The notes under the pieces: model-generated
Database searches by the model: none
What the model was told of the DNA's origin: nothing
The model's input: the letters and a program-made list of their open reading frames with translations, nothing else
In this document: positions 1 through 64,000 of the stretch, piece by piece
Numbering within the stretch: the first letter of the stretch is position 1
Layout: each line of letters starts with the position of its first letter
Assembly: GCA_038111655.1 (NCBI GenBank)
Contig: JAYNLI010000004.1
Coordinates: 59 to 64,058 of the forward strand
Direction: 5' to 3'
Length of the DNA: 64,000 nt
Origin: Bordetella sp.
GTDB lineage: Bacteria; Pseudomonadota; Gammaproteobacteria; Burkholderiales; Burkholderiaceae_A
Program-made: the position numbers and the translations under genes

Positions 1-1
1 T

Positions 2-847
2 GTGCGTGGTATCGATGCCATTATGGGTGGTCATACCCACGACGGTGTACCCCAGCCTGTTAAGGTCAAGAATGCTGGTGGCGTTACCCTGGTTACTAAT
101 GCAGGATCGAACACCAAGTTTCTGGGCGTACTCGATTTCGACGTGAAAGGCGGTAGGGTGGCTGATTTCCGCTACAAACTACTTCCCGTGTTTGCCAATA
201 TGTTGCCCGCCGATAAAGAAATGCAGGCTTTTATCGATCGAGTACGCGGCCCCTACAAGGCCAAGCTTGAAGAGACCTTGGCAATGACCGAAGGTTTGCT
301 CTACCGTCGTGGCAATTTCAATGGTAGTTTCGACCAACTCATTGTTGACGCCCTTATGGAGGTAAAGGGGGCCGATCTTGCTTTCTCGCCTGGCTTTCGT
401 TGGGGCACCAGCCTGTTGCCGGGTCAGGCCATTACGCGTGAGCATGTTATGGACCAAACGGCCACGACTTACTCCTACAGTACGCTAACGGAGATGTCGG
501 GAGAGATGATCAAAACGGTCTTGGAAGACGTCTGCGACAACTTGTTTAACCCTGATCCTTATTATCAACAGGGTGGTGACATGGTTCGAGTAGGCGGACT
601 GGAGTACACCTGTGCACCGCTTGAAAAGATGGGTAACCGGATTCAAGACATGCGCCTTAGGGGTAAGCCTATTGAGGCCAACAAGAATTACAAAGTTGCC
701 GGTTGGGCCCCAGTGGCAGAAGGCGCCACTGGTGAGCCTTTATGGGATGTGATGGAGACCTGGTTAAAGGCGAAAAAGGTCGTTCCACCCCTTAAGATCA
801 ATACGCCTAAGTTGCTGGGTATGAAGGGCAATCCTGGTATCGCCTAA
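2..847 (+). CDS. soxB: Thiosulfohydrolase SoxB, 3' part (truncated by window edge)
   Basis: GGHTHD metal motif, LYRRGNF, FSPGFRWG and NPDPYYQQGGDMVR motifs characteristic of the SoxB C-terminal half. Confidence 0.93.
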   Translation: MRGIDAIMGGHTHDGVPQPVKVKNAGGVTLVTNAGSNTKFLGVLDFDVKGGRVADFRYKLLPVFANMLPADKEMQAFIDRVRGPYKAKLEETLAMTEGLLYRRGNFNGSFDQLIVDALMEVKGADLAFSPGFRWGTSLLPGQAITREHVMDQTATTYSYSTLTEMSGEMIKTVLEDVCDNLFNPDPYYQQGGDMVRVGGLEYTCAPLEKMGNRIQDMRLRGKPIEANKNYKVAGWAPVAEGATGEPLWDVMETWLKAKKVVPPLKINTPKLLGMKGNPGIA

Positions 848-869
848 GAACAGCCAGCTGTTGTTGGTG

Positions 870-904
870 AAACAAAAACGCCCCACTTAGGGGCGTTTTT
901 GTTT
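870..904. terminator. Bidirectional intrinsic terminator between convergent soxB and DUF4395 genes
   Basis: Perfect 15-bp inverted repeat AAACAAAAACGCCCC-actta-GGGGCGTTTTTGTTT, giving a GC stem plus U-tract on both strands. Confidence 0.88.
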
Positions 905-972
905 GGTGAGGTCTTGGGCAAGACGTGTAGATTTCGATGAAGGCGTATTCACCAAGACACGACCTGTTGACC

Positions 973-1707
973 TTAGCCTCTTGACGGGGGTTGGCCAAAG
1001 TCAAGGTTGTTGCACTCTTCACATTCCTCTTTGAACACGCCAAGCTTCACCATTAATGCATGAATTTTGCAGCCCACGCAAAACCCTAAAACAGCCTCCA
1101 GCCACATAAAACCAAGGCAGACCCAAACCATAACAAGAGGAAGCCATCGGGGAAGGTATTGTTCCGTTGTTGGTAAGACGGGCTGTTGGAAAATCACATT
1201 AGCTATAGCGGCAAATTTTTCTGGATGAAAAAAGACGAGGCAGAGTGAAATCATGCTTGCGCCGATAACCCACGCGAAGCGCTTTGGTGCAAGCGGTTTC
1301 CATAGAGGCCTATGGTGGCGGGCGAGGAGACTCGCAAGCCATATTGTGGGAGATAAATAGCTGGTTCTGATAAACATTCCAGACACCATTTCAAGGAGGG
1401 CATAGAAGAGAACGTAGGTCTGTATGGTGTAGTCGTAGGTGCGACGTGTTGCTTCAACCATATAAAGAATGCGACCGTCGAAGTCCATGTCGTAGGTGTC
1501 ATTAATGACGTTACCCGTGACCTCCCAATGACCTCCGAAGATAATATCGAACAATGTAAATGCCATATAAACCGGAATAACTAGCATCATCCCTGCGCGA
1601 ATCTTGACTGCAGTTTCGTTAATGTAAGGGGTGAAGTCGTCTTTGCTTCTAAACCATAAAGGTCCTAGGCTGGGAAGGTTTTGTGGGGCAGACAGAGTTG
1701 TGCTCAT
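973..1707 (-). CDS. DUF4395-family inner-membrane protein with Cys-rich C-terminus
   Basis: INE..V.IRAG start, PKRFAW.IG and EAVLGFCVGC motifs, several TM segments, C-terminal CEEC; ATG at 1707 preferred over the 1809 ORF start. Confidence 0.75.
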   Translation of the reverse strand: MSTTLSAPQNLPSLGPLWFRSKDDFTPYINETAVKIRAGMMLVIPVYMAFTLFDIIFGGHWEVTGNVINDTYDMDFDGRILYMVEATRRTYDYTIQTYVLFYALLEMVSGMFIRTSYLSPTIWLASLLARHHRPLWKPLAPKRFAWVIGASMISLCLVFFHPEKFAAIANVIFQQPVLPTTEQYLPRWLPLVMVWVCLGFMWLEAVLGFCVGCKIHALMVKLGVFKEECEECNNLDFGQPPSRG

Positions 1708-1770
1708 AGCAAATGGCTCAAGGTTTAAGTGATTGAATAAGTCACACTTTGACAATAACCCTGTGGGAAG

Positions 1771-1815
1771 ACCCAACCAACTCCCGGAGGTATTACCGTC
1801 GGGAGCCAATTGGGC
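1771..1815 (-). other. Strand-specific intergenic RNA hairpin (16-bp stem with 5 G-U pairs)
   Basis: Minus-strand GCCCAAUUGGCUCCCG pairs fully with CGGGAGUUGGUUGGGU; the wobbles work only on the operon's sense strand. Confidence 0.6.
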
Positions 1816-1842
1816 CTAGGGGACAACATTGAAGGCTGGTTC

Positions 1843-3168
1843 TTAGAACTGTTTGCTGTATTGCAGACCGAAGGAGTATTGCTTCATTTCTATCGTCTCT
1901 TGAATAGTGTTTTCTGGAAGCCCGTTCAGTCGGTTAAATAGAGAACTCCCAGTAACAGAGACTTTGGGAGCATACATGGCGAACCAACTCCAATCTGACA
2001 AATCATTAATTTTATAAGTACCACCAATGGTGTAATGATCTTCCATAACGCCCGGAGCGAGAATATTAAAGGTCACGTCTTCTGCACGAATTGGGTTATC
2101 CCCTTTGTTATAGCCCACTCTCAAAATCGTCTTGTCATTAACTTGCCACTGAGCGCCTAGTTTGATGACATTAATATTTCTCCAGCCAAAACCTGAACCG
2201 GCATCGGCGCCAAGATTGGGGGTGCCAGCAGTAAATAGGCTTGTAATTGTGTTGGACGAGGCATTACTGACAGATTTGACATCTTCGTAGTTAATGGCGC
2301 TGTAATCGATTGCCACCTGAATCGCCGGACTGACTTGAATTGCAGCACCAACAGTCCAATTTGATGGGATGTCAAAATCGCCACCAGACGCAAAAAGTTC
2401 GGAGTACTTTTTAAATTTTGACATATTGATCTTAGGACTATAGCTAGCACCTACGCTGACCGTTTGGCTCACTCTTGACAGAGCACCTAAGCGCACACCG
2501 AACCCAGTGCTAGTGTCGTATCCTTGATTTGAAAGCTTTGATGTTCCCTGAGATGGGGTCATGAAAGAAAATGAATCAACTCCTACAGCTTCAAATCTTT
2601 GATACAAAAAAAGTGGGGAGAATCCGATTGAGGAGTTTTCGTTAACCTTATAAGCGGCTGTTGGAGCAATTGTTAGCTGCATTAGATCAACTCCAAGGTT
2701 TCCGGAGCCGCACATTGCATTACCGAGGCCACTGGGAATAGTATTACAGGCAAAGCTAGCTCCTCTATAGGTTGTATTCATACCCCCATTCCCATAAACC
2801 GATATTCCAACTCCGACCTTCTCAGAGAGACCCAGGTTATATGCGAATTCAGGAATTGGAAACGTCCGCTCGGAGCTCTTAACGGTTCCGGTGGTCATTG
2901 ACATGGCTGGGATACTGCGGGTTGCCGACCTATCCGGCATGAAGAAGTCTACGCCCAAGTCCCAGCGGTTTCCCACAAAGGCTGCTGCCGCGGGGTTATT
3001 GGCACCTGCAAAGGCATCTTGCGTCATGGCAACCGCCGCCCCACCCATGCCCTTGGCCTTCACGCCTATGCCGTGAGGAAAGTAGCCGTTTGTAGCGAAA
3101 GCTGATGCTCCGACCACACTCAGTGATACGGCAACAGCGAGTTGTTTGAGTTTCTGATTGCTTTTCAT
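1843..3168 (-). CDS. OmpP1/FadL/TodX-family outer-membrane channel
   Basis: Signal peptide ending AFA, hatch motif G.KAKGMGGA...NNPA, beta-barrel pattern, C-terminal Phe; strong SD GAGGAG. Confidence 0.88.
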   Translation of the reverse strand: MKSNQKLKQLAVAVSLSVVGASAFATNGYFPHGIGVKAKGMGGAAVAMTQDAFAGANNPAAAAFVGNRWDLGVDFFMPDRSATRSIPAMSMTTGTVKSSERTFPIPEFAYNLGLSEKVGVGISVYGNGGMNTTYRGASFACNTIPSGLGNAMCGSGNLGVDLMQLTIAPTAAYKVNENSSIGFSPLFLYQRFEAVGVDSFSFMTPSQGTSKLSNQGYDTSTGFGVRLGALSRVSQTVSVGASYSPKINMSKFKKYSELFASGGDFDIPSNWTVGAAIQVSPAIQVAIDYSAINYEDVKSVSNASSNTITSLFTAGTPNLGADAGSGFGWRNINVIKLGAQWQVNDKTILRVGYNKGDNPIRAEDVTFNILAPGVMEDHYTIGGTYKINDLSDWSWFAMYAPKVSVTGSSLFNRLNGLPENTIQETIEMKQYSFGLQYSKQF

Positions 3169-3219
3169 TGTTTTCTCCTCGACTTGTTATTAATCGTGTT
3201 TTGTTTCTTCAGGTATTTT

Positions 3220-3804
3220 CTAGAACTCACCCTTGGAGGCTCGCTCCATCATTTGGTGCATGGTTTCGCGCACAGACCATGCTTCCTCTTTGAGAGGCGA
3301 GGGCAGCTTGCGCCCCATCTTGACCATCATGTCCATGTTCAGGGTATAGAGCCAGAGTCCGTCTTCTTTCTCGAGGAGCGTAATTCGGCAAGGCATGTAT
3401 GCGGCCATATGTGGGCTGAAGTCCGCCATGCGTCGAGCAATCATTGGGCTACAGTAGTTAAAGATGGTAAGGATCTTTTCCTTTTTTCCCGTCCGCTTAG
3501 CGATTTCCTCCGAAAGCGGGAGGATACCGACTTCTCGCATATTACGTTCCGTTGCTACCAGCGATAGGATCTGAGCGACGTCTTCTGCTGAAACACCTGG
3601 CTTTACTTTTCTCTCCCATGTGGTGGCGATCGCGATGTCTCCCTCGCCCTCGATCCAACGATCCCAAAGCTTCATAGCTTCAGGGCCGGCACCATCTTCA
3701 AGCTTGCTAATTGTTGCGAGCGTCCCGCAACCTGTTAGGCCAGCTATAAGTACTATCGAAGCGGCGAGTCGACTGATGAATTGAGAGTAAGAGCGTTGCT
3801 GCAT
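3220..3804 (-). CDS. DUF302-domain lipoprotein
   Basis: Lipobox LTG-C; NYCSP and AAYMPCRI motifs typical of DUF302; SD AAGGAGG. Confidence 0.8.
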   Translation of the reverse strand: MQQRSYSQFISRLAASIVLIAGLTGCGTLATISKLEDGAGPEAMKLWDRWIEGEGDIAIATTWERKVKPGVSAEDVAQILSLVATERNMREVGILPLSEEIAKRTGKKEKILTIFNYCSPMIARRMADFSPHMAAYMPCRITLLEKEDGLWLYTLNMDMMVKMGRKLPSPLKEEAWSVRETMHQMMERASKGEF

Positions 3805-3835
3805 GCTGGTGCCTCCTTGATTGAATTCTTTATAG

Positions 3836-3851
3836 ATACCCTCGGGGGTAT
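3836..3851. promoter_or_regulatory. CsoR/CstR-type operator ATACCCTCGGGGGTAT in the divergent promoter region
   Basis: 16-bp pseudo-palindrome (7/8 symmetric) of form ATACC-GC core-GGTAT, the known CsoR-family operator architecture; ~100 bp from a csoR-family gene; on the minus strand it lies between TTAATA and TATAAA hexamers. Confidence 0.8.
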
Positions 3852-3951
3852 ATTAAGATTGCGCTCTTTTTCTTGATTCTGCAAATTGCAGCGCACCATT
3901 TTTTCAGGGATTGTTGCGGTAAGTTAACAACCTTAGGTATAAAGAGCTTAA

Positions 3952-4245
3952 ATGAAGACTTTGTCATCAGACCGAGAGCGGCAGGAGCGCACCGTGATGG
4001 TCAATCGCTTGCGGCGTATAGAAGGCCAGGTGAGGGGCATAATCCAGATGATTGACCAGGGCCAAGGTTGCGAAGAGGTTGCTCAACAAATGGCTGCAAC
4101 GCGTCGTGCCCTTGAGAAGGCATACCTTCATATGATGAGCTGTTCGATTATGGAGGCAGTCGCAGATTTATCTGATGAATCGATGTTGCCCGACAAGCGC
4201 AAAGAGCTCGACCGGGTTGTTGAATTACTGCGGAAATACGCTTAA
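3952..4245 (+). CDS. CsoR/RcnR/CstR-family transcriptional repressor
   Basis: RLRRIEGQVRGI..M....C..V.QQ..A signature, 97 aa. Confidence 0.9.
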   Translation: MKTLSSDRERQERTVMVNRLRRIEGQVRGIIQMIDQGQGCEEVAQQMAATRRALEKAYLHMMSCSIMEAVADLSDESMLPDKRKELDRVVELLRKYA

Positions 4246-4292
4246 GTTACTCTGTGGTGCAAAGTTAGATTGATTTTTAAGGGGTGGCGTTT

Positions 4293-4652
4293 ATGAACCA
4301 GGTCTTTTTAAGTGGTCGGTCAAGTGTGAGTGTTCATGCAGCAGCAATTCTTTTGGGTGTTGGGCTCATGGTTATCTCGAGCTATGCTCATGCGGTTTTG
4401 TTCGCCAAGGGCAATGCAGAAATTGGGGCGAAGCTTCATGCAAAAACCTGTGCCTCCTGCCATAACTCCATGATGCCGGACGGTAAAGGCGAGGAACTCT
4501 ATTCGGAAGATTTTCGAAAGACGACTGACGCAGGTAAGCTGAAGACTATGGTTCAGTTTTGCGCTACACGCACTAATTCAGGTTGGTTTGACGAGGAAAT
4601 TGAGCATGTCTCCCGCTACCTGAATGACAACTATTACAAGTTCAAGCAGTGA
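4293..4652 (+). CDS. Periplasmic monoheme c-type cytochrome (green-heme-protein-like, candidate His/Cys ligation)
   Basis: Signal peptide ending AHA, one CASCH heme motif, distal VQFC......WFDEE...V..YLN..YYKF; alternative GTG start at 4284. Confidence 0.78.
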   Translation: MNQVFLSGRSSVSVHAAAILLGVGLMVISSYAHAVLFAKGNAEIGAKLHAKTCASCHNSMMPDGKGEELYSEDFRKTTDAGKLKTMVQFCATRTNSGWFDEEIEHVSRYLNDNYYKFKQ

Positions 4653-4706
4653 CACTCTTTGATTCTTCTGAGAATCTAAAGCCGACTGGTCGGCCTTGGT
4701 TCCTCG

Positions 4707-5348
4707 CTAGCGCCTGTCTTGAAGGGCGAAGTGACCTGTGAACTTACCCGCAAAGGTAACGAGCATCTCAGCACCGCTTGTGTCTGATTGAATAGAAGCA
4801 CCGGGTTGCTCAACGGGGTCGCTTGATTTCATCTGCAACAAGCCTGCTGGCCAGCTTACCTTTAGTTTTGCTGACATGGGCAGGTATCCATCAAAATAGC
4901 GTCTCATAAGGGGTCCCGCCTGAAGTTTATAGACCCCTTTTTCAGAGGTAAGCTCGAGGGCCTTTGATTGAAGACTAATGCAAATCTGGGCCCCCTTTTT
5001 CACGTTGGTAAGGGTGACTCGATGTTGTTCTGCTGCAATCGATTCAATACCCGAGTGGCTCTCAACCTTGAAATTTTTAAGCCTGTCAGGGTTAAAGGCA
5101 ATGACAACCTTGCGAATAGGGTCGAGACGGTAGTGGCATGTTAATAAAGAGACCACCCCATCTTGAAGAGATGACTCGGTTAGTAGTACTTTTGACTCAT
5201 AGTGATAGCTATTTGGGTCAGGATGTTTTGCTAAGTATTTAAGCTCCCCTTCTTTGGCAATATCGTCAAACTCTAAGGCGAAAGTTGTTGAACAACAACC
5301 TAGTGTAGCCAGGGTAAGGATAAGCAGCCGGGTGACTGGCGCGGTCAT
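4707..5348 (-). CDS. Secreted/periplasmic hypothetical protein
   Basis: 213-aa ORF with N-terminal signal peptide, two mature-region Cys, GPLMRRYFDGYLPM segment; lies 10 bp downstream of tesA. Confidence 0.7.
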   Translation of the reverse strand: MTAPVTRLLILTLATLGCCSTTFALEFDDIAKEGELKYLAKHPDPNSYHYESKVLLTESSLQDGVVSLLTCHYRLDPIRKVVIAFNPDRLKNFKVESHSGIESIAAEQHRVTLTNVKKGAQICISLQSKALELTSEKGVYKLQAGPLMRRYFDGYLPMSAKLKVSWPAGLLQMKSSDPVEQPGASIQSDTSGAEMLVTFAGKFTGHFALQDRR

Positions 5349-5358
5349 CAGTGGCCTT

Positions 5359-6126
5359 TCATAGCAGTGGGTGCATTGTCTTCCAGATGGTTTCTAGAAT
5401 AACGGGCTGAGCCTTTGTGTTGGGGTGTATCTGGTCATCCTGAAAATAGCTTAGGTCTGCGGCAAATCCTTTAAGCATAGCTGGCACGGCCTGCACTAGA
5501 AGTTCTTTTGCAACCGAAGGCACGATGGCATCAAATTCTTTTAAATAGGCTTTACCAAGGTTCGGCGGTAGCCGCACGCCAACAATAAGAACTTGGGCCT
5601 TACTCGCAAGAGACTTTTGCACCATGGCCGTCAAATTAGCTCGGGTGGTTCGCAGGTCAAGCCCTCGTAGCCCATCGTTTGTACCCAACTGCAGAACCAC
5701 AAGCGCTGGTTTGACCTGGGCCAGTGCTCTCGGAAGTCGTTGAAGACCGCCAAACGTTGTTTCACCCGATAGGCTGCGGTTCTCAACCTTGTAGTTGAGC
5801 TTCATCGCGTCAAGCCGCTTCTGAAGAAGACTTACCCAGCCTTGTTCTCTTGGCAGGCCGTAGGCGGCCGACAGGCTGTCACCAAAAATTAAAATGGTGG
5901 CTTTGCTTGTATTAGCGGATGCTGAAGGGTTGTTCGGGCTGCTTTGCACAGCATTTGCAAGGCCAATGAGTAGAATCAGACTGAATAAGAATTGAATGAA
6001 TCGAAGGAGCGGAATGGCAGAAGGTGCAGGTACAACGCCATCAATGGCCCCCTTGGCGATCGAGGCAAGGGGCCTTGCGAAATGGGTTTCCGATGGCAAT
6101 GACAAGCTTTCAATTCTCCAGGACAT
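5359..6126 (-). CDS. tesA: GDSL arylesterase/acyl-CoA thioesterase I (start uncertain)
   Basis: FGDSLSAAYG, SGETT, LGTNDGLRG and D.IHP blocks; divergent to a ybbA-like ATPase. Confidence 0.88.
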   Translation of the reverse strand: MSWRIESLSLPSETHFARPLASIAKGAIDGVVPAPSAIPLLRFIQFLFSLILLIGLANAVQSSPNNPSASANTSKATILIFGDSLSAAYGLPREQGWVSLLQKRLDAMKLNYKVENRSLSGETTFGGLQRLPRALAQVKPALVVLQLGTNDGLRGLDLRTTRANLTAMVQKSLASKAQVLIVGVRLPPNLGKAYLKEFDAIVPSVAKELLVQAVPAMLKGFAADLSYFQDDQIHPNTKAQPVILETIWKTMHPLL

Positions 6127-6712
6127 TAATCTTCAAGTGCATGCGGGTGAATCGCTTGCGATGGTTGGGCCTTCAGGATGTGGCAAGTCTACGCTTCTGG
6201 GACTTTTAGCGGGTCTTGATACGCCCTCGCACGGCGAGGTTTATTGGGCCGGTGAACCCATTTCCTCGCTCTCCGAGGAGCAACGTAGTCTTCGCCGTAA
6301 TGGTCGATTTGGTTTTGTTTTTCAGTCGTTTCAGTTACTTCCTCAACTTAATGCACTTGAAAATGTCATGTTACCTCTAGAGCTTCGGGACGATCGCGAT
6401 GCCAAGTCGAAGGCCATAGCAATGCTGTCGCAGGTTGGCCTCTCGGGACGTGAGCAACACTTTCCAGCCACGCTATCCGGTGGCGAGCAACAGCGGGTTG
6501 CTCTTGCCCGAGCCTTTGTCGTGACCCCAGAATTACTCTTTGCCGATGAGCCAACAGGAAGCCTTGACTACGAGAGTGGTGCGAGGGTGATGGAGCTGTT
6601 CTTTGACCTGCAAAAGAGCTTCGGCACGACTCTTATTGTCGTAACCCACGATGAAAGCCTTGCGAAGGCTTGTAGCCGCTGTTTACGAATGCAGGCGGGC
6701 CGGATCGTATAA
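6014..6712 (+). CDS. ybbA: ABC transporter ATP-binding protein, YbbA-like
   Basis: Walker [25 protein letters not shown]; head-to-head with tesA; SD AAGGAG before 6014 (alternative starts 5996, 6044). Confidence 0.82.
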
Positions 6713-6720
6713 TCAGAGGT

Positions 6721-9700
6721 ATGTCAGAAGTCAGTTTTCTCCCGGGGGCAAGCGCCATCTCGGCCTTCCGTGGTGACCGGCTTCTTTCAGCCGTTGAGGC
6801 GGCAGGTTGTCCAGTCAAAGAATTAAGGTGCTCCTGGGCCTACCTTGTCCATAGCCGTTTTACGGCGGGCTCAGCAGCGGCGCCTTCAGACACCAAGACC
6901 GAATCGGCGCTTTATTCAAGTTTGGCAGCCCTTGTTCGGCTTCAAGGTCCAAGCTTCGGTCCCGTGCCCGCTAATAGCCTCCGGCTTTGGGTCTTTCCGC
7001 GTCACGGGACCCTATCACCTTGGGCCTCAAAGGCCTTCGAGATTGCTCAACGTTGCGGCCTTGAAGACCTCGTTCGTTTTGAGCGAGGTCTGTGCTTTGA
7101 GTTTCAATTTAAAAAGTGGGGGGCTCCGCAGTCGGCGGAAGCTTTACAGACCTTCATTTTTAGTGAAAAGGGTCAGCATTTGTTTTACGACCGGATGACA
7201 GAAGAAGTTTCCTTTAATGAGCCTCCGACACATTTAATTGATCAGCCCCCTGTTAAATCCCTGGAAGTCATTGAGCTTTCCGGAGACAGCAGCCAAAGGT
7301 TGTTCCAGCTACAGGTAGTGAACGCCAGGCTCGGACTTGCTCTGTCGGATGACGAAATGGACTACCTGGTGAAGGCCTATCAGGCAATGAACCGGCACCC
7401 TACCGACGTTGAGCTCATAATGTTTGCCCAGGCCAACTCTGAGCATTGTCGACACAAAATTTTCAATGCGTCATTTACCATTAATTCAAAGCCTCAAGAC
7501 AAATCTCTGTTTCAGATGATTCGACACACCCATGAGGTGGCAGGTCAGGGAACGGTATCGGCTTACGAGGATAATGCGGCAATTTTGCAGGGGCGTCAGG
7601 TCGTTCATTTTCAGTCCTCTGTCGCTAAGCCTGGACCTTATCGTGAGGTTCAGGGGCTCATGCACACGGTACTGAAGGCTGAGACTCATAATCATCCCAC
7701 AGCTATTTCACCCTTTCCTGGGGCAGCCACCGGAGCGGGGGGCGAAATTCGTGACGAAGGAGCAACAGGTCGAGGAGCCGAGCCTCGCGCCGGCCTGGTG
7801 GGTTTTTCAGTATCCAATGTTGACTTCTCTGAGCAGTTTGATGGCCCTTTCCGTCAAGCCTCACCTTTACAGATCATGCTCGAGGGTCCAATAGGTGCAG
7901 CCGCTTTTAATAACGAATTCGGGAGACCGGGTTTGCTTGGATACTTCCGAAGCTTTGAGTTGGGGTTTGATGAACGCCGCTGGGGTTACCACAAGCCCAT
8001 CATGCTCGCGGGTGGCGTAGGGGTCATACATGATGACCTCAGCTTTAAAAAGCCCATTTCAGAGGGGGCCCTGCTAATTCAGCTTGGCGGTCCCGGTATG
8101 CGCATCGGCCTTGGTGGTGGGGCGGCCAGCTCGGTGGATTCCGGTGCCAATTCGGCACAACTCGATTTTGACTCGGTTCAGCGGGGTAACCCGGAAATGC
8201 AGCGCCGCGCTCAAGAGGTCATTGATGCCTGCGTAGCTTTGGGCCCTGAGAATCCTATTCTTTCTGTCCACGATGTGGGTGCCGGCGGCCTATCGAACGC
8301 CTTCCCAGAGCTTGTACATGGCGCAGGCATGGGCGCTGACTTCCAGCTTAATCAAGTGCCTATCGATGACCATTCCATGTCACCTGCCGAAATCTGGTGC
8401 AATGAGTCGCAAGAGCGCTATGTGCTTGCCATTGCCGAGGAGCAGCTGCCCTTGTTCGAGTCGCTTGCTCGTCGGGAACGATGCCCGTTTTCGGTTGTTG
8501 GTCGAGCGCTCTCGCAGGACCGTCTAAGGCTGCTGGCTCCTCAGTTTGATGCCCCGGGCGATTCTAGAAATGGCGTGGCTTCCGGGGAAATCGCCTCAAT
8601 GAACCCGGTTGACATGCCCCTGTCGGTGCTTCTTGGGAAACCACCCCGGATGCAGAGAGACGTCGTTCGATATCAAGCGCAAGCGCAGCCGCTTGATCTT
8701 GTGGGACAGCCCCTCGAGGAACTTGTTCATGAAGTGCTTGCACATCCAACGGTTGCAAGCAAAGAGTTTTTAATCACCATTGGTGATCGCACGGTTGGCG
8801 GTCTTACGGCCCGGGATCAGATGGTCGGTCCCTGGCAGACGCCTGTCGCAGATGCAGCTATTACCCTGTGGGACTTTAAAGGGTTTGGGGGGCAGGCTAT
8901 TGCCCTGGGTGAGCGACAACCGCTTGCCGTGACCGATTCAGTAGCTTCTGTTCGGATGGCCCTCGGGGAGGCTTTAACGAATCTCTTCAGTGCGCCAATG
9001 AACGATCTCTCGACAGTGAAGCTGTGTGCTAACTGGATGGCCGCTTGCGGTGAAAAGGGGCAGGACGCTGCGCTCTACGATGCGGTTGAGAATCTGGCGA
9101 TGCAGCTTTGTCCGCAATTGGGCCTCTCGATTCCTGTGGGTAAAGACTCTTTAAGTATGCGGACAAGCTGGGAGAGTGCAGGTGTGAAGCGCTCGGTTAT
9201 CTCTCCTGTATCTTTGGTCTTAACCGCGGTCACTCCAGTTGACGATGTCCGTCAAGCCTGGACTCCCCGTCTTCGCTCTGAACTCGGTCATACCGTGCTT
9301 ATTTTTGTTGATCTTGCATCGGGTAAGCAGCGTATGGGTGGGTCTGTTCTCGCTCAGTTGCTCGGTGATTTCGGGGGTGAGACTCCCAATCTTGAAGATC
9401 CTGAAGGCCTGCGTCGTTTGCAACGGGTCTGTCATGAGGCGCGTGAACATGAAGGTCTCGTCCTTGCATACCATGATCGCTCGGACGGTGGACTTCTTGC
9501 CTGTCTTGCAGAGATGGCCTTCGCGGGGCGTTGTGGGGTCACCGTCAACCTCGACATTCTTACCATCGACCCGTTTGCCGCTGATTGGGGTGACTTTAAA
9601 ATTCGCCCCGAGCAAGTGGCCGTTCAGCGCGACGAACTGACACTGAAGGCGCTTTTCAATGAAGAGCTCGGGGTTGTGTTTCAGGTGGCACGCGAACGTC

Positions 9701-10824
9701 GCTCAGAATTCATGGATATCCTTCGTAAGCACGCCCTGTCCTCCTGTGCTCATGAGGTTGGTTATTCCAATCCGCGGGATCAGATTGAAATCTATCGTGA
9801 TGCCAAATGCATCTTTCAGCAGCCTCGGGCAAAGCTGCAGGAAAGCTGGTCCAAAGTGAGTTTTGAATTTGCATCCCGGCGCGATAACCCGGCCTTGGCC
9901 AAGCAAGCCTTTGAGGCCTTGCACTTGGCGAACGCCCCCCAGGTGCACCTTCCCGTTGGCCTAGAGAAGCGTCTCTCCGAGCTTAGCTCCGGGGCTCAAG
10001 CAGGTGGAGGGCTAAGCAGCCCAAAGGTTGGAGCGCTTGCGCTTTCAAAGCCCCGGGTTGCTATTCTTCGTGAGCAGGGCGTTAACGGACAGGTTGAGAT
10101 GGCGGCAGCCTTTGAAGCGGCAGGTTTTGAGGCTTGGGATGTCCATATGACAGACCTGCTCGATCAGAGAATAAACCTTGATTCCATGTCAGGCCTGGTT
10201 GCCTGTGGCGGATTTTCATTCGGTGACGTCTTGGGGGCTGGTAATGGCTGGGCGAGCTCCATTCTCTTTAATAATAAGCTTCGAGATCTCTTCACGGCTT
10301 TCTTCGAGCGTAACGACCGTTTTGCCTTGGGTGTTTGTAATGGCTGCCAGATGATGGCTCGTCTGCATTCAATCATTCCCGGCGCAGAGGGCTGGCCGAC
10401 CTTCTTACCGAACGCATCCGAGCAGTTTGAGGCTAGGTTGTCGATGGTTGAAGTGCTCGAGTCGAACTCCATTTTCTTTCGGGATATGCAAGGTGCACGA
10501 CTCCCCGTGGCTGTCTCTCACGGCGAGGGGCGGGTCTCATGGGCGGAGGGCCAAGAGACAAGATCGCAATCGCTTGGCGCGCTTCGGTTCACCGATCATG
10601 GAAAGGCGGCTCAGCTTTATCCAGCCAATCCGAATGGATCGCCGGAGGGGCTGACGGGCTTCAGCAATGACGATGGCAGAGTGCTTGTACTTATGCCACA
10701 TCCCGAGAGGGTATTCAGAAACGTACAGTTTTCTTGGGTGCCCGACACTTTTAAGAACTACAACGATATTTCACCATGGGCCGTCTTTTTCAAGAACGCC
10801 TATGAATGGGTAAGGAAGGTTTAA
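6721..10824 (+). CDS. purL: Phosphoribosylformylglycinamidine synthase (large type)
   Basis: [31 protein letters not shown] and MPHPER motifs. Confidence 0.98.
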
Positions 10825-12440
10825 TGCTTTCAACTGCAAACATCACCATGCAATTTGGGGCCAAGCCCCTCTTCGAGAATGTCAGTGTCAAGTTCGGTAA
10901 TGGCCATCGTTACGGTCTTATCGGTGCAAATGGTTGTGGTAAGTCCACCTTCATGAAGATTCTCGGAGGTGACCTTGAACAGACGTCTGGCGAGGTTATT
11001 AAAGAGCCGGGTGTGCGCCTTGGAAAGCTCCGTCAAGACCAATTTGCCTACGAGGATCATCGGGTTATTGACGTTGTCATGATGGGTCATGAAGAGATGT
11101 GGGCGGCCATGACTGAGCGCGACGCGATTTATGCAAACCCAGATGCCAGCGAAGATGATTACATGCGAGCCGCTGATCTTGAGGCGAAATTTGCCGAGTT
11201 TGATGGCTATACAGCAGAGGCTCGAGCGGGCGAGTTGCTCCTAGGGGCGGGTATTGCACTGGAGCAACACAACGGTCCCATGAGTGAGATTGCCCCGGGA
11301 TGGAAGTTAAGGGTGTTACTTGCCCAGGCGCTTTTTAGTGACCCTGATGTTTTGCTGCTAGACGAGCCAACAAATAACCTTGACATTGACACGATTCGTT
11401 GGCTCGAGGGACTTTTAAACGATCGTGACTGCACCATGATCATCATCTCGCACGATCGTCACTTTTTGAACTCCGTTTGCACGCATATGGCCGACGTAGA
11501 TTACGGCGAGATTCGAATCTACCCAGGAAATTACGACGACTACATGCTGGCCTCTTCCGAGGCTCGTGCTCGCCTTATGGCCGCAAATGCAAAAAGTAAA
11601 GAGCGTGTCTCCGAGTTGCAGGAGTTTGTTCGTCGGTTTGCTGCGAACAAGAGCAAGGCCAAGCAGGCTACATCGCGCCGAAAGCTAATTGAAAAAATTC
11701 AGTCGGAGTCTGTCGAGGTTCGCCCCTCTTCACGGCAGAATCCCTACATTCGATTTGAGCAGGCGAAGCAACTCTATCGACAGGCCGTTCATCTTCAGAG
11801 CATTTCAAAGTCCTACGATGGTGAGGCGGTTCTTAATAAGGTTTCTCTTATGGTCGAGGCGGGCGAGAAGATTGCCATTGTTGGGCCCAACGGAGCAGGA
11901 AAGTCCACACTTATTAAATGCCTTGTAGGTGCCGATCACGAAGGAGTGGCCATTGATAACGGCCTGGTGAAATGGTCTGACAATGCACAAATTGGCTACA
12001 TGGCTCAGGATGTCTATCCCGAGTTTGAGAAGGACGTCCCCTTAACGTCTTGGTTGCAAGCCTATGCCCAAGAAGGAGACGATGATCAAGCCCTACGATC
12101 GATTCTTGGCAGGCTCTTGTTTTCGGGTGATGAAGTTGCCAAGCAGGTTAAGGTTCTGTCAGGGGGTGAAAAGCATCGCATGAGCTTTGGCCGCCTTATG
12201 CTTGAGCGATCGAATGTCTTGGTGCTCGATGAGCCTACCAATCATCTTGATATGGAGTCCATTGAATCCCTGCAGCTCGCTCTCGAGAAATATCAGGGCA
12301 CTTTATTCTTCGTAAGTCACGATCGCGAGTTTGTGAATGCGGTGGCTAACCGCATTCTTATACTGAAGGGTGACGGAAGCTTCATTGACTTCAAGGGCTC
12401 CTACGATGACTACCTTAGCAGTGAGGGGCTAGAGGCCTAA
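10824..12440 (+). CDS. ybiT: ABC-F family ATPase, YbiT-like
   Basis: [25 protein letters not shown] start, two ABC domains, no TM segments; TAATG coupling to purL. Confidence 0.92.
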
Positions 12441-12479
12441 ACCCGAAGACAAGAGCTCAAGGCGCCAAGCCCCCGAGCC

Positions 12480-13442
12480 CTAGTCTGCCTCGTTAAGGCA
12501 GTCCAGCAGGCTGTTGAGGTCCGCAAAGTTAAACTGCGCCGCAGCCTGAATGGCTACCACCGGCTTAGCCCGGTAGGCAAGACTAAGGTGCACTTGGGTC
12601 ATCATGGGCAGGTCGTTCGCTCCATCGCCAATGGCAATGGCCTGTTCACCTGCATCAATACCCCGTTTGGAAGCGGCCTGTAAAACCGATTCTTTTTTGG
12701 CGTTACCATCAACGATCAGGCCAATCACTTCGCCGGTAAGTTTGCCATTTTCCATTCCGAGCGTATTGCAGTGAATTTCGTCGAAGCCCAGTGTCTCTGC
12801 AACATAACCCGTAAAAGGATGAAATCCACCCGAGACTAACAGGCAGTGAAGGCCAGCCGATTTGGCTGCTGCGACCAGTTCCTTTGCACCAGGGTTGAAG
12901 CGTAGTCGTTCGGTTAAGACACTTTGAAGGGCACTCGCGGAAAGATCTTTCAAAAAAGCAACGCGTCGGCGCAGACTCTCTGCGTAATCGGTTATTTCTC
13001 CGCGCATCGCGGCCTCGGTAATACTGGCAACCTCGGCCTTTTTTCCGCAGAAATCAGCAACCTCGTCGAGGCATTCAATTGAAATGACTGTGGAGTCCAT
13101 ATCCATGGCGAGCAGTTTGTAGCTTCCAAGGCTTCGCGGTGAGGGCATAAGTACCAGGTCGATGCCGTACGTCTGGCACTGGGCTTGAAGTTCTGCCGTT
13201 GTATCTCGAGTGAGACCCTGAAGAGCGCCTTTCGTAAGTTTGACGTACGAGGGACGGTTGGTAGGATTCACCACACGCGCCTCTTGAAGACCCTCTTGCT
13301 GGTGCTCAAAAAGATGAAGCAGGTCTTTTACCTTAAACAGTAACTCCTCGGGTCCTCGAGTCGGGTGATGACTCTGGCTGTTTCCTGCCTGTAAAAAATA
13401 AAGCTCCGACTGGCCGGTTAGATCTTCTTTAAGGGAATACAT
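12480..13442 (-). CDS. serB: Phosphoserine phosphatase
   Basis: HAD motifs DMDST, VSGGF, GDGAND. Confidence 0.93.
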   Translation of the reverse strand: MYSLKEDLTGQSELYFLQAGNSQSHHPTRGPEELLFKVKDLLHLFEHQQEGLQEARVVNPTNRPSYVKLTKGALQGLTRDTTAELQAQCQTYGIDLVLMPSPRSLGSYKLLAMDMDSTVISIECLDEVADFCGKKAEVASITEAAMRGEITDYAESLRRRVAFLKDLSASALQSVLTERLRFNPGAKELVAAAKSAGLHCLLVSGGFHPFTGYVAETLGFDEIHCNTLGMENGKLTGEVIGLIVDGNAKKESVLQAASKRGIDAGEQAIAIGDGANDLPMMTQVHLSLAYRAKPVVAIQAAAQFNFADLNSLLDCLNEAD

Positions 13443-13456
13443 AGCACTGCTTTCAG

Positions 13457-16400
13457 TTAAGGAGTTGTAGCAGAGGCGTCAAGAACCTGCTGAAAAACCG
13501 TTTGCAGAACCTGGAGACGCTCGGGAAGCTTTGAAGAGCTTATATCTGCGCGCAGGCGGTCGTTACCTTGGAGCCGAAATCTGGAGTCTGCTTGAATAAG
13601 CTTGATGACTTTTGCAGGATTGACGGGCGCGTTGGGTCCGAATTGAACGTTCACTCGATCAGGGCCCGCGTCGATCTTAATGACATTCCAAGCTTTACAA
13701 CGTAAACGAAGTCGGTGCGTTTCAAGTAGCGCTTTCGCCGGGTCTGGAAGCTTTCCAAAGCGGTCAATCAGCTCTTCCTGCAGCTCCGAGAGATCTTCTT
13801 GGCTCTCCGCGCTTGCCATTCGTTTGTAGAGCGAAAGCCGTTCACGAATGTCTTGGCAGTAGTCCTCCGGTAGAAGCGCCGGAAGATGCAGTTGAATTTC
13901 AGTGACACTTGTAACTGGCGTATCAAGGTCTGGCTCTCGACCGGCCTTTAAGGCGTTTACGGCCTCTTGCAGCATGTCGGCATAGAGTTGAAAGCCAACC
14001 TCTGTCATATTGCCCGACTGGCTGTCGCCCAAGACTTCGCCCGCACCGCGAATTTCTAGGTCATGCATAGCAAGGAAAAAGCCACTGCCAAGTTCTTCCA
14101 TGGATGTAATGGCTTCAAGCCGTTTTTTGGCGTCACGAGTTATCGATTCTTCATCAGGAACAAGCAGGTAGGCATAGGCCTGGTGATGCGAGCGACCGAC
14201 ACGGCCTCTTAGCTGATGCAGTTGGGCAAGTCCAAACCGATCGGCACGATAAATAATGATGGTGTTCGCGGTTGGCACATCAATACCGGTCTCGATGATG
14301 GTCGTGCATAAAAGGACGTTAATGCGCTGTTGGTGGAAGTCACGCATGACCTGCTCAAGCTCGCGTTCTGGCAGTTGGCCGTGTGCGACACCAATACGTG
14401 CCTCGGGCAGAATGGCCTGAAGCATTTCCAGCCGATGTTGAATGGTCTCGACCTGATTGTGCAGAACATAGGCCTGCCCACCACGCCGAAGCTCTCGTAA
14501 GAGCGCCTCTCTTACTGTTCCGTCCGAGGTCTGCCTAACCATTGTCTTAATGGCGAGACGCTTCTGAGGGGCCGTGGCAATAATTGAGAAATCCCGAATG
14601 CCCTCCATACTCATTGCAAGGGTACGAGGAATAGGCGTTGCGGTTAGGGTGAGTACGTCCACCTCGGCACGCAGATTTTTTAGGGCTTCCTTCTGACGCA
14701 CGCCAAAACGATGCTCTTCATCAATGATGATTAAACCGAGTCTTTGAAATTGAGTACGAGCAGAAAGCAACTGATGGGTGCCAATAAGAATATCGACTCG
14801 GCCTTTGGCAAGTTCCTCAAGTGATTCATTGACCTCCTTAGCGGACTTAAACCGCGAGAGTTCAGCAAGTTTCACGGGCCAGGCTGCGAAGCGATCTCGG
14901 AAGGTCTGAAAGTGTTGTTCGGCAAGTAGTGTAGTGGGGCATAACACGGCAACCTGTTTGCCGTCCATCACGGCTACAAAGGTGGCTCGAAGCGCGACTT
15001 CGGTCTTACCAAAACCGACATCACCGCAGATAAGCCTGTCCATGGGTTTGCCTGAGACCATGTCTTGAATGACCGCGTGAATGGCAGCAAGTTGGTCGGG
15101 CGTCTCTTCAAAGCCAAAGCCATCAGCAAATCGCTCGTAGTCTGCCGCCTGGAATCCAAAGGCATACCCCTCTCTTGCGGCACGTCGCGCGTAAAGGTTA
15201 AGCAACTCTGCCGCGGTGTCCTTCGCTTGTTTGGCAGCTTTGGACTTTGCTTTTTCCCACTGCCCACCTCCAAGCCGGTGGAGGGGAGCGGCGTCTGGGT
15301 CGCTTCCGCTGTAGCGGCTAATGAGATGAAGTTGCGCAACAGGCACGTATAAGACCCCACCTTCGGCATAAATGAGGTGCAGAAATTCATTCGGGCCATC
15401 GCCTAAATCCATGTTAATCAGGCCTTGATAGCGGCCCACACCATGCTGAAGGTGAACAACGGGATCGTTAATTTTGAGTTCTGAAAGATCGCGAATAATG
15501 GCGTCGACGTTCGTCTGCTTCGCCCGTTGTCCGTGCCGTTGTCGCCTTTGCAGGTCGGCAAAAAGCTCAAATTCGGTAATAAGTGTAAGCCCAAGGCTTG
15601 GCGCTTGAAAGCCTTGATGGAAAGGGCTTACGGTAAGTAGGCAGTCGGAGGGAGGCTGTTGTGGCGGTGCTGTCTTGATGGCCTGGAGAAGGCCAGGGAT
15701 CTCGTCAAGTTCATATCGAGCAAACGAAATGCCAGAGTCTTCGAGCATCTCTGCAAGGGTCTCTCGACGCCCATCAGTATCCACACAGACAACGGTGATT
15801 TGATTCTCGTTGGCCGCCTCGCCAATGGCTTTCTGTAGTCTTGCGAGTACAGGAGTGGCCTGGCGATCTGCCCGAACATCAGGCGCACTCCGAATAAGGT
15901 CTTGGTCGCGACTTCCCGACAAAAGGGTCTGCCCCCAATGACTTACGGTCTGGTTGAACTGATGAGTGGGAAGAAGGATGTCCTCGGGGGGGAGCACGGG
16001 CCGCTGAATATCGTGACGCAGAAACTCCCAGCGTGTTTTTACTTCCGCAAAGGTCTGTTCCAGGTTGGTCTGAACATCGCCAACCAATAGAATTTGCGCC
16101 TGCGGATGCAGGTAGGAGGTGAGATCGGAAAGCTCATCGAAAAGCAAGGGAAGGTAGTACTCGATACCGGGTCCAAAGAGACCATTACCCGCGTCTTTGT
16201 AGAGCGAACAACGTGAGGGGTCCCCCTCAAAGGTCTCGCGCCAGCGAGCTCGAAGCTTGGAGGCCGACTCGGCATCGCGTGGGTATTCGCGTCCCGGAAG
16301 AATGCGAACCTCGCGAACAGGGTGGACACTGCGTTGACTTTCTGGATCAAAGACCCGTATCGAGGCGATTTCATCGTCAAAAAGCTCGAGTCGATACGGC

Positions 16401-17065
16401 AGGGTTGAGCCCATGGGATAGAGATCGATCAATCCCCCACGAATGGCATATTCGCCCGGCGAGAAAACCTGACCGACAGGGCTATAACCAGCGGTTTGAA
16501 GTTGTTGGCGCAGACGATCGACCGAGAGGGGTTGATCGGTACGAAAGAAGAAGGTATTCGCAGCAAGGTAATGCGGTGGCGGGAGGCGTTGCAGAGCGGT
16601 TGGCGCCGCCACAATAAGGCAGTCAAGCTGGCCTGTGATGGCCAGATAAAGGCTATTTAGGCGCTCCGAAATAAGATCTTGGTGGGGCGAGAAGGCCTCA
16701 TAGGCCAAGGTCTCCCAGTCCCCCAGTCCTTCCACGCGTAGCGAAGGCTGCCAGGCTTTTACTTCTTGCAAAAGGCGCTGATAACGGGCCGCATTTTCTG
16801 CAATGACAAGCGTCAGGGCGCCCTTATGTTGGCTTGCAGAGGGGCTAGCCCGAAGTTCTTGTGCAAGTTGGAGTGCCCAGCTTGCTGCAAAGAGGCTGTC
16901 TGCTGATCCGACTGGAAGACCGGTTAGGTGTCTTTGGCCAGGAGCGAGCGGGCGAATGTCCTCCTTGGGCCATGACCATTGAACGGTCTGGACGGACGCG
17001 GCTAGCGGGTTTGGAGTGGATATGGCCTCAGAAAGTGCGAGTCGGCTGTCGATCATCTCTGTCAT
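13457..17065 (-). CDS. mfd: Transcription-repair coupling factor
   Basis: UvrB-like module, CarD/RID region, GDVGFGKT, DEEHRFG, TRG motif HDLEIRGAG. Confidence 0.98.
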   Translation of the reverse strand: MTEMIDSRLALSEAISTPNPLAASVQTVQWSWPKEDIRPLAPGQRHLTGLPVGSADSLFAASWALQLAQELRASPSASQHKGALTLVIAENAARYQRLLQEVKAWQPSLRVEGLGDWETLAYEAFSPHQDLISERLNSLYLAITGQLDCLIVAAPTALQRLPPPHYLAANTFFFRTDQPLSVDRLRQQLQTAGYSPVGQVFSPGEYAIRGGLIDLYPMGSTLPYRLELFDDEIASIRVFDPESQRSVHPVREVRILPGREYPRDAESASKLRARWRETFEGDPSRCSLYKDAGNGLFGPGIEYYLPLLFDELSDLTSYLHPQAQILLVGDVQTNLEQTFAEVKTRWEFLRHDIQRPVLPPEDILLPTHQFNQTVSHWGQTLLSGSRDQDLIRSAPDVRADRQATPVLARLQKAIGEAANENQITVVCVDTDGRRETLAEMLEDSGISFARYELDEIPGLLQAIKTAPPQQPPSDCLLTVSPFHQGFQAPSLGLTLITEFELFADLQRRQRHGQRAKQTNVDAIIRDLSELKINDPVVHLQHGVGRYQGLINMDLGDGPNEFLHLIYAEGGVLYVPVAQLHLISRYSGSDPDAAPLHRLGGGQWEKAKSKAAKQAKDTAAELLNLYARRAAREGYAFGFQAADYERFADGFGFEETPDQLAAIHAVIQDMVSGKPMDRLICGDVGFGKTEVALRATFVAVMDGKQVAVLCPTTLLAEQHFQTFRDRFAAWPVKLAELSRFKSAKEVNESLEELAKGRVDILIGTHQLLSARTQFQRLGLIIIDEEHRFGVRQKEALKNLRAEVDVLTLTATPIPRTLAMSMEGIRDFSIIATAPQKRLAIKTMVRQTSDGTVREALLRELRRGGQAYVLHNQVETIQHRLEMLQAILPEARIGVAHGQLPERELEQVMRDFHQQRINVLLCTTIIETGIDVPTANTIIIYRADRFGLAQLHQLRGRVGRSHHQAYAYLLVPDEESITRDAKKRLEAITSMEELGSGFFLAMHDLEIRGAGEVLGDSQSGNMTEVGFQLYADMLQEAVNALKAGREPDLDTPVTSVTEIQLHLPALLPEDYCQDIRERLSLYKRMASAESQEDLSELQEELIDRFGKLPDPAKALLETHRLRLRCKAWNVIKIDAGPDRVNVQFGPNAPVNPAKVIKLIQADSRFRLQGNDRLRADISSSKLPERLQVLQTVFQQVLDASATTP

Positions 17066-17081
17066 CTGATAATTTTAGGGG
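17066..17081. promoter_or_regulatory. Candidate bidirectional -10 element between mfd and ispDF
   Basis: 16-bp gap CTGATAATTTTAGGGG: TAAAAT (minus) 6 nt before mfd ATG; GATAAT (plus) 8 nt before ispDF ATG. Confidence 0.5.
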
Positions 17082-18494
17082 ATGAACAACGTTTCCCCCG
17101 AGCGCTACCTCTGTTCTTTAGATCAGGCTGACCTCCGACTAAGGTTGCTACGTTCTTCTCGATTAGGTAGAGATGCAGACCTTAAGACCGCAGGCCAAGA
17201 ACCTCGGCTCTGGATGATTGTTCCTGCCGCTGGTGTCGGGTCCAGGGCGGGTCTAGACCGGCCCAAGCAGTACTTTCAGATGCATGGGCAGACGGTTCTT
17301 GAACGTTGCCTTGTTGCGCTTGGCAAAGGCAGTAAGAGCATTGAGGCCTTCGCGGGCATGCTTGTGCTTTTGTCACCCGTGGATACCTATTGGGAGGACC
17401 TACAGCTTGATCGGGCGATCGCTACGGCTTTAGGCCCTCAGTTCCCCTTGCTTGTCTTAAAGATTGGTGGGGCTGAGCGAGCACAGACGGTCTTGGCAGG
17501 ACTTAATTGCCTACAGAGGGTCTTCGGTGATGACGCCCGTAATGACTGGGTCATGGTCCATGATGCTGCGAGACCTTTTGTTACGAAGGACGCTGTCCAT
17601 CGTTTATGGCTTGAGGGCCAGACGGATGACGGGGCCCTCCTTGCATTGCCAGTGGCCGACACTTTGAAACGCGCGCAACCTGGGCAGTCCGAGGGGACGG
17701 CAGTCTGCGTTCCCTCATCGCCCTCGATGCCCGCTCAGGCGAGCACGCCAGCCCGTCAAGTCCTTGAAACGGTCTCTCGGGACCATCTCTGGAGGGCACA
17801 GACGCCCCAGATATTTCGACTCGCTTTAATTAAAAAAGCCTTGGCCGATCAGCCTTTGGCCACCGATGAATCCTTTGCAATGGAGGCACTTGGTTACAAG
17901 CCGCGGCTCGTGATGGGGGAAGCAAGTAACATTAAGCTCACGTTGGAACAAGATTTTGAAAAAGACAGTCATTCCATGCCCGAGACGTTGGAGCTTTCAA
18001 AGTTAAACACCCACGAACCTCCTATTCGAATTGGACAAGGCTTTGACGTTCACGCGCTGGCTAAAGACCGTCCACTTATTCTTGGTGGTGTTCGTATTCC
18101 GCATGAAACCGGTCTCTTGGGGCATTCCGATGCAGACGTTCTTTTGCATGCCATTGCAGATGCGCTTCTGGGAGCCCTTGGGCTTGGAGATATTGGGCGA
18201 CACTTTCCCGACACCGACGATGCGTTTAAGAACATCGACAGCCGTGTTCTTCTTAGCCGGGTGGTGGAAGTGATTGCGAAAGAGGGCTTTCGTGTTGCTC
18301 AAGTCGATGCGACGATTATCGCGCAACGTCCAAAGCTTATGCCTTACATTGACATGATGGTGGCCAATATTATTGAAGACTGCAGTTGTCACTTGGTGAA
18401 TGTGAAGGCAACAACAACCGAGAAGCTTGGCTTTGCAGGGCGTGAAGAGGGCATTGCTGCACAGGCAATAGCCAGTCTTGTACGCGTTAAATGA
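17082..18494 (+). CDS. ispDF: Bifunctional IspD/IspF (MEP cytidylyltransferase + MEcPP synthase)
   Basis: [18 protein letters not shown] and QTPQ (IspD) continue in frame into [26 protein letters not shown] (IspF). Confidence 0.93.
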
Positions 18495-19777
18495 AGGGCC
18501 CAAAGCTTACCGCGCCGGTACTCGCGATTGACGCATCCGATTCAGCCAGTCTCGTGCTTGCGCTGCCCGACAGGCCGTGGCAAGGCGTCTCCATTGACGA
18601 AGGTAAGGGGAGGGCATCGGAACTTCTTGATGCTATGAATCTTGTTCTACGGTCTGAGGGCCTTGCTGCAAAAGACCTCGGCGCATTGGTTCTGTGTTCG
18701 GGCCCGGGATCGTTCACGGGGCTTCGTATTGCAGCAGGGCTTGTTCAAGGACTTGCCCGCGGACTGCAGCGAACGGTTGCGGTCGTTTCTGCCTTCGAAG
18801 CCTATGCCTTGGCATGGCTCCTTGGATCCTCGGGCAAGGAATCTGTTCAAGCGTGTGAATCTTTTGCGGATCCTTGTCAGGAGGACAGAGGGGCGAGTTC
18901 AGCCATGAACCGGTCTTATGTCGAAGTTTTTCTTAATGCCCGACTGGGCGAGTTCTACAAGGCTGGGCTGAGATTTAACGCCGCATTTTTTCAGTTTGAG
19001 ATTCTTGAGCAGCCCCTGATTGTTCAGCACGAGACGATCAGCCTTAATACTGACTTGGCTCTGTCATCGAAGGTCATGACTGGTTCGCAAATGCAGCTTA
19101 TAGAGCCTCGGATTCAAGACTATCGACTTCCTTTTGGCTGCGACCTGGCGAAGGGGCAGCCCGAATCTTTACAGACCCTAGCGTATTGGTCGTTAGCGGC
19201 TGCAACCTTGTCGGTGGATCCCCAGCGTTTTGGGCCCGCCGTGCAGGCCCAGCCCCTCTACGTTCGCGAAAAGGTTGCCTTAACCCGAGAGGAGCGTCAG
19301 AAGGGACCTGCTATGGGCCTGCAAAGTCTTAGCCTGGCCGATCTTGCTTCGGTCATGGTGATTGAAAATCAGTCTTACGAGGTGCCATGGACCTCGGGAA
19401 ATTTTAGAGATGCGTTTTCTTCGGGCTACGCGCTACTAAAGCTGGTTGACCAAGGCGTGATGATCGGCTACCTGGTGTACATGCGTGTGCTTGACGAATG
19501 CCACTTGCTCAATTTCACGATTGCGCCAAGTCGCCAGCGACGTGGGGCGGGCCAGTTTATGCTCGAACAGCTTCTAAAGAAACTTGTCGCCGAGCAAGTT
19601 AATGTTGTCATGCTTGAGGTTCGTCCATCCAATCAGTCTGCAATTAGGCTTTATGAGCGCAATGGGTTCCAGCGAGTGGGTCTGCGTAAGGACTATTACC
19701 CCACTGCTCGGCGGGAGTCGGTACGTGAGGACGCGGTGTTAATGAATCGGAGTCTTACTTCGATGGGCGTATCGTAA
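18491..19777 (+). CDS. tsaB-rimI: Fused TsaB (t6A complex) - RimI (S18 N-acetyltransferase)
   Basis: [10 protein letters not shown] and PLYVREKVA (TsaB) then PWTSGNF..LLN..LEVRPSN..A..LY..GF..R..YY (RimI) in one ORF; ATGA overlap with ispDF. Confidence 0.9.
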
Positions 19778-19781
19778 GGCC

Positions 19782-20312
19782 ATGAGACTTCAAGGATATG
19801 CAGCAGAAGTCCTGGGCCTGTCGCCCTATTGGAAACGACGCCCTCAGCTTCGGAAGCTTATGGTGGTCTACCAGGCCCCCAACGGTAGTGATACTGGGAA
19901 TCCCGCTGTGTCGTGGGCCGCGATAGAAGGCTACTTGAACCAGTATCTTCAGGCGCGAGGATGTCGGCCCGCATCGGGGTCCGTACATTTTTCACTAAGT
20001 ATTCAAGCGGCCAATTCCGTGCAAGCCTTACAGGCTCGATTACGAGAGAGCCTTGCAGATCCAAATCTTGCAGTCCTTGTGGTGGTGTATTCGCCCTCGG
20101 CTGAACAAGCCTCTGAAGGTTATGCCATAGAACCTGCTAACCCAAGCTTGCAACTGCAGAGGATTGCTTGTGAGGATTATGCAAACCCCCGCTCGGCCAG
20201 TACACGCAGGCGACTTTATTCAGCGCTGCTTACGGGCCTTGCACACCACCTTTCCATTTCTAGAGGAGTTACTGCTGGTGAGCCTTTTCCAGCAGAGGCG
20301 CCCGCTGCATGA
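19782..20312 (+). CDS. Hypothetical protein at the post-rimI UDG4/psi-like position
   Basis: Fills the gap between rimI and alr with ATGA coupling; N-terminal LGLSPYW motif. Confidence 0.6.
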   Translation: MRLQGYAAEVLGLSPYWKRRPQLRKLMVVYQAPNGSDTGNPAVSWAAIEGYLNQYLQARGCRPASGSVHFSLSIQAANSVQALQARLRESLADPNLAVLVVVYSPSAEQASEGYAIEPANPSLQLQRIACEDYANPRSASTRRRLYSALLTGLAHHLSISRGVTAGEPFPAEAPAA

Positions 20313-21508
20313 AAACGATGCCGAATCCACGTCAACGGCCAATCGTTCTTGAAGTAAGTACGAGTCGCCTAACGGCTAACCTTCAGGCGCTTCGGAAGAT
20401 GCAGCCAAATCAGCTTATCTGGGCGGTGGTGAAGGCAAGGGGCTATGGGCATGGTCTGGATGCGGCCGCCCAAGGTTTTGCGGATGCGGATGGGCTCGCC
20501 TTAATTGAGCTTGAAGAACTTGCTGAGGTTCGTGCCCTTGGATGGAAAAAGCCCGTACTTCTTCTCGAGGGACTCTTCGCGGAGTCGGGACTGACGGATG
20601 CCGCAGAGTTTCAAGCCGATATCGTGGTCCATTGCAAAGATCAGCTTCAGTGGGTCCTTGGAAATTCCTTGCATGCGCAACGCTTTCAGAAGGCGTCTGG
20701 TCGTGTCTGGATTAAGCTGAACACCGGTATGAATCGACTTGGCTTTAATGCCTGCTCCTCGTTGGCCTCAAATGCAGCGCATACATTGGGTGATGATCTT
20801 GCAAAGCTAAGAAGTAGATTTGGGCCTTCTCGCCTGGGTTTCATGATGCATTTTGCCCAGGCTGAATCCCGAAACGAGAGTTATCGAGCGCTCTCGATTT
20901 TTCAAAAGGCGCTTGGCACGCTTGGTCATCAACCCGACTTCGAGCCCATTAGCCTTGCGAACTCTGCTGCCATTCTCTCTCAGCCGCCTGCCTGTTCGGG
21001 CTGGCTGCGCCCGGGTATCTTGTTGTACGGATCGAGCCCTTTCCTCTGGCAGCGCACATCCGGTCAATCGGAGCCACAATGGCAACCTCTTCCCGCGTCT
21101 ATTCGCCTCGCCTCGCGATTAACCACACGACTTTTGTCCATTCAAGACCTTGCAGTGGGTGATGGCGTTGGTTATGGACTTCGATACAGAGCAACGAAGC
21201 CCATGCGCATTGGTGTTGCTGCAATTGGGTATGCGGATGGCTTTCCAAGAACTGCGGTGGATGGTACACCGATGGTTATTCAAGGAAAGCGCTGCCCGAT
21301 TGTTGGGCAGGTCTCCATGGACCTTATTACACTGGATCTCTCGCTGCAACCCGAAGCGGTGGTTGGAAGTGAGGTTGAAGTCTGGGGTGACAGCCTATCG
21401 GTGGATGAGCTTGCCGCGGGGCTTGGAACCTTGGGCTATGAACTCCTTACCTGCCTTACAACGCGTGTTTCCCGCAGGCTGGTCCATTCGTCTCGCCCAG
21501 AGATCTGA
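20309..21508 (+). CDS. alr: Alanine racemase
   Basis: AVVKARGYGHG PLP lysine, TGMNRLG, GYADG, VSMD motifs. Confidence 0.95.
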   Translation: MKTMPNPRQRPIVLEVSTSRLTANLQALRKMQPNQLIWAVVKARGYGHGLDAAAQGFADADGLALIELEELAEVRALGWKKPVLLLEGLFAESGLTDAAEFQADIVVHCKDQLQWVLGNSLHAQRFQKASGRVWIKLNTGMNRLGFNACSSLASNAAHTLGDDLAKLRSRFGPSRLGFMMHFAQAESRNESYRALSIFQKALGTLGHQPDFEPISLANSAAILSQPPACSGWLRPGILLYGSSPFLWQRTSGQSEPQWQPLPASIRLASRLTTRLLSIQDLAVGDGVGYGLRYRATKPMRIGVAAIGYADGFPRTAVDGTPMVIQGKRCPIVGQVSMDLITLDLSLQPEAVVGSEVEVWGDSLSVDELAAGLGTLGYELLTCLTTRVSRRLVHSSRPEI

Positions 21509-21512
21509 GGTA

Positions 21513-22940
21513 ATGGCAAGAGACCGTACAAGTTTTGTCTGTGAGGCCTGCGGTCAGGGCTATAACAAATGGCAGGGGCAGTGTTCCGACTGCGGGGCAT
21601 GGAACACTCTTGCGCCAGGTCAGCGGCACGACGTAACCGGACCAACCGCGACTGCCGCGGGCGCCCGGGCTGGACGGATGGCAAGTCTTGCGCCGGCATC
21701 TTCTTTACAGGCTTTATCCGAGATTGCCTTCGAAGACATTGAACGCCAGCCTACTGGAATCGAGGAGTTCGACCGTGTTCTTGGTGGCGGTCTCGTGCCG
21801 GGGGCGGTGATTCTGCTTGGGGGTGATCCAGGCATTGGCAAATCCACACTCTTGCTTCAGGCCATGGCTTCCATTCTTAAAGTATCGAGGCAACAGACTG
21901 TGCTCTATGTGTCTGGCGAAGAGTCTGCAGGCCAGATTGCAATGCGTGCTCGTCGACTGGGTTTCGAGGGGCCAGTGAGCGAACAACTGAAGGTCTTATC
22001 GGAGACTTCGCTTGAGAAGGTTTTACAGGCGATGGAGGCTGCTCAGCCGAGCGTTCTCGTTGCCGACTCCATTCAGACGCTCTACACCGAGATGGCCTCG
22101 GGGGCACCTGGGTCCGTATCTCAGGTTCGCGAGGTTGGTTATCAGTTGACACAGTGGGCCAAGCGAACGGGTCGAGTCGTCTTCATTGTGGGTCATGTCA
22201 CCAAAGAAGGAGCGCTTGCCGGACCGCGACTCTTGGAGCATATGGTCGATACCGTGCTCTACTTTGAGGGCGATGCGCAGGCCAGCTTTCGAGTGGTTCG
22301 TGCCGTGAAGAACAGGTTCGGTACGGTGAATGAACTGGGTGTCTTTGCAATGACTGAGCGAGGCCTTAAGGCCGTTACAAACCCCTCGGCCATGTTTCTC
22401 TCAGAGGCGCAGCTCTCTGGAGCAGACACAGGTAAAACACATGAGCCCGTATCGGGCACCTGCGTGACCGTATCTCTTGGGGGAAGTCGCCCTCTGCTTG
22501 TTGAACTTCAGGCACTGGTTGACGACAGTCAGGTTCCCAACCCAAGGCGGCTCGCCGTGGGGTTCGATGGTCAGCGTCTTGCGATGCTACTAGCGATCTT
22601 GCATCGGCATGCGGGCATCGCCTGCTTCGATCAAGATGTTTTTGTGAACGCTGTGGGTGGTGTGCGTATTCAGGAGACTGCGGCCGATCTGGCTATTCTG
22701 GTTGCCGTTGTCTCTTCTTTGCGCAATCGGCCTTTGGCGAAGGGCTGCGTGGTCTTTGGTGAGCTGGGCCTGACTGGCGAGGTTCGGCCCGCTTCTCGAG
22801 GTCTCGACCGTTTAAAAGAGGTGGGAAGACTTGGCTTTAATCGGGCTATCGTACCCGCAGCCAATGCGCCGAAAACAGGCATAAAGGGTATTGAAATTAT
22901 TGGAGTAAGGCGTCTTTCAGAGGCACTTGCCTGCCTTTGA
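21513..22940 (+). CDS. radA: DNA repair protein RadA/Sms
   Basis: C4 zinc finger CEAC..WQGQC..C, GGDPGIGKSTLL, KNRFG; real start ATG 21513 after GAGG. Confidence 0.97.
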   Translation: MARDRTSFVCEACGQGYNKWQGQCSDCGAWNTLAPGQRHDVTGPTATAAGARAGRMASLAPASSLQALSEIAFEDIERQPTGIEEFDRVLGGGLVPGAVILLGGDPGIGKSTLLLQAMASILKVSRQQTVLYVSGEESAGQIAMRARRLGFEGPVSEQLKVLSETSLEKVLQAMEAAQPSVLVADSIQTLYTEMASGAPGSVSQVREVGYQLTQWAKRTGRVVFIVGHVTKEGALAGPRLLEHMVDTVLYFEGDAQASFRVVRAVKNRFGTVNELGVFAMTERGLKAVTNPSAMFLSEAQLSGADTGKTHEPVSGTCVTVSLGGSRPLLVELQALVDDSQVPNPRRLAVGFDGQRLAMLLAILHRHAGIACFDQDVFVNAVGGVRIQETAADLAILVAVVSSLRNRPLAKGCVVFGELGLTGEVRPASRGLDRLKEVGRLGFNRAIVPAANAPKTGIKGIEIIGVRRLSEALACL

Positions 22941-24405
22941 TTATTTGCGCGCAAGCCTGCCCCGAGCGAACCGCGGCCTCAATGCATGCGGGGTAGCCCG
23001 GGGTTAAATCGTCAGCCGCGCGCAACAGGCCCTCAATGCCGGTCAGGGAGTATTCAACCGACGATGTTGATGCTTCCTTTGTAAAAGTCTCTTCATCGGT
23101 CAGGGTCGCCGTGCAGGCCCAAGTGGCTCTCGGGTCATCGGTAATTCGATAAGGCAGGCTTTTAAGGTCACTAACCCCAAGTGGCTTGAGGTAATGGGCG
23201 GCTGCTCGCCAGAGAGAGTCGGCAAGGATTGATCGGTCATCGTCCTTCATCAGCCCGCTTCCCACCAGTGAGACCACCTGGGAGCCATTTTGGGAAGGTG
23301 TTCGAGCAAGGCCAATGTGCGCGCGACCATGCAGCCCAGGAAGACTGCAGAGCCATTGACTCATTGGGGCCAGAAGGCCCGCCTGAGCCCGATTCAAATG
23401 AATGTAAAGGGTCATGACCCCTCGCCAGTCCAGTGTTCCTGCTCGCTGAATGGCTGGAGTTTCTTGCAATTTGCTTTGCCGCCAGAGACGGTTCGCCTCG
23501 TAAGCGGGTGTTGCAAGAACCACCGTGGCAAAGACCTGAGTTTCAAGGCCAAGGGCAAGGGCCTGGTCTTGGCTTGAGGGATGCGCCTGTAAGTGCCAGA
23601 AATGTTGTCTAGCTGAAGAGTTGTTCGACGGGACAACGGGCGTGATGGCTGAAATGCGACATCGCGTAATCACTTTGGTGTCGTGTCGCTTCAGCCAGAG
23701 CACGACGGGTTCAATAGCGCTTTGACTAAGGTCTGTGGAGGGATGCCAGCAGTTGGTGGACCCTGAAAGACCGCAAAGGCTGTCTTTAACAACCTGCAGA
23801 AAGACATAGGCACTGGCCTCCGCCCAGTCTGTATTCAGCGCGCCTTCTATAAGCGGGCGCCAAAATCTCTGGCGCACTTCCTCCGGCATGGCAATGGGTT
23901 TAAGCCAGTTCAATGCGGTTCCCTTGACCTGCCAGTCTGATCTCATTGCATGACGAAGAACGTTGGCCAGAGACAGTCGGCTAAGAACGCTCCAGGGCTG
24001 AGCAATGGCTGGATTGGTAGCGTTTGGAAAGCTCTGGCCCAAAAACCGCCAGGGCCAGGCCTGGGGAGGCACACGTAAGAGCGTATACGGCGCGGGGCGA
24101 TTGGGCGAGTAACTGGCCCATTGCAAGGCCGCCTTTGACCATGCCTGATGAACAAGAACACCAGAGTCTTGAAGGAATTGCCAGGTCTGACTGTAGGCCC
24201 CTAGGAGGAGATGCTGCCCATTGTCGATAGCGGTTTTGCCTAGCGCTGTTTCCCAAGCAATGCCCCTTGCACGACCCCCCGCATAAGGGCTAGCCTCAAA
24301 AAGCCAGACCTCCGTGGCTTCACCGCCCCGTTGTTCGGCTTGCTTTAGAGCCTGTGCGCAGGCAAGGCCCGACCAACCGGCGCCAATAATGGCAATTTTC
24401 TTCAT
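22897..24405 (-). CDS. hpnE: Hydroxysqualene dehydroxylase
   Basis: GAGWSGLACA FAD motif, GGRAR..DNGQHLLLGAY, YPACIEAAVRSG; downstream of hpnD. Confidence 0.88.
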   Translation of the reverse strand: MKKIAIIGAGWSGLACAQALKQAEQRGGEATEVWLFEASPYAGGRARGIAWETALGKTAIDNGQHLLLGAYSQTWQFLQDSGVLVHQAWSKAALQWASYSPNRPAPYTLLRVPPQAWPWRFLGQSFPNATNPAIAQPWSVLSRLSLANVLRHAMRSDWQVKGTALNWLKPIAMPEEVRQRFWRPLIEGALNTDWAEASAYVFLQVVKDSLCGLSGSTNCWHPSTDLSQSAIEPVVLWLKRHDTKVITRCRISAITPVVPSNNSSARQHFWHLQAHPSSQDQALALGLETQVFATVVLATPAYEANRLWRQSKLQETPAIQRAGTLDWRGVMTLYIHLNRAQAGLLAPMSQWLCSLPGLHGRAHIGLARTPSQNGSQVVSLVGSGLMKDDDRSILADSLWRAAAHYLKPLGVSDLKSLPYRITDDPRATWACTATLTDEETFTKEASTSSVEYSLTGIEGLLRAADDLTPGYPACIEAAVRSGQACAQIIKGRQVPLKDALLQ

Positions 24406-24449
24406 TTTTTTTCAGGCATTCGGCGTGGAGGGCGCATTCTGGCAGTGAT

Positions 24450-25316
24450 TTAGTGCGGCATTCGCCCAAGCGCAGCAACCATTGCTACCCATAGCTTACG
24501 TAGTGGTCCAAGTCGTACCCGCTGATTCAGAACGTCGTAATTCAGGCTTGCGATGCTACGTAGAAGGTCGCGATAAATAGCGGCCATGACGAGACCAGGC
24601 CGTTGGTCTTTCCTCTCTTTCATGGGTAAGGCGGCAAGCGCCTTATCGTAGGTGGCCTCGGCAAGTTGGTGAAGGTCATAAAAAACACGACGCATTTCAG
24701 GGCTGTCTTCAAGATGAAAAACAGAGGTGGCTGTTAAGCCATGCGTATCGAGCATTTCAGTTGGCAAATAAAGTCGTTCGCGTCGTGCGTCTTCACCAAT
24801 GTCACGAAGAATATTGGTGTATTGAAAGGCAAGCCCTAGCTGGCTTGCATACCGAAGCGTCTGGTCTGAGCATGGGCCAAAAATACGGGCTGAGAGTCGA
24901 CCAACCGCGCCGGCAACACGATCGCAATAAAGGTTGAGTTGCTGAAGGTTATGAAAGGCCGTGTGGGGAAGGTCCATACCCACCCCATCAATCACAGCCT
25001 TGAAATCCTCAAAGGGCAGATTGTAGGTTTGGATCGGTGTTTGCAGTGCAAGACTAATGGGATGCTGGAGAACGACCCGCTTCTCATCGCTCTCTTCTTC
25101 ATTAAAAAGCTTTTGAATTTCCTCTTGCCACCAGGCAAGTTTGATGCAGGCAAGTGAAGGGTCGGCAATGTCGTCAGCAATGTCATCCACCTCTCGACAA
25201 AAGGCATACAAGGCCTCCATAGCCAGCCTGCGAGGGGCTGAAAGGAGACGAAACGCTAGGGTGAAGCTCGAACCAGCCTTAGCTGTTACCTGGTGGCAAT
25301 ACTCCTGAGGGCTCAT
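24450..25316 (-). CDS. hpnD: Presqualene diphosphate synthase
   Basis: GSSF..AF, LYAFCREVDDIAD, YC.RVAG, TNILRDIGEDA. Confidence 0.92.
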   Translation of the reverse strand: MSPQEYCHQVTAKAGSSFTLAFRLLSAPRRLAMEALYAFCREVDDIADDIADPSLACIKLAWWQEEIQKLFNEEESDEKRVVLQHPISLALQTPIQTYNLPFEDFKAVIDGVGMDLPHTAFHNLQQLNLYCDRVAGAVGRLSARIFGPCSDQTLRYASQLGLAFQYTNILRDIGEDARRERLYLPTEMLDTHGLTATSVFHLEDSPEMRRVFYDLHQLAEATYDKALAALPMKERKDQRPGLVMAAIYRDLLRSIASLNYDVLNQRVRLGPLRKLWVAMVAALGRMPH

Positions 25317-26371
25317 CGGTCGGTGGATTGTGTAAGGCGCCAGAAATGCACGGGCAATCGGTTAATAAGGCTCAATAACAGCCAGGTTCGTGAAAGTCGC
25401 GTTGAGTGACGCCAGGCGAGCCCGGGGTCCTGTATCAGGCGCCGGGCGATGGTCTGACCGCCCTCCAGAATCATGGCAATTTCAAGAGCAAGGCGTAGTC
25501 CGTGGGGGCGAACGTTCTCATAAAGAAGTTTGGGTAGATCTTCTCCGCGGGCAAGTTGGTTCCTGCCACGAATAACAATCGATTGGGTAATTGCGAGTCG
25601 ATCCTCCAGCGTTAGCAAATCCATCCCAACGAGCTTACCCTCTTGATAGGAGGACTCCGCAGTCTTAAGGTCAACATTCCAGTCGAGTGCCGATGGCCAG
25701 TCTGACTTCGGCAGGGTTGGTCTGTGACGCCCCATGTCTTGGTGAAGATCTTGTGCAAAGTTAACGAGCTGAAGCCCCGTGCAGATGCTGTCACTTGCGA
25801 AAAAGATCTGCTCTCGAGGGGCGCTGGCGGCAGGACTTGGTGTAGGGTCTGAGGGTGATGAGTGAAGGCCGAAGAAACCCAGAAGAATGCGACCGACGGG
25901 AACCGCCGAGCATTTGCAGTAGTTCATTACGTTAGCCCAGGTTTCGAATGGCTGAAATTTCGCATCGTAGTCAAAGGCTTCAAGCAGCTGCAATGCCCAG
26001 TCAGACGACAGACCGTGTGCGGCAAGCTGTGCGCCCGCCTGTCGACCAATGGCCTCTAATCTTGCCGTGGTAGCTTCCGACCAACAATTGGGGTTGTCAT
26101 TGTTGTTTAAACCTTCGGGGCTAGGGGCCTGCGTTCTGGGGGGATTCCCAGTTTGATGAAGCCCTCGGCGCAGGGCGGCAAGGCCGTCAAGACGCTTTTG
26201 GCTGCTGAGATCACCCTCGTCAGCCAGGTCGTCCCCAGTTCTTGCCAGCTGGTAAACCGTTAGAACGGCCGGGCGAACGGAGGCCGGCAGGAGCCAGGAG
26301 GCGACAGGAAAGTTTTCATAGTGGCCTCCCCCGTGGAAGGCCTTGACAAGACCTTTGTCGAGTTGGCTCAT
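25313..26371 (-). CDS. hpnC: Hydroxysqualene synthase
   Basis: HYENFPVAS, DDLADEG, SA.PVGR, LQL.NF.QD motifs. Confidence 0.92.
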   Translation of the reverse strand: MSQLDKGLVKAFHGGGHYENFPVASWLLPASVRPAVLTVYQLARTGDDLADEGDLSSQKRLDGLAALRRGLHQTGNPPRTQAPSPEGLNNNDNPNCWSEATTARLEAIGRQAGAQLAAHGLSSDWALQLLEAFDYDAKFQPFETWANVMNYCKCSAVPVGRILLGFFGLHSSPSDPTPSPAASAPREQIFFASDSICTGLQLVNFAQDLHQDMGRHRPTLPKSDWPSALDWNVDLKTAESSYQEGKLVGMDLLTLEDRLAITQSIVIRGRNQLARGEDLPKLLYENVRPHGLRLALEIAMILEGGQTIARRLIQDPGLAWRHSTRLSRTWLLLSLINRLPVHFWRLTQSTDR

Positions 26372-26463
26372 AGCCCCGATTGTAGACTTGGCTTTCTCTC
26401 ATTCCAGCCTGCGCGAGCAGGGTCGGGGCCCCGTCTTCAGTACAATGAGGGGGGTTTTTAAGC

Positions 26464-26548
26464 GCGAAGGTGGCGAAATTGGTAGACGCACCAGGTTTAG
26501 GTCCTGACGCCGCAAGGTGTGCGGGTTCGAGTCCCGCCCTTCGCACCA
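26464..26548 (+). tRNA. tRNA-Leu (UAG)
   Basis: Acceptor GCGAAGG/CCTTCGC, anticodon loop TT-TAG-GT, long variable arm, GGTTCGA T-loop, encoded CCA; TACAAT -10 at 26441. Confidence 0.96.
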
Positions 26549-26576
26549 TTCAATTACGAACAGATTGGTTGTATTT

Positions 26577-27893
26577 ATGACAACAGAGACAACCGTGGCT
26601 TCGAGTCTCGAGCGCCGCATCACTCTTCACCTATCCGCGGATGATATCGAGCAGGCAACCGTCCGTCAGCTTCAGCAAATGGGGCGCAAGGCAAAGCTCC
26701 CAGGTTTTCGTCCTGGGAAGATTCCGCTCAAGGTTCTTGAGCAGTCGTTTGGCGCTCAGGCGCGTTCTGAGGCTTTGGGTGCGGCACTTGCGCAGGTCTA
26801 TGGCGAGCAGGTTGCAGCGCAAAAGCTTCGGCCGGCAGGCCCACCAAAAATTGACCCTTTGAAAAAAGATGGTGCCGACGAAACCAGCCAACCCCTAGAT
26901 TTCGAGGCTACCCTTGAGGTGTATCCCGATGTACCTCTACCTGATCGATCAAGCCTGAAGGTTGAGCGGACGGTCTGTGAGGTAACCGAGGCCGATCTCG
27001 ACAAGACCATGCAGACATTGCAGAAGCAACGTGTCGTCTACAACGAGGTGGGGCGCGCTGCACAGGCGGATGATCAGGTTCTCGTCGACTTTGAAGGACG
27101 TCTAGATGGCGAGGTCTTTGAAGGGGGCAAGGCCGAAGGCTTTGAGTTTGTTGTTGGCAATGGCAGCATGCTTGAGGATTTTGACCAGGCTGTGCGCGGA
27201 ATGGCTTCTGGCAATACAAAAACCTTCACGGTTCAGTTTCCCGAGAATTACCACGCGTCAAACCTTGCAGGTAAGGCAGCAGAGTTCTCGGTTACCCTTC
27301 ATGAGGCTCGTGAGCCAAAGCTGCCTGCTCTCGATGACGAGTTTGCCAAGGCCTTTGGCGTGAGCGAGGGTGGTCTTCAGAAACTGCGTCAAGACGTTGA
27401 GAAGAATCTGCGCCGTGAGGTGGCTACGCGCTGTAAGAACAAGACTAAGCGCTCGGTCATGGATGCGCTCGTTGAGCAGGCTAGTTTTGAGTTGCCCACC
27501 GCCCTTGTTCAGGCCGAGAGCGAGCGGATGTCTGGTGAGATGCGTCAGCAAATGGCAAGTCGTGGCATGAAGGTCGATCAGGCGCCTTTGACGCCCGACC
27601 TTTTCAAGAACCAAGCGGCCAAGCGTGTCCGGCTGGGGCTCTTAGTTGGTGAAATTGTTTCGAAGGAAAACCTGAACCCAACGGAAGACGGAATACGCGA
27701 CATGCTTAGCGAGATGGCGCAGGCCTACGAGAACCCCGAAGAGTTTATTCGATGGGCGATGTCGAACAAAGAACGTCGATCCGAGGCCCAGTCGGTTGTA
27801 CTCGAAGACAACGTGGTGGACTGGGTTCTGAAAGAGGCGAGGGTCGAAGACAAGACCGTAGACGTTGAATCGTTAATTAAGGAAACCGAGTGA
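26577..27893 (+). CDS. tig: Trigger factor
   Basis: GFRPGK ribosome-binding motif, FKBP domain; start moved to the ATG after the tRNA. Confidence 0.97.
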
Positions 27894-28552
27894 TGAGCCG
27901 AGACTTTAGCGCAATGAACCCAACGGACGCAGACATCAACGGGCTTGGCGCTCTAGGCGCCCAGGGCCTTGGCCTTGTGCCCATGGTGGTCGAGCAGTCT
28001 GGGCGTGGCGAGCGTGCTTACGACATTTACTCTCGCCTTCTTAAAGAGCGGGTTGTGTTCTTGGTGGGTCCTGTGAATGACTCCTCCGCTAACCTTATCG
28101 TTGCTCAGCTCCTTTTCTTAGAGTCAGAAAATCCTGACAAGGATATTTCACTCTACATCAACTCCCCTGGGGGCTCGGTCTCCGCGGGTTTAGCCATTTT
28201 CGATACCATGCAGTTCATTAAGCCCTCCGTCAGCACGCTTTGTATTGGTATAGCGGCAAGCATGGGTGCTTTTTTGCTAGCGGCAGGCGAAAAGAGTAAA
28301 AGGTTTGCTCTCCCTAACAGTCGGGTTATGATTCACCAGCCTCTTGGTGGCGTGCAGGGCCAGGCTTCCGATATTGAAATTCATGCTCGCGAGATTCTTA
28401 AGCTTCGAGATAAGCTAAATTCCATTCTCTCCGACAGGACGGGTCAGCCGCTTGAAACCATCGCTAGAGACACCGATCGGGACAACTTTATGTCCTCGGA
28501 AGATGCGTTAAAGTACGGTCTTGTGGATCGCGTTCTTACCAGCCGCGATTAG
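27893..28552 (+). CDS. clpP: Clp protease proteolytic subunit
   Basis: [31 protein letters not shown]. Confidence 0.98.
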
Positions 28553-28588
28553 TTTCTCTGAATTTAGGCGGTTCATCCGGAGGCAACG

Positions 28589-29869
28589 ATGGCAGAACAA
28601 AAAGGAACAGGCGAGAAACTCCTTTACTGTTCGTTTTGTGGGAAAAGTCAGCATGAGGTGAAGAAGCTCATTGCTGGGCCGTCGGTATTTATATGTGACG
28701 AATGCATCGACTTATGCAACGACATCATTCGTGACGAGCAGGCTGAGGCAACAAGCAGTGACTTGACCCGCGAGGCCCTGCCCACTCCCCAAGAAATTTC
28801 TTCCATTCTTAGCCAGTACGTCGTGGGCCAGGATCGGGCGAAGCGCAATCTTGCGGTTGCAGTTTACAACCACTACAAGCGCCTGCGGCAGCATGGAAAG
28901 TCGGGTGAGGTTGAGCTTGCGAAGAGCAATATTCTGCTTATTGGCCCAACCGGCTCGGGTAAAACGCTTCTAGCTCAAACCCTTGCTCGACTTTTAAACG
29001 TTCCTTTCGTCATTGCAGACGCCACCACACTCACCGAAGCCGGCTATGTGGGGGAGGACGTCGAAAACATCATTCAGAAGCTTCTACAGAATTGCAATTA
29101 CGAGGTCGACCGCGCTCAGCACGGCATTGTCTACATCGATGAGATTGACAAGATCTCTCGGAAGTCGGATAACCCGTCCATTACTCGTGACGTGTCAGGT
29201 GAGGGTGTTCAGCAGGCTCTGCTCAAGCTTATCGAAGGAACCGTGGCATCCGTTCCTCCGCAGGGTGGCCGTAAGCACCCTAACCAGGACTTTGTACAAA
29301 TTGACACCACGAATATTTTGTTTATTTGTGGTGGCGCGTTCGATGGGCTTGATAAAGTTATACGCGACCGAACCGAAAAAACCTCTATTGGGTTTGGTGC
29401 TGAGGTTCGCTCGGCTTCCGAGCGTAAGCTTTCAGAGCTTTTCCAAGACATTGAGCCCGAAGATCTTATTAAGTTTGGACTTATTCCCGAGCTCGTGGGT
29501 CGTCTACCGGTGGTGGCGACCCTAGATGAGCTCGACGAGCCTGCTCTTGTCGAGATTCTTACAGGCCCCAAAAACGCCCTTGTGAAGCAATATCAAAGTC
29601 TTTTTCAAATGGAAGGGGCCGAGCTCGAGGTGCGCCCCGCTGCACTCTCCGCCATTGCGAAAAAAGCCATTGCTCGCCGAACAGGCGCCAGGGGCTTGCG
29701 GTCGATTATTGAGCAGTCCCTGCTAGACACCATGTACGAGCTGCCCAGTCTCAAAAATGTCACCAAGGTGGTTCTGGATGAAAACACCGTGACCGAGGAG
29801 GCCAAACCTTTGTTAATTTACGGGGAAACGCCCAAGGCAGCATCAAGTAAACGAAGCGGCGCCGCTTGA
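28589..29869 (+). CDS. clpX: Clp protease ATP-binding subunit
   Basis: CSFCGK zinc finger, [11 protein letters not shown] loop. Confidence 0.98.
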
Positions 29870-29892
29870 TTTTTGTTTTTTTGGCCCCATTT
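29865..29892 (+). promoter_or_regulatory. Sigma-32 (RpoH) promoter of lon
   Basis: CTTGAT-N14-CCCCATTT against consensus CTTGAA-N13-15-CCCCATnT; lon is a canonical heat-shock gene. Confidence 0.75.
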
Positions 29893-29949
29893 CATTTAGT
29901 AATTTCTTCTTTCTACCGATTCCTGCCTTAGGAAAGGTTGCCACTGCCC

Positions 29950-32391
29950 ATGTCAAAGCCCCAAATTCTGCCCGCTGAGCCTGTTCATCTTCCCATGTTG
30001 CCTCTGCGCGACGTGGTGGTCTTCCCCCACATGGTCATTCCCCTGTTTGTGGGTAGACCCAAGTCGATTCGCGCCATAGAAAAGGCTATGGAGTCGGGCA
30101 TTCACGTTTTGCTTGCCGCACAACGGTCAGCCACTCAAGATGAGCCGGGGGCCAACGACATTTATTCCATTGGCTGCTTGGCAAGTATTCTTCAAATGCT
30201 CAAGCTCCCGGATGGAACAGTGAAGGTGCTCGTCGAGGGTGTTCAGCGAGCCGAGCTTGTCGAGTTAGTAGGAGAAGAAGACCATCATCTGCGAGCGGTC
30301 TGCTGCCCCCTTCCCCTGGACGAACACAAAGGGCCTGAGGTTGAGGCCCTGCGTCGCACGATCCTTGGTCAGTTCGATCAGTTCGTGAAGCTTAATAAAA
30401 AGATTCCCACGGAGATTCTTAATAGCCTTGTAAGCATAGAAGAACCGGGCCGGCTTGCAGACACCATCGCTGCCCACCTTCCCATGAAGCTTGAGGAGAA
30501 GCAGGCCATCCTTGAAGTTCTTCCCGTGGGCGATCGTCTTGAAAAGTTACTTGCTCAAATTGAAACCGAGCTCGACATTCTTCAGGTGGAAAAGCGTATT
30601 CGTGGGCGCGTGAAACGCCAGATGGAGAAGAGTCAGCGCGAGTATTACCTGAATGAGCAGGTTAAGGCTATTCACAAAGAGCTGGGCGAAGGCGAGGATA
30701 ACGAGCTTGATGAGATCGATAAAAAGATCAAAGCTGCTCGCATGCCCAAAGAGGCAAAGGACAAGGCACTGGCAGAGCTTAAAAAGCTACGCATGATGTC
30801 GCCGATGTCCGCCGAAGCCACAGTTGTTCGCAACTACGTCGATGCGTTGGTGGCGCTTCCCTGGAAAAAGAAGAGCAAGGTTAATGGCAATCTTGGTACT
30901 GCCGAAGAGGTGCTTGAAGAGGAGCACTTTGGTCTTGAAAAGGTGAAAGAGCGCATTCTTGAATACCTTGCTGTTCAACAACGCGTCGACAAAGTGAAGG
31001 CGCCTATTCTTTGCCTGGTTGGGCCGCCCGGAGTGGGTAAGACCTCCTTGGGTCAGTCCATTGCACGTGCAACCAATCGCAAGTTTGTTCGTATGGCTTT
31101 AGGCGGTGTTCGTGACGAAAGCGAGATTCGAGGCCATCGCCGCACTTACATTGGCTCAATGCCGGGTAAGATTTTAACGAGCCTGACAAAAGTCGGCGTG
31201 CGCAATCCTCTCTTTCTGCTTGATGAAGTTGATAAGATGGGCATGGATTTTAGAGGTGACCCGGCCAGTGCATTGCTTGAGGTTCTCGACCCAGAGCAAA
31301 ACCACAGCTTCACCGATCATTACGTGGAAGTGGAATATGACTTGTCGGATGTCATGTTTGTGGCAACAGCAAACTCTATGAACATTCCCGCGGCACTTCT
31401 CGATCGTATGGAAGTGATTCGCCTTTCGGGCTACACCGAGGATGAGAAGGTCAATATTGCCCAGCGCTATCTTTTACCCAAACAAATTAAGCACACCGGC
31501 CTTAAGGAAGGCGAGGTGGAAGTTGCCGAGGATGCCGTAAGGGAGATTATTCGCTCTTACACCCGCGAGGCAGGAGTTCGTGGTTTGGAACGAGAGCTTT
31601 CTAAAATTTGTCGCAAGGTCACTCGTCGTGTTCTTGGTCTGAAGGCAAAGTCTTCGAATGACCTTCCATTTAAAGTAGCCGCCGAAAACATAGAAGACTA
31701 CCTTGGGGTTAAGCGCTATACATTCGGCGTGGCCGAGAAGGAGGACCAGGTTGGTGAGGTCACGGGCTTAGCCTGGACGGAGGTTGGGGGTGAGCTGCTT
31801 ACTATCGAAGCGGCAGTTATGCCAGGAAAGGGCAATATCATTCGCACTGGGTCGCTTGGTGATGTCATGAAAGAATCAGTGGAGGCGGCGCGTTCGGTGG
31901 TTCGAAGTCGTGCCCGTCGCCTTGGAATCTCAGACGACGTTTTTGAAAAGCGTGACTTGCATATTCATGCACCTGAGGGTGCCACCCCGAAAGACGGGCC
32001 AAGCGCGGGAATTGCCATGACAACAGCTTTGGTTTCTGTTTTAACTGGCATTCCGGTTCGCGCGGATGTTGCGATGACCGGTGAGATTACCCTTCGCGGT
32101 GAGGTGCTCCAAATTGGTGGCCTCAAAGAGAAGCTGCTTGCTGCCCATCGAGGCGGTATTAAGAAGGTGCTCATACCAGAGCAAAATGTAAGAGATCTTG
32201 CTGAGATTCCCGCGAATGTAAAAAACTCACTCGAGATCATTCCAGTGCGCTGGATCGACAAGGTGCTTGAACTTGCCTTGGCGGGGGTTCCTACGCCCAT
32301 CGAGGACGCACCCGAGATTGACGCTGCTGCGGCGAAAAAAACTGGGGTTGATATTGCGCCTGCATCAAGCACGGACACCACTACGCATTAG
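29950..32391 (+). CDS. lon: Lon protease
   Basis: [27 protein letters not shown] catalytic Ser; alternative TTG start at 29938. Confidence 0.98.
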
Positions 32392-32423
32392 GGAAAGTCA
32401 TGGGAAATACATGCCGCGAAGAC

Positions 32424-32453
32424 TTGACCTGTCGAACGCGTTTGGCGTTTAAT
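32424..32453 (+). promoter_or_regulatory. Candidate sigma-70 promoter of hupB
   Basis: TTGACC-N18-TTTAAT. Confidence 0.4.
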
Positions 32454-32527
32454 CATTTTTCTTTTGGCCAAGAGGCTTGGTTTAAGCACTACTTTCTGCT
32501 AATCAAAAATAATAAGGACATGACGTT

Positions 32528-32800
32528 GTGAATAAGACCGAGATGATTGAACTCATGGCAAAGTATGCCGATATTTCCAAGGCGGCTGCAGGTCGCGCAC
32601 TCGAGGCGTTCATGATGGGCGTTCGAACGAACCTCAAGAAGGGGTCGTCGGTAACCCTCGTTGGCTTTGGCACCTTTGCGGTGACCAAGCGTGCCGCGCG
32701 TTCCGGCCGAAATCCACGCACCGGTGAGACGATCAAAATTAAGTCTGCTAAGCTCCCGAAGTTTCGTCCGGGCAAGGCCCTTAAAGATTCACTTAACTAG
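32528..32800 (+). CDS. hupB: DNA-binding protein HU
   Basis: GFGTF..R.AR.GRNPRTG; follows lon. Confidence 0.95.
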
Positions 32801-32813
32801 TTTGTGTTGCCGT

Positions 32814-32889
32814 GGGTGCTTAGCTCAGTTGGTAGAGCGGCGCCCTTACAAGGCGTAGGTCGGGAGTTCGAGCCTCTCAGCACCCACCA
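32814..32889 (+). tRNA. tRNA-Val (UAC)
   Basis: GGGTGCT/AGCACCC acceptor, CT-TAC-AA loop, CCA end. Confidence 0.96.
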
Positions 32890-32958
32890 CTGCAATTCAA
32901 ACCGTTGTTCTCTGAAGCTGGTTTTTTGCTACTGTATACTTTCAAGCTTCATTAATTC

Positions 32959-33035
32959 GGAGCGGTAGTTCAGTTGGTTAGAATACCGGCCTGTCACGCC
33001 GGGGGTCGCGGGTTCGAGTCCCGTCCGCTCCGCCA
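32959..33035 (+). tRNA. tRNA-Asp (GUC)
   Basis: GGAGCGG/CCGCTCC acceptor, CT-GTC-AC loop, CCA end. Confidence 0.97.
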
Positions 33036-33044
33036 ACACTTCAT

Positions 33045-34544
33045 ATGCTAGACGCCTTCCGTCGTAACCGCCGTTTGCTTCAGTTTTTGCTGTTGCTAGT
33101 GATCGTTCCTTCCTTCGTGATTGTTGGAGCTTGGGATATGGTGAATCCCCAAGCGTCGTCAAGCGGCCTTGCAGAGGTGGGTGGTCGCCCCATCACCCAG
33201 CAGCAATGGCAGCAGGCGCATCAACGTTCTCTCGATGCCATGTCCGCTCAATTTAGCGGGCAGGTGCCGGTATCCGCTTTTGACACACCGGCAAGTAGAG
33301 TGCAGACGCTTGATGAACTCATTCAGCGTGAGGTGGTGCTATCTTCTGCACTGCGCGCGCGCATGTTCATTCCTGACGACCAGTTAGCCTCGCTAATCGC
33401 CGAAGTGCCCCAGTTTCAGGTTGATGGGCGTTACGACTTTGAGCATGCGAAAAAGTTTTTGGAAGCCAGGGGTTTAACAACCCAACAGTTCGAAGTTGAC
33501 CTCCGAAGTGATCTCATGGCCGACAGGTTGCCCCGCGCGATTGCAGAATCTCAATTCGGCTCGCGTTTACTGGCGCGTCGCCTTAGTCGGTCCGAGTCAG
33601 AGTCCCGTCGGCTCTGGCTGCTTAGCTTTCCCTCAGAGTCTTTTTTGGCCAAGGCCATCCCTAGCCCGCAGGATATTGAGGCCGCCTATCAGGCCCGGTC
33701 GTCCGAGTTCCAGACCAGTGAGCGGGTGGATCTTGAGTGGCTGGTTTTGAAAGACCCATCTTCCGCGGAGCTTGTTGAGCAGTTTAGTAACCTGGTCTAC
33801 GAGCAAAGTGATTCTCTGAAGCCCGCCGCGGATGCTCTAGGGCTTCGCATATTAAGATTTAAAGGGCTTGTCCGTGACGAGCCACTTGGTGGGTCTGGCC
33901 TTTCCCAAGACGACAGCTTGGTGCTGAACCACGAGGCTCTTCGAGCAGCACTCTTTTCGAATGACGTTCTCGTCGACCGGCGTAACACCGAATCCATTGA
34001 AGTCAGGCCTGGTCTTTTTGTTAGTGCGCGCGTCTTGGTTCATGAGCCCGCCAAGCCCTTGCCATTGTCCGCTGTCAGTAGCCGTATTCAGACCGAGCTT
34101 CAGAGAGAAACAGCAACCAAGCTCGCACGACAGGCTGCCCAGCAGTGGGTGGATACGAATCGAGCATCTTTATCTCAGAAGCCTTCGAATGCTAGGGAGT
34201 TTTGGATAAGTCGATCTTCTCTGGCTGTACTGCAGCCTGTCATCGGGAAGGCGGGTCCCTCTGGGCTTCGCGATCTTGGTGTGCAGCTCTTTGCTTCCGA
34301 CTTTCTTATGCAGGACCCACGCGTAGTAGAGATCGGTTCTAATTTCGGTAGTTTTGTCGCCGTTTGGGTGGAGTCCAAGCTGCCCGAGGAGTCTGCCGCT
34401 GAAGTTCGTGAGCGTGTTGGGGCAATCTTCTCAAGTCTAGAGCGGCTTGAGGCTCAGGAATCCTTTACGTCTTGGGTACGGCACCAAGAAAAGGTGCTTG
34501 ATGTAAAGCGCTACCCCGAAAAGCTTGCAGCAAGCGACTCGTAG
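33045..34544 (+). CDS. ppiD: PpiD-like membrane-anchored periplasmic chaperone, lacking the parvulin domain
   Basis: N-terminal TM anchor, SurA-N-like region, FSNLVYEQSDSLKPAA and LFSNDVL motifs; synteny after hupB/tRNA-Asp. Confidence 0.8.
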   Translation: MLDAFRRNRRLLQFLLLLVIVPSFVIVGAWDMVNPQASSSGLAEVGGRPITQQQWQQAHQRSLDAMSAQFSGQVPVSAFDTPASRVQTLDELIQREVVLSSALRARMFIPDDQLASLIAEVPQFQVDGRYDFEHAKKFLEARGLTTQQFEVDLRSDLMADRLPRAIAESQFGSRLLARRLSRSESESRRLWLLSFPSESFLAKAIPSPQDIEAAYQARSSEFQTSERVDLEWLVLKDPSSAELVEQFSNLVYEQSDSLKPAADALGLRILRFKGLVRDEPLGGSGLSQDDSLVLNHEALRAALFSNDVLVDRRNTESIEVRPGLFVSARVLVHEPAKPLPLSAVSSRIQTELQRETATKLARQAAQQWVDTNRASLSQKPSNAREFWISRSSLAVLQPVIGKAGPSGLRDLGVQLFASDFLMQDPRVVEIGSNFGSFVAVWVESKLPEESAAEVRERVGAIFSSLERLEAQESFTSWVRHQEKVLDVKRYPEKLAASDS

Positions 34545-35584
34545 TCTTTCGCGCTGATTCCCATAAGCTTCAACGAAGTTGCACTTGCTATTTTTGGGAA
34601 GTTCCTTTGAATGGATCCCGAGTAGCTCGGGTCGTAGTGTTCCGTCAGAATGGAGCGCACGAAAGGTTCCCACTGCTGCGTTTCCACTTTGTTAAGCCAT
34701 TCGTTGACGCGCTCGTGCCCATGACGAGGTACAAGTTTTCTAAGCTGCGTCATCAAGGCCTCAGGATCTTCAAGAAAGTGTGCATATTCCTGTAGAAGCA
34801 ATTTCACCCGGTCGCCTTCGGATGCTTGAAGTTCAACGCACTCGCTCGCCCGCATGGCTAAGATGAGAGACTCTGGAACCTGCACTTGTCCAATTTTTCG
34901 GCTTTCTGATTCAACGTAGACAGGATGACTGGGGTCGAGCTGACCCAGTGCGTGCCATAAGCGTGACTCAAAAAGTTTCTGGCTTGGTTGCTGCTGGCCA
35001 GGACCTAGCCCAAGCAGTGAACCTTTATGTATTGCAATGGCCTCGAGATCTAAAACCTGTTTACCTTGATTGGCAAGCGCCTTTAGAAGTCTTGTCTTAC
35101 CGCACCCGGTCATTCCACAAATGACTCGCCATTTAATCCCTGACACAAGCTCTGGCAGCCCCTTGACCAGCGCAGTACGATAGGCACGGTAGCCACCTTC
35201 AAGGACTTTTACGCTGAGCCCCACTTGCCCAAGCACGTGCCATAACGAGCGGCTTCGCTGCCCACCTCGCCAGCAATAAATAAGGGCATGATCAGACTTT
35301 TGCCATGAACGAATCGGTCCCTCGAGGTGCATGGCAATATTTTTTGAGACCATTGCGGCTCCGAGCTTCTTGGCCTCAAAGCGGTCCCCAGCATAAAGAG
35401 TACCGACAATATGCCTTTGTTCGTCAGTAAGCACAGGCAGGTTAATAGCGCCTGGGACATGGTCGAGGGCGAACTCCGAAGGGGAGCGAACATCGACAAT
35501 GATTGGCCGAGAGGCGCCCGGGGTCTTGCAAGACTCTTTAAGGGTCTCAAGAAGGACTTCAGCGCTTACAATAGAAGAGGTCAT
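34511..35584 (-). CDS. selU: tRNA 2-selenouridine synthase
   Basis: Rhodanese DVRSP.EF..H.PGA and YCWRGGQRS, P-loop GMTGCGKT, DLE..A.HKGS; start 35584 preferred. Confidence 0.93.
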   Translation of the reverse strand: MTSSIVSAEVLLETLKESCKTPGASRPIIVDVRSPSEFALDHVPGAINLPVLTDEQRHIVGTLYAGDRFEAKKLGAAMVSKNIAMHLEGPIRSWQKSDHALIYCWRGGQRSRSLWHVLGQVGLSVKVLEGGYRAYRTALVKGLPELVSGIKWRVICGMTGCGKTRLLKALANQGKQVLDLEAIAIHKGSLLGLGPGQQQPSQKLFESRLWHALGQLDPSHPVYVESESRKIGQVQVPESLILAMRASECVELQASEGDRVKLLLQEYAHFLEDPEALMTQLRKLVPRHGHERVNEWLNKVETQQWEPFVRSILTEHYDPSYSGSIQRNFPKIASATSLKLMGISAKDYESLAASFSG

Positions 35585-35588
35585 TTCA

Positions 35589-36065
35589 ATGAAAAGTATG
35601 AAGATATTCAACCTACAGTGTAAGCAAGGTCACACCTTCGAGGGCTGGTTTGCGTCGGCAGAGGTTTGCGACAACCAACATAGCCAGGGTCTTCTGGAAT
35701 GCCCACTTTGCTCCTCGCTTGCCCATCGTATTCCTACGGCCGCCTACATCGTTTCCGGTGCCTCCAAGTCTTCCAATTCATCGGTTGAACCTAACGAACT
35801 TAACGTTATGCCGGCCGCAGCAACGCACAGAATGCAGGCCCTTGTGCATCAGAAGATCATTGAGATGGCAAAAAGTCTTATTGAGCAGTCCGACTACGTA
35901 GGCAAGGACTTCCCCGAAGAGGCCCGAAAAATGCATTACCAAGGGGTACCCGAGCGATCAATCGTTGGTGAGGCAACGGCAGAAGAGGCCAAGGCCTTGT
36001 TCGATGAGGGTATTGACCTCATTCCATTACCCACTCTCCCCAGAGCGAAAGGTACGCTACAGTAA
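35589..36065 (+). CDS. DUF1178-family protein (Zn-ribbon)
   Basis: L.C..GH.FEGWF, CP.C, YVG..F.EEARKMHY, GEAT.EEA..L..EGI; start 35589 or 35598. Confidence 0.85.
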   Translation: MKSMKIFNLQCKQGHTFEGWFASAEVCDNQHSQGLLECPLCSSLAHRIPTAAYIVSGASKSSNSSVEPNELNVMPAAATHRMQALVHQKIIEMAKSLIEQSDYVGKDFPEEARKMHYQGVPERSIVGEATAEEAKALFDEGIDLIPLPTLPRAKGTLQ

Positions 36066-36099
36066 GCATTGGGTCTTCGCTTCGAGTTGGGATGGTGTG

Positions 36100-37065
36100 T
36101 TAGTAAGTTCGTTGGGGGTGTTCAAGCCTTACAACCGCCTGCTCTCCCGACTCCGTCTCAAGCCAAGTAATAGGAAGTTGCTTAAAAGGGCCTTCGTTGA
36201 CCAGGCGGTTAAACTCTAAGAGCTCATGACCAATTTCAAGCAGTAGGCAGCCATCGTGGACCAATAGGGCCCCATAGCCCTGAAGCAGTGTCTTAATAAA
36301 CTGCATGCCATCCTCACCCCCGTGATGGGCAAGCCCAGGCTCCGCCTTGAATTCAGGGGGAAGTTGCAAGTACGACGCGCTATTGACGTAGGGAGGGTTA
36401 CAGACAATGAGATCGAAAGTGATTTTTGGCTTTAAGGTCTCCAGGGCTTGCAGGCCATCTCCCGCAAGCAGAGTGATGCGTGATTCAAGACTGAAAGCAC
36501 TAATGTTTTCTGCGGCCAGGCCAAGTGCGTCGCTGGAAATATCTGTTGCCCACACACGAGCATTGGGAAGATGAAGTGCTGCTAAAACAGCAAGGCAACC
36601 GGATCCTGTGCAGAGGTCTAACACCCGTAGTGGCGCATTCGTATCTTCAATGTTCGGAAGATCAACGGGACTAAGCCATTTCGCAAGGAAGGAGCGAGGA
36701 ATAATGGCCCGTGCATCACTTTTAAATCGAAAGCCTCGTAGCCAAGCCTCTTGAAGGATATAGGCTGTTGGCTCACGGTCTGCTGTGCGGCGTCTAAGAG
36801 CCGCGGCAAGTCTTTGGCGTTCCTGCAGGGTTAGCCGAGCGCCTAATAAACTTTGATCTTCAAGGTCGATTGGAAGAGAAAGGCTTGAGAGCACAAGCCA
36901 TCGGGCTTCATCGAGCCAGTCCTGGCAACCCTGACCCAGGACACAGCCGCCTCGATGCATCTCGCTGATAGAAAAGCGAATCCAATCAGAGACACTGCAT
37001 AGTTCATGCGTCCAGTCGGAATGACCGTTAGGCGAACTATTGAATTCGCTTGTGGAGTTTTTCAT
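36100..37065 (-). CDS. prmB: 50S protein L3 N5-glutamine methyltransferase
   Basis: P.AYI..EAW, IPRSF, LDLCTGSGC, NPPY; synteny with dapE. Confidence 0.9.
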   Translation of the reverse strand: MKNSTSEFNSSPNGHSDWTHELCSVSDWIRFSISEMHRGGCVLGQGCQDWLDEARWLVLSSLSLPIDLEDQSLLGARLTLQERQRLAAALRRRTADREPTAYILQEAWLRGFRFKSDARAIIPRSFLAKWLSPVDLPNIEDTNAPLRVLDLCTGSGCLAVLAALHLPNARVWATDISSDALGLAAENISAFSLESRITLLAGDGLQALETLKPKITFDLIVCNPPYVNSASYLQLPPEFKAEPGLAHHGGEDGMQFIKTLLQGYGALLVHDGCLLLEIGHELLEFNRLVNEGPFKQLPITWLETESGEQAVVRLEHPQRTY

Positions 37066-37072
37066 TTCGCCA

Positions 37073-38263
37073 TTAGCTCGACGCGGCTTGCACTGCGGGG
37101 CTGGACGATGAGGCCAGCAGTCGAGTGAGGCTTTCGAGATAGATTTGAGCTAAGGGAAGAAGGTCTGTGGCAAGAATACGTTCGTTAATCTGATGAATGC
37201 TTGCATTGATAGGGCCGAACTCAATGACCTCTCTGCAGTGTTTCGCAATAAACCGCCCATCCGATGTGCCACCCGTTGTCGAGAGTTGCGGTTCGATCTT
37301 GCATACGCTTCGAATACTTTCTTGAACAATGTCGCAGAGCGTTCCTGACGGGGTAAGGTAGGGGTCGCCTCCAAGATTCCAGTCGATGGTGTAGCTAAGA
37401 CCATGCTGGTTTAGAGCAGACTCCAGTCGCTGTTTTAATGCGTCTGGTGTTGAAACGCTTCCAAACCTAAAGTTAAAATCCGCCACGAGCTCTCCCGGGA
37501 TAACGTTACCTGCTCCTGTTCCGGAATGAATATTAGAGACCTGCCAGGTGGTCGCCGGAAAGTAGGTGTTCCCGTCATCCCAACGAATGGCCGCAAGTTC
37601 GGTAAGAGCTGGGGCAAAACGATGGATAGGGTTCTCGGCTAAGTGCGGGTAAGCTACGTGCCCTTGTTTTCCACGGATGTAAACCTTGCCCGACAAAGTC
37701 CCTCGTCGTCCATTTTTAATGATGTCGCCAAGCTTATGGCTTGAGGTGGGTTCTCCAATGATGCAGTAGTTCAAAGGCTCGCCACGGTGCGCAAGTTCCC
37801 TAAGGACCTCAACCGTACCGTGAAGCGCAGGGCCTTCCTCATCGGATGTAATAAGGTAGGCAATGCGCCCGTGAAAGCTTGGTGTTTGCTGAATAAACGC
37901 CTCGGTAGCCGTGGCGAAGGCAGCAACCGAGGACTTCATGTCCGCCGCACCTCGGCCGTACAAATAGCCATCGTGAAGCGTCGCAGAAAATGGGGCATGA
38001 AGCCATTTTTCAGTGGGGCCGGGGGGGACGACGTCGACATGGCCCGCCAAAACAACCGTGGGTCCGGGTCTGCCACCTTCTCGTACTGCCCAGAGGTTCG
38101 TGACGTCATGATAGTTTAGGAGCTCTGTTTCAAAGCCAAGCGGCCGAAGCCTTGAAGCCAGAAGCTCGCAGCAGCCTCCATCGGCAGGCGTTACCGACTC
38201 TCTCTGAATAAGCGCTTTGGCAAGTTCGAGGGTTTCTGAAGCCAGTGCCTGTGTATTTTTCAT
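37073..38263 (-). CDS. dapE: Succinyl-diaminopimelate desuccinylase
   Basis: GHVDVVP, GRGAADMK, SDEEG, GGTSDGRF. Confidence 0.97.
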   Translation of the reverse strand: MKNTQALASETLELAKALIQRESVTPADGGCCELLASRLRPLGFETELLNYHDVTNLWAVREGGRPGPTVVLAGHVDVVPPGPTEKWLHAPFSATLHDGYLYGRGAADMKSSVAAFATATEAFIQQTPSFHGRIAYLITSDEEGPALHGTVEVLRELAHRGEPLNYCIIGEPTSSHKLGDIIKNGRRGTLSGKVYIRGKQGHVAYPHLAENPIHRFAPALTELAAIRWDDGNTYFPATTWQVSNIHSGTGAGNVIPGELVADFNFRFGSVSTPDALKQRLESALNQHGLSYTIDWNLGGDPYLTPSGTLCDIVQESIRSVCKIEPQLSTTGGTSDGRFIAKHCREVIEFGPINASIHQINERILATDLLPLAQIYLESLTRLLASSSSPAVQAASS

Positions 38264-38272
38264 GGCTGTGAA

Positions 38273-38635
38273 TTAAGGGGATTGTGGGAAAAGACTTGTG
38301 TAAAGGCCGTTTGAGAATCCAACCGCTAGCTTCTCATCCGGGGTGACGAGGACAGGTCGCTTGATAACAAGTGGGTGGCTAAGCATGAGTTCGAGCGCGG
38401 AGGGCTGGTCGACAATTTGTCGGCGGTGGTCCTCGGGCAGTGTCCTCCAGGTTCGACCACGCTTATTAAGAAGACTATCAAAAGGCAGGTGCTTTAGCCA
38501 TTCTTGAATGAGAGGCTCGGTGGGGGCCTCTTTCTTGAAGTCAATAAAAACGTAACCCAGGCCACGGGAGTCGAGCCAGCGCCGGGCGGCTCGAACCTGG
38601 TCGCACTGTTGGATGCCGAAAAGCCTGGTTTCCAT
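38273..38635 (-). CDS. ArsC/Spx-family (YffB-like) protein
   Basis: GI..CD.V..A..WL, N.RG.TWR, IKRPV; classic dapE neighbour. Confidence 0.88.
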   Translation of the reverse strand: METRLFGIQQCDQVRAARRWLDSRGLGYVFIDFKKEAPTEPLIQEWLKHLPFDSLLNKRGRTWRTLPEDHRRQIVDQPSALELMLSHPLVIKRPVLVTPDEKLAVGFSNGLYTSLFPQSP

Positions 38636-38687
38636 GTCTTATGGGGCGACTGCGGGTCTCTCAGTTGAAGGGCCTCTGCTCATTGAT

Positions 38688-39524
38688 TCAAGCCAGTCGA
38701 AGCAGTTCGTTAATACCCGTTTTTGCTCGAGTTTTTGCATCGACTCGTTTAACGATTACGGCACAGGCCAGGCTGTAGCGACCGTCTGCAGAGGGCAGAC
38801 TGCCAGGAACGACTACACTTCCTTCTGGAACGCGGCCGTAGAAGACTTCGCCGGACTCGCGGTCGAAGATTTTCGTTGACTGGCCAATGAAGACACCCAT
38901 GGAAAGTACAGAGTTTGCTTCTACGATCACCCCTTCAACAACCTCGGATCGGGCGCCAATGAAGCAGTTATCTTCAATAATGGTGGGGTTTGCCTGCAGA
39001 GGCTCAAGTACCCCACCAATCCCGACACCGCCCGAAAGGTGAACATTTTTTCCGATCTGTGCGCAAGAGCCAACCGTCGCCCAGGTGTCAACCATAGTTC
39101 CCTCGTCGACATAAGCGCCAATATTGACGTAGGAAGGCATAAGAACCACATTGCGCGCAATAAACGACCCTCTGCGCGCAACCGCGGGGGGTACAACCCG
39201 AACCCCCATTGCTGTTAGTTCGTCTTGAGAGAGGCCTTCGAATTTGGTGGGAACCTTGTCGAAGAACTGCAAGTCGCCCGATTGAATAGCCTTGTTATCG
39301 GCGAGTCGAAAGCTAAGGAGAACGGCCTTCTTGATCCATTGATGTACAAGCCATTTACCGTTTTGCTTCTCAGCTACTCGAAGTTTTCCTGCATCAAGGT
39401 CGGAGAGCACCTGTTGCACAGCGCCTCGAAGTGCGGCGGGCACCGACTGGGCAGTGATGTCGGCACGGTTGTCCCAGGCATCGTCGATGGTCTTGGCAAG
39501 AGAGGAGGTTGAGTCGTTCGTCAT
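38688..39524 (-). CDS. dapD: Tetrahydrodipicolinate N-succinyltransferase
   Basis: [31 protein letters not shown]; start 39524 preferred. Confidence 0.97.
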
Positions 39525-39601
39525 TGGGCTAGGCTCTATAAGGTTGGGGGTGAGGTGAATAGCCACGTGGCATGCACTTGGCCAAGAAATGCTCGTTCTG
39601 T

Positions 39602-40024
39602 TTATGGTTCTCGAATAAAACGTTCTGATGGAATTTGGGAAAGATCAACAGCCGGCAGAGGCACCCAGCCGGCTTTGCGATGTTCAGCAACCACCGTAGT
39701 AAAAATGCCGCCTCGAACGTACCATTTGGCGGTCAGTCGCATGAACCGTGGATCAGTTGCGGCGACCATGGCATCCAATATCTCATTCGTAACCGCCTCG
39801 TGGAAGGCGCCCCTATCTCGAAAGGACCATGCGTAAAGTTTAAGAGCTTTAAGTTCAAGGTTGCGCTGGGAAGGAATGTAATCGAGAACAAGCGTTGCAA
39901 AGTCAGGCTGGCCTGTCAGAGGGCAGAGGCAGGTGAACTCGGGAATTTCGATATGCACGTGGTAGTCCCGCTGAGGGGCGGGGTTCACAAAAGTTTCAAG
40001 CGTTGTAGAAGGCGAGCTAGGCAT
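39602..40024 (-). CDS. queF: PreQ0 reductase, short (unimodular) type
   Basis: [23 protein letters not shown] QueF motif, RGGI. Confidence 0.94.
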
Positions 40025-40214
40025 AAAAGACGAATGGTTTGAGGTTGAGGTTAAGTGAAAGCGTTAGTTAAGCGACGTTACCGAGCAAATGAGATGTAAA
40101 TGGACGACGATTAACACCAAGACTCGAGTGGTATTATACGAAGCTTGAGTCTTTACGAGCCTCGCAGCGAGTTTCCCGAGCATTTCTAGCAATCCTCTTT
40201 AGCTTACCGCCATT

Positions 40215-43200
40215 ATGCGACTCACCCAAATCCGTCTTGCCGGGTTTAAATCTTTTGTTGATCCCACAGGATTGCAACTTACTCGCCAACGGGTTGGCAT
40301 CGTCGGCCCCAATGGCTGCGGGAAAAGTAATGTTATTGATGCGGTGCGCTGGGTTCTTGGCGAATCGAAGGCATCTGAACTCCGAGGGGAGTCGATGCAT
40401 GACGTCATTTTCAATGGCTCAGGCAGTCGTAAACCGGCCGGACGTGCCAGCGTTGAGCTTATTTTTGACAATTCCCTCGGTCGCCTGGGAGGTCCTTGGG
40501 GGCGTTTCGCTGAGCTCTCGGTGAAGCGCGTTCTCGCGCGAGATGGGCAGTCTTCTTACACCATTAACGGTCAGTCGGTTCGACGCAAAGATGTTTACGA
40601 TATTTTTCTAGGAACAGGCCTCGGTCCTCGTGCTTACGCCATTATTGGTCAAGGCATGATCTCTCGCGTTATCGAGTCACGCCCAGAGGAGCTGCGTGTC
40701 TTCCTAGAGGAGGCTGCAGGGGTCTCAAAATATCGCGAGCGTCGGAAGGAAACAGAGCATCGACTTGCCGATGCCCGCGAGAATCTTGCACGTGTCGAGG
40801 ATATTCGACTAGAGCTTGAAAAGCGGGTTGAGGTTTTGTCGGCGCAGGCGGCCGTCGCAGAGCAGTACAACGACCTGACTTCAACCAAGCGCACTCGACA
40901 GACGGTTTTACTCGCTGTGCGTTCGTCTGTATTGCAGCACTCGCAACGACGCTATTCGACAGAACGCCTTGAGGCGGAGAAGCTCTTGGAGTCTATTCGG
41001 TCTAAGCAGGCCACCTTGCTGCGTGAACGCGAAGAGCTTGACGCTCGCTATGTTGAGTTACAGTCCAATCTTCAGTCTGTTCAGGCCTCTGTATTTGAGT
41101 TGAATACGTCCATTGCCCGCCGAGAAGCAGAGGACCATTCGCTTACACAAATTCGAGACCGTTCGATCGCACTTCAGTCCGAGGCTCGGGCAAGTCTGGA
41201 GCAAATCCAAACCGACCACGAGAGATCGACGTCCGCACTCAACGAAGCTCAAGAGTCTCTCGAGACCATTCGGTCAGAGCTCGCCAAGAGGCTCTCCGAT
41301 CGCGATACCGCGGGTCAGGCCGTTCGTCCTGTTGAAGAGGCGGTTGAGGAGCTTAGTAATCAGCTTTCTGAATCCAAGGCCACCCTTGCTGCCTCCGATG
41401 CCGATATTCGTGGCATTACGATGCGTATTCAAGAAACCTCGGCAAGGCAGTTGCAGCACAAAGGCCGGCTTGAGGACCTTCGACAGCAAAGCCAACAGTT
41501 AGAGAAGCTTGATGAATCTGCCTTAACTGCAATTCGCCAACAGTATGCCGAGGCTCTCGAACTTGCCGAGTTGGCAGGCGCCGATCACCGAACCCTAATT
41601 GATCGTGTGGCTCAGGCTGACCAGGCAGTCATTCAAGCAAGGGCTCAGGTGCAGCAAACCACGCTTGAACTTGAGAAGTCGAGAGCAAGCTTGGCCGCTA
41701 ACATTGAAGCTCTTCAAAAAATATCGGCCCGGGAGCGTCTGACCGACTGGCTTGAAGAACGTGCCCTTACAAACGCGAAGGCGGTCTGGTCAGAACTCTC
41801 AGTGCGGCCAGGCTCCGAGCGTGCCATTGAGGCAGCGCTGGGCGATCGCCTCTCCGCTTTAGGTATTGAGGCCTCGGCACTTGAGTCGCTCCTGCGTGCC
41901 GCAGAGCCTCCTTCCCGTATCGGGCTTCATTGGTCCGAGGCCCAGGGGGCACACTCAAAGCTATCGGAACCGACTGACGCACTCTCCTTGGATATTCAGG
42001 GAGAAGGCACCGTTGCCGATCGCTGTAGGCAATGGCTCAAGGGCTTCCGTCGCGCAGACTCTTTTCGCCAGGCCGTTGAGAATCGAGGACAGTTGTCTGA
42101 AGACGAGTTCTGGGTAAGCCCAGAGGGACATATTATTCGCGCGGGCGAACTTCGGTTCTTTGCGAAAGACTCTGCCGACTCTGGCGTCTTAGAGCTCAAA
42201 GCGAAGGTTGAATCACTCGATCGTGACTGCCGGCGGCAAGAGTTCTCTGCCCAAGAGTTGCTGGATCTTTTATCGCGCCGTGAAGATATGCTTCAGGGGC
42301 TGCGTCGCCAGGCCTTGAATGCCCAAGAGACAGAGGCTAAGGCTCGCCAGCGTTTGCACGAGCTTGAGCTTGCCCAGCTTAAGCTCACCGAGAAAGCGGA
42401 GCGTTTGCTGGCCAAAGAGAAAGACCTGTTCGACGCCGAGGCGCTGTTGAATGAGGAGGCCGATCAGCTTGCCCAGCGGATTGAATCGTTGCAGGCTGAG
42501 CAAAAGACCGCCCAGCAGGCGGCCGATCAGCTTCGCGAATCCCTTGCTCAGCTTCAGACCCGACTTGATCAATCGGGTCAGCGCCTTCAGTCAGCGCGTC
42601 AGTCCTTGCTTGAGAAGGACAGCTTTCTGCAAGAGTCCTTGCTCGCAGAGCGCTCGCTCAAAGAACGATGCTCGGGGCTTCAAGAGGCGGCTGCGAATCT
42701 TGAGCAGCGTCGTCGAGAGACCGAAGAACAGTTATCTCGTTTATCAACAGAGCTCGAAGATGCGGTAAGCAAACTGGCTCAAAGCAGCCTTCAGTCTTTG
42801 CTCGCCGAGCGATTGGAAAGGGAGGCATCTCTGGTACAGGCTCGGTCCGTTGCTGACGAGGCAGCCGAGGCTCTGCGCCACAAAGACGAAGAAAGGCTGA
42901 CCCTCGAGCGTGAATCGGATCCTTTCCGAGAGCGAATGATTCAGGCCGATACCGCCCTCGCAGGGGCTCAGGCGGCCTTAGAGCAAATTAGCCAGCAGAT
43001 TCTCGAGTCGGGACTTGAGGTTGATGAGTTAATTCAAAGCTGGCCTGATCGTATGCCCCCTCCCGAACTTCCAGAGGCCTCGAACCTTCAAGCAGAGATC
43101 AATCGTCTGCAGCGCGAAATTGATGCTCTTGGTGCGGTGAATCTTGCAGCCCTTGCCGAGCTTGAGCAGGCTAATGAGCGCCAGACTTTTCTTCGGGCGC

Positions 43201-43748
43201 AGGCCGATGACCTTCAGGGTGCAGTTGAGACGCTTGAGGACGCGATTCGAAAGATTGATCGCGAAAGCCGTGCATTACTGCAGTCGACTTATGACACCGT
43301 TAACGATAATTTTGGGCGGCTTTTCCCAACCCTATTCGGTGGCGGTGAGGCGCGGCTTGTTTTAACAGGCGAGGAAATTTTAGACAGCGGCATACAGGTC
43401 ATGGCGCAACCGCCAGGCAAGAAGAACACCACTATTCATCTTCTTTCGGGCGGCGAAAAAACCCTAACAGCAATTGCCCTTGTCTTCGCCTTGTTCCAGC
43501 TCAATCCAGCACCTTTCTGTTTGTTAGATGAGGTGGACGCGCCCTTGGATGATCCGAATACCGAGCGGCTCTCGCGCCTTATCGAGAAAATGTCCGAGGC
43601 GACTCAATTTATTTTTATTACGCACAACAAGATATCCATGGAGCTTGCCGAGCATCTTGTCGGAGTGACCATGCAAGAGCAAGGCGTCTCGCGACTGGTT
43701 GCTGTTGATCTTGATATGGCAAGTAGCTTTGTGCGGGATGCTGCCTAG
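40215..43748 (+). CDS. smc: Chromosome segregation protein SMC
   Basis: GFKSF, GPNGCGKSN, coiled coils and hinge, LSGGEK, LDEVDAPLD. Confidence 0.97.
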   Translation: MRLTQIRLAGFKSFVDPTGLQLTRQRVGIVGPNGCGKSNVIDAVRWVLGESKASELRGESMHDVIFNGSGSRKPAGRASVELIFDNSLGRLGGPWGRFAELSVKRVLARDGQSSYTINGQSVRRKDVYDIFLGTGLGPRAYAIIGQGMISRVIESRPEELRVFLEEAAGVSKYRERRKETEHRLADARENLARVEDIRLELEKRVEVLSAQAAVAEQYNDLTSTKRTRQTVLLAVRSSVLQHSQRRYSTERLEAEKLLESIRSKQATLLREREELDARYVELQSNLQSVQASVFELNTSIARREAEDHSLTQIRDRSIALQSEARASLEQIQTDHERSTSALNEAQESLETIRSELAKRLSDRDTAGQAVRPVEEAVEELSNQLSESKATLAASDADIRGITMRIQETSARQLQHKGRLEDLRQQSQQLEKLDESALTAIRQQYAEALELAELAGADHRTLIDRVAQADQAVIQARAQVQQTTLELEKSRASLAANIEALQKISARERLTDWLEERALTNAKAVWSELSVRPGSERAIEAALGDRLSALGIEASALESLLRAAEPPSRIGLHWSEAQGAHSKLSEPTDALSLDIQGEGTVADRCRQWLKGFRRADSFRQAVENRGQLSEDEFWVSPEGHIIRAGELRFFAKDSADSGVLELKAKVESLDRDCRRQEFSAQELLDLLSRREDMLQGLRRQALNAQETEAKARQRLHELELAQLKLTEKAERLLAKEKDLFDAEALLNEEADQLAQRIESLQAEQKTAQQAADQLRESLAQLQTRLDQSGQRLQSARQSLLEKDSFLQESLLAERSLKERCSGLQEAAANLEQRRRETEEQLSRLSTELEDAVSKLAQSSLQSLLAERLEREASLVQARSVADEAAEALRHKDEERLTLERESDPFRERMIQADTALAGAQAALEQISQQILESGLEVDELIQSWPDRMPPPELPEASNLQAEINRLQREIDALGAVNLAALAELEQANERQTFLRAQADDLQGAVETLEDAIRKIDRESRALLQSTYDTVNDNFGRLFPTLFGGGEARLVLTGEEILDSGIQVMAQPPGKKNTTIHLLSGGEKTLTAIALVFALFQLNPAPFCLLDEVDAPLDDPNTERLSRLIEKMSEATQFIFITHNKISMELAEHLVGVTMQEQGVSRLVAVDLDMASSFVRDAA

Positions 43749-43754
43749 CTTGTG

Positions 43755-44768
43755 ATGGAGGCTATAGGCTGGGACTCCCTTTGGGTGGCCCTTGGTTTGT
43801 TGGCTTTGGGTCTCTTGTTGGCGGTTGCCGTGCTTAACCTTATTGAGTTGCGGCAGCATCGCAAGGCCGGTGAGGTCACTGGTTTTTGGGGCCGCTCTGA
43901 GACTCAAGAGGTCGCGGAACGTACTGCAACCCCGGTGACCAGTGAACCCCTAGGTGAGGCCGTCGACATTGACAGCCCATCCGTATCAGAGCCTCGTGAA
44001 GTGTTGAGCGGTGTTCAAGACGATAACTGGGATGGACCGACGGTGTTCGAGGTGGCCATCTGTTTTGAGTGTCTTGGCCGTATGCCAGAGACCGTACTTA
44101 ATGAGCTTCGGACTGTACGACGAATTGGCTCTAAGCCAGCACGCTGTATTGAAGGCCCGGGGTTTCACCAGGCCTGCCTTGCCATTGCACTTGCGGGACG
44201 CTCAGGCTTTCTGAACCTGCTTGAGCTTGACGAATTTTCAGCGCGTTGTGATGAGCTCGCGGCGTCTCTCGAGCTGACAATCACGAGTTCGAATCTGGAT
44301 CCTTCGGAGGTGATCCGTCTTGCGCGTCAGGCGGAGGAACAATTACTTGCACTTGATGCTCAGGTTCAGTTCAACCTGGTTACCGATCGGGCCCCCAGCC
44401 TTGCTTCAATCGAGAAGGCTGCGAGGCATGCGGGACTTTTAACCTGGGGAAAGGGCCGTTTCTTCATGCAGCACGAAGGCTCGGATGACATCGTCTTTAG
44501 CGTCTTACCTGGTGACCAAGGTGCCTTACTTGGCTTTATGATGGACTTGCCGCGGGTTGATGAGCCAGCAAGGGCATGGTCGGCCATGGTGGTGGCAGCA
44601 CGATCTATCCAGCAGAGCCTTGGAGGTCAATTAGTTGATGAGCGCAACGTTACTTTGGATGAGCGGGCCTTCGCTGTAATTGCAACGCAGATACAGCAAA
44701 GGGTGCGTGCGCTGGTTGATGCGGGTTTGGTGCCTGGAGGCGACCTTTCTAAACGAATCTTTACTTAA
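43755..44768 (+). CDS. zipA: ZipA-like cell division protein
   Basis: N-terminal TM anchor, acidic linker, C-terminal DLPRV..LGG.LVD..G..PG...RIF domain; smc-zipA-ligA synteny. Confidence 0.78.
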   Translation: MEAIGWDSLWVALGLLALGLLLAVAVLNLIELRQHRKAGEVTGFWGRSETQEVAERTATPVTSEPLGEAVDIDSPSVSEPREVLSGVQDDNWDGPTVFEVAICFECLGRMPETVLNELRTVRRIGSKPARCIEGPGFHQACLAIALAGRSGFLNLLELDEFSARCDELAASLELTITSSNLDPSEVIRLARQAEEQLLALDAQVQFNLVTDRAPSLASIEKAARHAGLLTWGKGRFFMQHEGSDDIVFSVLPGDQGALLGFMMDLPRVDEPARAWSAMVVAARSIQQSLGGQLVDERNVTLDERAFAVIATQIQQRVRALVDAGLVPGGDLSKRIFT

Positions 44769-47790
<3,022 letters not shown>

Positions 47791-47808
47791 TTGTTCGGTC
47801 AATTCTAA

Positions 47809-50472
47809 TCAGGCCGCAAGGTCTTGATTCGTGTCCACTGCGTTTAAAAGGTCTGCCTCAAGCTTGACCTGGAAGGCCTCGCGCTCAAGGCCTGAACCCT
47901 TGATCAAAAAGATATCCTCGGCCCGTTCACCAAGGGTTGCAACTCGGGCTGCGTGGATGGTGATCTTATACTGGGCAAGGCAACGGGAAATTGCATAAAG
48001 CAGTCCTGAACGGTCTGTGGCAGCAATGGACAAAATGTAGAACTCTTGACGAGCATCGGGTGACAGCGTCACCGAGGCCGGAACAGGGAAGTGTCGAGAC
48101 TGTCGGGATTGACGGCCCTGCCCAACAGGTGGCAGGGTTACATTCGCACTAAGCCAAGTCGGAAGTCCGGCCTCGATAAGGCTTAGCATTTCTCTTGAGT
48201 GACCAGGATAGGCCTGGTGATCGAGAACAAAGGCATCGAGGGCATAGCCGTTACGCGTCGTATGAATTCGCGCATCGAGGACAGGCAGATTGTGTTGATA
48301 AAAATAAGCGGTAATTCTCGCAAAGAGCTCGTCGGAGTCGTTGGTGTAGGCGACAACCTGCAGTCCCTCCTGGTTCGGTGCCAGTCGGGCAAAAACTCGG
48401 GTTCCTACGGCAACACATGGGTAGGCAAGGTGCCGGGCGTGCCAGGCAATTTCGGCCGCGGAGTGTCTTTGGAAATAACTTGCCTCAAGCGCTCGCCAGA
48501 AAACGCGTGCTGGCTCGGCTGACTGCCCGAGTTGATGCAGTGTCTGCTCGGCTTGTTTGCGTTTGTCGTTCGTACTTTGTCCGAGCACGGTCTGGGCTGA
48601 CTGCAAGAAGTCGCCCTTGCCGCGAGCTTTTATGAGAACGAGTGATTTTTGGTAAAGCTCTTCAAGAAGTTTGGCTTTCCAGGCATTCCAAACCTTTGGG
48701 CTGGTGCCACGAATATCGGAGACCGTTAGGGCGTAAAGCGCTTTAAGCCGTTCTTCGGTTTTTACCAGATCGACAAATCGATGAATAACATCGGGATCCG
48801 CTAAGTCTTGCTTCTGAGCGAACGATGACATCGTGAGATGCTCCTGAACAAGAAAAACCAGCAGATCTTGGTCAGTCTGGCGGAGCCCGTAGCTTTTACA
48901 AAATCGAGCCACCTCTTTTGCTCCGAGGTCGGAATGATCGCCCCCGCGACCTTTTGCAATGTCATGAAAGAGCGCCGCTAAGTACAGTCGCCAAGTCTCT
49001 GGAAGCTCCTCGACCACTTCTGTGAGAAGCGGAAACTCGTGCGCGTGCTCGTGCATGTGCAGTCGTCGAAGGTTCCGTATGACCTGCAGAATATGTTGAT
49101 CGACGGTGTAGACGTGGAAGAGGTCGTGCTGCATCTGGCCAACAATTCGTCGAAAAACAGGCAACATCCGGCCCAAGAGTCCAAGGTCATTCATGATACG
49201 AAGCGCATGCACGATGCCCCTTGGCTGTTTGAAAATTTCTAGAAACAACATTTTGTTGTTGGGGCTTTCTCGAAAGTTGCGATCAACCAGCTCACGATTG
49301 TTCCAAAGCGCTCGCAGCGTCCGCGCTGTCATGCCTCGATGGCTACTCTCTCTCTGCATGACCAGAAAGCTTCTTAGCAAGAGCGGCGGGTCCTCTTGAA
49401 AAAGAGACTCGTCACGAATATCCAGTAGTCCGCGGACTTCAGAGAAAGAGTCGTCAATCTTTCGACCCTCGGGCTTAGCCTCATGACCCTTTGTTGTTAT
49501 CTTGCCGACATCGTGAACCATTTTTGAGGGCGGGACGTCAAGTTCCGCGAGCAAGATGGCCGTCACTTTGTAAATGACTTTGGCCGCGCGATAGTATCGC
49601 TGCATAAGAAGTTCACTTGCGCGTCGACCTTTTGTTGCTTCCATGCCCAACTGGGCGGCGAGCCTGTTCTGTAGATCGAAGACAAGCCGGTCTTCTCTAC
49701 GGTTAGCCAGGAGATGAAGCTGGGCCCGTAGGTTCAGTAAAACAGTCTGGTGCTGTTGCAGTTGTCGAGATTCTTCCGAGGTAAGAAGGCCTCTTGTTTC
49801 TAGAGCTTTCCAGGTTGTTCCAACCCCAAGGGAGGTGGCAATCCATCGAATGACTTGCAGGTCGCGCAGACCGCCAGGGCTCTCTTTGATGTTGGGTTCA
49901 AGCGAGTAGGGCGAGTCTTGAAATCGTGCGTGCCTCTGACGCAATTCAAGTTTTTTACCTTGAACAAACCATTCGAGGCTTATTGATGACTGCCACCTTG
50001 CTTGAAGCTCGCTAAGTAAGGCTTGGGGGCCTGCAAGCAGGCGCGACTCAAGCAACGCAGTTGCAACGGTAAGATCGCCCTGGGCCTGACGAATGCATTC
50101 GTCAACATCGCGAACGCTGTGACCCGCATCTAGGCCAATATCCCAAAGTGCCGTAACGAACCCAGCAATGGCCGCCTCATGGTGCTGCGCATCGCTGGCC
50201 TTCGGCAATAAAATAAGAAGGTCAATATCGGAAAAAGGGGCAAGCTCACCGCGACCGTACCCCCCGACGGCAACCAGTGCCACCTTGGGGAGGTCAGCGC
50301 TCTCCCAAAGGCACTTCAGGCAGTCATCAATGGCAAGGCTTAACTGTTGACTGAGCTGTACGGGGTTGCCCTGGGCTTGCCAGCCTTGGGAGTTCTTAAT
50401 GCGGCAATCTTTAACTCGTTGTCGAAGCGCTTGCGTCGAATGAGTTTTGTTGCCCGTGTCCGAGGCTTCCAT
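47809..50472 (-). CDS. glnD: PII uridylyltransferase/uridylyl-removing enzyme
   Basis: AVGGYGRGEL.P.SDID, KESPGGLRD, HD domain, two ACT domains. Confidence 0.97.
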   Translation of the reverse strand: MEASDTGNKTHSTQALRQRVKDCRIKNSQGWQAQGNPVQLSQQLSLAIDDCLKCLWESADLPKVALVAVGGYGRGELAPFSDIDLLILLPKASDAQHHEAAIAGFVTALWDIGLDAGHSVRDVDECIRQAQGDLTVATALLESRLLAGPQALLSELQARWQSSISLEWFVQGKKLELRQRHARFQDSPYSLEPNIKESPGGLRDLQVIRWIATSLGVGTTWKALETRGLLTSEESRQLQQHQTVLLNLRAQLHLLANRREDRLVFDLQNRLAAQLGMEATKGRRASELLMQRYYRAAKVIYKVTAILLAELDVPPSKMVHDVGKITTKGHEAKPEGRKIDDSFSEVRGLLDIRDESLFQEDPPLLLRSFLVMQRESSHRGMTARTLRALWNNRELVDRNFRESPNNKMLFLEIFKQPRGIVHALRIMNDLGLLGRMLPVFRRIVGQMQHDLFHVYTVDQHILQVIRNLRRLHMHEHAHEFPLLTEVVEELPETWRLYLAALFHDIAKGRGGDHSDLGAKEVARFCKSYGLRQTDQDLLVFLVQEHLTMSSFAQKQDLADPDVIHRFVDLVKTEERLKALYALTVSDIRGTSPKVWNAWKAKLLEELYQKSLVLIKARGKGDFLQSAQTVLGQSTNDKRKQAEQTLHQLGQSAEPARVFWRALEASYFQRHSAAEIAWHARHLAYPCVAVGTRVFARLAPNQEGLQVVAYTNDSDELFARITAYFYQHNLPVLDARIHTTRNGYALDAFVLDHQAYPGHSREMLSLIEAGLPTWLSANVTLPPVGQGRQSRQSRHFPVPASVTLSPDARQEFYILSIAATDRSGLLYAISRCLAQYKITIHAARVATLGERAEDIFLIKGSGLEREAFQVKLEADLLNAVDTNQDLAA

Positions 50473-50525
50473 GCAATTTGGGGTTGAAAAAGGAACGGTC
50501 GATGCGACGATGGGCTCCTAGTTGG

Positions 50526-51341
50526 CTAGATGCTTGCGTGGCTTGGTCGGGTGCGAGCCCAATCGGGACTGCCTTCTGAGACCGTGAGCACCTCGAAGCC
50601 AGATTCCGTTACAAGGATGGTGTGCTCCCATTGCGCGGAGAGGCTGTGATCTTTGGTGACGATCGTCCAGCCATCGGCCAGTTCGCGTATCTCAGGCCGA
50701 CCTAGATTGATCATGGGCTCGATGGTAAAGGTCATGCCCGCCTGAAGCTTTAAGCCTGTGCCGGGCTTACCGTAGTGGAGCACCTGAGGTTCCTCATGAA
50801 AAACTTTACCAATCCCATGACCGCAGAATTCACGAACGACCGAGTAACCCGAGGCTTCGGCATGTTGTTGAATGGCATGACCGATATCGCCTAGTGCTCG
50901 GCCCGGCGCGACCTGCTCAATACCCCTCCAGAGGCATGCGTGCGTGACTTCGCAAAGGCGTTTAGCCGCAATTGAGGGGGCCCCTACGTAAAACATGCGG
51001 CTTGTGTCTCCGTGATAGCCGTCTTTAATGACAGTGATATCCACATTCACCACATCGCCTCCTTTGAGCATCTTGGAGCCAGGTATTCCATGGCAGACCT
51101 GATGGTTGACGGAGGTGCAGACCGATTTGGGATAGGGCGAGTAGCCCGGCGGGCAGTAATTCAAAGGCGCAGGGATGGTTTGCTGGACATTGACCATGTA
51201 GTCATGACAGATCTGGTCGATAGCCTCGGTCGTAATTCCGGGCCGGATTTGAGGAGCGAGATGGTCAAGCACTTCGGAGGCAAGCCGGCCAGCAACCCGC
51301 ATGCCTTCAATGTCTTGAGCTGATTTGATAGAAACTGGCAT
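50526..51341 (-). CDS. map: Methionine aminopeptidase type I
   Basis: CHGIP, HGDTSRMF, GHGIG..FHE, SAQWEHT. Confidence 0.98.
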   Translation of the reverse strand: MPVSIKSAQDIEGMRVAGRLASEVLDHLAPQIRPGITTEAIDQICHDYMVNVQQTIPAPLNYCPPGYSPYPKSVCTSVNHQVCHGIPGSKMLKGGDVVNVDITVIKDGYHGDTSRMFYVGAPSIAAKRLCEVTHACLWRGIEQVAPGRALGDIGHAIQQHAEASGYSVVREFCGHGIGKVFHEEPQVLHYGKPGTGLKLQAGMTFTIEPMINLGRPEIRELADGWTIVTKDHSLSAQWEHTILVTESGFEVLTVSEGSPDWARTRPSHASI

Positions 51342-51354
51342 AACTGCTTATAAT
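51325..51354 (+). promoter_or_regulatory. Sigma-70 promoter for rpsB-tsf overlapping the map start
   Basis: TTGATA-N18-TATAAT. Confidence 0.6.
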
Positions 51355-51378
51355 TTCATGTTTTTTTTAAAAAATGTG

Positions 51379-51434
51379 GTCCTCGATGCAAGGGTGTCTT
51401 TAAAAAAGACCGTGTCGAGGGCTAATCCTAACCC
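51379..51434 (+). ncRNA. rpsB (S2) autoregulatory leader
   Basis: Stem CCTCGATGC/GTGTCGAGG with internal GGGTG, inner hairpin GTCTT/AAGAC and downstream AACCC able to pair with GGGT, as in known S2 leaders. Confidence 0.7.
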
Positions 51435-51452
51435 TTGCCGGAGATAAACTCT

Positions 51453-52211
51453 ATGTCAACCGTATCCATGCGTGAGATGCTTGAGGCTGGTGTCCATTTT
51501 GGTCACCAGACTCGTTTTTGGAATCCTAAAATGTCTCAGTACATTTTCGGGCACCGTAGCAAGATTCACATTATCAACCTTGAGGCCACTGTGGCAAATA
51601 TGAATGATGCTCTTAGCTTCATTCGCAAACTATCGTCGCGACGAGGCTCTGTGCTGTTTGTTGGCACCAAGCGCGCATCCCGTGAAATTATTCAAGAAGA
51701 AGCAACCCGAGCTGGCATGCCTTATGTTGACCAACGTTGGCTTGGCGGCATGCTAACAAACTTCAAAACCGTGAAGACATCCATAAAGCGGCTCAAGGAA
51801 ATGGAAGCCAACGTCGAAGAGGGCGGCCTTGAGCGTATGTCTAAAAAAGAGGGTCTGCGTTTCGAGCGCGAACTTGAGAAGCTTGATAAAGCTCTGGGTG
51901 GTATCAAAGACATGAACGGACTTCCTGATGCTATGTTTGTCGTTGATGTCGGCTATCACAAGATAGCCATACAAGAAGCCAACAAGCTGGGTATTCCAGT
52001 GGTTGGTGTCGTTGACACTAACCATTCTCCCGAGGGTATCGATTACGTTATTCCCGGCAACGACGATGCAAGTCGTGCAGTTCGCCTTTATGCAAGTGCT
52101 TTGGCAGATGCCATTCTGCAGGGCCGAACCGAGGCTGTCTCAGATCTCGTGCAGACCATTCAAGAGTCTGAAGAATTCGTTGAAGTGGATGCGCCCGAGG
52201 CCACAGCCTAA
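51453..52211 (+). CDS. rpsB: 30S ribosomal protein S2
   Basis: [34 protein letters not shown]. Confidence 0.99.
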
Positions 52212-52255
52212 TTGCAGACCTCATGTTGTTTTGACCGCTATTAATGGAGTAAACA

Positions 52256-53149
52256 ATGCCTGATATTTCAGCAAGCATGGTAAAAGAGTTACGAGAGAAG
52301 ACCGATGCGCCCATGATGGAGTGCAAAAAGGCCTTAACCGAGGCCGATGGTGACCTTGAGAAAGCCGAAGAGATTCTTCGTGTTCGTCTGGGCTCGAAAG
52401 CAAGCAAAGCAGCATCACGCGTTGCCGCCGAGGGGGTGGTTGCCATTGCAACTCGAGAGTCCTTGGCCGCCATTGTGGAGCTTAATTGCGAGACAGATTT
52501 TGTTGCTAAGAACGATGATTTCTTGGGCTTTGCGGCGGATCTCGCCCGTATCGCTATGGATCAGGGGTCGGTAACGACGGTGGATGCTTTATCGGCGCAG
52601 TCCTTGTCAGGCCAGACGGTTGAGAAAGTTCGTACCGCCCTTATCGGTAAGCTCGGCGAAAATGTCTCCGTGCGACGCTTTCGACGGGTCGAGGCTAAAG
52701 GGCGGTTTTATACCTACATTCATGGTGGCGCCAAAATAGGTGTTCTGCTTGATCTTGTCGGTGGTGATGAAGCCCTTGGCCGTGATATTGCAATGCACAT
52801 TGCCGCAAGTAAGCCTCGCTCGCTTGACGCGTCAGGCGTCGACGCTCAGCTTATAGAGGCCGAGCGCCGCGTCGCGAAAGAAAAGGCAGCAGAGTCAGGC
52901 AAGCCGGCCGAGATTGTAGAGAAGATGGTAGAGGGCGCCGTTCAGAAATTTCTTAAGGAAGTGACTCTGCTTGGTCAGGTCTTTGTAAGAGCCGAGGACG
53001 GTAAGCAGACCATTGAGCAACTGCTTAAGTCGAAGTCAGCAAGTATTGCGAGCTTCGTTCTCTTCATCGTCGGCGAAGGCATTGAGAAAAAACAGACCGA
53101 CTTTGCTGCCGAGGTGGCTGCGCAGTCTGCTGCAGCGCGCGCCGCTTAG
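52256..53149 (+). CDS. tsf: Elongation factor Ts
   Basis: [23 protein letters not shown]. Confidence 0.99.
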
Positions 53150-53179
53150 GGAGTTGAGTCTTCTACGCATGCAACTGAA

Positions 53180-53896
53180 ATGAGTCAACAGGCTTATCGA
53201 CGTATCCTACTGAAGTTGTCAGGCGAAGCCCTTATGGGTGATGATGCTTACGGCATTAATAAGGCTACGATCGACAGTATTGTTGACGAAATTTCGAAGG
53301 TAGTCTTGACCGGGGTGCAGCTCGCAATCGTTATTGGAGGGGGTAACATCTTTCGCGGTGTAGCGCTTGGTGCCTCGGGTATGGATCGGGCAACAGCCGA
53401 CTACATGGGCATGATCGCTACGGTGATGAACGCCTTGGCACTTCAGGATGCAATGCGCCAAAAGAATATCGAGGCTCGAGTCCAGTCAGCGCTTCGAATT
53501 GACCAGGTTGTTGAGCCCTACATTCGTCCAAAGGCCATTCGCTATCTTGAAGAGGGTAAAGCTCTGATATTTGCGGCTGGCACGGGCAACCCTTTCTTTA
53601 CAACCGACACCGCCGCAGCCTTGCGTGGTGCCGAGATTGGCGCTGAGATTGTTCTTAAAGCCACGAAAGTCGATGGCATTTACAGTGCCGATCCTTTCAA
53701 AGCGGCAGATGCCACTCGGTTTCAGACCCTTAGCTTCGATGAGGCTATTTCCAAGAACCTTCGTGTTATGGATGCAACCGCTTTCGCCTTATGCCGAGAC
53801 CAGCGGTTACCTATTCGTGTCATTAGTCTGATGAAGCCAGGCGCTTTGCTAAGAGCCGCTCAGGGTGATTCGGAAGGCACTTTGGTTCATGTCTAA
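53180..53896 (+). CDS. pyrH: UMP kinase
   Basis: [27 protein letters not shown]. Confidence 0.98.
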
Positions 53897-53939
53897 ATGT
53901 GTCTGAAATAAAAGCCCGCTATCACTGGAGTAAAGAACA

Positions 53940-54500
53940 ATGAATCCTCAGGACATTAGCAAGACCACGGAGCACAAGATGGCAAAGAGCCTCGAGTCAT
54001 TGCAATTTGCTTACACCAAGATTCGAACGGGTCGCGCACACACGGGTCTTCTTGAGCATATCCAGGTTGACTATTACGGTAATCTCACACCCTTACCCCA
54101 AGTGGCGTCCCTCACCCTGGTTGATGCGCGAACCATCGGTGTGACCCCTTGGGAAAAGAAAATGGTGGCTGTTGTTGAAAAGGCTATTCGTGAGTCCGAT
54201 TTGGGTTTGAATCCGGCAACGTCGGGCGATCTTATTCGAGTGCCTATGCCCGTTCTCACCGAAGAGCGTCGTCGCGAGCTCACGAAGCTTGTGCGCTCCG
54301 AGGCGGAAGACGCAAAAATTGCAGTTCGAAATATTCGTCGTGATGCGATTGAGCAGTTCAAGAAACTCACCAAAGACAAGCTTATTTCCGAAGACGACGA
54401 GCGCCGAGGCCAGGACGATACCCAAAAGTTAACTGACCGTTTTGTTGCTGAAATTGACAAGCTTTCAAGTCAAAAGGAAGCGGAAGTGATGACGGTTTGA
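53940..54500 (+). CDS. frr: Ribosome recycling factor
   Basis: IRTGRA, LTEERR.EL, RNIRRDA. Confidence 0.98.
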
Positions 54501-54538
54501 TTCTGCTGAATTAGACCTGCGGAGTCTCGAGAGCTCGA

Positions 54539-55318
54539 ATGTCTTTAGTGGCCAGCACAACACAACTCGTTCCTGAGGTTCACGCGATACCGCAGCACGT
54601 TGCCATTATCATGGACGGCAATGGTCGGTGGGCTGCTGCGCGACATTTGCCTAGGGTAGCCGGACATGAGCGTGGCCTTACTGCGCTTCGAAAGACCGTA
54701 GAGGCCTCCGTTGAGTTTGGTATTAAGGCTCTTACCGTCTTTGCCTTCAGCTCTGAGAATTGGCGACGGCCTGAGGAAGAAGTGAGCTTCCTTATGGGAT
54801 TGTTCCTGCATGCCCTGCGCCGAGAGGTCAAAGAGCTACACCTTAATGGCATTCAATTGCGAATCATTGGAGATCTCGAGGGTTTTTCTGAGCCGCTTCG
54901 AATGGCAATTCGTGATTCAGTGGAGCGAACACGGAACAACACAGGACTTGTTTTAACTGTTGCGGTCAATTACGGTGGGCGTTGGGATGTTTTAAACGCT
55001 GTTAATAAAGCACTTGACCGTGTCCAGGTGGGGCCAGAACAGAAGGTTCATCTTACGGAAGACGCTATTCGTCCCTACATTGCCTTGGCAGACCTACCTG
55101 AGCCCGATCTTTTCATTCGTACAGGTGGTGAGCAGCGTGTGAGTAACTTTATGCTCTGGCAACTCGCATACACGGAACTCTTTTTCACCAGTGTTCACTG
55201 GCCCGATTTTGATCGGCAGACCTTGGCTGAAGCCATAGCGAGTTATCAAGCGAGAGAGAGGCGATTCGGGCGTACGTCGGGGCAAATCGCTTTAGATGCC
55301 ACGTCTCCATCAGCATAG
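54539..55318 (+). CDS. uppS: Undecaprenyl diphosphate synthase
   Basis: IIMDGNGRWA, FSSENW.RP, RTGGE.R.SNF. Confidence 0.97.
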   Translation: MSLVASTTQLVPEVHAIPQHVAIIMDGNGRWAAARHLPRVAGHERGLTALRKTVEASVEFGIKALTVFAFSSENWRRPEEEVSFLMGLFLHALRREVKELHLNGIQLRIIGDLEGFSEPLRMAIRDSVERTRNNTGLVLTVAVNYGGRWDVLNAVNKALDRVQVGPEQKVHLTEDAIRPYIALADLPEPDLFIRTGGEQRVSNFMLWQLAYTELFFTSVHWPDFDRQTLAEAIASYQARERRFGRTSGQIALDATSPSA

Positions 55319-55354
55319 CCAATGCAGACCTCTCTGCGTCTGATCTAGCTCGTT

Positions 55355-56179
55355 TTGCTTCTCCGCATTCTCACAGCCTTAGGCCTTTTCGCAGTTATCC
55401 TGCCGTTTGCTTGGCTATCGTCGGTCCAGTGGTTTCTTCAGGCCGTATCCGCCGTCTTAACACTCACGCTTATGGAATGGTTGAGGTTGTTATCCCTTGG
55501 TCGAGGTCCTTGCCTTGCTGTGTCGGTTGCTTTCTTCGCCATGACCACTCTGCTTTTACACAATGTCTACGTTGACCCCTATACGCTTGCTCCGACGGTT
55601 CTAGTTTTGGCATGTCTGGGCTGGGTTGGGACTTTATATTTCGCGTTGGCAAAAGGAAGGCTTCTTAGTGGCGTTGGCGCAGGGCTCTGGGCATTTTTCG
55701 CTTGTTTCGCAGCATGGGTTGCCGTTTGGGTGGGGCGTGAACAGGGGTTAACCGTACTTTTACTAGCCGTGATTCTGGTCTGGGTTGCGGATACGGGTGC
55801 TTATTTCTCTGGCAAGAGGTTTGGGCGGATGCGCTTTGCTCCATCCATAAGTCCTGGCAAGACTTGGGAGGGCGTGTTGGGTGCTGTGGTCCTAAATATG
55901 GTGGTAATTGTAGGTCTGGCAAGCTGGCTGCCATACGGCTGGAACTGGGCTACTGCCTACCGTTGGGGTTATCCAATTCTTGCAATCGCTGTTTTGGCAT
56001 TCACATGTCTTAGCGTTGCTGGAGACCTTTTTCAGTCCGTGCTTAAGCGACGGGCAGGGGTCAAAGACTCGGGTGATCTTCTGCCAGGTCATGGCGGCCT
56101 CTACGACCGGCTTGATGCCGCAATAGTCGTCATGCCATTTACCGTTCTGACCCAATTGTGGTCAGAATCAAGGCTATGA
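55355..56179 (+). CDS. cdsA: Phosphatidate cytidylyltransferase
   Basis: Multi-TM, SPGKTWEG, KDSG.LLPGHGG..DRLD. Confidence 0.95.
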   Translation: MLLRILTALGLFAVILPFAWLSSVQWFLQAVSAVLTLTLMEWLRLLSLGRGPCLAVSVAFFAMTTLLLHNVYVDPYTLAPTVLVLACLGWVGTLYFALAKGRLLSGVGAGLWAFFACFAAWVAVWVGREQGLTVLLLAVILVWVADTGAYFSGKRFGRMRFAPSISPGKTWEGVLGAVVLNMVVIVGLASWLPYGWNWATAYRWGYPILAIAVLAFTCLSVAGDLFQSVLKRRAGVKDSGDLLPGHGGLYDRLDAAIVVMPFTVLTQLWSESRL

Positions 56180-57351
56180 GGTTAAAGCGCGTCTGTGTTT
56201 TAGGAGCAACCGGTTCGATTGGGAAGAGCACGCTCGACCTCGTGGCTCAGCACCCTGACCGATTCCAGCTCTTTTCGGCAAGTGCGCATTCCGACGTGGA
56301 CGGAATGCTCGAGATTGTTAAAGCGTTTTCGCCAGTTCAGGTCTGCATGAAGGACATAGCCGCTGGCGACCAGCTTATCAATCGGTTAAAGCAACTTCGC
56401 CTGCACCGCACGGAGGTGGTCGTTGGGAGCGAGGCTCTTAATAGCCTTGCGGCTCACTCGCAGGTTGATACCGTGGTCGCCGGTATTGTGGGAATCGCAG
56501 GTCTACTGCCTGTATGGTCTGCGGTAGCGGCAGGTAAGTCGGTGCTACTTGCCAATAAAGAGGCCTTGGTCTGTGCCGGTGAGCTTTTCGTCCAGCAGGC
56601 CAAGCAGTCTGGCGCCTGTATTCTCCCCATTGACAGCGAACACAATGCAATCTTCCAGTGCCTCGGTCCGGCTTATGCATGTTTTTCCCGACCCGAATCG
56701 GTACGAAGGCTCTTGTTAACCGCATCTGGAGGGCCATTTCGTGACTGGCCAGTAGAAGCCATTCGTTCTGCCACGCCCGAACAGGCGGTAAAGCATCCCA
56801 ATTGGGTCATGGGCCCAAAAATTTCTGTAGATTCTGCCACCATGATGAATAAGGCGCTTGAGCTTATTGAAGCGCATTGGCTTTTTTCTATGCCTGCCGA
56901 GGAAATTGAAGTTGTAATTCACCCTCAGAGCATCATTCACTCGATGGTTGAGTTTTGGGATGGTTCAACCTTGGCTCAGTTAGGCACTCCTGACATGCGT
57001 ACCCCCATTGCGCATGCAATGGCATGGCCCGATCGAATGGACTCTCAGGTTGAGTCACTGAATTGGAGTCAGTTACGCGAGCTGCATTTTGAAGTTCCTG
57101 ATGACACTCGGTTTCCTTCACTGGCCTTTGCCCGGCAGGCCCTACTAGACGGGCCGGTTGCGAGCATTTGCCTAAACGCAATCAATGAGGTCATGGTTGC
57201 TCGGTTTTTAAAGGGGGCCTGTTCATTTGGGGCTATATTTGATGAACTGGATAAAGGTCTTCAGCGGTTCACCGGTCGTTTCCTTGTTCCCACAAGCCTT
57301 GACGAAGTCATGGCCATGGATACCGAGATAAGGGCTTTTTATGCTCACTAG
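56176..57351 (+). CDS. dxr: DXP reductoisomerase
   Basis: LGATGSIG, LANKE, PIDSEH, HPNW.MG.KIS.DSAT; ATGA coupling to cdsA. Confidence 0.97.
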   Translation: MRLKRVCVLGATGSIGKSTLDLVAQHPDRFQLFSASAHSDVDGMLEIVKAFSPVQVCMKDIAAGDQLINRLKQLRLHRTEVVVGSEALNSLAAHSQVDTVVAGIVGIAGLLPVWSAVAAGKSVLLANKEALVCAGELFVQQAKQSGACILPIDSEHNAIFQCLGPAYACFSRPESVRRLLLTASGGPFRDWPVEAIRSATPEQAVKHPNWVMGPKISVDSATMMNKALELIEAHWLFSMPAEEIEVVIHPQSIIHSMVEFWDGSTLAQLGTPDMRTPIAHAMAWPDRMDSQVESLNWSQLRELHFEVPDDTRFPSLAFARQALLDGPVASICLNAINEVMVARFLKGACSFGAIFDELDKGLQRFTGRFLVPTSLDEVMAMDTEIRAFYAH

Positions 57352-58669
57352 CATTTTCGCATTTCTTATTGCAATTGGTCTTTTGGTTTTTATTCACGAG
57401 CTTGGTCATTACCTAGCCGCGCGCTCGGTGGGTGTCCATGTTCAGCGCTTTTCGATAGGGTTTGGTCGGCCTCTGGTCTCACGGCGCGACAAGAATGGTT
57501 GCGACTGGGTTGTTGCTCTGGTTCCTTTGGGCGGTTATGTCCAAATGACTGAGAATGAAGATACGCCCCAAAGTTTTGATCGTAAGCCGCTATGGGCGCG
57601 TGCCTGGGTCGTGGTTGCAGGGCCACTGGCGAATTTCATCTTCGCAATCGTGGCTTTTGCGTGTCTGGCCATGATTGGTCGACCCGAGCCAGTTGCGGTC
57701 TTCAATCAGCCGCCTGTTCAGTCACTCTCCGAGCGCCTTGGCCTGCAAGAGGACGATCGACTGACTCATATGAATGGTGAGGCTGTAAGGTCCTACTCCG
57801 ATTTTCGTTGGAAGATGACTAAGGCCTACATCGGGGAGGGTCAGTCTCGCTTTGAGCTTGCTGTTGTTAACACCGCTGGTTCCAGGCGCGAAATTGTTCT
57901 GAATCTTGTCGAACTCCAACCGCTCGCCCAAGACGCCTCGATCGACGATATTCTATTCAAAGCGGGTATTCGACCGCGCTCCGATGGAGTTCTTGTGACC
58001 TCTGTTTTGGCCGGTAGCCCTGCCGAGGCTGCCGGACTACAAGCGGGGGACGGCTTCCTCAGCCTTCAAGGCAAGGCTATCCGCGACCCGCAGGATCTCC
58101 AACAAGTTGTTGCGGCATCGCAGGGGCAACCGCTTGAACTCTTGATTCGTCGTGAGGGCAGTGGCCAGCAGGAGCTCCTGGTGATTCGGCCACAGCAGGT
58201 ATCTGATGGAAATAGCTTTCGCCTAGGTGTTGGCATCGGACCAAGCCTTGAGATGCAGTGGGTGCAGTACGGTCCACTTCAGTCAATTGAGCGCGGCATT
58301 CAGCGGACGGCCGAATTGTCGGTATTGTCACTGCAGGCTTTGGGTCGAATGGTGTCAGGGGATTTGTCATGGAGACAGATGAGCGGCCCGGTGGGAATTG
58401 CGGGTGCCGCAGGTCAGTCTGCCGAGCTTGGTCTCATTGCGTTTGTGAGTTTTTTGGCGCTTATTAGCATCAGTATTGGGGTCTTGAACTTGCTTCCTAT
58501 TCCCATGCTTGATGGGGGGCACCTCATGTATTATGCCTTTGAGTTTGTTCGCGGGCAGCCTCTCTCGGTGCAGGCCCAGCAGGCTGGCCAACGGCTTGGT
58601 TTGGTCCTCATTGCTCTCCTCACGAGCCTGGCGTTGGTGAATGACATGTCCCGATTATTTGGGTTTTAG
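57341..58669 (+). CDS. rseP: RIP metalloprotease
   Basis: HELGH, two PDZ-like regions, NLLPIP.LDGG. Confidence 0.96.
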   Translation: MLTSIFAFLIAIGLLVFIHELGHYLAARSVGVHVQRFSIGFGRPLVSRRDKNGCDWVVALVPLGGYVQMTENEDTPQSFDRKPLWARAWVVVAGPLANFIFAIVAFACLAMIGRPEPVAVFNQPPVQSLSERLGLQEDDRLTHMNGEAVRSYSDFRWKMTKAYIGEGQSRFELAVVNTAGSRREIVLNLVELQPLAQDASIDDILFKAGIRPRSDGVLVTSVLAGSPAEAAGLQAGDGFLSLQGKAIRDPQDLQQVVAASQGQPLELLIRREGSGQQELLVIRPQQVSDGNSFRLGVGIGPSLEMQWVQYGPLQSIERGIQRTAELSVLSLQALGRMVSGDLSWRQMSGPVGIAGAAGQSAELGLIAFVSFLALISISIGVLNLLPIPMLDGGHLMYYAFEFVRGQPLSVQAQQAGQRLGLVLIALLTSLALVNDMSRLFGF

Positions 58670-58678
58670 AGGGGTTTC

Positions 58679-61072
58679 ATGGTTTCTTCAGGCTTATTCT
58701 TGTCTCGATCATCGGTACGCATGCCGCTTACCAGATCGGCGTTTTTTGTTCTAGGGTTATTCGCACTGCCTTATGCCGTCGCGCAGGTTCAGGTTCCTGC
58801 CCCCACTGCTCCGGTTTCCCCCAGTGCTCCTTCCGTTGGTGTTTCGTCTGTGCCTGAAGGCATCACCATTGAAGATATTCGTATCGAGGGCTTGCAACGT
58901 ATCGAGCCTGGAACAGTCTTTTCTTATCTTCCTGTGCGGATTGGCGAGGTTTTGTCTTCAACAACTGCCGCCGAGGCAGTACGAGCACTTTTCGCAACCG
59001 GCTTTTTTCAGGACGTTCGCATTGAAATCGAGGGTCGTGTTCTGATTGTTCTGCTTGAAGAGCGTCCTGCCATTGGTGCCATTGAAATTATTGGGGCGAA
59101 GGAGTTTGATGCCGATACTTTGAAGAAGGCTCTTGGCGATGCCGGGCTGTCGGAAGCGCGCATTTTCGATCGAGCAATTCTTGAGCGAGCCGAACAGGAG
59201 CTCAAACGCCAGTACCTTGGTCGCGGTAAATACGATGTGCAGGTGCAGTCTACGGTTTCACCCTTGCAGCGTAATCGTGTTGCGGTTTCTATCGCCATTG
59301 ATGAGGGTGAAGACGCAAAGATTAAAGAGATCCGAATTGTGGGTGCAACTGCTTTTTCGGAAGAGACACTTCTTGACGAATTTAAGCTTTCGATACCCAC
59401 TTGGATGAGCTGGTACACAAAGTCAGATCAGTACTCGCGTCAAAAGCTTACAGGCGACCTTGAGAGTCTTCGCTCGTTTTATTTGAACCGTGGTTATTTG
59501 GAGTTCGCGATTGACTCCACGCAGGTGTCTCTTTCAGCAGATCGCCGTGATGTTTTTATTACCCTTGTGGTGAAAGAGGGTGAAAAATTTAATTTCGGGG
59601 AGTTTCAGTTTGTCGGCGACATGCTTGACCAGCCCGATACCTTTAAAGCCCTGAACTCACTGAAAGCCGGTGAAACCTTTTCGAACGAGCGACTTCAGGA
59701 GGTTTTGAAATCGATGACCTATAAGTTAGGGGCGTTAGGCTACGCTTTTGGAAACGTGAGCCCCATTCCGAACATAAACCGAGAAACAAAGACTGTGGAC
59801 TTCGTTTTTCAGGTTGATCCAGGTCGTCGCGTCTACGTTCGTCGAATTAACATTAGCGGCAATGCCAAAACGCGAGATGAGGTTATTCGCCGTGAGATGC
59901 GGCAGTTCGAGTCATCTTGGTATGACAGTGAGCGCATTCGTATTTCGCGTAACCGAATTGACCGCTTGGGCTACTTCAATGCGGTTGAGGTTGATCGCGA
60001 GGCGGTAACCGGCACATCCGATCAGGTTGACGTGAATGTGAAGGTCGAGGAGCGCCCCCTTGGCAGTCTTACTTTTGGCCTTGGTTATTCAAGCTCTGAA
60101 AGTGTTGTGCTTTCGGGTTCCATTAGCCAGCAGAACTTCATGGGCACTGGAACCAATGTGTCACTCGAAGTCAACACAAGCCGGGTGAGCCAGACCTTCG
60201 CCATTCGTCATGTTGACCCTTACTTTACCGATGACGGTATTAGTCGCTCACTTGACCTTTACACACGTACTTTCAACGCCGACGAGGTTGACTCCTTAGC
60301 CGATTACAAGATTGTATCGACCGGCTTTGGTGCGCGTTTTGGTATTCCTTACACTGAAGAAGACCGGCTTTTTGTGGGTCTGGCTGTTGAGAACTCAAAG
60401 CTTTCTGGTGACCCCGAGTCAGAGAATTGGGCCGAGTTCCGAAATGAATTTGGAGATCAGGCCACTGCCGTCCTTGCTTCCGTTGGTTGGTCTCGTGACA
60501 CCCGTGACAGCGGCCTAGCACCTACTTCAGGTCGCTATCAGTTCGCAAACCTCGATTACGGCACGCCCATCGGCGACCTTGAGTACGCTCGTTTTACTTA
60601 TGGCGACCAGTTTTTCTATCCGCTGAGCAAGAAGGTAACGTTTGCTTTCAATACCGAGCTTGGAGTTGGTTTGGGGCTTTTTGGTAAACCGTATCCCGCC
60701 ATCAAGAATTTTTATGCTGGAGGTATTGGGTCGATTCGAGGTTTTTCGTCCAGCTCGGTTGGCCCTAAATCCTTTATTACAGGTGACTCTATTGGCGGAA
60801 CCAAGCGTTTAATCTTTAATACCGAGCTGCTAACACCTCTTCCTGGTATGGCCCAAGACAGATCCATTCGTGTCTTTACGTACATGGACGCAGGTGCTGT
60901 ATGGGGTGAGAATGATGATGTCACGCTGTCCGATATGCGTGCATCGGCGGGGGTTGGCCTAAGCTGGTTCTCGCCTGTGGGTCCATTGAAGCTTAGTTTT
61001 GGTCAGCCCATCAAGAAGCAGGATGGGGACGAAACCGAGTCGTTCCAGTTTCAAATTGGTTCTAGTTTTTAG
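58679..61072 (+). CDS. bamA: Outer-membrane protein assembly factor
   Basis: POTRA domains, IRGF motif, C-terminal FQFQIGSSF. Confidence 0.97.
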   Translation: MVSSGLFLSRSSVRMPLTRSAFFVLGLFALPYAVAQVQVPAPTAPVSPSAPSVGVSSVPEGITIEDIRIEGLQRIEPGTVFSYLPVRIGEVLSSTTAAEAVRALFATGFFQDVRIEIEGRVLIVLLEERPAIGAIEIIGAKEFDADTLKKALGDAGLSEARIFDRAILERAEQELKRQYLGRGKYDVQVQSTVSPLQRNRVAVSIAIDEGEDAKIKEIRIVGATAFSEETLLDEFKLSIPTWMSWYTKSDQYSRQKLTGDLESLRSFYLNRGYLEFAIDSTQVSLSADRRDVFITLVVKEGEKFNFGEFQFVGDMLDQPDTFKALNSLKAGETFSNERLQEVLKSMTYKLGALGYAFGNVSPIPNINRETKTVDFVFQVDPGRRVYVRRINISGNAKTRDEVIRREMRQFESSWYDSERIRISRNRIDRLGYFNAVEVDREAVTGTSDQVDVNVKVEERPLGSLTFGLGYSSSESVVLSGSISQQNFMGTGTNVSLEVNTSRVSQTFAIRHVDPYFTDDGISRSLDLYTRTFNADEVDSLADYKIVSTGFGARFGIPYTEEDRLFVGLAVENSKLSGDPESENWAEFRNEFGDQATAVLASVGWSRDTRDSGLAPTSGRYQFANLDYGTPIGDLEYARFTYGDQFFYPLSKKVTFAFNTELGVGLGLFGKPYPAIKNFYAGGIGSIRGFSSSSVGPKSFITGDSIGGTKRLIFNTELLTPLPGMAQDRSIRVFTYMDAGAVWGENDDVTLSDMRASAGVGLSWFSPVGPLKLSFGQPIKKQDGDETESFQFQIGSSF

Positions 61073-61106
61073 ATGTTTCTAGTTGTTTAATGCTTGGAGG
61101 CTTTGA

Positions 61107-61661
61107 GTGGTTATAAATACACGGTTAATGGCTCGTCGTTCGATGTCTTGGTCTCTGGGACTAAGCGTGGTGTTCTTCATTGGTGCGTCAATGTTTGTCT
61201 CGTCGGTAGCGATTGCGCAGACCAAAATTGGTTTTGTACGCACTGAAAGAGTTCTTAAGGAATCCGCCCCGGCCCAGGCCGCTCAAAAGAAGCTTGAAAC
61301 CGAGTTCTCAAAACGAGAAAAAGAGCTTCAGGACTTGGCGAGCCGTCTTCGCGGTCTATCAGAGAAGCTTGAGCGTGATCTTCCTGTATTGGCCGAGAAA
61401 GACCGTGTTTCTCAACAGCGCGAAATCACTGATATGGAGCGCGATCTGCAACGAAGGCAGCGTGAGTTTCGTGAAGATTTGAATCAGCGTCGTAATGAAG
61501 AACTGGCAGGGGTCGTCGAGCAAGCCAATCAGGCCATTCGTAAGATTGCAGAGTCTGAAAAGTTCGATATTATTTTTCAAGAGGCGGTCTACGCATCGCC
61601 CAGAATAGACATTACCGACAAGGTCTTGCGTGCCCTTGGAACGAAGGCAGGCGGAAAGTAA
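61107..61661 (+). CDS. skp: Periplasmic chaperone Skp/OmpH
   Basis: Signal peptide, KIGFV, coiled coil, DITDKV; GGAGG before GTG. Confidence 0.93.
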   Translation: MVINTRLMARRSMSWSLGLSVVFFIGASMFVSSVAIAQTKIGFVRTERVLKESAPAQAAQKKLETEFSKREKELQDLASRLRGLSEKLERDLPVLAEKDRVSQQREITDMERDLQRRQREFREDLNQRRNEELAGVVEQANQAIRKIAESEKFDIIFQEAVYASPRIDITDKVLRALGTKAGGK

Positions 61662-62655
61662 GTCTTTGGTTACCTTGGCCTCTGAGCTTTTCAAGCCGCT
61701 TGGGGTCGAGGTTCATGGGGAGTCTTCTCTTAAGCTGACAGGGTTCTCGAGCCTTGACGGGGCGACCGAGACGCATTTCAGTTTTTTGAGGCACGCTCGG
61801 CACCTCGAAGCCCTTCATCGTACAAAGGCGGGACTCGTGATTCTGCCAGAGGATGTCCCGGCTTCAACGGGCGCCTGGCGGGCCTGGGTAAAGGTTAAGG
61901 ATCCTTACCTGGTTTTTGCGAAGGCGGCTGGGTATTTTGTTCAGCAGCGACTTGCTCAGAGCGCCGAGACCTTTATTCACCCCAGTGCGGTTGTTTCGCC
62001 CGATGCCCGAATCTCTCAGGGGTGTCAGGTGCATGCTAATGCTGTGATTGAACGGCAGGCCGAGCTTGGTGCTGGAACCGAGGTTGGGGCGGGCAGTTAC
62101 ATTGGTGAAGGGGTTTGCATTGGTGCGGGAGGCCGGATCGCGCCTCGTGTCGTCATTCAGGCCTCTGCGCATTTGGGGGCGCGTTGTATCGTGCATGCGG
62201 GCGCCGTTATTGGTGCGGATGGCTTTGGCTTTGCAGAGGATCAAGATAAGTCTTGGGTCAAAATTCCCCAGGTGGGTTCTGTGCGAGTTGGCGATGACGT
62301 TGAGATTGGTGCGAATACAACCATCGACCGCGGCACCTTTGCGAATACATGCCTTGGTAACGGGGTGAAACTGGACAACCTGATACAGGTCGCCCACAAC
62401 GTGGAAATTGGTGATCACACGGCTATTGCCGGATGTGTAGGGATTGCAGGCAGTGCGAAGATTGGAAAGTACTGCCAGATTGCAGGGGCCGCGGGTATCC
62501 TTGGGCACTTGTCGATTCCCGATTTCACCGTGGTCGGTCCCATGACTCTGATTCAGTCAAGCATTGATGCGGCGGGTACCTATGTGGGTGTTTTTCCTGC
62601 CATGGAGCACCGACGTTGGGCCAAGGCGGCGGCAAGGCTAAGGCGGGGGCCTTAA
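61630..62655 (+). CDS. lpxD: UDP-3-O-acylglucosamine N-acyltransferase
   Basis: DPYL.FA, hexapeptide repeats, GADGFGF, KIPQ.G, DNLIQVAHN catalytic His; start uncertain. Confidence 0.93.
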   Translation: MPLERRQAESKSLVTLASELFKPLGVEVHGESSLKLTGFSSLDGATETHFSFLRHARHLEALHRTKAGLVILPEDVPASTGAWRAWVKVKDPYLVFAKAAGYFVQQRLAQSAETFIHPSAVVSPDARISQGCQVHANAVIERQAELGAGTEVGAGSYIGEGVCIGAGGRIAPRVVIQASAHLGARCIVHAGAVIGADGFGFAEDQDKSWVKIPQVGSVRVGDDVEIGANTTIDRGTFANTCLGNGVKLDNLIQVAHNVEIGDHTAIAGCVGIAGSAKIGKYCQIAGAAGILGHLSIPDFTVVGPMTLIQSSIDAAGTYVGVFPAMEHRRWAKAAARLRRGP

Positions 62656-62729
62656 TCAATTAAAGTGGCGCTTTACACCGTTCATTCTTTGTTTTTGCGT
62701 CGACGCTATTTTTGGGGAGATTGGCACGC

Positions 62730-63185
62730 ATGACTTTATCTGTGCAGGACATCATTAAAACCCTGCCTCATCGGTATCCGTTCCTTTTGGTAGACCGAGT
62801 GGAAGAACTTATTCCTGGTGAGCGTATTCATGCTTACAAGAACGTCACGATTAACGAAGAGTTTTTTAACGGTCACTTTCCTCACTATCCTGTCATGCCA
62901 GGAGTGCTTATTATCGAGGCCTTGGCGCAGGCGGCAGGTGTTCTCTCCTTCAAAACCATGGAGCAGGCCCCTTCCGAAGACTCCGTTATTTTCTTCGTAG
63001 GCATCGACGATGCTCGTTTTAAGCGGCCTGTTGTACCGGGAGATAGATTGGACCTTCACGTCAGCATCGAGCGTTGTGTAAGGGGTATATGGAAGTACAA
63101 GGCGCAAGCCATGGTTGGGGATCAGATTGCAGCAGAGGCGAATTTAATGTGTGCTTTGCGCGATATTCCCTCAAACGAGGGCTGA
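62730..63185 (+). CDS. fabZ: 3-hydroxyacyl-ACP dehydratase
   Basis: [22 protein letters not shown]. Confidence 0.97.
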
Positions 63186-63197
63186 CGTTCAACGGCG

Positions 63198-63890
63198 TTG
63201 GCGCAGTTGCTGGTCATTGGCGTCGACGAGGCTGGCCGCGGGCCGTGGGCGGGTCCCGTAACGGCGGCTGCGGTTGCCTTGGGCGCCCAGGTTTCTCAAG
63301 AGCTTCTTACTTCGGTTCGTGACTCCAAAGCTTTGAATGCCAAGCGTCGCGAGGCGCTTGTTCCACTGATTAAGTCTCAGGCATATGCCTGGGGTGTTGG
63401 CTGGTCAGATGTTAATGAAATCGATGAGCTTGGCATTCTTAAAGCAACCTTTTTCGCGATGCAGAGAGCTGTTCTACAACTTTTATCAGGCTCCACCCAC
63501 GCCACAATGACCTTGGCGTCGGCGGCTGTGAAGGCGGACCCCGAGTTAAGCTTTTCCAATGTCCAAGAGGTTCATGTCATTGTGGATGGCAACCTTCACC
63601 CGGCGCGTTACATTGGTGAAGACAATTGGCCCTGGCTCACAGAGACCATGATCAAGGCCGACGCTCGGCAGATTGAGGTTGCAGCAGCTTCTATTCTTGC
63701 CAAGACCGCCCGTGATGCGTACATGCTTCACTTGGCCAAAGACTATCCCGGCTATGGGTTTGAGTTCCATGCTGGCTACGGTACAAAACAACATCAAGAG
63801 GCGCTGCGGCTGCTCGGCCCCGCAGCGCCACACCGCAAATCGTTCCGACCCGTACGTAAGCTTCTCGCAAGCTCGAATGACGCAACATGA
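63198..63890 (+). CDS. rnhB: Ribonuclease HII
   Basis: GVDEAGRGP, DSK.L, AASILAK..RD, HRKSF.P. Confidence 0.96.
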   Translation: MAQLLVIGVDEAGRGPWAGPVTAAAVALGAQVSQELLTSVRDSKALNAKRREALVPLIKSQAYAWGVGWSDVNEIDELGILKATFFAMQRAVLQLLSGSTHATMTLASAAVKADPELSFSNVQEVHVIVDGNLHPARYIGEDNWPWLTETMIKADARQIEVAAASILAKTARDAYMLHLAKDYPGYGFEFHAGYGTKQHQEALRLLGPAAPHRKSFRPVRKLLASSNDAT

Positions 63891-64000
63891 GTGGGGGCTG
63901 GCCTATTGATTTGCCACTACGACGTATCTCGTCGAAAGAGAATGATGAGTTTCGCCGTCTTCTTGCCGCGCAGAGTCGGGCGGAGGTTCGAGCGCAGGAG
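63887..64000 (+). CDS. Probable TrmH/SpoU-family RNA methyltransferase, 5' part (runs off window)
   Basis: ATGA overlap with rnhB, open to the edge; RISSKENDEFRRL resembles the TrmH N-terminal I-S-x-x-N motif; usual neighbour of rnhB in betaproteobacteria. Confidence 0.6.
   Translation, partial: MSGGWPIDLPLRRISSKENDEFRRLLAAQSRAEVRAQE

Follow-up and report, generated by a model that had tools for sequence, protein, structure and literature searches.

A 64-kb window from Bordetella sp. (the whole stretch of DNA analysed here, 64,000 nucleotides) carries beside soxB the genes of a FadL-family channel, a DUF302 lipoprotein, a DUF4395 membrane protein, a CsoR-family repressor and a small cytochrome c (Table 1), and we see an even chance that they represent a repressor-controlled envelope module which serves the sulfur-oxidation machinery of the cell. 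The module, its operator and the Cys pair of its regulator are conserved, and the module is associated with sulfur-oxidation genes. The genes, motifs and operator had been described in a first-pass annotation, and all were recovered at the same positions with matching open reading frames and family assignments.

Table 1. Positions of the module, its putative operator and the adjoining soxB in the 64-kb window.
Feature	Position	Strand	Basis
soxB 3' part (thiosulfohydrolase)	2..847	+	TIGR04486, 429 bits, model positions 288-555
DUF4395 four-helix inner-membrane protein, 244 aa	973..1707	-	PF14340, 54.1 bits (cut-off 24.5)
TodX/FadL-family outer-membrane channel, 441 aa	1843..3168	-	PF03349 full length, 71.2 bits (cut-off 29.7), model positions 8-421 of 421
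DUF302 lipoprotein, 194 aa	3220..3804	-	PF03625, 38.3 bits (cut-off 23)
CsoR/CstR-type putative operator ATACCCTCGGGGGTAT	3836..3851	.	ATACCC-TCGG-GGGTAT, sequence inspection
CsoR-family repressor, 97 aa	3952..4245	+	PF02583, 72 bits; Cys40, His60, Cys64
Small exported mono-haem cytochrome c	4284..4652	+	CASCH; weak PF13442, 26.4 bits, just below cut-off

Association with sulfur oxidation

The TodX-like FadL clade was found in 89 of 350 genomes in a class-wide sample spread evenly over the class, with at most about two genomes per family and about 235 families covered. SoxB was present in 73 of these 89 genomes and in 58 of the 261 genomes without the clade (odds ratio 16; Fisher p 9e-24, which kinship makes overstated), leaving 16 clade-bearing genomes without SoxB. 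Physical linkage was also common, as sox, SQR-like, FccAB, TsuA-like or DsrE genes lay within 8 kb of 44 of the 80 species-level FadL loci, against none in 20 control windows of 17 kb, drawn at random from genomes of the same family that have SoxB. Enrichment of homologous clusters among sulfur oxidisers, a check that the first-pass annotation had called for, is thus borne out.

The linkage recurs in several gene orders. The module heads soxCDYZAXB in Limnohabitans, converges on soxB both in the window and at locus L006, and is placed inside a sox-fcc-tsuA-dsrE island at locus L087; in the Sphaerotilaceae, an SQR-like gene comes immediately after FadL. Beyond Burkholderiales the FadL clade goes with Sox, but no DUF302 gene adjoins it. 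The module is real and conserved. At 44 of the 80 species-level loci FadL is immediately preceded by the DUF302 lipoprotein gene, at 35 a divergent CsoR-family gene is found, and at 15 homologues of the cytochrome c adjoin DUF302-FadL. In a family sample of 301 genomes, all 24 carriers of the DUF302 clade had SoxB, compared to 155 of the 277 non-carriers, and in 16 of these carriers no more than 16 kb separated the DUF302-clade gene from soxB.

In the window itself, the 3' part of soxB is a context gene convergent with the DUF4395 gene. Its 5' end is found with soxA and a 209-aa gene, which we take to be soxX, on contig C120 of the same assembly (1.66 Mb, 89% complete), and SoxR-SoxC are on contig C29. 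The other neighbours of the module are a TesA-like GDSL esterase, ABC ATPases, purL, mfd, ispDF, alr and squalene/hopanoid genes. The module is accessory, since two of four congeners possess SoxB without it. These two congeners, and the genomes in which DUF4395 is found at unlinked sites, would be in keeping with a merely coincidental divergon and soxB adjacency among unrelated neighbours in this one genome; this is contradicted by the DUF302-FadL adjacency, the conserved operator, the co-occurrence statistics and the empty control windows, and is considered very improbable.

The operator and its repressor

The putative operator precedes the start codon of DUF302 by 32 nt and is followed directly, on the DUF302 side, by a minus-strand TATAAA (plus-strand 3827-3832). 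Its core, TACCC-N4-GGGTA, occurs once in the window, where shuffled sequences gave an expectation of 0.01, and this is the only intergenic site of the kind found in the 1.66-Mb assembly. About 40 of 44 related loci have the same core ahead of DUF302, among them some that have no neighbouring repressor gene. The site strongly resembles the cst operator of S. mitis, ATACCCTTATGGGGTAT, likewise a GC-cored inverted repeat (PMC8643695).

The repressor gene diverges from the DUF302 operon. Cys40 and Cys64 of its product were invariant in an alignment of 35 orthologues, in which position 60 was His in 7, Arg in 26 and Ser in 2. As the two Cys are invariant and His60 is mostly replaced by Arg or Ser, the pattern of the regulator is, by its sequence, that of a CstR-type persulfide sensor and not of a copper sensor. 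Persulfide-sensing clusters of the CsoR family have been defined by an x-C-x-C motif, and adjacent genes for CopA, CopZ or other metal pumps mark the Cu-sensing ones (PMC8643695). The x-C-x-C pattern, two Cys with no conserved metal-ligand His, holds across the orthologue family, in support of the link to persulfide sensing drawn in the first-pass annotation, and neither copA nor copZ was a neighbour, whether in the window or at those related loci that were examined, nor was a CopA-type ATPase found in the assembly. The putative targets are genes of unassigned function that are linked to and co-occur with sox, SQR-like and fcc genes.

The regulator encoded in the window itself retains His60. 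Its Cys-His-Cys set means that Cu(I) sensing is possible for that protein, and its HxxxC could be aligned in register with InrS and 6AHX by means of a five-residue gap. The genes might therefore form a copper or soft-metal stress regulon, with envelope proteins that are derepressed by a Cu(I) sensor of the CsoR type and deal with copper in the periplasm through their Cys pairs and haem. The operator belongs to the general CsoR class, a multicopper oxidase is located upstream of the module in LSUCC0115, and neither CopA nor CueR was detected anywhere in the 89% complete assembly, so that no other copper sensor is evident. However, the His is absent from 28 of the 35 orthologous regulators, which would control the same operon through the same operator, none of the loci examined has CopA, CopZ or another metal pump next to it, and the association with Sox has no obvious copper logic; a copper regulon is accordingly held to be quite unlikely. 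FrmR is recognized by Pro2 and RcnR by His3 together with His60/His64, and both identities were rejected for the window's regulator on account of its N-terminus (MKTLSS), the lack of a His triad and NCBIfam scores far below the cut-offs.

In CstR-type sensors persulfides convert the Cys pair to di- to tetrasulfide crosslinks and the DNA is released. CstR of Staphylococcus, Enterococcus and Streptococcus (PDB 7mq1-3) shares the PF02583 fold family and the x-C-x-C motif with the regulator described here, but the structures are matched only at about E 2e-6, the stretch of helix alpha-2 that separates the two Cys has five fewer residues in the proteobacterial regulator, and the window's copy keeps the His. 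The gene sets also differ, in that CstR controls rhodanese, persulfide dioxygenase and SQR detoxification genes whereas the regulator here would control envelope proteins.

The channel

TodX, TbuX and CymD carry small neutral hydrophobic compounds. The clade profile was closest to these three (PDB 3brz, 3bry, 6z34; E 1e-25, for TodX, to 5e-18), with E. coli FadL much more distant (5e-6). The channel has the same full-length Pfam family, a signal peptide ending in AFA before TNGYF, and the NPA hatch motif (N58-P59-A60), found unchanged in all 82 clade members compared; most members (60-70 of 83) also have a Cys pair in one loop. Presumably it is a passive conduit for small uncharged hydrophobic molecules. 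Unlike TodX, TbuX and CymD, it lacks adjacent aromatic-degradation genes and belongs to a clade of its own that co-occurs with SoxB, the Burkholderiales members of which are paired with a DUF302 lipoprotein and a CsoR-family operator.

Known FadL/TodX channels, as exemplified by the PDB relatives, carry fatty acids and monoaromatics, and the channel and lipoprotein could likewise import other hydrophobics (fatty acids, aromatic or terpenoid carbon, volatile organosulfur), with sulfur genes nearby only because flexible islands of freshwater and estuarine bacteria are shared. The channel is the sole FadL-family gene found in the assembly and might serve ordinary hydrophobic nutrients, and among the 44 DUF302-linked loci, 20 DUF302-CsoR-FadL loci (e.g. 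Hydrogenophaga, Tepidimonas) have no sulfur gene within 8 kb. On the other hand, the SoxB association spans about 235 families and the linkage recurs in different gene orders, control would be exerted by a thiol-based CsoR-family repressor and not by a typical hydrocarbon or fatty-acid regulator, and matching catabolic genes are neither beside the module here nor were noticed in related loci. The earlier observation that genes for fatty-acid or aromatic catabolism and metal pumps are absent nearby holds within about 25 kb of the module. Import of such other compounds is thus judged improbable, and a role in sulfur oxidation is preferred.

A FadL-family protein has been proposed for sulfur transport in Chlorobaculum (CT2230 of C. 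tepidum; 2017 preprint, bioRxiv 10.1101/172254). The likeness is one of idea, namely a FadL-family channel for hydrophobic sulfur chains within a sulfide-responsive regulon of a sulfur oxidiser; CT2230, the role of which is likewise a proposal, belongs to another phylum, has another proposed regulator and has no reported DUF302 or DUF4395 partner.

The Cys-bearing partners

The DUF302 lipoprotein is probably anchored in the outer membrane, as its lipobox (LTGC, Cys26) is not followed by Asp at +2. Cys26, Cys118 (NYCSP) and Cys139 (MPCR) were all invariant in alignments of 33 (A2) and 45 sequences, and the clade has a conserved N-terminal helix of its own within an N-terminal extension of about 50 residues. 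The AF2 model (pLDDT 81) matched DUF302 structures only (1j3m, 1q9u, 7tj1; Foldseek probability 1.00). The two Cys of TT1751, a DUF302 protein whose context is unrelated, fall at the positions of Cys118 and Cys139 when aligned, and the pair was therefore rejected as a speciality of the clade. DUF302 genes of unassigned function are found amid sulfur-oxidation genes in unrelated lineages also, as soxA-DUF302-soxB in Acidithiobacillia (PMC5037610), soxF-DUF302-soxH in Sulfitobacter (PMC11034169) and in the sqr operon of Synechocystis (PMC5061849); the protein described here differs from these in being a lipoprotein with an N-terminal extension, presumably cotranscribed with a FadL channel behind a CsoR-family operator.

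The DUF4395 reading frame is open from 973 to 1809, and the true start is likely the ATG at 1707, giving a length within the 226-245 aa of its relatives. Six Cys, including those of CVGC and CEEC, are conserved family-wide (in 22-23 of 23 diverse relatives) and are common also to distant and fused DUF4395 proteins. The CxxC motifs are predicted to face the cytoplasm, probably, and not the periplasm. As the longer relatives are fused to Thioredoxin_8 or glutaredoxin (10 of 10), DUF4395 resembles a thiol-redox protein of the membrane more than a carrier of sulfur in the inner membrane. SoxV (CcdA-like) with SoxW/SoxS in Paracoccus-type sox clusters offers an analogy only, that of a Cys-bearing membrane protein beside sox with thioredoxin-like partners; neither in sequence nor in fold was any similarity to CcdA/DsbD detected for DUF4395, a protein of four helices with six conserved Cys. 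A transporter of the CcdA/DsbD (SoxV-like) type was rejected, as no Pfam or NCBIfam match other than DUF4395 and no PDB fold match at E<=0.001 was obtained.

DUF4395 adjoins the module at only 3 of the 80 loci and is elsewhere often found at unlinked sites, with the operator at 2 of 12 such sites and no consistent operator. Its clade was present in 8 of the 301 genomes of the family sample, all 8 of which also carry the DUF302 clade, and it is a looser, non-constant member that co-occurs with the module. In the earlier proposal the products of the three leftward genes, two of them with paired Cys, would form a relay across the envelope; the CVGC and CEEC motifs of DUF4395 are present as described there. 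The cytochrome c, encoded downstream of the repressor gene, has a conserved Met89 and an extra Cys93 that is invariant in 16 sequences.

A possible route for zero-valent sulfur

From these observations we infer an inducer, a cargo in the form of zero-valent sulfur, a direction (uptake or release) and possibly a relay from protein to protein. A two-Cys CstR-like repressor would bind TACCC-N4-GGGTA over the promoter of the DUF302-FadL-(DUF4395) operon. It would be released once its two Cys are modified, the most likely agents being persulfides or polysulfides from Sox, SQR or FCC turnover. The TodX-type FadL channel so induced would let small uncharged hydrophobic molecules through the outer membrane, and the lipoprotein, anchored there, would bring its two invariant Cys; in this lineage, the Cys-rich DUF4395 protein, probably as a thiol-redox component, and the small periplasmic cytochrome c may be added. 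The most likely cargo would be zero-valent sulfur in a hydrophobic form (S8 or sulfanes), which would travel between the outer membrane or the medium on one side and the periplasm on the other. In the periplasm, thiols of the lipoprotein could break open sulfur chains or keep them bound for SoxYZ.

More broadly, the FadL clade occurs in about a quarter of the sampled gammaproteobacterial genomes, 82% of these with SoxB. We tentatively suggest, as a possibility still rather doubtful, that the clade constitutes a dedicated outer-membrane path for zero-valent sulfur in Gram-negative sulfur oxidisers, to which DUF302, DUF4395 and persulfide-sensing CsoR-family partners were added in the Burkholderiales to form a sulfane-sulfur-inducible envelope system. 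The first-pass annotation knew of no characterised system with this composition, and none was found in the literature searched.

How elemental sulfur, which is insoluble in water, gets across the outer membrane, on its way in for oxidation or out to extracellular globules, is an old question. According to a 2023 study, experiments had yet to confirm any membrane protein for S0 transport in sulfur oxidisers, whether acidophilic or neutrophilic (PMC10045233). The module may provide concrete and widespread candidate genes for this route, and carriers are in culture (LSUCC0115, Limnohabitans spp., Tepidimonas ignava, Hydrogenophaga defluvii and Macromonas nakdongensis). Further leads are the predicted regulator-operator pair, a first functional context for DUF302 and DUF4395, both domains of unknown function, and the extension of CstR-like sensing to lithotrophic Proteobacteria.

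Organization of the locus

The genes beside soxB form two divergent groups: those for the DUF4395 membrane protein, the FadL/TodX-family channel and the DUF302 lipoprotein converge on soxB, and those for the CsoR-family protein and a small cytochrome c are transcribed away from them. Re-analysis bore out the first-pass annotation in its coordinates, its gene calls and its remark on the surroundings, in that no fatty-acid or aromatic catabolism gene and no metal pump was found within about 25 kb.

Features of the region next to soxB, with their occurrence among 80 homologous loci
Feature	Position	Strand	Remarks	Occurrence
soxB, 3' part	2-847	+	TIGR04486; window opens inside gene	
DUF4395 membrane protein	973-1809 (ORF)	-	ATG at 1707 gives 244 aa, as in relatives	adjacent, 3/80
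FadL/TodX-family channel	1843-3168	-	PF03349	
DUF302 lipoprotein	3220-3804	-	lipobox LTGC, NYCSP, MPCR	directly upstream of channel, 44/80
Inverted repeat, 8 nt, perfect	3827-3834 and 3938-3945		TCTTTATA / TATAAAGA	
Candidate CsoR/CstR-type operator	3836-3851		intergenic palindrome ATACCC-TCGG-GGGTAT	
CsoR-family protein, 97 aa	3952-4245	+	Cys40, His60, Cys64	divergent, 35/80
Small cytochrome c	4284-4652	+	CASCH, Cys93	beside DUF302-channel pair, 15/80
Predicted lipoprotein, 213 aa	4707-5348	-	lipobox TLGC	
TesA-like GDSL esterase	5359-6126 (ORF)	-		
ABC ATPase	5996-6712 (ORF)	+		

Further sox genes are found on other contigs of the assembly, namely soxA, the 5' end of soxB together with a 209-aa gene which we take to be soxX, and elsewhere SoxR-SoxC; the organism is thus a Sox-type sulfur oxidiser. 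Its genus includes the isolate LSUCC0115, and in a search of sequencing runs the DNA runs matching the window were estuary metagenomes, with no matching RNA runs listed. Neither a CopA-type P1B ATPase nor CueR was detected in the assembly (G000; 89% complete, 1.66 Mb), which would be unusual if it held for the whole genome. The 213-aa predicted lipoprotein, whose gene separates those of the cytochrome and the TesA-like esterase, matched no Pfam or NCBIfam family and was seen only in the closest relatives (locus L006 and the contig of P0121). The TesA-like ORF and the start of the divergent ORF for the ABC ATPase share about 130 nt; as the esterase of a relative is called at 196 aa, the true start probably lies further downstream.

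A conserved repressor and operator

The core of the candidate operator, TACCC-N4-GGGTA, occurs once in the 64 kb against 0.01 expected, and the operator closely resembles that of S. mitis cst. It is about 100 nt away from the start of the repressor gene and 32 nt before the DUF302 start codon; on the DUF302 side it is followed at once by TATAAA on the minus strand and by a strong ribosome-binding site, AAGGAGG. This placement suggests an overlap with the likely promoter for the leftward operon. The arms of the inverted repeat flank the intergenic region, and each could be the -10 element for one of the two divergent transcripts. Other relaxed matches checked in the same assembly fell within coding regions and none was convincing as a further operator.

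A channel profile was used to retrieve one locus per species from a genome collection, giving 80 loci, all from Burkholderiales, whose ORFs were screened with two sets of queries, the proteins of the window and sulfur proteins (Sox among them) from annotated relatives. About 40 of the 44 loci bearing DUF302 have the identical operator core ahead of the lipoprotein gene, which, together with the gene counts (table), suggests that regulator, operator, lipoprotein and channel constitute a conserved regulon. In Limnohabitans the operator separates the cytochrome gene from the lipoprotein gene; the repressor gene, if one was detected, is upstream and not adjacent. Outside the Burkholderiales, DUF302 was found within 1.5 kb of the FadL clade in none of 29 loci. 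Two of four congeners carry SoxB without the module, which is therefore accessory and not essential. Some gammaproteobacterial genomes have two tandem copies of the FadL clade (L139 (G737:C134), L145, L147 and L158), located about 5 kb from soxB in G737.

Among 35 aligned orthologues of the regulator, Cys40 and Cys64 are invariant while position 60 is Arg in 26, His in 7 (including that of the window) and Ser in 2. In HMMER alignments the HxxxC of the window repressor matched the His and Cys of InrS and 6AHX across a five-residue gap, which makes helix alpha-2 shorter than that of characterised family members. FrmR- or RcnR-type sensing was dropped since the signature ligand residues are absent. 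Copper sensors of the family have been described as x-C-H-C proteins with copA/copZ neighbours, and persulfide sensors as x-C-x-C proteins with sulfur-metabolism neighbours (Fakhoury et al., PMC8643695). The regulator family of the module fits the persulfide-sensor pattern. For the window's own regulator, which retains His60 alongside Cys40 and Cys64, copper sensing is a conceivable alternative to persulfide sensing.

Association with sulfur oxidation

The tie of the module to sulfur oxidation is backed by three independent kinds of evidence: linkage, the pattern within a family and the pattern across the class. As to linkage, sox, SQR-like, FccAB, TsuA-like or DsrE genes lie within 8 kb in 44 of the 80 loci, compared with none of 20 random 17-kb control stretches drawn from same-family genomes that have SoxB. 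Gene order varies by lineage. The module converges on soxB in the window and in the related locus L006; Limnohabitans has the order rhodanese, cytochrome c, cytochrome c, DUF302, FadL, SoxR, SoxCDYZAXB; and the related locus L087 has CsoR, cytochrome c, DUF302, FadL, SoxR and SoxCDYZA on one strand with DUF4395, thioredoxin, TsuA, FccAB and DsrE on the other side. Members of the channel-tree branch without DUF302 either have an SQR-like flavoprotein directly after the channel or are found by FccAB, TsuA or Sox.

Within the Limnohabitans family (301 genomes), the lipoprotein clade is present in 24 genomes, all of which have SoxB, against 155 of the 277 non-carriers, and 16 of these carriers have it no more than 16 kb from soxB. 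In a class-wide sample of 350 genomes, drawn evenly over about 235 families, SoxB accompanies the channel clade in 73 of 89 genomes and is found in 58 of the 261 without it (odds ratio 16; the p-values of this association are inflated by genome relatedness), and in many channel-clade genomes no more than 10 kb separates the channel gene from soxB. With sampling this even and arrangements this varied, a purely historical explanation of the Sox association is unlikely. The first-pass annotation had proposed that these genes import or mobilise sulfur for Sox, with enrichment of homologous clusters in sulfur oxidisers as a check; the comparisons gave that enrichment, and often physical linkage as well.

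Several individual arrangements may be mentioned. In Sphaerotilaceae and relatives (L029, L067, L068, L071 and L073) this same FadL clade, without DUF302, is followed within about 40-70 nt by an SQR-like flavoprotein gene, a pair that looks like a two-gene unit of channel and sulfide oxidase. At the LSUCC0115 loci (L004/L007), genes for ArsR-family, DUF442/BLH phosphatase-like, Rieske-like and multicopper oxidase proteins are located upstream of CsoR<>DUF302-FadL-DUF4395 and an SQR-like flavoprotein gene comes after it; the whole could be a more extensive redox island for sulfur or metal. In the Burkholderiales family f29 (L097, L098) a more distant DUF302 (about 75 bits) comes immediately after soxB or is a neighbour of fccAB-soxYZ, and a FadL gene is located 1-2.5 kb from it, so that the two again occur together in a sox/fcc setting.

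Proteins of the module

The channel matches PF03349 over its full length, and its NPA hatch motif is invariant. Compared with its clade profile, TodX, TbuX and CymD, which are channels for monoaromatics, come out far nearer than E. coli FadL, a likeness that would suit a small, uncharged, hydrophobic cargo. Conservation of the lipoprotein is very strong, with no variation at Cys26, Cys118 and Cys139 or over long stretches of the sequence. Its DUF302 fold was confirmed, with Foldseek matches of the structure model only to uncharacterised DUF302 structures; the Cys pair aligns with the two Cys of TT1751, a DUF302 protein of unrelated context, and is thus shared outside the lipoprotein clade. By the E. 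coli rule, the lack of Asp at +2 makes anchoring in the outer membrane probable. DUF302 genes have also been noted within clusters of sox or sqr genes in Acidithiobacillia (PMC5037610), Sulfitobacter (PMC11034169) and Synechocystis (PMC5061849). Complex prediction for FadL(25-441) and DUF302(27-194) returned a score of 0.00, which speaks neither for nor against binding. The cytochrome keeps Met89 and Cys93, both candidates for the sixth haem ligand.

DUF4395, which the first-pass annotation had counted as the inner-membrane part of the relay, is the weakest of the proposed set: it is adjacent in few lineages and unlinked in others, though in the 301-genome sample every carrier (8/8) has the lipoprotein clade too. 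It directly follows soxB in three lineages. Upstream of unlinked DUF4395 genes the operator was found in 2 of 12 cases, as near-matches only, leaving regulon membership unsupported there. Six Cys are conserved family-wide, two in helices followed by CxGC and CxxC, as is a WKPxxPKRFAW motif, and by the positive-inside rule the C-terminal Cys4 motif is predicted to be cytoplasmic. All ten longer, distant relatives (P0271-P0351) are fusions, nine with Thioredoxin_8 and one with glutaredoxin; with the conserved Cys, these provide a first functional hint for the domain. No match to the structure model was found in the PDB by Foldseek at E<=0.001. Our reading of DUF4395 is a putative membrane protein of thiol-redox or metal-Cys4 type, whose function may be analogous to that of SoxV/CcdA. 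Homology to CcdA was dropped, no similarity having been found, and the likeness would be one of function and not of descent.

Proposed function

The conservation of a two-Cys repressor and its predicted operator shows a lipoprotein-channel operon under their putative control, and this operon is associated with sulfur-oxidation genes. Sulfane sulfur would derepress the operon, the channel would pass hydrophobic zero-valent sulfur across the outer membrane, the thiols of the lipoprotein would take hold of sulfur chains or open them on the periplasmic side for SoxYZ, and DUF4395 and the cytochrome would take care of thiol or redox chemistry. This regulatory logic fits uptake induced by the substrate as well as relief from an excess of sulfane sulfur; the FadL-SQR operons hint at sulfur release, and the position of the module at the head of sox clusters hints at sulfur supply. 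A literature search gave no characterisation of DUF4395 or of FadL with elemental sulfur, and none of the mentions of DUF302 and DUF4395 in the papers searched was functional. A FadL-family protein has been proposed for sulfur-chain transport in Chlorobaculum (bioRxiv 10.1101/172254), and membrane proteins transporting S0 were still described as unconfirmed in 2023 (PMC10045233). FadL channels and CstR-like repressors are both of known kinds; what is new here is their combination, predicted from sequence.

Follow-up and report, generated by a model that had tools for sequence, protein, structure and literature searches.

The inducer of a CsoR-family protein is commonly deduced from its W-X-Y-Z fingerprint, with the ligand sets x-C-H-C (or x-C-H-H) in Cu(I)-sensing CsoR, H-C-H-H and H-C-H-C in the Ni/Co sensors RcnR and InrS, respectively, and P-C-H-x in FrmR. 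All three persulfide-sensor clusters described so far in the family-wide network carry the pattern x-C-x-C, and its clusters 6–9 are uncharacterised (Fakhoury et al., PMC8643695); a review from 2024 names no other kind of persulfide sensor (PMC11672702). CstR, the CsoR-like sulfurtransferase repressor, has been described in S. aureus, E. faecalis, S. pneumoniae and S. mitis (SSN clusters 4 and 10; PMC8643695). ScCsoR (SCO0620) of Streptomyces coelicolor, a sulfane-sulfur sensor of SSN cluster 3 with C37 and C66 (+29), responds through persulfidation of C37 with no bridge being formed; it controls pdo, tauE and rhodanese genes via the site ATACCn6GGTAT, as shown by EMSA (PMC7533328). In Thermus thermophilus, the Cys-dependent CsoR-family repressor TTHA1953 (C39 and C68, i.e., the normal +29 spacing) represses sox, with cytochrome c genes and an uncharacterised membrane protein among its targets (PMC10318464).

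Here, we describe a regulator of this family that is encoded in a window of 64,000 nucleotides from Bordetella sp. (contig JAYNLI010000004.1; all positions refer to this stretch; Table 1). We consider it probable, on the basis of alignments, structure prediction and gene neighbourhoods, that this protein senses reactive sulfur in the manner of CstR, with its second cysteine displaced, and represses the DUF302-fadL-DUF4395 genes. In common with CstR, it has the PF02583 three-helix fold with an X-Cys at the start of helix 2 and no Y-His, two proposed sensing cysteines on the same helix that would allow only a link between protomers, an operator of the ATACCC...GGGTAT type and, in relatives of its clade, sulfide-detoxification genes (sqr, pdo, tauE) as neighbours. 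It differs from CstR in its second cysteine, located at X+24 instead of X+29 (Z is Ala69), in Ser or Thr at position Y in place of the wedge Asn of CstR, in its proteobacterial host and in its targets, which are DUF302, FadL and DUF4395 genes beside sox and not rhodanese, PDO or CoAPR genes. The regulator is a member of the CsoR superfamily without the x-C-x-C pattern that defines CstR, and its mode of action most likely resembles that of CstR or ScCsoR, apart from the displaced second cysteine. With ScCsoR it shares the operator consensus in target promoters and the number of cysteines, whereas the +29 spacing, the actinobacterial host and the target genes of that protein are different. TTHA1953 is likewise tied to the Sox pathway; however, it is encoded far from its targets, its operator TACNNTACNNNNGTANNGTA has no G/C tract, and it did not respond in vitro to NaHS, the sole reactive sulfur species tested (PMC10318464). 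Finally, Pfam family, fold, X-Cys and G/C-cored palindromic operators are shared with CsoR, RcnR, InrS and FrmR, but none of their ligand sets is present in the window regulator, and neither metal-efflux genes nor frmA are among its neighbours.

Table 1. Positions of the regulator, its proposed operator and the adjoining genes within the window.
Feature	Position	Strand	Basis or remark
soxB, 3' part (contig begins here)	2..847	+	PF02872
DUF4395 inner-membrane protein, third gene of the proposed unit, lineage-specific addition	973..1809	-	PF14340
FadL/TodX-family outer-membrane channel, second gene of the proposed unit	1843..3168	-	PF03349; after DUF302 in ~40 loci
DUF302 lipoprotein (lipobox LTGC), first gene of the proposed regulated unit	3220..3804	-	PF03625
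Candidate sigma-70 promoter of the DUF302 operon: -35 TTAATA (3856-3851), 16-nt spacer, -10 TATAAA (3834-3829)	3829..3856	-	predicted
Proposed operator palindrome ATACCCTCGGGGGTAT, 16 nt, perfect, ATACCC-TCGG-GGGTAT	3836..3851	strandless	invariant arms in 7 close relatives
CsoR-family (PF02583) repressor, 97 aa	3952..4245	+	ORF and Pfam match
Cys40 codon, X cysteine, helix 2 N-terminus, proposed attacking thiol	4069..4071	+	conserved in 80/80 loci; nearly invariant family-wide
Cys64 codon, displaced second Cys, one residue before the canonical His position	4141..4143	+	in 80/80 Burkholderiales loci
Small c-type cytochrome (CASCH)	4284..4652	+	PF13442, 26.4 bits, just under cut-off

The regulator scores 72.3 bits for PF02583 (“metal-sensitive transcriptional repressor”; cut-off 22.8, E 4e-20), and it is the only PF02583 gene in the assembly of the window (1.66 Mb, 89% complete). 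It stays under all curated NCBIfam cut-offs for RicR, FrmR (37.9 bits against 133) and RcnR (31.8 bits against 138). The AF2 monomer model (pLDDT 83.6) is a three-helix protomer with helices at residues 2–35, 40–74 and 76–96, reaching Foldseek TM scores of 0.73–0.88 to CstR, InrS, FrmR and CsoR, with SpCstR (7mq1) and InrS (5fmn) as the closest structures. The N-terminus reads MKTLSS and has neither Pro2 nor an N-terminal His; the only cysteines are C40 (GQG-C-EEV) and C64 (HMMSC).

To place these residues, the annotated E. coli MG1655 proteins FrmR (C35/H60) and RcnR (C35/H60/H64) were used as anchors in a MAFFT alignment. C40 aligns with C35 of both proteins and corresponds to X, S65 to Y (+25) and A69 to Z (+29), while C64 falls on Y-1 (X+24). 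A sequence-only reading, prepared from the letters of the stretch alone, had named the same residues at the same coordinates, and the comparison with FrmR and RcnR agrees with it. That reading had overlooked that H60-x3-C64 resembles the canonical H-x3-C motif five residues early, and HMMER indeed matched HMMSC to the H-x3-C of InrS (H78-x3-C82) and of 6ahx by means of a 5-residue gap. We dropped this register, in which H60 and C64 would represent the canonical motif, because the alignment is gapless both in MAFFT (FrmR, RcnR and the C-H-C members) and in HMMER (S. pneumoniae CstR and two CsoRs). It is further disfavoured by the predicted helix 2, which runs to residue 74 and has normal length, and by the Arg found in place of H60 in the sister subclade. 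Family members usually have 26–27 residues after Z, and the 28 residues following A69 match this number, which also favours the gapless register. In the AF2 model, C64 lies inside helix 2, 24 residues (~36 Å along the helix) away from C40. According to this model, an intrachain contact of the two cysteines would be impossible and only an inter-protomer link conceivable, as in CstR (PMC8643695). The residues next to Cys64, Met61 and Met62, are conserved and occupy positions that form a Leu-Leu core in other members.

How far this arrangement is spread was followed at several levels. A word-based search returned 28 relatives of the regulator, and a profile search of 1.84 billion representatives returned 6831 family members; the 28 relatives and the best 150 of the 50%-identity representatives, minus sequences of more than 160 aa, make up an alignment of 166 sequences. 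The fingerprint (Cys at X and X+24, no His at +25, no Cys at +29) is found in 92 of them, and in a tree calculated without the fingerprint columns they fall into three subclades (SH-aLRT 97 each) apart from the C-H-C and C-x-C types, with the deep split of this tree being only weakly supported. The distinct subfamily proposed earlier was thereby recovered and turned out to be much larger than implied. From the GTDB species genomes we obtained 229 loci, all of them from Burkholderiales (including Hydrogenophaga, Tepidimonas, Serpentinimonas and Polynucleobacter-like MAGs), 80 of which were kept. Both C40 and C64 are present in all 80 of these loci, while H60 is restricted to the window's own subclade and is replaced by Arg elsewhere. 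The wider clade is represented by a member in ~2.7% of 800 sampled Pseudomonadota genomes. Exceptions at the +24 position are Thr in one relative (L131) and Ser in a paralogue of H. flava. A single function for the whole clade was considered and dropped, as the neighbourhoods are mixed. Our literature searches retrieved neither a described CsoR-family sensor with a +24 Cys nor a link of CsoR-type regulators to DUF302 or FadL.

The proposed operator precedes the start codon (ATG) of DUF302 by 32 nt and that of the regulator by 100 nt, and it is indeed the palindrome of CsoR/CstR layout that the sequence-only reading had pointed out. Scanning the assembly for ATACC-N6-GGTAT, as suggested there, yielded two exact matches, namely this site as the sole G/C-cored one and a further match with an A/T-rich core; the reversed control pattern had no match in the 1.66-Mb assembly. 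The consensus is the same as the ATACCn6GGTAT of ScCsoR (PMC7533328) and near the S. mitis cst operator of CstR binding assays (PMC8643695). The site fills the spacer of the leftward candidate promoter, which is present as previously described; downstream of it, a GGAGG ribosome-binding site precedes the start codon of DUF302. A consensus promoter scan did not call the two hexamers, which are weak, on account of a -10 element without the final T. In four relatives (L005–L008), the corresponding candidate promoter is TTGTCT-N17-TTTAAA and likewise holds the operator in its spacer, and in all seven closest relatives the site is flanked by AT-rich hexamers resembling -35 and -10 elements and is located shortly before the ribosome-binding site of DUF302.

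This arrangement extends well beyond the closest relatives. The strict operator pattern TACC[CGT]-N4-[CGA]GGTA occurs in 34 of the 47 intergenic regions between DUF302 and regulator, corresponding to 2.2 per kb compared with 0.0145 per kb in the remaining 1.1 Mb (150-fold), and the other 13 regions contain near-variants with one mismatch or a spacer off by one base. Upstream of the regulator in the 33 loci without DUF302, the operator is nearly absent. Given its co-occurrence with DUF302 and its position in the promoter, the operator would belong to the DUF302 promoter, and repression by occlusion appears to be the simplest reading. Autoregulation is doubtful, since the promoter most likely to serve the regulator gene itself is located ~65 nt downstream of the operator.

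With respect to the target, the assumption that the regulator represses DUF302-fadL-DUF4395 was supported for its first part, as a strict or near operator is found in all of the DUF302 intergenic regions, but not for its third gene as a general feature, since DUF4395 is part of the unit at only three loci (the window, L004 and L009). The divergent layout of the regulator and DUF302-FadL recurs in ~47 of the 80 loci, and DUF302-FadL is the core of the unit. The DUF302 proteins are 64–92% identical across loci, i.e., better conserved than the regulator, and have two Cys motifs in common with TT1751. No minus-strand terminator was found between positions 3804 and 973. On the opposite side, the cytochrome gene begins 39 nt after the regulator gene without a terminator between the two and is possibly co-transcribed with it; its homologues are located after FadL in L023, L058 and L071 and directly after DUF302 in L028.

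The genes around these units give hints on the signal. In the window, the locus adjoins soxB, the product of which is 97% identical to SoxB of L004; the latter is itself encoded after soxYZAX, and the regulator locus of L004 follows this soxYZAXB cluster. In L023 and L071, the operator, DUF302, FadL, the small cytochrome c, an ArsR-type regulator, soxC, soxD, soxY, soxZ and soxA(X) are lined up on one strand, and L028 (without FadL) and L058 are close variants of this order. Within the wider clade, sulfur genes adjoin 7 of 13 sampled loci carrying the +24 Cys. Distant gammaproteobacterial members have as neighbours a type-III-like sqr, a persulfide dioxygenase or Blh sulfurtransferase-dioxygenase, tauE, sulP, a YeeE-like gene and soxB (TIGR04486, 852 bits), and at these loci ATAC[CT]-N6-[GA]GTAT palindromes are located in the divergent sqr/pdo promoters and upstream of the regulators. 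The genes sqr, pdo, tauE and sulP were found only beside these distant members, the neighbours in the window being soxB, DUF302, FadL, DUF4395 and cytochrome c. DUF302 genes have been reported from sox clusters (PMC5037610, PMC11034169), from the sqr operon of Synechocystis (PMC5061849) and from a plasmid module of Arthrobacter together with a CsoR-family regulator, a sulfur dioxygenase, rhodaneses and TauE (PMC6305408).

This genomic context agrees with the sensor of sulfur species that had been suspected from the two cysteines. In view of the linkage to sox, sqr and pdo, the palindromes in sqr/pdo promoters, the presence of DUF302 in sulfur clusters and the precedent of TTHA1953, reactive sulfur would be the best-supported inducer, and most likely the regulator switches on an envelope operon beside sox in response to it. 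We count against this that most Comamonadaceae loci have no sox genes within 8 kb of DUF302-FadL, that TTHA1953 gave no response to NaHS in vitro (PMC10318464), and that 6 of the 13 sampled +24-Cys loci have no sulfur gene nearby and instead carry RND pumps, an old-yellow-enzyme-type reductase with a TehA-type channel, a ZIP transporter or housekeeping genes.

A further group of loci does not fit easily either. In five Hydrogenophaga/Serpentinimonas genomes, the regulator is present with a GST as conserved neighbour, and neither a DUF302 gene anywhere in these five genomes nor an operator upstream of the regulator was found. Operator-type palindromes elsewhere in these genomes are few and not enriched compared with the reversed control; the two best ones precede genes of membrane-fusion proteins, of which that in H. 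flava heads the operon of a second PF02583 paralogue. The conserved backbone in Comamonadaceae is epimerase - [FadL<-DUF302] - regulator - GST. The retention of the regulator without DUF302 in the five genomes implies another target there, possibly the GST. Accordingly, DUF302 is not the sole target of such regulators, and perhaps it was not the ancestral one.

Such loci bring a general sensor of thiol oxidants or electrophiles (e.g., peroxide, disulfide stress, quinones, aldehydes or tellurite-like oxyanions) into consideration, which would form a plain disulfide or an adduct with the same two cysteines and for which sulfur species would be just one of several triggers. The GST gene located within ~50 nt after the regulator in Hydrogenophaga, sometimes together with a DinB-family protein, the persistence of the regulator without DUF302 and the old-yellow-enzyme-type reductase, TehA/SLAC1 channels and RND pumps adjoining other clade members would all suit this function, and H2O2 reacts in vitro with CstR and TTHA1953 (PMC11672702, PMC10318464). 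We nevertheless regard it as rather unlikely, as the presumed target genes of the window lie beside sox and encode a periplasmic lipoprotein, an outer-membrane channel and a cytochrome rather than a stress-defence set, and sulfur is specifically indicated by the sqr/pdo/tauE/soxB neighbourhoods, which recur and have operators in their promoters. It is improbable that another factor or a paralogue accounts for most of the binding to the palindrome while the regulator controls a different target, for example the cytochrome encoded downstream or a distant gene: the assembly of the window has a single PF02583 gene, and the site is the standard operator of the family and co-occurs with the regulator-DUF302 pairing in 47 loci. 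What speaks for this option is that a palindrome of this type is also found at the MFP-RND-YgaP_TM-TehA operon of the second PF02583 paralogue of H. flava, as well as the regulators without DUF302, which have no upstream operator.

Metal sensing would have to use Cys40', Cys64 and, in the lineage of the window, His60, either as a C...H-x3-C site displaced by five residues or as a bis-thiolate site for Cu(I) or another thiophilic metal. The H60-x3-C64 motif with its gapped HMMER match to InrS, the conserved methionines beside Cys64 and a family member next to copABCD on a Blastomonas plasmid could be read this way. However, the His is Arg in a sister subclade with the same operator and DUF302 target and variable elsewhere, the gapless register is backed by FrmR, RcnR, CstR, two CsoRs, the total length and the predicted helix 40–74, and the methionines fill the Leu-Leu core positions of other members. 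Moreover, no metal-efflux gene is nearby and neither copA nor copZ is present at the locus, and neither an HMA-domain gene nor CueR was found in the 89%-complete assembly. The earlier expectation that the protein probably does not bind Cu, for which the missing Y-His speaks as well, consequently held up, and we consider a metal sensor very improbable. A formaldehyde sensor of the FrmR kind is hardly to be expected: the weak NCBIfam FrmR match and a zinc alcohol dehydrogenase near one Hydrogenophaga homologue are set against the absence of Pro2 and Y-His, a longer and variable N-terminus and a locus without frmA or frmB.

Returning to the reactive-sulfur sensor, a possible sequence of events can be outlined. 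The reduced regulator, presumably a tetramer, would bind ATACCC-N4-GGGTAT in the spacer of the DUF302 promoter and thereby keep DUF302-fadL-DUF4395, as an envelope module linked to the sox cluster, from being transcribed. A rise of sulfane sulfur (persulfides, polysulfides) in the cytoplasm would lead to persulfidation of Cys40 at the N-terminal end of helix 2, and this residue could either stay in this form or be resolved by Cys64 of the partner protomer, giving an inter-subunit di-, tri- or tetrasulfide. The modified repressor would then leave the DNA and the operon would be expressed. A Cys-Cys bridge of this kind is plausible but not required, considering that ScCsoR works via persulfidation of its X-Cys alone (PMC7533328).

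A broader and more tentative idea, which we find possible but somewhat doubtful, is that the clade, with its X/Y-1 dithiol, constitutes a fourth class of persulfide sensors within the CsoR family, which is structurally distinct, evolved independently of the three x-C-x-C CstR clusters and could be a principal sensor of reactive sulfur in many Proteobacteria that oxidise sulfur. In the Burkholderiales, it might induce an envelope route composed of the FadL channel, the DUF302 lipoprotein and the DUF4395 protein or cytochrome c, which would take up or handle a hydrophobic sulfur substrate, e.g., elemental sulfur or polysulfanes, for Sox. To our knowledge, only the ArsR-type sensors SqrR/BigR and FisR are known to control sqr-pdo in Proteobacteria; they have the same physiological job in the same phylum and, in the case of SqrR/BigR, also a dithiol chemistry, but their folds are unrelated. 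If true, our interpretation would add a CsoR-type sulfur sensor to this phylum. As this large proteobacterial branch keeps the X-Cys and has its partner cysteine moved by five residues (~1.4 helical turns), with the same operator beside sqr, pdo and sox, it represents a natural experiment on cysteine geometry versus reactivity and specificity. It also offers a regulatory handle on DUF302, the FadL-type channel and DUF4395, proteins of unknown function that recur in sulfur-oxidation clusters and for which induction by a defined sulfur species would give a first functional clue.

The DUF302 lipoprotein divergent from the CsoR-family regulator is far better conserved than the regulator itself, with identities of 64–92% as against 47–58%, and its two Cys motifs, NYCSP and MPCR, correspond to CNP and LPC in TT1751, a DUF302 protein of solved structure. 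Homologues of the small cytochrome c found in the window follow the FadL-type channel gene in three related loci (L023, L058, and L071) and, where FadL is missing, the DUF302 gene itself (L028), and because of this placement the cytochrome is assigned to the DUF302 module rather than to the regulator. The neighbouring 213-aa exported protein gave no Pfam or NCBIfam match; in L004, a counterpart with 72% identity likewise adjoins the cytochrome.

Throughout Hydrogenophaga, a GST, YfcF-like with a score under the NCBIfam cut-off, is encoded within about 50 nt 3' of the regulator, sometimes together with a DinB-family protein, and in five genomes carrying this regulator-GST pair no DUF302 gene was found at all. 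In Thermus, the uncharacterised membrane protein TTHA1730 is also under repression by TTHA1953 (PMC10318464).

The genome of Hydrogenophaga flava (L145) encodes a second PF02583 paralogue, with Ser at +24. It is the last gene of an operon comprising a membrane-fusion protein, an RND pump, a YgaP-like TM protein and a TehA/SLAC1 channel, whose promoter contains TACCCCCAGGGGTA; RND and TehA neighbours were seen again with other members of the clade (L125, L126, and L130). Natural tandem fusions with two CsoR-family domains per chain also occur (177–234 aa; P0045, P0053, P0077, P0089, P0102, P0118, P0142, and P0160) and amount to covalent dimers.

Features and arrangements in the window and in related loci
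Feature	Location	Strand	Context
DUF302 lipoprotein	window 3220-3804	-	
Palindrome CTGCAAATTGCAG	window 3879-3900		within CAAATTGCAGYGCA
Small cytochrome c	window 4284-4652	+	downstream of regulator
213-aa exported protein	window 4707-5348	-	
Regulator-then-GST	L074 8314-9604 and 37 other loci		
Operon ending in PF02583 paralogue, H. flava	L145 1685-7780		
FNR/CRP-type box	L038, L046, L048, L070, L077, L028, L071		between operator and DUF302 start

A second, perfect palindrome, CTGCAAATTGCAG, lies between operator and regulator. The larger block around it, CAAATTGCAGYGCA, is kept in this interval in all seven close relatives, and palindrome and block are candidates for either the regulator's own promoter or the site of a second factor. 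In about 25 Comamonadaceae loci (e.g., L056, L079, and L074), the element TTTTTTGGCACACTC is kept 60–70 nt 5' of the regulator; it probably combines a T-rich UP element with a TTGGCA −35 hexamer and marks a promoter of the regulator's own, distinct from the operator. An FNR/CRP-type box, TTGAT-N4-ATCAA (e.g., TTGATATTTATCAA), which is absent from the window, recurs in Comamonadaceae, and its presence in these loci hints at oxygen-dependent co-regulation.

Follow-up and report, generated by a model that had tools for sequence, protein, structure and literature searches.

What has become of lpxA and lpxB in a lipid A gene cluster from which both are missing? The stretch of DNA analysed here, called the window throughout, comprises 64,000 nt (G000:C4:59-64058) of a metagenome-assembled genome of 1.66 Mb from an uncultured lineage (G000; 140 contigs, 89% complete, 53.6% GC). 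Towards the end of the window fabZ is followed directly by rnhB, and the two genes expected between them are not there. The original prediction, made from the window alone, offered two readings: either lpxA and lpxB had been relocated, which it favoured, or the lineage has an altered or absent lipid A pathway.

Gene order at the fabZ-rnhB junction

Open reading frames and NCBIfam scans gave the order glnD and map (both on the reverse strand), rpsB, tsf, pyrH, frr, uppS, cdsA, dxr, rseP, bamA, skp, lpxD, fabZ and rnhB, so that the region from rpsB to rnhB is otherwise canonical, as had been predicted. The native lpxD, encoding UDP-3-O-acylglucosamine N-acyltransferase (61630-62655, forward strand; TIGR01853, 350.8 bits against a cut-off of 242.5), is followed on the same strand by the native fabZ (62712-63185; TIGR01750, 201.6 bits) and by the native rnhB for RNase HII (63198-63890; NF000595, 216 bits), which has a TTG start codon. 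Between the fabZ stop codon (63183-63185) and rnhB lie just 12 nt (63186-63197), which sequence and comparison with congeners mark as the probable site of deletion of the native lpxA-lpxB; they contain no remnant of either gene, and are too short for any. Beyond rnhB, the window includes only the start of a gene for a TrmH/RlmB-like methyltransferase (63881-64000, forward strand), which reaches the end of contig C4.

RnhB loci were compared in 40 relatives. A junction of the same kind (lpxD-fabZ-rnhB, gaps of some 12-30 nt) was found in the closest relatives G011, G013 and G014 and also in G044, making five assemblies in total, while lpxA-lpxB-rnhB is retained in all other congeners with a readable locus and in all of the outgroup families. 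Because the junction recurs in four further assemblies of the subclade, a local misassembly is very unlikely, and the clean absence of both genes from the cluster, which was the central claim of the original prediction, is confirmed.

Some neighbouring reading frames have peculiarities of their own. The RNase HII of the window contains an internal stretch of some 25 residues (about residues 97-125) that is missing in most relatives, whose matches to it are split in two (5-98 and 122-227). On contig C6 of G022, a 99% complete congener, FabZ (aa 62-209) and LpxA (aa 217-474) share a single open frame of 474 aa (L049:2556-3794, reverse strand), which is either a natural fusion or the result of a lost stop codon. 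The LpxA frame of G015 (L043:657-2034) is open for 459 aa and extends about 500 nt into lpxB, which is in a different frame; the cause may be a frameshift or the loss of a stop codon.

The window LpxD aligns to the solved structures of LpxD from Pseudomonas aeruginosa and E. coli, with the catalytic-histidine motif kept, as the original prediction had noted; it is 72-77% identical to its counterparts in the subclade and 45-54% identical to those of other congeners. The alignment to the solved structures reaches to within two residues of its end, and the enzymes of E. coli and P. aeruginosa extend some 17-25 residues further at the C-terminus. The short C-terminal helix suspected earlier is therefore real. 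Any connection with the missing lpxA and lpxB falls away, since the length of this tail varies, and is often short, across the genus (relative to the window protein, G004 has only three further residues and G005 eight). In other betaproteobacteria the tail is longer and coiled-coil-like.

Completeness of the lipid A pathway

Family searches with curated cut-offs were carried out over the whole G000 genome, a check that the original prediction had itself proposed, adding that intact copies elsewhere would reduce the finding to a rearrangement. Intact lpxA and lpxB were indeed located, lying convergently on contig C37 with lpxL alongside: LpxA scored 303.6 bits (cut-off 231) and LpxB 237.6 bits (cut-off 190). 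The remaining enzymes are scattered over the assembly, with LpxC on contig C3 (359 bits, cut-off 187), LpxH on C39 (202.8 bits, cut-off 190), LpxK on C2 (above cut-off) and the N-terminal domain of WaaA on C1 (201.9 bits, cut-off 23.9). As judged by its genes the Raetz pathway is complete, all nine of the steps searched being above curated cut-offs. LptD (206.8 bits) is likewise above its cut-off and BamA is present; the best MsbA-like ABC transporter, at 536 bits, falls short of the curated 602. The searches turned up no further lpxA or lpxB of the canonical kind in G000. The suggestion that the lipid A pathway might be absent is thus refuted, lpxA, lpxB, lpxC, lpxD, lpxH, lpxK, waaA, lpxL and lptD all being intact and accompanied by an msbA-like gene. 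The LpxK match itself (G000:C2:45448-46422; L004/L005) falls in two pieces within a frame of 456 aa, some 120 residues beyond the 324 positions of the model, and the protein may be extended or fused to another.

A gnnA-gnnB-lpxB block convergent with lpxA

The lpxA and lpxB genes of contig C37, outside the window, belong to a block of four genes, arranged gnnA-gnnB-lpxB >< lpxA (>< denoting convergence). On the forward strand gnnA (8434-9414), encoding a Gfo/Idh/MocA oxidoreductase, is followed after 15 nt by gnnB (9429-10526), encoding an aminotransferase of the DegT/DnrJ/EryC1 family, and gnnB overlaps by 17 nt with the co-oriented lpxB (10510-11658). Facing these is lpxA (11627-12445, reverse strand), beyond which lies lpxL (12475-13398, forward strand).

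The position of the block relative to the window was established from relatives. In G011, on a contig of 511 kb, and in G013, an unbroken series runs from lpxD, fabZ and rnhB through the trmH-like gene, ppsR (reverse), ppsA, livHMGF, livK (reverse) and tadA (reverse) to gnnA, gnnB, lpxB, lpxA (reverse) and lpxL. Contig C37 carries the same series from ppsR to lpxL. Since the end of contig C4 falls within the trmH-like gene and the start of C37 within ppsR, and the relatives are contiguous here, the two contigs abut, which places lpxB about 12 kb past rnhB in G000.

Several details of assembly and gene order at this locus may be recorded. Within the subclade livHMGF is situated between ppsA and livK (G000:C37:3110-6650, L066); in the complete congeners G010 and G004 (L170, L171) ppsA adjoins livK. 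In G014, two short contigs each bear the N-terminus of lpxA beside lpxL, and a third bears the remainder of the block (C141, C153 and C243; L209, L211 and L039), which suggests strain heterogeneity or collapse at the locus. G044, which is 97% complete and has a BamA 91% identical to that of the window, shows the lpxD-fabZ-rnhB junction (G044:C1:279000-290769, L203). Neither lpxA nor lpxB was found anywhere in the G044 assembly, where the contig stops just after livF, about 1.7 kb short of the expected block, and their lack is probably an assembly gap.

Origin of the block

With the C37 protein as query, LpxB is 74-83% identical in G011, G014, G041 and G013 and 41% identical in G017; in other congeners the identity is 30-37%. 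Orthologues of GnnB (at least 69% identity) occur together with a divergent LpxB in the same six of the 30 congeners. Judged by BamA and PpsA, G000, G011, G013, G014, G041 and G044 form a tight subclade.

The nearest named LpxA proteins are those of Ectothiorhodospira and Thioalkalivibrio (55-57% identity), and among 80 named loci that were read, at least 20 gammaproteobacterial ones have the order lpxD-fabZ-lpxA >< lpxB-gnnB-gnnA-rnhB. LpxB proteins linked to gnn genes are 36-47% identical to that of G000, compared with 28-38% for canonical ones. In the LpxB trees the gnn-linked proteins, including all six copies from the genus, are split from the others with a support of 100 in a quick analysis (90 rows) and 100/100 in a careful one (42 rows), and the canonical LpxB proteins of congeners are monophyletic (100/100) and lie among those of betaproteobacteria. 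An approximately unbiased (AU) test rejected a single LpxB clade for the genus (p = 3e-62). For LpxA, the careful tree recovers the gnn-type copies of the genus as monophyletic (99/92), inside a clade of gnn-linked gammaproteobacterial proteins (98/94) and sister to the Ectothiorhodospiraceae (87/82), and a single genus clade was again rejected (p = 9e-5). GnnA also groups with Ectothiorhodospiraceae (92), outside a clade (98) of other betaproteobacterial GnnA proteins. Neighbouring and housekeeping proteins serve as controls: in the RnhB tree all rows of the genus lie on one side of a branch with a support of 96, FabZ is 63-94% identical to its congeners and at most 64% identical outside the genus, and RnhB, FabZ, BamA and PpsA all behave vertically. 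On this phylogenetic evidence LpxA and LpxB of G000 are horizontally acquired xenologues, whose donor would have had the Ectothiorhodospiraceae as its nearest sampled relative (as judged by LpxA, 87/82, and GnnA, 92).

Of 400 other genomes sampled from the order, 35 (about 9%) have homologues of GnnA (E of 1e-40 or lower; 34-56% identical), so that the potential to make a lipid A based on 2,3-diamino-2,3-dideoxyglucose (GlcN3N) is not new for the order. The unpublished genome G055 is included both in this figure and, as row L276, in the GnnA tree. A betaproteobacterial donor was considered and rejected: gnnAB layouts in other families of the order differ, for example gnnA-gnnB-lpxA or fabZ-lpxA-gnnA-gnnB, and 18 of 19 of their GnnA proteins fall in the separate clade (98).

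An arrangement of another kind was seen in Simiduia aestuariiviva (L102:5223-6771), where fabZ is followed by two tandem lpxA genes, one canonical and one of the gnn-linked type, with lpxL and lpxB-gnnB-gnnA downstream. The genome may have been sampled while it possessed both types of LpxA.

Insertion site and history of the replacement

In the complete canonical congeners G010 and G004, read in the orientation of the window, the order is lpxA-lpxB-rnhB-trmH-ppsR(reverse)-ppsA-livK(reverse), followed further on by guaB-guaA-tadA. In G017 the four-gene block is found next to guaA, as guaB-guaA-lpxA >< lpxB-gnnB-gnnA, with tadA divergent from gnnA; in G020 guaA and tadA are separated by 40 bp and there is no block. 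The two genomes have PpsA proteins that are 97% identical and flanking DNA that is 88-89% identical, and since one has the block and the other lacks it at the same spot, they differ by a clean insertion of 4.15 kb. No obvious repeats were seen at this insertion. The subclade of the window has the block at this same edge of tadA, with the segment from guaB to tadA inverted as a whole. The subclade lpxL beside lpxA encodes a protein 45-54% identical to LpxL of the congeners, where the gene lies elsewhere, in tandem with a paralogue.

The GC content of the block (53-54.5%) equals that of the genome (53.6%), which makes the acquisition an old one. The PpsA tree does not place G017 as sister to the subclade of the window, yet they have the insertion site in common, which implies either that block and native pair were long present side by side and the block was lost several times, or that it spread inside the genus through recombination in the conserved sequences on either side. 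None of the assemblies contains both gene sets, the fabZ region being unassembled in G017, G001 and G041.

The best explanation of these results, and one in which we place considerable confidence, is xenologous replacement, in which a foreign block of four genes took over from the native lpxA-lpxB. An ancestor within the genus would have gained lpxA >< lpxB-gnnB-gnnA of the gammaproteobacterial type, now most closely matched among named organisms by Ectothiorhodospira and Thioalkalivibrio, and the insertion would have fallen between guaA and tadA, some 10 kb away from the native cluster for lipid A. The native lpxA-lpxB, by then redundant, would subsequently have been deleted cleanly in the subclade of the window, leaving fabZ 12 nt from rnhB. 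Inversion of the guaB-tadA segment, and the bringing of a native-like lpxL to a position beside lpxA, would complete the present arrangement.

Alternative explanations

Loss of the lipid A pathway, or its substitution by another outer-leaflet lipid, would be compatible with the fact that lpxA-lpxB are locally lacking in the window, which is the sole point for it; with nine searched Raetz steps over their cut-offs, LptD and BamA present and a strong MsbA-like match, albeit one below cut-off, we give it practically no credence. A technical artefact, the junction being misassembled or contig C37 a mis-binned contaminant in a genome that is truly canonical, might be suspected from a metagenome-assembled genome in 140 contigs that is 89% complete, the more so as block and window lie on different contigs and breaks in assembly are common nearby (G000, G014 and G044). 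Against this, the junction recurs in five assemblies, single contigs of G011 and of G013 join it to the block, the other genes of C37 (ppsA, the liv genes and tadA) are 80-97% identical to those of congeners, and G000 is without any second, canonical pair. Contamination and misassembly were rejected on the strength of the contiguous relatives and the recurring junction, and we hold an artefact to be extremely improbable. Simple relocation of the native genes by about 12 kb downstream, followed by rapid divergence, was one of the two readings in the original prediction, and it was right in so far as lpxA and lpxB do exist about 12 kb downstream. They are nearby on the same replicon, and the guaB-tadA inversion and the relocated lpxL show that local rearrangement does occur. 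The layouts, the trees and the AU tests identify these copies, however, as xenologues accompanied by gnnA-gnnB in the exact gammaproteobacterial layout, and the native pair as deleted; a single genus clade is rejected for both proteins, the flanking fabZ and rnhB are without any such displacement, and what distinguishes G017 from G020 is a clean insertion of the entire block. Native relocation was accordingly rejected on the trees and AU tests, and is in our view very unlikely.

Identity of GnnA and GnnB and the predicted lipid A

The best match of GnnA to a solved structure is 7bvj (E 5.5e-67, residues 7-310), the next match in the PDB having an E value of 7e-17. Its best NCBIfam match is UDP-GlcNAc 3-dehydrogenase, with a score below the cut-off of that model, which is an archaeal one. 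A preprint cites 7bvj as the model for GnnA, the UDP-GlcNAc 3-dehydrogenase, and a review (PMC11446377) cites a paper on the structure of GnnA from Acidithiobacillus ferrooxidans. The GnnA/GnnB route from UDP-GlcNAc to UDP-GlcNAc3N for lipid A of the GlcN3N type has been described (PMC8036547). In GnnB, the SFFPSK motif with the Schiff-base lysine is kept and aligns with that of WbpE, and the nearest structures are 7b0d, 8e75, WbpE and QdtB. The nearest named of these, WbpE and QdtB, are sugar 3-aminotransferases. The C37 pair is therefore assigned from its sequences as GnnA/GnnB, enzymes predicted to make UDP-GlcNAc3N.

On this assignment GnnA would oxidise UDP-GlcNAc at C3 and GnnB would transaminate the product to give UDP-GlcNAc3N, which the acquired LpxA would N-acylate. 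The native LpxC, LpxD and LpxH would process the N-acylated sugar, and the acquired LpxB would join the two halves. The expected product is a lipid A with a 2,3-diamino-2,3-dideoxyglucose backbone, and since the nucleotide sugar would be UDP-GlcNAc3N, its primary acyl chains would be amide-linked. We consider it likely that the lineage makes lipid A with this GlcN3N backbone. The altered lipid A entertained in the original prediction would then be real, in a milder form than had been imagined, through a known GnnA/GnnB route.

At a threshold of 85%/15%, gnn-linked and canonical LpxA are not told apart by any column of the alignment, so the sequence is silent on the substrate selectivity of LpxA, and a mixed GlcN/GlcN3N lipid A is possible. 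One may therefore ask whether the block is real and gnnA-gnnB nevertheless serve some other glycan, providing for instance a 3-acetamido sugar for O-antigen or capsule in the manner of WbpB/WbpE, or whether LpxA uses mainly UDP-GlcNAc, in either of which cases lipid A would be GlcN-based or mixed. WbpE is among the nearest named solved relatives of GnnB, no LpxA residue tells the two clades apart, and A. ferrooxidans LpxA reportedly accepts both substrates (a finding ascribed to Sweet et al. in 2004). Set against this are the co-orientation of gnnA-gnnB-lpxB and the 17-nt overlap of gnnB with lpxB; the joint travel of the four genes across classes, with the co-inherited LpxB forming a deep clade of its own; and the closest solved structure to GnnA, by 50 orders of magnitude, which is the one cited as a model for GnnA. 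A dedicated role in another glycan, or a predominantly GlcN-based product, thus seems improbable, and a GlcN3N backbone remains the preferred reading.

Implications

A clean hole in a highly conserved proteobacterial cluster need not signify loss of the pathway: here the context of the whole genome reversed the reading. The assemblies together preserve a stepwise record of the replacement of essential lipid A genes, in which one can follow the insertion site, a near relative free of the insert, the removal of the native genes and a subsequent rearrangement. They lead to the prediction of an amide-linked GlcN3N lipid A, for which the LpxB clade that travels with gnnA-gnnB may be specialised.

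It is tempting to go further, and to regard the block as a portable cassette for backbone conversion. It would cross classes, occupy a fixed guaA/tadA site where closely related species are polymorphic for its presence and absence (G017 versus G020, with about 89% identity in the flanks), and render the native lpxA-lpxB dispensable once in place; the deep LpxB clade might then represent a synthase specialised for a GlcN3N-based lipid X, and the backbone chemistry might be rapidly switchable. This idea is put forward tentatively, as a possibility that we would not yet favour. If it were true, free-living bacteria would have a switchable lipid A backbone, perhaps under pressure from phage, predators or antimicrobial peptides.

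Comparison with known systems

In the canonical cluster of E. coli and most beta- and gammaproteobacteria the order is lpxD-fabZ-lpxA-lpxB-rnhB. Its flanks, from rpsB to rnhB, match those of the window, and most congeners retain the full cluster; the window genome differs in lacking lpxA-lpxB at this place, and in having xenologues elsewhere that would supply their function.

The GnnA/GnnB route to UDP-GlcNAc3N and GlcN3N lipid A is said to have been worked out in A. ferrooxidans by Sweet, Ribeiro and Raetz in 2004. The likeness consists in a Gfo/Idh/MocA dehydrogenase and a DegT aminotransferase situated inside a lipid A gene cluster. The order in A. ferrooxidans is lpxA-gnnA-gnnB-lpxB, whereas in G000 gnnA-gnnB-lpxB are convergent with lpxA and lie outside the fabZ-rnhB slot. 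The GnnA/GnnB chemistry is thus already known, and the particular features here are a block of the gammaproteobacterial type, the place where it sits, and the removal of the native pair.

The closest parallel is the gammaproteobacterial layout found in Ectothiorhodospira, Thioalkalivibrio, Thiohalomonadaceae and many metagenome-assembled genomes, which shares all four genes of the G000 block and their relative orientations. Its proteins are the nearest to those of G000 (LpxA 55-57%, LpxB 45-47%, GnnA 62-65% and GnnB 63-67% identity) and are also their neighbours in the trees. In the gammaproteobacteria the block fills the fabZ-rnhB slot; in the betaproteobacterial genome G000 that slot is empty, and the block is placed between tadA and guaA.
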